Below are positions 1 through 21,523 of a DNA stretch of 21,523 bases, piece after piece. Source of the DNA: Deltaproteobacteria bacterium Ga0077539 (GTDB lineage Bacteria; Myxococcota_A; Polyangia; Polyangiales; Ga0077539); the NCBI GenBank assembly GCA_001465015.1, contig LNEO01000117.1, positions 1-21,523 of the forward strand, written 5' to 3'. A program made the position numbers and the translations under genes. The notes below the pieces were generated by a model, which saw nothing but the letters and a program-made list of their open reading frames with translations, did not search any database and had not been told where the DNA came from. Each line of letters opens with the position of its first letter. Positions within the stretch are counted from its first letter, which is position 1.

Positions 1-202
1 TGGGGGCCGCCGCGCGGCTTGGTGACAAACGTCGTTTCGTCGCTCGATTTGCAACTCCAACTCGCTTGTTATGCCGTGGAGTTTTCGGCGCCTATGCCCT
101 GGGGCCCTCCCCTCGCCGCCACCCTCGTCGCCCAGTTTGTCAGCGATCACGCCGATCACGAGCGCTCGATCAACGGAGCGGCCGCGACGCTCTCGAGCGC
201 GG

Positions 203-2494
203 TCAGCTCTCGGGCGCCGGCGGGGGATCGCTGTCGGGCCCTTCGTCCTCGGGGCCGCTGACCTCCGAGTGACCGAGGGAGAGCGCGTGGTACAGGCGAG
301 CCAGCGGCGCAGGCGCCCACCAATTCAAGTCGCCGAACAGCCGCATGGTGGCTGGCACGATCAGCACGCGGACGATCGTGGCGTCGAGCGCGACGGCGAT
401 GGCCATTCCGACGCCGACGGCCTTGAGGATCACGACCTCTGCGAGCGCGAAGGCCGAGAACACCGCCACCATGATGGCGGCCGCGCTGGTCACGAGCCGC
501 GCCGAACGCTCGAGCCCTTCAGCGACCGCGCGGGTGTTGTCCTTGGTGCGGAGGTACTCCTCCTGCATGCGCGTCAGCATCAGGACCTCGTAGTCCATCG
601 AGAGGCCGAACACCGCGCAGAACAGGATCACCGGCAGCACCGGCTCGACCGGCTGCGGCTCGAAGCGAAGCAGCCATCGGAGGTGGCCGTCTTCGAAGAT
701 CCAGACGAGCGCGCCGAAGCTCGCAGAGAGGCTCAAGAGGTTCATGAGCACGGCCTTGATGGGCAGCACCACCGAGCCGAGCAGGATGAAGAGCACGATG
801 GCGGTCATCACCATCACGAAGCCGATGGCCCACGGGCTCTTGGAGAGCACGTATGCAGTGGTGTCGACGTCGAGGGCGGTCGGGCCGCTGACCCAGGACT
901 CGCCGCCGCTCGGACGGATCGCGCGCGCGGCGCGAACGACCGAGCGAGCGGTCTCGGAGTGCGAGTCGCCGCGGGTGACGAGGCTGAAGATGATGACTCG
1001 GTCAGTCGAGACGTACTTTCGCGCCTCTTCGAGGAGCGTCGGTCGAAACATGTCCGGCAGCCCGTACACATTGACGTAGCCGTCGGCGTCGAGCGAAGGG
1101 TCGAGGTCGACGTAGCTCTCGACCTTGGTGACCCCTGGGATCGCCGCGAGCCTGCGAGAGTACGCGAAGCTCGCGCGGACGCGGGCCTCGTCGGTGCTGC
1201 TCGAGCCTTCGGGCAGCCTTTGAACGACCGTGACTCGATTGGCGCCGAGCTCTGGAAAATCTCGGACGATCGCGTCGTAGCCCCGGCGCGCTTCGACGTG
1301 CGGCGGCAGGACCGTGACGCTCGCGGCCGCCATGGTCATGCGCAGAAACGGCGCTCCCGCGGCGATGGTAAACGCGAGCGTCGGCGCAAGAACGAGCAGC
1401 GGGCGACGCATGACCCAGCGGGCGATGCGACGCCAGAAGCCGCCCGCGTCGCTCGAGTTTGCGCGGGTCTTGACGATGCGAAGCGCGTTGACGCGAGGGC
1501 CGAGCAACGACAAGAGCGCCGGCAAGAGCGTGAGGGCGAAGAGCACGGCGAGCGCGACGACGATGGCGCCGGCGACACCCATCGAGGCGAGGAAGGTGCC
1601 TCGGTAGAAGAGCAAGCCAGACATTCCGATGACGACGGCGACGCCCGAGAAGGCGACGGCGCGGCCAGCGGTGGCGAGCGTTCGACTGAGGGCCTGGTCC
1701 GTCGGGTGACCGAGCGCGAGCTCGTCGCGAAACCGATTGACGATAAAGAGCGCGTAGTCGATGGCGACGCCGAGGCCGACGAGGGACGTGACGTTGAGGC
1801 TGTACTGCGTGACGTCCATCGACCGAGACGTGAGAAACACGCCGGCCATTCCTGCGACGACGGCGAGTCCTCCGACGCCGACCGGAAGCGCGGCAGCGGC
1901 GAGCGAGCCGAACACGAGCAGCAAGACGAGCAGCGCGAGCGGCGCGGAGATCAGCTCGCCCTTGAAGAGGTCTCTCTCGAGCGTTCGATCGAGGTCTTCT
2001 TTGTACGCGAGGTTGCCGGTGAGGGTGAGCTCGACCGCGGGATCGGGCCGCAGCCTCGCGCGCAGCTCGCGAAACGTCGTCTGCGCCGTTTTCATGTCGC
2101 CGCGGACGGAGGCCTGCAAAACGACGCCGCGGTTGTCGCGGGATCGAAGGATCGCGGCCACCGTGGGCGCGAGATCGAACGGAACGACGAGCTGCGAGAC
2201 CCGCGGATCATTCTTGATCGGGGCGACCGAGCGATCGAGCGCGCTGCGAAAACCCTCGTCGTCGATCGTTCCGCGTCGCGCGCGGGCGACGACGAGAAAC
2301 GACGTCGGTCCAGGACGGCCGAGCTCGCGCTCGAGCACCGTCTGACCGCGATCGGCCTCGGTCATCGGGAAGTTCGCCGGCGCGAGCACCCCTCCACGCG
2401 ACAGAACACCGATCGACAGCGCGAGCACCAGGGCGCTCAGCGCGAAGATCAGCGTTCGATATCGATGAATGATCAAACCCCAGCGGGCAAGCAT
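203..2494 (-). CDS. MMPL-family (RND-superfamily) membrane transporter/exporter
   Basis: 763-aa ORF with ATG at 2494 and TGA at 203-205. Two blocks of about six hydrophobic helices flank large soluble loops, which is the typical MMPL/SSD topology. The antisense 815-aa ORF 71..2518 is Arg/Asp-rich junk. Confidence 0.8.
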   Translation of the reverse strand: MLARWGLIIHRYRTLIFALSALVLALSIGVLSRGGVLAPANFPMTEADRGQTVLERELGRPGPTSFLVVARARRGTIDDEGFRSALDRSVAPIKNDPRVSQLVVPFDLAPTVAAILRSRDNRGVVLQASVRGDMKTAQTTFRELRARLRPDPAVELTLTGNLAYKEDLDRTLERDLFKGELISAPLALLVLLLVFGSLAAAALPVGVGGLAVVAGMAGVFLTSRSMDVTQYSLNVTSLVGLGVAIDYALFIVNRFRDELALGHPTDQALSRTLATAGRAVAFSGVAVVIGMSGLLFYRGTFLASMGVAGAIVVALAVLFALTLLPALLSLLGPRVNALRIVKTRANSSDAGGFWRRIARWVMRRPLLVLAPTLAFTIAAGAPFLRMTMAAASVTVLPPHVEARRGYDAIVRDFPELGANRVTVVQRLPEGSSSTDEARVRASFAYSRRLAAIPGVTKVESYVDLDPSLDADGYVNVYGLPDMFRPTLLEEARKYVSTDRVIIFSLVTRGDSHSETARSVVRAARAIRPSGGESWVSGPTALDVDTTAYVLSKSPWAIGFVMVMTAIVLFILLGSVVLPIKAVLMNLLSLSASFGALVWIFEDGHLRWLLRFEPQPVEPVLPVILFCAVFGLSMDYEVLMLTRMQEEYLRTKDNTRAVAEGLERSARLVTSAAAIMVAVFSAFALAEVVILKAVGVGMAIAVALDATIVRVLIVPATMRLFGDLNWWAPAPLARLYHALSLGHSEVSGPEDEGPDSDPPPAPES

Positions 2495-2507
2495 CGGACT
2501 CTATTGC

Positions 2508-3005
2508 TCAGAGGGTGAACTCGGCGGCGTTGTCCCCCTCGGAGACCTTCAGCCACATCGCTGCCTGATCCCCCTCGTACACGAGCTTGCCACCCTGCGT
2601 GAAGCGAAGTTGATAGCGAGCGAACGTTCGGAGCGATCCTTTTCGTAGCTGGGTGGTCCAGCCTTCGAGCTCGAGCGGCTCTCCCATCCGCGCGAGGTGA
2701 TGAAACTTCGCGCTGTGAATCTTCGCGCCATACCCGATCCAGCCGTCGGCGTGCCGAAGTCCGAGGACGTAGTACGCGTGGACAAATCCTACCATCCCGG
2801 TCATGTGCACCATCAGACCGCCGGAGACGTGCCTCGGGTGACGGACGGGATGCACACGCTGATCGCGGGTGAGCGGGAGGCCTTCGTGCGCGGGCATTCG
2901 ACAGCGGACGTAGCTGCGCGCGGCGTCGACTTCGAGCACATCGTCGATCAAGAGCGCGTCAGGGGCGTAGGGACAGTCGTCGATAAAAGGTTGTTCGAGC
3001 GCCAT
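2508..3005 (-). CDS. hotdog-fold protein (FabA/FabZ-/ApeI-like dehydratase or thioesterase family)
   Basis: About 165 aa starting at ATG 3005; the ORF track starts at GTG 3041. Size and His/Gly-rich core (HPVRHPRHVSGGLMVHMTGMVGF) fit a hotdog fold. Its stop lies 14 nt upstream of the MMPL start on the same strand, so the two are probably an operon. Confidence 0.45.
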   Translation of the reverse strand: MALEQPFIDDCPYAPDALLIDDVLEVDAARSYVRCRMPAHEGLPLTRDQRVHPVRHPRHVSGGLMVHMTGMVGFVHAYYVLGLRHADGWIGYGAKIHSAKFHHLARMGEPLELEGWTTQLRKGSLRTFARYQLRFTQGGKLVYEGDQAAMWLKVSEGDNAAEFTL

Positions 3006-3141
3006 TGAGCGGCGCGGAGGGTACACGCATGGCGCCTTCACGCGAACGGGCTACAAGTACCGCAACAATTCGCGTGGCGTGCGCGTCGGTTGCTACGCTG
3101 TGCTACCTCCCGTTCGCACGCCCTCGAATCGCAGCCCTCGA

Positions 3142-4230
3142 ATGCTCCACGCAAATCGCAATTCAGCCTTGGACACCGCCGTGTTGCTCACGCTCGACGC
3201 AGCGGGGGTGGCCTTCGCGCTGTTCGACGGCGACGGGATGAGCGTCGAGACGAGCCGCTCATTTGACGCGCTCTCTGCGCTGCCGACGGAGGCCCAGCGG
3301 GACTTTTTGCACGATCGAGTGCTCGCGGCGGTGTCGCGCGCCCTCAGCGGCGAAGACGTCGACGATCACTGCGACCTCGGGGGGGACGGCGAGCAGTCGG
3401 ACGCGCACTGCCGGCGCCTGACGGCGCGGAGAGTCGACGGCGCCGACGCGACGCGGGTGGTCGTGTGGCTATCGGACTCGAGCGACGCGGCCCGCGCGGA
3501 GGCTCACGCCAAGGCGAACGCGGCCCGCGCTGCGAAAGCCGAGGCAGCCAAGGACCAGTTTCTCGCGACGCTGTCGCACGAGCTTCGCACGCCGCTCGCG
3601 ACGATCCTGGGATGGACGCAGCTCTTGAAGAGCCGCAGCCCCGACGCAACCACGATCGACGGCGCGATGGCCACCATCGATCGAGCGGCGCGGGCTCAGC
3701 TTCGATTGATCGACGATATCCTCGTGGCCGCGCGAGTGGTCGCTGGCGCGCTCAGGCTCGAGCGACGAAAGGTCGACGTCGCGCTCGCGGTTTCGCGCGC
3801 TGCCGAAGCGGTGCGAGCGACGGCAGAGAGCAAGGACGTGCGGCTGCAGATGGCGCTCGAAGACGACTGTTTCGTCGACGGCGACCCGGGAAAGCTCGAG
3901 CACGTGGCGTTTCATCTGCTCGGCAACGCGATCAAGTTCAGCGCGCGCGGCGGGTCGGTGCGCGTGTTGGTGGGCCGCGATCGCGCCCGCCAAACGGCGA
4001 CGATTTCGGTGAGCGACGACGGCGTCGGCATCGTCGCTGAGCTCTTGCCGCGGGTGTTCGATCGCTTTACGCAGGGCGAGTCGGGCCTCACCCGCGCCCA
4101 CGGCGGACTCGGCCTCGGGCTGTCGCTCGCCCGGCACCTCGTCGAGGCGCACGGCGGCTCGATCGACGTCGAGAGCGAAGGCCCCGGTCGAGGAACGACC
4201 GTGCTGATCCGAATGCCGCTCGCCTCGTGA
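3142..4230 (+). CDS. sensor histidine kinase (cytoplasmic; N-terminal GAF/PAS-like sensor, HisKA + HATPase_c)
   Basis: H-box FLATLSHELRTPLATILGW, and G-boxes DGVGI and GGLGLGLSLARHLVEAHGGSIDVESEGPGRGTTVLIRMP. No TM helices are apparent. Start is ATG 3142, with an alternative GTG at 3079. No response regulator is adjacent. Confidence 0.8.
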   Translation: MLHANRNSALDTAVLLTLDAAGVAFALFDGDGMSVETSRSFDALSALPTEAQRDFLHDRVLAAVSRALSGEDVDDHCDLGGDGEQSDAHCRRLTARRVDGADATRVVVWLSDSSDAARAEAHAKANAARAAKAEAAKDQFLATLSHELRTPLATILGWTQLLKSRSPDATTIDGAMATIDRAARAQLRLIDDILVAARVVAGALRLERRKVDVALAVSRAAEAVRATAESKDVRLQMALEDDCFVDGDPGKLEHVAFHLLGNAIKFSARGGSVRVLVGRDRARQTATISVSDDGVGIVAELLPRVFDRFTQGESGLTRAHGGLGLGLSLARHLVEAHGGSIDVESEGPGRGTTVLIRMPLAS

Positions 4231-4237
4231 GCTACGG

Positions 4238-4249
4238 GGGAAATTTCCC
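4238..4249. promoter_or_regulatory. perfect 12-bp palindrome GGGAAATTTCCC in the histidine-kinase/STPK1 intergenic region
   Basis: Read directly from the sequence, 8 nt after the kinase stop codon. An AT-core palindrome in a ~70% GC background suggests a dimeric regulator site or the core of a terminator. Confidence 0.3.
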
Positions 4250-4387
4250 ACTTCCTGCAGCGGAGCGGATCGAGGCTAGCATACAAGCCGTTCGAAGCGT
4301 CCACGCGCGGTGATTTCAAGCTCCAAGGGTGTCGTTATATGGCATTCTTGTGGGCGCGATCACCCGTCGCTGCATCGTCCCAACTCC

Positions 4388-5974
4388 ATGCCCATCCTGA
4401 CCGACGAAGAACGGCTCGGCTCCACGCTCGCCGGAAAATACGTGATCGACGCGATCATCGGGCGCGGCGGAATGGGTGCGGTCTTCTCGGGACATCACGC
4501 GATCTCGGGCCGGTCGGTGGCGATCAAGGTTCTTCACTCGCATCACGTTCGTGATCCGGTGGCGGTCCATCGGTTCCTCAACGAAGCGAAGACCGCCGCG
4601 GCGTTTCGCCACCCAAACGTCGTCGACGTGATCGACGTCGATGCGCTCGATGACGGGACCGTGTACCTGGTGCTCGAGCTGCTCGAAGGCGAGACGCTCG
4701 GCGAGCTGCTCGACCGAGAGAAGAAGCTCTCGGTCGAACGAACGTTGTCGACGTTGATCCCCGTGCTCCGCGCCGTCGCGCACGCGAACCGGATGAACAT
4801 TATTCACCGGGACCTCAAGCCGGACAACATCTTCCTCGCGCAGAGCAAGCGCGGCGTGGTGTCGGTGGTCCTCGACTTCGGCATCGCCAAGACGCTCGAC
4901 GGAGGCGAACAGAGCGTCAATACGGTCACCGGCACGATTTTGGGAACGCCGCAGTACATGCCGCCGGAGCAAGCGCTCGGGGCGAGCGAGAGCGCGCCTT
5001 CGCTCGACGTGTACGCGATGGGAGTCGTCGCCTTCGAGTGCCTCGCCGGACAGCGTCCGATCGATGGCCCGACGCCGACGGCGATCCTCGCGAAGCTCAT
5101 CAACGACCAATCGACGAAGCTCTCGAGCGTCGCGCCCGATCTTGCTCCGAGCCTCGTCGACATCATCGAGAAGGCGAAGAGCCACGATCCTGAAGCACGC
5201 TTTCAGACCTGCGACGCCTTCGCCGACGCTCTCGAGCAAGTCGCGGCGCAGCTCGGCATCACCGTCGAGATCGTCGATGCGACCGGAAGGCTCGCGACGC
5301 ACGAAGGCGGGCGAAGCCAGCGACTTCGGACGGTCTCGGGCGTCGATGTTTCGGCGCGCTACGCCGCGGTGAAGGCCCAGTCCAATCCGCCGCCGATTAT
5401 CGCCGAAACCATGGACGAGGCGCCGCGCGGTACGCCGAGCAGCGGCGTGGCGATTCCGCGCAGACCGCACAGCACGTTCGCTCCGACCACTTCGTCGCGC
5501 AGCCCCGGCGGGTCGCCAGCGTCGCTCATCGGTGCGGCTGTGGCCTTTGTCATCGTCGCCGGCGCGGGCGCTCTCACGCTCCGCCGAACGACCGCGACGC
5601 CCTCGCGCCGCGCCCCGGACATCACGCCCACCGCCGCCGTCACGCCCTCCGCTGTCCTGCCGCGCCCATCCGCGATCGAGCCCGCGCTGTCTGTTGTGCG
5701 ACCTACGGTCACGCCTCCGACGACACCAGCAGCAGTGTTGTCCGGAACGACGGCGAGTCGCAGCGACGCCGGCGCGTCACTGACCGACCCCGAGCGTCGC
5801 GCCGCAAGAACGCAACGCGTCGACCGCGCTCACTCCGCCACGTCCGGCGCCACCGCCGGGCCTTCCGCTGCACAGCCCCAGGTCGCTCGACCCGGGACAA
5901 CAACGACAACCGCCACGACCAGCGCTTCGACCAACGGCAATCGTCGACTGCCCGAGGTCGCTCGCGAGTGGTGA
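4388..5974 (+). CDS. Ser/Thr protein kinase (Hanks type), single TM, extracytoplasmic Pro/Thr/Ser/Ala-rich tail
   Basis: Motifs [33 protein letters not shown] and [10 protein letters not shown]. One TM helix ([19 protein letters not shown]) is followed by about 130 aa of low-complexity P/T/S/A sequence. ATG is at 4388. Confidence 0.85.
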
Positions 5975-5984
5975 AACAGCTCCC

Positions 5985-7034
5985 GTGAACTTCGCAAAGA
6001 GTCGACCAAGCGTCTGTCCCCTGCGCCGTGCGTTTTGCGCCTGGACGCTAGCGGCCGCGTCGACGGCCGCTTCGAGCGCGGCGCTCGCACAGGTGGACGG
6101 CGGTTCGCCGGACGGAGCGGCGGCTTCGATGAGCGCGGCGTCCACCAATCCGGACGCGGGCGCGCGGCCGATCGATGCGCGCGCGGCCGAAGCGCGACGC
6201 GCGTTCGAGCGAGCCGTCGCGTTCTCGCAAGAGGAGCGCTGGGGCGAGGCGCTCGAGGAGTTTCGGCGCTCGATGGAGCTCGTCGAGCGTCCGAACGCGG
6301 CGTTCAACATGGCCACGACGCTCGTGAGGCTCGGCCGGCACGTCGAGGCGATCGCCGCGTTCGAGCGGTACATGGAGATCACCGACCGCGTCGCCGACGC
6401 GGTTCGCGTCGCCAACGCGCAAGAGCAGATCACAGCGGAGCGAGCGATCGTCGCGACCGTGGTGTTGACCGTCGATCCGCCGCAGGCCGAGCTTCGCGTG
6501 GACGGGCGCAGCAGAGGCGACGTCACAGGAGCAACCCGCACGATCTCGCTCGATCCAGGCTCGCACACGATCGAGTTGCAAGCGCCTCGACACCGACCGT
6601 TTTCGACTTCGTTTCGCCTGACCAGCGGCGAGAGGCGAGAGATCGCGGCGCGTCTGGTCGCCGTGACGACCGCGACGCTCGAGGTGAGCCCCAGCGTCGC
6701 CACCGCGTCGGTGCTCGTCGACGGCGCGCCGTTCGGGCGCGGGCCGCAGCAGGTCCCATCGGGGCCACACGAAATCATCGTCACCGCCGTCGGGCACGAT
6801 CGATACCGCCGTCGCGTCACGCTCGAGCCCGAGGCGTCGCTCCGCGTCGACGCCGCTCTGCAACGCACGGTCATCGCGCGTGGGCTCCACGAGAACCCGC
6901 TGTTTTGGGTCGCGGTCGGCGGCGGAGTGATCGCGGTCACGACCGCGGTGGTGCTCGGCGTCGTGTTCGGCACGCCTCAGCCAGAGACGATGACCTCGAC
7001 CGGCATCGTGATTCAGGGCTTGTCCGGCCGCTGA
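5985..7034 (+). CDS. secreted/membrane-anchored PEGA-domain protein with TPR-like N-terminal region
   Basis: GTG start 10 nt after the STPK1 stop. Signal peptide (RPSVCPLRRAFCAWTLAAASTAASSAALA|QV). Two PEGA-like beta modules (ATVVLTVDPPQAELRVDGRSRGD..., ATLEVSPSVATASVLVDGAPFGRGPQQV...). C-terminal TM helix LFWVAVGGGVIAVTTAVVLGVVFG. Confidence 0.65.
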   Translation: MNFAKSRPSVCPLRRAFCAWTLAAASTAASSAALAQVDGGSPDGAAASMSAASTNPDAGARPIDARAAEARRAFERAVAFSQEERWGEALEEFRRSMELVERPNAAFNMATTLVRLGRHVEAIAAFERYMEITDRVADAVRVANAQEQITAERAIVATVVLTVDPPQAELRVDGRSRGDVTGATRTISLDPGSHTIELQAPRHRPFSTSFRLTSGERREIAARLVAVTTATLEVSPSVATASVLVDGAPFGRGPQQVPSGPHEIIVTAVGHDRYRRRVTLEPEASLRVDAALQRTVIARGLHENPLFWVAVGGGVIAVTTAVVLGVVFGTPQPETMTSTGIVIQGLSGR

Positions 7035-8794
7035 CCGCGCGAGGCGCGAACGCGCGCGACTTCGCGCGTGAAGATTCGCCGCAGGATGGCCGAGGCGCAG
7101 CCGTAGGTGCTCTCGACGCCGAAGTAGCTCAGGGACTTCGAGAGCAGCTCCTGTCGTCGCGAGTAGGGCGTGTCCGAAGCGTAGTGCACGACGCCGAGCT
7201 CGAAGGGAACTGCGTTGGACAAGTGCACGATCGAGCCGCTCGGGTGGCGGTCGGGAAACGCGAGCTCGAACACCGCGCTCAGATAGGGACCGGCCTCCAT
7301 CTCCAGCACTGTGTATCCGTCGCGGTAGTAGTCGGCCATGTATGCGCGGTTCTGCAGAAACGCCGACCGAACGGTGAGCGCCTTCTGTCCGTCGAGCACG
7401 GTTCCGCGGCGCATGAAGGGCTCGAGGTCACCGGCGCTGAACGCGTTGCGAAACATGTAGCGATTTCGCGAGTGCTCGTCGAACACGGTGTCCGAGAGCA
7501 TCACGTCGCCGACGCGTCCGTTGAGCGTCGCAGCCTTGCCCATCACGTAGACGCCGAGCATGTCGCTCGCGCCCTGAACGAGCCGCGTGAGCAGGTGATA
7601 CGCCGCCATGCCCAGCGGGTAGTCGATGTTGAGCACGACGGCGTCGCTCTGCGCCAGCAGCTCGATGCCATCGACGCGCACGCGAGGATCGAGCCGCTCG
7701 GGCTTGAGCGCCGCGAGGTCGACCAGCTGCGCCGAAACGTCCACCTTTCCTGGGCTGGGGACGGTGCGAACGCCGGACTGCGCGTCGAAATCTTGCACCT
7801 GCTGCAGGAGCGAGCGCGTGTCGACGTCGGACTCGTGAAGCCACGCGCGCAAGAGGTAGTACGTGAGGTTCGACAGCGTGTCCTCGTCGCGGTTCTCGAG
7901 CGCGCTCTCGACGACCTCCGCGAGCCGCTCCGGGTTCTTGCGGCGAACGAAGTCGATGATCGATTCGCGATGGGTCCGCGCGTATCCACCACACAAATTC
8001 AAGATCGAGTGCGTGTTGGACGAGACGAAGTAGAGCGGCGGACGCTTGCGCGGCGCGTCGCGGACGTACGCGGGCTCGATCCCGCTCCACCAGCGATGGG
8101 CTGCGCGCTGATAGCCCGTGTAGGTCGTCGAGAGAACGCGCAGGCGCAGGTCGCACTCGCGCGAGACGATCGCGCGAAGACCGCGGTCGATCCCGTCCCC
8201 GAGCCCGGCGCGAAGCGTCGCGACGCCCGCAGCGTCGAGGCCGAGGAGCGTGGCGAGCTCGGCGTCGTCGATCGAGAGCGAGTCGCCTTCTTCGGTTCGC
8301 GCGATGGCGCGGCCGAGCGCTGTGTGCGCGAGCCGTTCGTGGAGCTTGTTCCACTCGATCTGGTAGGCCGTGACGATCGGGATGAGGTCGTCGAGGTCGC
8401 TTGTGCTCGTGAGAAACACCGCGAGCGTCTTGTCTCCGTCGTAGCGGAGCGGCCGTCGACGGCCTCGCGTGCGCACCTCCGCCCAGTCGCGCACCTCGAG
8501 GCCGATGGTCTCGAACTGCTCGTGTGACTGCCCGAGGATGATTCGCTCGATCGACGCCATGCAGGACGGCAGGCGCGCCGCCGCATAGGCGAAGGCCGCG
8601 ACGTCGGGAACGACATCGTGCGCCCCGAGGTGCAGCGTCGAGTCGCTGAACGCATGCGCTTCCTCGAACGCGCGGACGCGCACCTCGCCGGTCGTGCGCA
8701 AGAGCGAGTAGTACGTTCGAATATAGAGTTCGACGCCGTCGCTCGCGCCCTGGAGGCCGCCGTCGTCGCGGGGAGTCACTTTGCTAGAGGTCAT
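7013..8794 (-). CDS. AMP-nucleosidase-like protein: long unknown N-terminal region plus C-terminal PNP/MTAN-superfamily nucleoside phosphorylase/hydrolase domain
   Basis: The C-terminal ~230 aa show PNP_UDP_1-like motifs: VVLNIDYPLGMAAYHLLTRL, VMGKAATLNGRVGDVMLSDTVFDE, and TVLEMEAGPYLSAV (the E-M-E catalytic motif). The architecture resembles Amn (regulatory N-domain plus catalytic domain). ATG is at 8794, with a GTG alternative at 8800. The 3' end overlaps the PEGA gene by 22 nt in convergent orientation. Confidence 0.5.
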   Translation of the reverse strand: MTSSKVTPRDDGGLQGASDGVELYIRTYYSLLRTTGEVRVRAFEEAHAFSDSTLHLGAHDVVPDVAAFAYAAARLPSCMASIERIILGQSHEQFETIGLEVRDWAEVRTRGRRRPLRYDGDKTLAVFLTSTSDLDDLIPIVTAYQIEWNKLHERLAHTALGRAIARTEEGDSLSIDDAELATLLGLDAAGVATLRAGLGDGIDRGLRAIVSRECDLRLRVLSTTYTGYQRAAHRWWSGIEPAYVRDAPRKRPPLYFVSSNTHSILNLCGGYARTHRESIIDFVRRKNPERLAEVVESALENRDEDTLSNLTYYLLRAWLHESDVDTRSLLQQVQDFDAQSGVRTVPSPGKVDVSAQLVDLAALKPERLDPRVRVDGIELLAQSDAVVLNIDYPLGMAAYHLLTRLVQGASDMLGVYVMGKAATLNGRVGDVMLSDTVFDEHSRNRYMFRNAFSAGDLEPFMRRGTVLDGQKALTVRSAFLQNRAYMADYYRDGYTVLEMEAGPYLSAVFELAFPDRHPSGSIVHLSNAVPFELGVVHYASDTPYSRRQELLSKSLSYFGVESTYGCASAILRRIFTREVARVRASRGQRPDKP

Positions 8795-8986
8795 CGTCAC
8801 CGAATGCGGCGTAGGCTCGCAGAATCACCCCGAGAAACACAATGGCCCGCGAATGTGGCGCTCGCGTGAATGACAGAGAACTGTCGCCAAATCGGAAACT
8901 GCGGCATCGTTGTGGTAGTTGAAGAGCGGGCGCGGCCGCTGCGACAGGTCCAGCGAAGCCCGATCGCTCGAGGAAGAAGGCACACA

Positions 8987-9472
8987 ATGGGATTCGATCC
9001 AAACGGCGGACAAGGTGGACAAGGTGGCGGATGGCCTGGCGGACCGCCGGGCGGGCAACCGCAAGGCGGAGCTTGGGGCGGACAGCCGCAGCAGCCCGGC
9101 GCGCCGTTTCAACCGCAGCAGCCGCAGGGCGGTTTCGGCGCACCGCAGCCCGGCTTCGGCGCACCGCAGCCCGGCTTCGGCGCACCGCAGCCCGGTTTCG
9201 GCGCGCCCCAGCCGGGCATGGCGCCCTACGGAGCTCAGCCGCCAATGGGCGCGATGGGCGGCGCCAAGCCGAAGCAGACGATGTTGCTGCTCGCGATTCT
9301 GCCGTTCCTCTTCGGATTCAGCGGCATTCACAGCTTCTACGCTGGCCACACCGTGAAGGGCATCCTTCAGTTCATCACCTTCGGCGGCTGTGGCATCTGG
9401 CAGCTGATCGACATCATCGGGATCTTCAACGGCAACTACCGCGACAGCAACGGTCAGCCGCTGAGCCCGTAA
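8987..9472 (+). CDS. TM2-domain membrane protein with N-terminal Gly/Pro/Gln-rich disordered region
   Basis: ATG 8987 lies 8 nt downstream of a GAGGAAGAAGG Shine-Dalgarno sequence. The C-terminal TM2 domain (two helices, LLAILPFLFGFSGIHSFYAGH...GGCGIWQLIDIIGIF) is recognised from memory. The N-terminus is MGFDPNGGQGG followed by the (GFGAPQP)4 repeat. Confidence 0.7.
   Translation: MGFDPNGGQGGQGGGWPGGPPGGQPQGGAWGGQPQQPGAPFQPQQPQGGFGAPQPGFGAPQPGFGAPQPGFGAPQPGMAPYGAQPPMGAMGGAKPKQTMLLLAILPFLFGFSGIHSFYAGHTVKGILQFITFGGCGIWQLIDIIGIFNGNYRDSNGQPLSP
9131..9214 (+). repeat. 4 x 21-nt in-frame tandem repeat (ggcttcggcgcaccgcagccc) encoding (GFGAPQP)4
   Basis: Read directly: three near-identical copies plus a degenerate fourth. 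It lies inside the disordered linker of the first TM2 gene. The minus-strand ORFs 8784..9245 and 8825..9772 are its antisense shadow (RAAVRRS repeats). Confidence 0.8.
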
Positions 9473-9494
9473 GCGCCACGCCGAGCCTCGCGAG

Positions 9495-10145
9495 ATGGGT
9501 TTCGATCCAAACAATGGACAGGGAGGCGGCTGGCCGCCAGGCAACCCGCCGCAAACGGGCTGGCCTCCCCCAACCAACTCTGCACAAGGCTCGGCGTCCG
9601 GCGCCTCCCCACCGGGCAGCTTCGGCGAGCAAGCGTCCAACGCTTCGCTCGTCCCGGTGGGGAGCCCCTTTGGGTTGCCGCCCTCGCCCACGTCGCCGAG
9701 CAGCGTGAGCGACAAAGACCAAGCGACGGTCTTCTTGCTGTCGCTGTCGGGCCTGCTCGGTATCGCCGGCATCGACCGGTTCTTCTTGGGTCAGCCGGGG
9801 CTCGGGATCCTCAAGTTGCTCACCGCAGGCGGCTGCGGATTCTGGTCGCTGGTCGACACCGTCACGATCGGGATGGGCAAGATGCGCGATGCCCAGGGCC
9901 GACCATTGCGCACCGAGCCGACCGTCGGCACACCAACTCGCAAGCAGTCCGTCGCGTTCTTGCTGTCGTGTCTCGGGTTCTTCGGGATCTCCGGGATCGA
10001 CCGCATCTATCTCGGCCACACTGGCCTCGGCATCGCCAAGCTGCTGACCGGCGGTCTGTGCGGACTCTGGACGCTCTACGACTTCGTGATGATCGGCACG
10101 GGCAAGGTTCGCGACGCCCAGGGCAACTCGCTCTTGCCCGAGTGA
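9495..10145 (+). CDS. tandem TM2-domain membrane protein (two TM2 repeats), paralog of the upstream gene
   Basis: The N-terminus MGFDPNNGQGGGWPPG mirrors the first TM2 gene (MGFDPNGGQGGQGGGWPGG). Two TM2 units are present: LLSLSGLLGIAGIDRFFLGQ...GGCGFWSLVDTVTIG and LLSCLGFFGISGIDRIYLGH...GGLCGLWTLYDFVMIG. Each unit ends in ...DAQG(R/N). Confidence 0.7.
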   Translation: MGFDPNNGQGGGWPPGNPPQTGWPPPTNSAQGSASGASPPGSFGEQASNASLVPVGSPFGLPPSPTSPSSVSDKDQATVFLLSLSGLLGIAGIDRFFLGQPGLGILKLLTAGGCGFWSLVDTVTIGMGKMRDAQGRPLRTEPTVGTPTRKQSVAFLLSCLGFFGISGIDRIYLGHTGLGIAKLLTGGLCGLWTLYDFVMIGTGKVRDAQGNSLLPE

Positions 10146-10260
10146 ACAGCGCGTGTCACGTCACACGGGCGCCGCTCATGACGTCCCTGGCCGAGAGTAG
10201 ACGTGGTCTCGCGCCGTCGGCGCGCGAAGCCGTCGCCGTCTGGCAGCGGAGCCGCTGTCG

Positions 10261-10770
10261 ATGAGCGCGCCCGACGAACACGGCGCGGTTCACCCGCGAC
10301 GATCGCCGAGGGTCATCGCGGCGGCGGTGCTCACCGCGGCGTCGCTCGTCGCCGCGTCGCTCTACGCAGGGGTCGCCACCAGCGGCGGGGCGACGTGTCC
10401 CTCGCGCTGGCTGTTTCATTCGCCGTGCGCGGGCTGCGGGATGACTCGAGCCTTCGCCGCGCTCGTTCACGGAGACATGGCGTACGCGCTGAGAGCGAAC
10501 GTCGCCTCCCCCGCGCTGTTCGCGCTCGCGCTCGGCGTGGGGCTGGTCTTCGTCGCGCAGCTCGCCACCAACCGCCCGATCTTTCGTGAGCTGTCGGCGA
10601 AGCGGTGGGTGCGCGCTGTGCTGTCGGCCGCGCTGATCGCGCTCGCTTTGATTGCATGGGTCAGCAATCAAATGCGCCACCGCGCCGGCGAGGGACCGCT
10701 GCACTTGCGCTCCTGGCACCAAGAGAGAAACCGCGCTCCTCTGGCGGACCTACCGGGCGGCGAATCGTAG
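10261..10770 (+). CDS. DUF2752-family membrane protein (CP...CxGCGxTRA motif)
   Basis: CPSRWLFHSPCAGCGMTRAFAALVHGDMAYAL matches the DUF2752 signature. Several TM helices are present. It is on the same strand and directly downstream of the TM2 pair. Its stop lies 2 nt from the convergent STPK2 stop. Confidence 0.55.
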   Translation: MSAPDEHGAVHPRRSPRVIAAAVLTAASLVAASLYAGVATSGGATCPSRWLFHSPCAGCGMTRAFAALVHGDMAYALRANVASPALFALALGVGLVFVAQLATNRPIFRELSAKRWVRAVLSAALIALALIAWVSNQMRHRAGEGPLHLRSWHQERNRAPLADLPGGES

Positions 10771-10772
10771 GG

Positions 10773-12665
10773 TCAATTGCGGATCGTCGGGCACTGGCAG
10801 AGCGATCGCCGGGTGAGCATCGCGCACTGCCCTGCGCGCAAGCGCGCGACGTCATCCGCGGCTGGACCGGGTCCGAGGCGAGCGATCTGACCGACCACGC
10901 TCTGCAGCTCGTCGCATCGGTCGCTCGTCCGCAAGAGCACTCGCGCGCGTTGGGTCGGATCGAGGAGGGCGATGCGCTCGCGCGCGAGCCGCCCCGAGCG
11001 ACGCCGCGCGTCGTTGCTGGGACCGAACACAGTGTCTTCCGCGAGGACTCGGGCTGCGGTCCGCGAACCCGCGAAGGAAGCCGCGTGCAAGAGGGTCTCT
11101 GCCGCGCTCGCAGCGGAGTCATCGGCGAGCGCCTTGGCGAGGGCGCGAACGAGCGGCTCGTCTTCGACGAGGCTCGAGTCGCGGGCGACCGCGTCGGCGA
11201 AGGTCGCGACCGCCTCGGTGTTGCGTCGGTCCGCGCTGAGCAAGAGCGCGAGGTGATAGGCGACGAGTCCATCGTCGTCGGCGTGCGGTCGTCGCGCTCG
11301 TCGCGTGCGGAGCATGGCAATCGCGGAGGCGGAGTCACCGTGGGCCGCGAGGCCCAGGGCGCGCGCCACCTCGCTGTCTTCGCGAACGGCGGTCAGCCGT
11401 CGAGCGATCGGCAGCGCTCGCGGCTCTTTCGGCGTCCGATGCGTGAGCGTGTGCACGACGTTGTACACGCCGGACAAGAACGCCCCGACCGATACCAGGA
11501 GCACCGGCAACAGCACGACGACCGGGACGAATCCGAGCCGTGGAATCCAGTAGACCGGCAACCCAGCGATCTTCGTCGGCGGGACGAACGTCCCTTGCGC
11601 GCTCGGCGATCCGCCGCGGTCTTGCACGGTCGGAGCCGCGTCGGACACCGTCGGCGGCGCGGTGAGCTCGCTGCTCGAGGCGAGGAGCGTATGGTGGTGC
11701 TCGACGGAGTCCGCCGGCTGCGTCGACGCGTAGGCAACGGCGAGCCGCTGCACGGAGTCGGCGAGCGCTTCATCGAGCGCCGCCATCGCGTCGGCGACCG
11801 AGGCATATCGCTCGATAGGGCTCTTGGCGAGCAAGCGCTCGAACACCGCGTCGAGCGCGGGAGGCAGGTCCGGAGCGAACTCGGTGGCGCGCGGGATGGG
11901 TCCGTTGACCTGCAGATCGAGCAGCTCGACGAGGTTCTTGTGATCGAAAGGCTTGCGTCCCGACAGCAGCTCGAACGCGAGGATGCCGAACGCGTACTGA
12001 TCGGCCGCAGCGTCGACGCGCCGACCGAGCGCTTGCTCGGGGGACATGTAGTGCGGGGTTCCGAAGACCATGCCGGTCTGGGTGAGCGGCTTCTCGTTGT
12101 CGGACGCGGTGGTCAGGCGCGCGATGCCGAAATCGATGATCTTGACGAGCTCGTCGGCGCCCTGCCGCTCGATCACGAGGATGTTCTCGGGCTTTAGGTC
12201 TCGGTGAACGATCCCGAGGCTGTGCGCGCGAGAGAGCGCGGAGGCGATCTGTCGAAGGAGCTTCAACGACCGAATGAGCGGCAGCCGCGGTACGGACGAG
12301 CTGACCTCCCTCAGCGATCGGCCGAGGATGTACTCCATCGCGAGAAAGAACGTGCCGTCTTGAAGCTGGCCGAAGTCCGTGGCCGCCACGACGTTCTCGT
12401 GTTCGAGCTGAGCCATCGCGCGCGCCTCGCGCTCGAACCTCGCGCGCACCTCCGGGTTGGCGTGCATGTCCGCGTGCAGCGTCTTGATCGCGACCTTCTT
12501 GTGCAGCGCGACGTGCTCGGCGACGTACACCGCGCCCATTCCGCCTTCGCCGATGCGCTCGATCACGCGAAATCGCCCGGCCACCAGCGTTCCGATCAAC
12601 GGGTCGGGCGGCGGCGCGAGCAGGGCGTTCGAAGGCCCGACAGTCTGTGCGTCGCGGTCGGTCAT
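10773..12665 (-). CDS. Ser/Thr protein kinase (Hanks type), single TM, C-terminal alpha-helical (TPR/HEAT-like) extracytoplasmic domain
   Basis: Motifs GEGGMGAVYVAEH, VAIKTL, HRDLKPENILV, DFGIARL and GTPHYMSPEQ. TM helix VPVVVLLPVLLVSVGAFLSGV. ATG at 12665, TGA at 10773-10775. Confidence 0.85.
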   Translation of the reverse strand: MTDRDAQTVGPSNALLAPPPDPLIGTLVAGRFRVIERIGEGGMGAVYVAEHVALHKKVAIKTLHADMHANPEVRARFEREARAMAQLEHENVVAATDFGQLQDGTFFLAMEYILGRSLREVSSSVPRLPLIRSLKLLRQIASALSRAHSLGIVHRDLKPENILVIERQGADELVKIIDFGIARLTTASDNEKPLTQTGMVFGTPHYMSPEQALGRRVDAAADQYAFGILAFELLSGRKPFDHKNLVELLDLQVNGPIPRATEFAPDLPPALDAVFERLLAKSPIERYASVADAMAALDEALADSVQRLAVAYASTQPADSVEHHHTLLASSSELTAPPTVSDAAPTVQDRGGSPSAQGTFVPPTKIAGLPVYWIPRLGFVPVVVLLPVLLVSVGAFLSGVYNVVHTLTHRTPKEPRALPIARRLTAVREDSEVARALGLAAHGDSASAIAMLRTRRARRPHADDDGLVAYHLALLLSADRRNTEAVATFADAVARDSSLVEDEPLVRALAKALADDSAASAAETLLHAASFAGSRTAARVLAEDTVFGPSNDARRRSGRLARERIALLDPTQRARVLLRTSDRCDELQSVVGQIARLGPGPAADDVARLRAGQCAMLTRRSLCQCPTIRN

Positions 12666-12721
12666 GCGAGGGGTTCGTGCGGGAGCCTGTGATTCAACGA
12701 CGTGGGAGGATGCGACGACAC

Positions 12722-13717
12722 TCAGCGAAACCAGCCCCAGCCGCGGCGGTGACCGCGACCACGGTGTCGACCGCGGTGTCGACCGTGATGGTGATCGTCG
12801 TCATCGTCGTCGTCTCCGCCGACCACGACGACTCCCGGGATGGCAGGCGCGATGACGATCGACGGCGCGACGATCTCAGCGTGGACGCCGACGACAGGCG
12901 TCGCGACGACCGCACCACGCGCTGGGCCGCGCGCCACGACGACCGCCGTGGGGATCGTCGGAACGACCACGACGTTCGACACGACGACTCCGCGATGATG
13001 ATGCCCGCGAATCTCGACATCGGGCACCATCACGACCACGTCTGGCGGGAGCGGCACGCCCGCGTGCGCGACCCACACTTCGCCTTCGAGCCGGGGCTGC
13101 ACAGGAACGACGCGACCTTCGACGCGGACGTTGACCGTGGGGACGGTCACCTCCGCGGGAGGAACGGCGCGACCCTCGCGGTCGTAGAAGTAGAACGCCA
13201 CGTCGCCGCCGCGCGCCGCGACGGTTTCGACTGCGTAATCGCCCACGAGCTGCACCCGGCCGCCGCGCTGTGCCGCGGGCAACGGAGCGGTTGCCGCCAC
13301 GGCGATCGGCGGCGCGACCACCTCGATCGCGGGCGCGGTCGCAGACGGCTGCACGCTCACCTCGACGGGGTAGGTCCCGACGGGAATTCCAGCGACGCGA
13401 CCGACGTAGCGATGCTCGGCTTCGTCGTAGGTCATCGCGACCGGAAGCGGATCTTCATCGGGACGACGGATCGAGACCGAGACCGAGTGCGCTTGCAACG
13501 GTTCGCCTCGAGGGTCGCGCACGTAGGCAACGATCCTTCCATCGGGCTGCGAGGTCACCTCCGCAGAGATCGCCGCTCCGGCAGCGACGGATCCTCCGTG
13601 CTCACCAGGCGCTGCGACGCGCGGCTCCGAGCTCACCGTGGGTGGTCGCGGCGAGTCGCCGCAGACGCGAAGCGCGGAGAAGGCGAGGAGCGAGAGAACT
13701 GTGATCTTCATGGTCAT
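12722..13717 (-). CDS. secreted Pro/Val-rich protein with C-terminal D7-HHH-(GRHR)3-GWGW tail (possible metal-binding); function unknown
   Basis: Signal peptide MTMKITVLSLLAFSALRVCG (ATG 13717, alternative 13711). Two internal beta-rich repeats (AYVRDPRGEPL..., AFYFYDREGRAVPP...). The tail is encoded by a 12-nt direct repeat at 12763-12786 and a GAC/GAT run. The upstream Arg-rich part of ORF 12722..14626 and the antisense ORF 12647..13915 were rejected. Confidence 0.5.
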   Translation of the reverse strand: MTMKITVLSLLAFSALRVCGDSPRPPTVSSEPRVAAPGEHGGSVAAGAAISAEVTSQPDGRIVAYVRDPRGEPLQAHSVSVSIRRPDEDPLPVAMTYDEAEHRYVGRVAGIPVGTYPVEVSVQPSATAPAIEVVAPPIAVAATAPLPAAQRGGRVQLVGDYAVETVAARGGDVAFYFYDREGRAVPPAEVTVPTVNVRVEGRVVPVQPRLEGEVWVAHAGVPLPPDVVVMVPDVEIRGHHHRGVVVSNVVVVPTIPTAVVVARGPARGAVVATPVVGVHAEIVAPSIVIAPAIPGVVVVGGDDDDDDDHHHGRHRGRHRGRGHRRGWGWFR

Positions 13718-13809
13718 CTCCGGGAAGGCCGATCGCTGAGGCTCGGCGCGAAACGCGACGATCACTCCCAGTGTAGGCCACTCGTCGCGCGGGCGCTGGA
13801 CTGCGAACG

Positions 13810-15357
13810 CTACTCGCCCGTACACCAGGCGGCGAGGGTGAGCGCAGGTGCGCTGGTTGGTCTTCCAAACTGCCAATCGAGCGGCAGAAACGCGCCGCCG
13901 CCGATGTCGAGGTGAACGTAGGCGAGGCCGCTGTTCTTCATTCCGCTGGCGACATCGAGAAACGCGAACGGTCCTTGATGACCGCGCGCGGTGTCGACGC
14001 TGGCCAGTCGGTTGCTGCTCACGAGGTCCTCGGCGTTCGAGCGCGCCGCGCAAAACGCGTAGTCTTCGCGGCGAACGCGGGTCCACTCCATGGGCTCGCC
14101 CCAGCGCTCTGCGCACGCCGCGAGGCTCGCGATGACGCCGCGGTCGCGGGCCACTTTGTTTTCGATCGCGCCGACGTAGGGCCCGAACGCGCGGATCACA
14201 TGGCCGGTGAGTGTAGCGACCGATGCGATCACCGATGTTCCAGCGTCCGACGCCGCGCGTTCGCGCAGGTCCGACAAGAGGTCCGCGAGCACGAGCCTGC
14301 CCTCGGCGTCGGTGTTTCCGATGCGAACTCGCACTCCTGCGTGGGACGCGATGACCTCGTCGCTCACGAAAGACTCTTCGCCGATCGAGTTGCGCACCAT
14401 CCCGAGCAGCGCGACCACGCGAACGCCCTGCAGCTTCGCCGCGGCGCACGCGCGGACAAACGCAGCGACGGCGCCGGCGCCACCCTTGTCGCGAGACATG
14501 CCGGCCATCGAGCCACCAGTTTTCAAGTCTGCGCCGCCGGTGTCGTACGTGAGCCCCTTGCCCGCGAGGTACAGCGTGCGGTCGTAGCGCCCTCCTTCGG
14601 GAACGTACTCGAGCTCGATCACGCACGGTCGATGACGCTCGACGACGTTCGACGCCCGCGCGACCGCGCTCAGCAGAGGCCAGCGGGCGGTGTCACGGTG
14701 GATCACGACGCGCACGTCGGTCTCGGCGAACGCGCGCTCGCAGAGAACCGCGGCGCGCAGGGGCGCCATGCGCTCGGGCTCTGTTCCGGTGATGTCGCGG
14801 CCGAGCCCGCGGCCTGCTTCGAGCCCGTGCAGGTATGCAGCGCGCGCCTCGCTGAGGCCAACGACCCCGATGGCCGTGGCGCCCTCGCCCGCCCGCCCGG
14901 CCTCGCGCGCTTCGAGCGCGTGCCACTGCGTCGCGAGCGCGGCGAGCGCGGCGACGTCGAGCGCCCGGCGGTACTTCGGGTCGTCGGGCGTCGCGACGGT
15001 GAGCAGGGGCTTCTTGGCGCCGGAGGCGACCGCCCTGTTGATCGCGCTCGTCACGGTCTCGGCGACGAGGCGAACGTCGTCGATGTCATCGGTGAGTGTG
15101 TTGCACGTCGCGAGAACGACGCGCTTTCCCGGAGCGTGATCCGAGGGAAACAACGACGGCCCTTGCGGGCCCCGCGCGAACGCACGATCCGCGTCGATGA
15201 CCGAGCGGACCAGCGCCGCGATCGGCTCGGGCAGCGCGAGGGCCTCGAGGTAGTTTGCGATGGGCGAGGCGCTCACGATCACGAGCGCGTCGAACGATGA
15301 GGCTTCGCTGGCGATCGCGTCCTTCGCGACGCCGAGCAGCAACGGCGGTACGTACAT
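13810..15357 (-). CDS. pepA: M17-family leucyl aminopeptidase
   Basis: M17 signature NTDAEGRL is present, plus GKGLTYDTGG and a metal-ligand region (DKGGAGAV). Length is about 515 aa. ATG at 15357; the ORF track begins at TTG 15369. Confidence 0.85.
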   Translation of the reverse strand: MYVPPLLLGVAKDAIASEASSFDALVIVSASPIANYLEALALPEPIAALVRSVIDADRAFARGPQGPSLFPSDHAPGKRVVLATCNTLTDDIDDVRLVAETVTSAINRAVASGAKKPLLTVATPDDPKYRRALDVAALAALATQWHALEAREAGRAGEGATAIGVVGLSEARAAYLHGLEAGRGLGRDITGTEPERMAPLRAAVLCERAFAETDVRVVIHRDTARWPLLSAVARASNVVERHRPCVIELEYVPEGGRYDRTLYLAGKGLTYDTGGADLKTGGSMAGMSRDKGGAGAVAAFVRACAAAKLQGVRVVALLGMVRNSIGEESFVSDEVIASHAGVRVRIGNTDAEGRLVLADLLSDLRERAASDAGTSVIASVATLTGHVIRAFGPYVGAIENKVARDRGVIASLAACAERWGEPMEWTRVRREDYAFCAARSNAEDLVSSNRLASVDTARGHQGPFAFLDVASGMKNSGLAYVHLDIGGGAFLPLDWQFGRPTSAPALTLAAWCTGE

Positions 15358-15407
15358 GGCGCGGGGCAAGGTATCAGCGCTCGACGCCGTTGACGACGCT
15401 GACGCGT

Positions 15408-17318
15408 CTACTCGAGCAGGTGCGCGACGCTGAGCAGCGCGATGACGACGCCCAGCAAGGACTCACCGGCGATGATCCCGGACGCGATGGGGATCGTGTA
15501 CGTCTCGGCCTTCTGGGCGCTGTAGCGCGAATAGCCGTACGCGAGCAGGGCGCCGAGGAACATGCTTACGGAGTTCCACGCGGGGATCACGAGCGCGAGG
15601 CCGACGCCCATCGCGCTGGGCAAGTACTTCTTGTACTTGGGCATCGAGAGCTCGAGCAGCGGGAGGATGATCCCGATGATCCCGCCGATCAGCATGCCCC
15701 ATCGCGCCGTCGGATGAAGCGAGTGCACACCGTGAGAGAGCGCCTCGGCGACACCCTTCCACACCTGTGCGGCGGGCGCGGGAAACTTGTCGCCGCCGAG
15801 CGTCCCTGGCGTCGGCACGAGGACGTAGAACAGCGGCACGATCACGAGCGTCCCGACGATCGTCCCCGAGAGCTGCGCGAGAAACTGCCGCCGCGGGTTG
15901 GCGCCGAGCAGATAGCCGCTCTTCAAATCCGTGAGCAAATCCGCAGCGCTCCCTGCGGCTCCCGCGGTGATGCTCGCCGTCAACAGGTTGGTCGTCACGT
16001 TGGCCGGCGCGAGCACGCCGTAGGTGAGCTGGGTGATCTTTCCCATCGCGCCGACCGGCGTGGTGTCGGTCTCGCCCGTCGCGCGGCAGGCGACGATCGA
16101 GAGCACGAACGAGAGCAACACCGCGAGCACCGACAGCCACGGAGCGATGCCGAACCCGAGCCAACCGACGATCACGAGACCGATGGTCGCGAAGAGCATT
16201 CCCGCCCCGAACCACGAGTTGGGAACCTCGATCGCCGCCATCGCGTCCTTCTCCTCGACCGGCTGTCCCTCGCGGTACGGCACGCCCTCGCCCGGCTTCT
16301 GCTTTCGCGCGCCGAGCCCGCTGAAGGCCCTGAGGATCGTCCGCCACTGAAACGCGAAGGTCAGCAGCCCCGAGGTGACCATCAACGCAGCGCCCGGCCA
16401 GAGCGACCACGAAACGATCCCGCGATACGAGATGCGCGCGATCCCGCCCATCGCGTGGATCTTCGGCGCGAGGACTCCGTAGTTGATCAGCGCGGCGACG
16501 AGCATCGACGCGGTCGTTCGCAGCCCCATCATCGCCCCTGCCGCGACCATGATGAGCGAGCCCTCGAAGCCGATCGTCCACGCGAGCGCGGGCTGCCCGG
16601 CGATCGTGAGCTTGGGAATCCCGAAGGTCGCCGGGATCTTCGAGAGCTTCGTGAGGATCGCGAGGACGCCCTTGCTCGCGTGCGCGTCGCGCAGCCACGC
16701 CACGATCGCGCCCAGGCCCATCGCGCCAAAGAGCGCGCGGGCCTTTCGCGCGGACTCTTCGCCGGCAGAGTAGAGCGATCGAAGCGTCTCGGCCGCGGCC
16801 GTTCCGCTCGGAAACTGCAGCTGCTCGACGTTGATCATCTGCCGCTTCATCGGGATGGCCATCACCGTCCCGAGCACCGCGAGCAAGAACGTCCAGATCA
16901 TCAAGAGCGGCCACGGCATGTGCGACCCCTTGACCAGGAGGTACGCGCACATCGCCGACACCATCGTCCCGCCCGTCGAGTAGCCCGCAGACGACGCGGT
17001 CGACGCCATCGCGTTGTTCTCGAGCAAAGACAGGTTGCTCTTGAACAGCCCGGCCGCCTGCAGCCCTCGCCCGAGCGCGAAGGACAAGATGCACGCGGTG
17101 ATCGCGACGCCCAATCCCCAGCCGGTCTTCAGCCCGACGTACAAGTTGGACGCGGCCATCACCGCGCCGAGCGCCGATCCCATCACGAACGAGCGCAGCG
17201 TAAACTGCGGCATCGAGTCGCCCTGATAGACGGTCTTGTACCAATGCAGCTCCGGATCGACTCCCGGCGGAGCCACGTTCTTGCCGACAACAGCGCTCTC
17301 TGCGCTCTCGATGTGCAT
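15408..17318 (-). CDS. OPT-family oligopeptide transporter
   Basis: About 636 aa with at least 14 predicted TM helices. The N-terminus (PELHWYKTVYQGDSMPQFTLRSFVMGSALGAVMAASNLYVGLKTG) is OPT-like (PF03169). Its stop lies 50 nt upstream of the aminopeptidase gene, so they probably form an operon. Start taken at MHIESAE (about 17318); the ORF track extends to 17420. Confidence 0.75.
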   Translation of the reverse strand: MHIESAESAVVGKNVAPPGVDPELHWYKTVYQGDSMPQFTLRSFVMGSALGAVMAASNLYVGLKTGWGLGVAITACILSFALGRGLQAAGLFKSNLSLLENNAMASTASSAGYSTGGTMVSAMCAYLLVKGSHMPWPLLMIWTFLLAVLGTVMAIPMKRQMINVEQLQFPSGTAAAETLRSLYSAGEESARKARALFGAMGLGAIVAWLRDAHASKGVLAILTKLSKIPATFGIPKLTIAGQPALAWTIGFEGSLIMVAAGAMMGLRTTASMLVAALINYGVLAPKIHAMGGIARISYRGIVSWSLWPGAALMVTSGLLTFAFQWRTILRAFSGLGARKQKPGEGVPYREGQPVEEKDAMAAIEVPNSWFGAGMLFATIGLVIVGWLGFGIAPWLSVLAVLLSFVLSIVACRATGETDTTPVGAMGKITQLTYGVLAPANVTTNLLTASITAGAAGSAADLLTDLKSGYLLGANPRRQFLAQLSGTIVGTLVIVPLFYVLVPTPGTLGGDKFPAPAAQVWKGVAEALSHGVHSLHPTARWGMLIGGIIGIILPLLELSMPKYKKYLPSAMGVGLALVIPAWNSVSMFLGALLAYGYSRYSAQKAETYTIPIASGIIAGESLLGVVIALLSVAHLLE

Positions 17319-17400
17319 GAGGAGCGCGAGCCTACCAGAGCAGACAATCGCCCATGCCAGCCCTCTTGCCCGCGCGATCGCCGAAAGCGCGGCGCATCTT

Positions 17401-17427
17401 GACTTAGCATCACAGTGCAACTAAGTC
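17401..17427. promoter_or_regulatory. inverted repeat GACTTAG-N13-CTAAGTC overlapping a TTGACT -35-like hexamer in the divergent OPT/MVP control region
   Basis: Read directly. It sits in the middle of the ~160-bp intergenic region between the two divergent start codons, so it is a candidate operator. Confidence 0.3.
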
Positions 17428-17435
17428 TGCGTCGC

Positions 17436-17467
17436 CGGTCGGATTAAGCTCCGACCGCCGAAGGAGG
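17436..17467 (+). promoter_or_regulatory. 5'-UTR hairpin (CGGTCGGA-ttaagc-TCCGACCG) immediately followed by AAGGAGG Shine-Dalgarno of the vault-protein gene
   Basis: An 8-bp perfect stem with a 6-nt loop at 17436-17457. AAGGAGG sits at 17461-17467, 12 nt upstream of ATG 17480. Confidence 0.4.
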
Positions 17468-17479
17468 CGCTGTCGAGCC

Positions 17480-21523: not shown

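What the first reader, a model, noticed from the sequence alone, without database searches (positions are those of the whole stretch)
8987..10770. TM2-TM2-DUF2752 membrane gene trio framed by two Ser/Thr kinases
Three same-strand genes sit close together: a single-TM2 protein, a double-TM2 protein, and a DUF2752 (CPGCG-motif) polytopic protein. All three families lack an assigned bacterial function. Eukaryotic TM2D proteins act in Notch/amyloid pathways. The trio lies between STPK1 with its PEGA protein and a nucleosidase-like gene on one side and the convergent STPK2 on the other. This looks like an uncharacterised membrane signalling or envelope module that may be a kinase substrate or partner. 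Both TM2 proteins carry long disordered Gly/Pro/Gln/Trp-rich N-termini.
Basis: partly seen in the sequence, partly recalled or inferred. Interest (0 to 1): 0.6.

Follow-up and report, generated by a model that had tools for sequence, protein, structure and literature searches.

The report
Conserved TM2–DUF2752 membrane gene pair
The three genes are real, and their core, a TM2 hairpin gene followed by a DUF2752 gene, is a tightly linked pair of unknown function found in at least five bacterial phyla, whereas the two flanking kinases are local neighbours and not part of it.

Summary
Observation confirmed. Pfam assigns 8987-9472 to one TM2 domain, 9495-10145 to two TM2 domains and 10261-10770 to DUF2752, all above the curated cut-offs.

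- Of 80 DUF2752 loci from many phyla, 25 carry a TM2 gene. It is always the immediate neighbour and never lies elsewhere in the ±8 kb flanks.
- Of 59 evaluable TM2-anchored metagenome loci, 50 (85%) have DUF2752 directly adjacent on the same strand, usually within a few bases or overlapping.
- DUF2752 also pairs with an unrelated small membrane family, DUF4234 (23 of 80 loci). These partners again carry zinc-ribbon, GYF or Pro/Gly-rich N-termini.

The kinase framing is not supported:
- No kinase occurs in any of the 75 TM2–DUF2752 pairs found in the two surveys, all outside the window's clade.
- The kinases and DUF6909 are syntenic only within this myxobacterial clade.
- The disordered tail of the first TM2 protein contains no Ser or Thr.

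DUF2752 has three invariant cysteines and a confident three-helix model with no solved relative. I found no paper on DUF2752, nor any on the function of bacterial TM2 proteins.

Most likely this is a co-translated inner-membrane hetero-oligomer with DUF2752 as the shared core subunit. Its biochemical role is inferred, not shown.

The parts
8987..9472 (+). TM2a: a 161-aa protein with a 96-residue Gly/Pro/Gln-rich tail that contains no Ser or Thr, followed by one TM2 helical hairpin of the H-S-F variant (GIHSFYAG) and a short C-terminal RDSNGQPL tail.
   Evidence: ORF. Pfam TM2 E 5.3e-14. Hydropathy shows two hydrophobic segments, 96-120 and 126-148. Tail composition. The MGFDPN start is shared with TM2b and with orthologues, which supports the 8987 start codon.
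9122..9224 (+). A 21-nt tandem repeat of 5 copies inside TM2a. It encodes the heptapeptide PQPGFGA five times, an FG-type low-complexity array.
   Evidence: Tandem Repeats Finder: score 143, 87% matches. Translation.
9495..10145 (+). TM2b: a 216-aa protein with a 74-residue Pro/Gly/Ser-rich disordered tail and two TM2 hairpins of the D-R-F type (GIDRFFLG and GIDRIYLG). Each hairpin is followed by a basic (K/R)DAQGxxL tail.
   Evidence: Pfam TM2 E 5e-28, two stretches. AlphaFold2: residues 71-216 at pLDDT 80-94, residues 1-60 averaging 45-50. Invariant G89, G92, D94, R95, G99, K107, T110, W117 and D121, with the equivalent set in repeat 2.
10261..10770 (+). DUF2752: a 169-aa protein with three transmembrane helices (16-36, 83-103, 115-141). 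Between TM1 and TM2 lies a cysteine motif with three invariant cysteines: C46-x9-C56-A-G-C59-G-M-T62-R63.
   Evidence: Pfam DUF2752 E 9.4e-15. In a 70-sequence alignment C46, C56, C59 and G60 are invariant, and P55, T62, R63 and G71 are at least 90% conserved. AlphaFold2 pLDDT 89.7, pTM 0.80.
8872..8885 (.). Perfect palindrome GACAG-AGAA-CTGTC in the divergent DUF6909/TM2a intergenic region, about 100 nt upstream of the TM2a start. It is a candidate operator; its function was not tested.
   Evidence: It occurs once in the window, against 0 expected from shuffles. It is conserved at the same relative position in relative L004 but not in L005.

Best explanation
The window carries a local elaboration of a widespread two-gene membrane module, in which a TM2-hairpin gene is followed on the same strand by a DUF2752 gene. 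Here there are two TM2 genes, one single-hairpin and one double-hairpin.

Shown:
- The pair is conserved and tightly linked across phyla.
- DUF2752 also pairs with other small membrane families.
- The kinases and DUF6909 are not part of the conserved unit.

Inferred:
- The genes are co-transcribed and, in most genomes, translationally coupled.
- Their products assemble into an inner-membrane hetero-oligomer.
- DUF2752 is the common core subunit, probably a dimer.
- Each TM2 protein has both ends in the cytoplasm. Its hairpin loop with the conserved D/H-R/S-F motif faces the outer side of the membrane.
- The DUF2752 three-cysteine motif lies on that same outer face. There it binds a metal ion or forms a disulfide, possibly together with the conserved cysteine in TM2 helix 2.
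- The variable cytoplasmic N-termini (FG/PG-rich disordered tails here, GYF or zinc-ribbon domains elsewhere) tether cytosolic partners to this membrane core.

The physiological output is unknown.
For: Conserved linkage:
- DUF2752-anchored survey: 25 of 80 loci from Bacteroidales, Actinomycetota, Bacillota, Spirochaetia and others have a TM2 ORF. It is always the immediate neighbour (gap at most 89 nt, or overlapping). 24 of 25 are on the same strand. None lies elsewhere in the ±8 kb flanks.
- Pfam confirms TM2 on the upstream ORFs.
- TM2-anchored survey: 50 of 80 loci, and 50 of 59 evaluable ones, have an adjacent same-strand DUF2752. In 47 it lies downstream, typically 2-8 nt away or with a 4-nt overlap.
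- Distant relative P0009 (36% identity) sits behind a zinc-ribbon+TM2 gene with no kinase nearby.

DUF2752 as a shared partner:
- 23 of 80 loci have a DUF4234-like gene directly adjacent, 22 of them upstream on the same strand. DUF4190 and DUF4870 account for two loci each.
- TM2 and DUF4234 profiles are unrelated (hhalign probability 2.5%).
- The partners share zinc-ribbon, GYF_2 or Pro/Gly-rich N-termini.

Pair rather than trio:
- L004 keeps only a TM2a-type gene and L005 only a double-TM2 gene.

Dimer hint:
- Natural tandem-duplicated DUF2752 proteins exist, each with two cysteine motifs.

Topology:
- N-terminal zinc-ribbon and GYF domains and a strongly basic inter-hairpin linker place both TM2 ends in the cytoplasm.
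- Lys/Arg density favours an N-in orientation for DUF2752, which puts the cysteine loop outside.

Cysteine lead:
- Three invariant cysteines in DUF2752.
- 93 of 95 paired TM2 hairpins carry a cysteine in helix 2.
Against: - No direct evidence of physical interaction.
- Some double-TM2 genes stand alone, in Sorangium and in P0249. About 36% of DUF2752 loci showed no recognised partner. The pairing is therefore frequent, not obligatory in cis.
- In the window the TM2b-DUF2752 gap is 115 nt, so translational coupling is not evident here.
- The topology rests on charge counts only.
- His70 is only 63% conserved, so a classical four-ligand metal site within DUF2752 alone is not supported.
- The helix-2 cysteine is also present in the stand-alone Sorangium TM2 proteins.
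Confidence: 0.55

Rival explanations
1. One reading: the trio is a signalling or envelope module coupled to the flanking Ser/Thr kinases, which phosphorylate the disordered TM2 N-termini or partner with the trio.
For: - STPK2 and the 329-aa unknown gene lie downstream of DUF2752 in the window and in relatives L004 and L005.
- STPK1+PEGA lie upstream in L004 and in the P0006 context.
- The TM2b tail has 16 Ser/Thr in 74 residues.
Against: - No kinase in any of the 50 TM2-DUF2752 pairs from metagenomes or the 25 pairs from genomes.
- Kinases in the 9 of 80 DUF2752 loci that have one lie at least 2.6 kb away, and none of those loci is TM2-paired.
- STPK2 is absent in the P0006 context. STPK1 is absent in L005.
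- The TM2a tail has no Ser or Thr. Orthologous tails are mostly Gly/Pro/Gln/Phe repeats.
- STPK2 is convergent and so belongs to a separate transcript.
- Kinases are dense in these genomes. Two flank an unrelated stand-alone TM2 gene in Sorangium.
Confidence: 0.08
2. DUF2752 is a small membrane enzyme that acts on its neighbour. It could be a thiol-disulfide oxidoreductase using its CxxC, or another cysteine-modifying enzyme. Its target would be the conserved membrane-embedded cysteine of TM2 and DUF4234 proteins. It would not be a stoichiometric subunit.
For: - An invariant C-x-x-C, a third invariant Cys, and near-invariant Thr-Arg immediately after the motif look more like an active site than packing residues.
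- The partner families are unrelated in sequence, but both carry a cysteine in a transmembrane helix.
- One DUF2752 type serves several partner families.
Against: - Overlapping stop and start codons suggest roughly equimolar production, which is commoner for complex subunits than for enzyme-substrate pairs.
- The partner cysteine shifts position (TCGG versus GGCG) and is missing from 2 of 95 hairpins.
Confidence: 0.15
3. The TM2 hairpins form an ion-conducting or holin-like pore, and DUF2752 is its regulator or immunity partner.
For: - TM2 hairpins carry invariant buried Asp, Arg and Lys residues.
- TM2 proteins occur in phage protein families of unknown function.
- One DUF2752 homologue gives a weak, sub-threshold Holin_2-3 hit, E 0.0011.
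Against: - DUF2752 is absent from 2.9 million viral contigs and from PHROGs.
- No lysis, toxin or defence genes are nearby, and PADLOC returns nothing for the trio.
- The pair sits in ordinary chromosomal contexts in many phyla.
Confidence: 0.1
4. The three genes are unrelated neighbours, adjacent by chance or through clade synteny alone.
For: Within the clade, other neighbours such as DUF6909 and STPK2 are also syntenic. Synteny alone therefore does not prove a functional link.
Against: The adjacency recurs in at least five phyla with entirely different surrounding genes. In the flanks examined, TM2 is found only as the immediate neighbour of DUF2752.
Confidence: 0.02

Closest known systems
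Bacterial TM2-domain proteins (Pfam PF05154; source names 'TM2 domain-containing membrane protein YozV' and 'NINE protein')
   Same: Both TM2 proteins score well above the Pfam threshold and have the two-helix hairpin. TM2b carries the family's invariant G-x-D-R-F-Y-L-G ... K-L-x-T ... W ... D pattern.
   Different: TM2a has H-S-F in place of D-R-F. Both have long FG/PG-rich disordered N-termini, where other lineages have zinc-ribbon or GYF_2 domains. No function is known for any bacterial member.
DUF2752 (Pfam PF10825)
   Same: Length, the three helices and the C...PCxGCG-x-TR motif all match. There are 1098 cluster representatives at E <= 1e-3.
   Different: The motif reads CAGCG instead of CPGCG. 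This clade adds a roughly 30-residue C-terminal tail. The family has no described function, no solved structure and no paper in the library searched.
Eukaryotic TM2D1-3 (almondex, amaretto, biscotti), which act in Notch signalling and are linked to Alzheimer's disease (PMC8714088)
   Same: They share the roughly 50-residue TM2 domain, including the D-R-F motif.
   Different: From my own knowledge, not tested here: the eukaryotic proteins have a signal peptide and an extracellular N-terminal domain, which would give the hairpin the opposite orientation. The bacterial proteins have no N-terminal hydrophobic segment, and their relatives carry cytoplasmic-type N-terminal domains. No eukaryotic DUF2752 counterpart is known to me. 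The bacterial partner therefore says nothing direct about Notch.
DUF4234 proteins with a zinc ribbon and Pro/Gly-rich N-terminus
   Same: They occupy the same position, immediately upstream of DUF2752 on the same strand. The overall design is also the same: a cytoplasmic adaptor or disordered tail followed by a small membrane domain. This includes Polyangiaceae proteins with GPPPGGYG repeats.
   Different: The membrane domain is unrelated to TM2 in sequence (hhalign probability 2.5%).
Membrane thiol-disulfide oxidoreductases (DsbB, VKOR) and zinc-ribbon 'knuckles' (CPxCG)
   Same: A CxxC sits at a membrane interface. CPxCG is the classical rubredoxin or zinc-ribbon knuckle sequence (my own knowledge).

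Membership tests
TM2 domain (PF05154) | Profile HMM score above the Pfam gathering threshold (27.9 bits) | tested here: met
   TM2a scores 52.6 bits. TM2b scores 97.5 bits with two stretches.
TM2 domain (PF05154) | Two transmembrane helices joined by a short linker | tested here: met
   Hydropathy shows paired hydrophobic segments. The AlphaFold2 model of TM2b has helices 76-90 and 101-126, and again 151-166 and 176-201, at pLDDT above 80.
TM2 domain (PF05154) | Conserved G-x-(D/H)-R-F-Y-L-G ... K-L-x-T ... W ... D/E pattern | tested here: met
   Both TM2b repeats have it. These residues are invariant in a 54-sequence alignment. TM2a has the GIHSFYAG variant and keeps the T, W and D residues.
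DUF2752 (PF10825) | Profile HMM score above the gathering threshold (27 bits) | tested here: met
   54.9 bits, E 9.4e-15.
DUF2752 (PF10825) | C-x9-(P)C-x-x-C-G-x-T-R motif between the first two transmembrane helices | tested here: met
   C46, C56, C59 and G60 are invariant, and T62 and R63 are at least 90% conserved, in 70 sequences. The window protein has all of them, with Ala in place of the commoner Pro at position 57.
Conserved TM2-DUF2752 gene pair (defined here) | A TM2 gene immediately adjacent to DUF2752 on the same strand | tested here: met
   In the window, TM2b ends at 10145 and DUF2752 starts at 10261. The same arrangement occurs in 25 of 80 DUF2752-anchored loci and 50 of 59 evaluable TM2-anchored loci.
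   No kinase in any of the 75 pairs outside the clade. One clade member has lost STPK2.
   The TM2a tail has 0 Ser/Thr. The TM2b tail has 16 of 74. Orthologous tails are mostly poor in Ser/Thr. Actual phosphorylation cannot be tested with these tools.
Eukaryotic TM2D proteins | N-terminal signal peptide and an extracellular domain ahead of the TM2 hairpin | tested here: not met
   There is no hydrophobic segment before residue 75 in TM2b or residue 96 in TM2a. The N-termini are low-complexity and poorly predicted. No dedicated signal-peptide predictor was run.
DsbB/VKOR-type membrane oxidoreductase | Four-helix-bundle fold with a CxxC, detectable by structure comparison | tested here: not met
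Zinc-ribbon or rubredoxin-type metal site | Four conserved metal ligands, usually two CxxC knuckles | tested here: inconclusive
   There is one CPxCG-like knuckle plus a single invariant Cys. The candidate fourth ligand, His70, is only 63% conserved. Metal binding cannot be tested here.
Anti-phage defence system (PADLOC) | Match to a known defence-protein model | tested here: not met
   No PADLOC hit for TM2a, TM2b, DUF2752, DUF6909 or the 342-aa unknown. Only the generic kinase domain of STPK2 matches kinase-type models.

The most novel reading that the evidence does not exclude
DUF2752 is the universal core subunit of an undescribed class of bacterial inner-membrane complexes. It docks interchangeable small 'adaptor' proteins (TM2, DUF4234, DUF4190, DUF4870), perhaps through a shared intermolecular cysteine or metal site at the outer membrane face. 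The adaptors' cytoplasmic zinc-ribbon, GYF or FG/PG-rich disordered tails would then build a proline-rich/GYF interaction network or a condensate on the inner face. The result would be a transmembrane redox or metal-responsive scaffold, and the first functional handle on the TM2 domain shared with the human Alzheimer-linked TM2D proteins.
Probability: 0.15. Interest if true: 0.75.

Novelty: new member of a known kind. Interest (0 to 1): 0.45.

Why it matters
TM2 and DUF2752 are large protein families of unknown function. The DUF2752 query alone finds 1098 cluster representatives at 50% identity. TM2 is also the defining domain of the human TM2D proteins implicated in Notch signalling and Alzheimer's disease.

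Showing that bacterial TM2 genes are nearly always followed by DUF2752 turns two orphan families into one testable system. So does the finding that DUF2752 serves several unrelated small membrane families. The system has clear first experiments: co-purification, cysteine mutants, topology mapping and paired deletions.

Cultured hosts encode the pair, including Gordonia, Nocardioides, Janibacter and Williamsia.

The work also removes a tempting but unsupported kinase-substrate story from this locus.

Tried and rejected
- **Heteromer prediction.** I built 23 paired TM2x2-linker-DUF2752 fusions (A5) for AlphaFold2.
- **Genome scan with the 70-sequence alignment.** It failed because no stretch was conserved enough. 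A 13-sequence alignment worked.
- **PDB sequence searches.** Empty for TM2b and DUF6909, and only non-significant hits (E >= 0.17) for the DUF2752 profile.
- **Literature.** No paper mentions DUF2752 or PF10825, and none addresses bacterial TM2 function. The search for YozV, COG2314 and DUF4190 returned only noise. The 'TM2 domain' of Cap1 in a CRISPR preprint refers to a helix name, not the Pfam family.
- **Viral contigs.** No DUF2752.
- **Rfam.** Nothing in the window.
- **Promoter and terminator scans.** At chance level.
- **NCBIfam and PADLOC.** Nothing for the trio.
- **DUF6909 as a partner.** Rejected. It is a highly conserved family (more than 7,600 homologues), and in Vulgatibacter and Nannocystis it has no TM2 or DUF2752 nearby.
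- **TM2 and DUF4234 as distant homologues.** Rejected (hhalign probability 2.5%).
- **Natural TM2-DUF2752 fusions.** None among the longer DUF2752 proteins checked. Five of them are instead DUF2752 tandem duplications.
Full report
**Observation**

The three + strand ORFs are present as described. Pfam gives the following:
- TM2 for 8987-9472 (161 aa, E 5.3e-14, one domain).
- TM2 for 9495-10145 (216 aa, E 5e-28, two domains).
- DUF2752 for 10261-10770 (169 aa, E 9.4e-15).

All three exceed the curated cut-offs. The same three products are called on the public MAG contig that holds this sequence (GCA_022841605.1). The intergenic gaps are 22 nt and 115 nt.

The flanks also match the description: STPK1 (4310-5974 +), a TPR+PEGA protein (5985-7034 +) and the convergent STPK2 (10773-12665 -). 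The 'nucleosidase-like' gene (7013-8800 -) is a full-length DUF6909 with no nucleosidase family hit.

**Anatomy of the TM2 proteins**

TM2a has a 96-residue tail made of 72% Gly, Pro and Gln, with no Ser or Thr. The tail includes five copies of PQPGFGA, encoded by a 21-nt tandem repeat at 9122-9224. One hairpin of the H-S-F variant follows.

TM2b has a 74-residue Pro/Gly/Ser-rich tail. Residues 1-60 average pLDDT 45-50 in the AlphaFold2 model, while the two D-R-F hairpins are confident at pLDDT 80-94.

Both proteins, and their orthologues, begin MGFDPN(G/N)GQGG. The three hairpins are 41-58% identical to one another, so they are paralogues.

**Anatomy of DUF2752**

DUF2752 gives a confident model (pLDDT 89.7, pTM 0.80). 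It has transmembrane helices at 16-36, 83-103 and 115-141, with short helices around the cysteine motif.

In 70 diverse family members C46, C56, C59 and G60 are invariant. P55, T62, R63 and G71 are at least 90% conserved. His70 is only 63% conserved.

**Context in close relatives**

- L004 (DUF2752 66% identical) has DUF6909, a single TM2a-type gene, DUF2752, STPK2, a 325-aa unknown and an M17 peptidase.
- L005 (48% identical) has DUF6909, a double-TM2 gene, DUF2752, STPK2 and a 329-aa unknown, but a different upstream region without STPK1.
- A further relative, P0006, has STPK1, PEGA, DUF6909, a 258-aa gene and DUF2752, followed directly by the M17 peptidase. STPK2 is missing.

The clade therefore always keeps DUF6909, at least one gene in the TM2 position, and DUF2752. 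The number of TM2 genes and the kinases vary.

**Broad survey from the DUF2752 side**

An exhaustive search finds 1098 cluster representatives at E <= 1e-3. A scan of one genome per species with the motif PCPGCG[ML]TR returned 80 loci. They come from Bacteroidales, Actinomycetota, Bacillota, Spirochaetia, Acidobacteriota, Planctomycetota, Armatimonadota, Cyanobacteria and Myxococcota.

A locally built TM2 profile finds a TM2 ORF in 25 of the 80 loci. In every case it is the immediate neighbour of DUF2752, with a gap of at most 89 nt or an overlap. 24 of 25 are on the same strand. There is no TM2 hit anywhere else in the ±8 kb flanks.

Pfam scanning of the upstream same-strand ORFs confirms TM2 (18 ORFs). 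It also shows DUF4234 (13), zinc ribbons (18), DZR (10), GYF_2 (6), DUF4190 (2) and DUF4870 (2).

A local DUF4234 profile finds an adjacent DUF4234-like gene in 23 of 80 loci. These include Polyangiaceae proteins of 400-480 aa with a zinc ribbon, long GPPPGGYG repeats and a C-terminal DUF4234-like domain. TM2 and DUF4234 profiles are unrelated.

About 64% of DUF2752 genes therefore sit next to a gene for a small membrane domain of one of these four families, commonly behind a cytoplasmic adaptor or disordered tail.

**Broad survey from the TM2 side**

A metagenome scan with D-R-F-type TM2 patterns returned 80 loci. Fifty carry DUF2752 directly adjacent on the same strand. That is 50 of the 59 loci with enough flanking sequence to judge (85%). 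In 47 of them DUF2752 lies downstream. Stop-to-start distances are typically 2-8 nt or a 4-nt overlap, the pattern expected for translational coupling.

Subtypes travel together. A short, roughly 100-aa form of DUF2752 always follows one particular double-TM2 subtype.

The pairing is not absolute. Double-TM2 genes in Sorangium and in P0249 stand alone.

**Kinases and DUF6909**

- No kinase and no DUF6909 occurs in any of the 80 TM2-anchored loci.
- Among the DUF2752-anchored loci, 9 of 80 have a kinase within 8 kb. None of these is TM2-paired, and the kinase is always at least 2.6 kb away.
- All nine lie in kinase-rich phyla. In Sorangium, two kinases also flank an unrelated stand-alone TM2 gene.
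- DUF6909 has more than 7,600 homologues and is about 60% identical across Myxococcota. In Vulgatibacter and Nannocystis it has no TM2 or DUF2752 neighbour.

Both associations are therefore clade synteny. The absence of Ser and Thr from the TM2a tail argues directly against it being a Ser/Thr kinase substrate.

**Comparison with known structures and literature**

- PDB sequence searches are empty or non-significant.
- No paper in the library mentions DUF2752 or PF10825, and bacterial TM2 proteins appear only in gene lists.
- TM2 proteins occur in phage families of unknown function. DUF2752 does not occur in phage families or in viral contigs.
- PADLOC and NCBIfam give nothing for the trio.
- Rfam finds nothing in the window.

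**How it most likely works**

The conserved, often overlapping gene pair is shown. What follows is inference.

The products probably form a stoichiometric inner-membrane complex. N-terminal zinc-ribbon and GYF domains in orthologous partners put both ends of each TM2 hairpin in the cytoplasm. So does the basic linker between the two TM2b hairpins. The conserved D/H-R/S-F loop then lies at the outer face of the membrane.

Lys/Arg density favours an N-in orientation for DUF2752, which places its three-cysteine motif at the same outer face.

Natural tandem duplications of DUF2752 suggest that it acts as a dimer.

DUF2752 has exactly three invariant cysteines and no conserved fourth ligand. In addition, 93 of 95 paired TM2 hairpins carry a cysteine in helix 2. 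A shared metal site or disulfide at the interface is therefore an attractive lead, but it is untested.

The variable cytoplasmic tails would recruit or cluster cytosolic partners. Here they are FG/PG-rich, and elsewhere they are GYF domains, which in eukaryotes bind proline-rich peptides (my own knowledge).

The rivals, in order, are an enzyme-substrate relation, a pore with a regulator, and the kinase model.

**Verdict**

The kinase framing and the 'trio' as a unit are not supported.

The genes are new members of catalogued families of unknown function. The conserved pairing, and the role of DUF2752 as a shared partner of several small membrane families, appears undescribed in the literature I could search. 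Interest is moderate.

Noticed in passing
window 17480-20005 (+): An 841-aa ORF with major-vault-protein domains (MVP_shoulder E 1.6e-25, Vault_3 E 4.7e-8) in a Myxococcota MAG. It is syntenic in relatives L004 and the P0006 context. A bacterial vault-protein homologue is unusual.
   Followed up: partly
window 7013-8800 (-): A full-length DUF6909 protein (E 4e-203) with more than 7,600 homologues, about 60% identical across Myxococcota. It has no solved relative by sequence and no named function. It looks like a conserved enzyme-sized orphan family. It lies next to the TM2 genes only in this clade.
   Followed up: partly
window 8872-8885: A perfect palindrome, GACAGAGAACTGTC, in the divergent DUF6909/TM2a intergenic region. 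It is conserved at the same relative position in L004 (9346-9359) together with a neighbouring block of about 30 nt (AAATCGGAAACT.CGGCATCGTTGTGGTAG). Candidate operator or promoter elements.
   Followed up: partly
window 12722-13750 (-): A protein of about 329-342 aa with no Pfam, NCBIfam, PADLOC or PHROG hit, directly downstream of STPK2. It is co-conserved with STPK2 in L002, L004 and L005 and is probably the kinase's operon partner.
   Followed up: no
L023, L039, L044, L047, L053, L071, L081, L082 (genes immediately upstream of DUF2752): Polyangiaceae and other Myxococcota proteins of 400-540 aa with an N-terminal zinc ribbon, several hundred residues of GPPPGGYG/GFGPPPG repeats and a C-terminal DUF4234-like membrane domain. 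These are extreme membrane-anchored low-complexity proteins.
   Followed up: partly
P0009, P0033, P0038, P0050, P0097: DUF2752 proteins that are internal tandem duplications, each with two cysteine motifs. The repeat unit is one helix, the cysteine motif and a second helix.
   Followed up: partly
window 10770 / 10773: The stop codons of DUF2752 (+) and the convergent STPK2 (-) are 2 nt apart. In L004 the two genes overlap by 25 nt. The 3' ends of the transcripts must therefore overlap, and no terminator-like element fits between them.
   Followed up: no
L168 8813-9715 (-): A 300-aa GYF_2 protein lies convergent to a stand-alone double-TM2 gene. GYF_2 domains are fused to TM2 in Actinomycetota. 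This hints at a recurring link between GYF and proline-rich tails around TM2 proteins.
   Followed up: no
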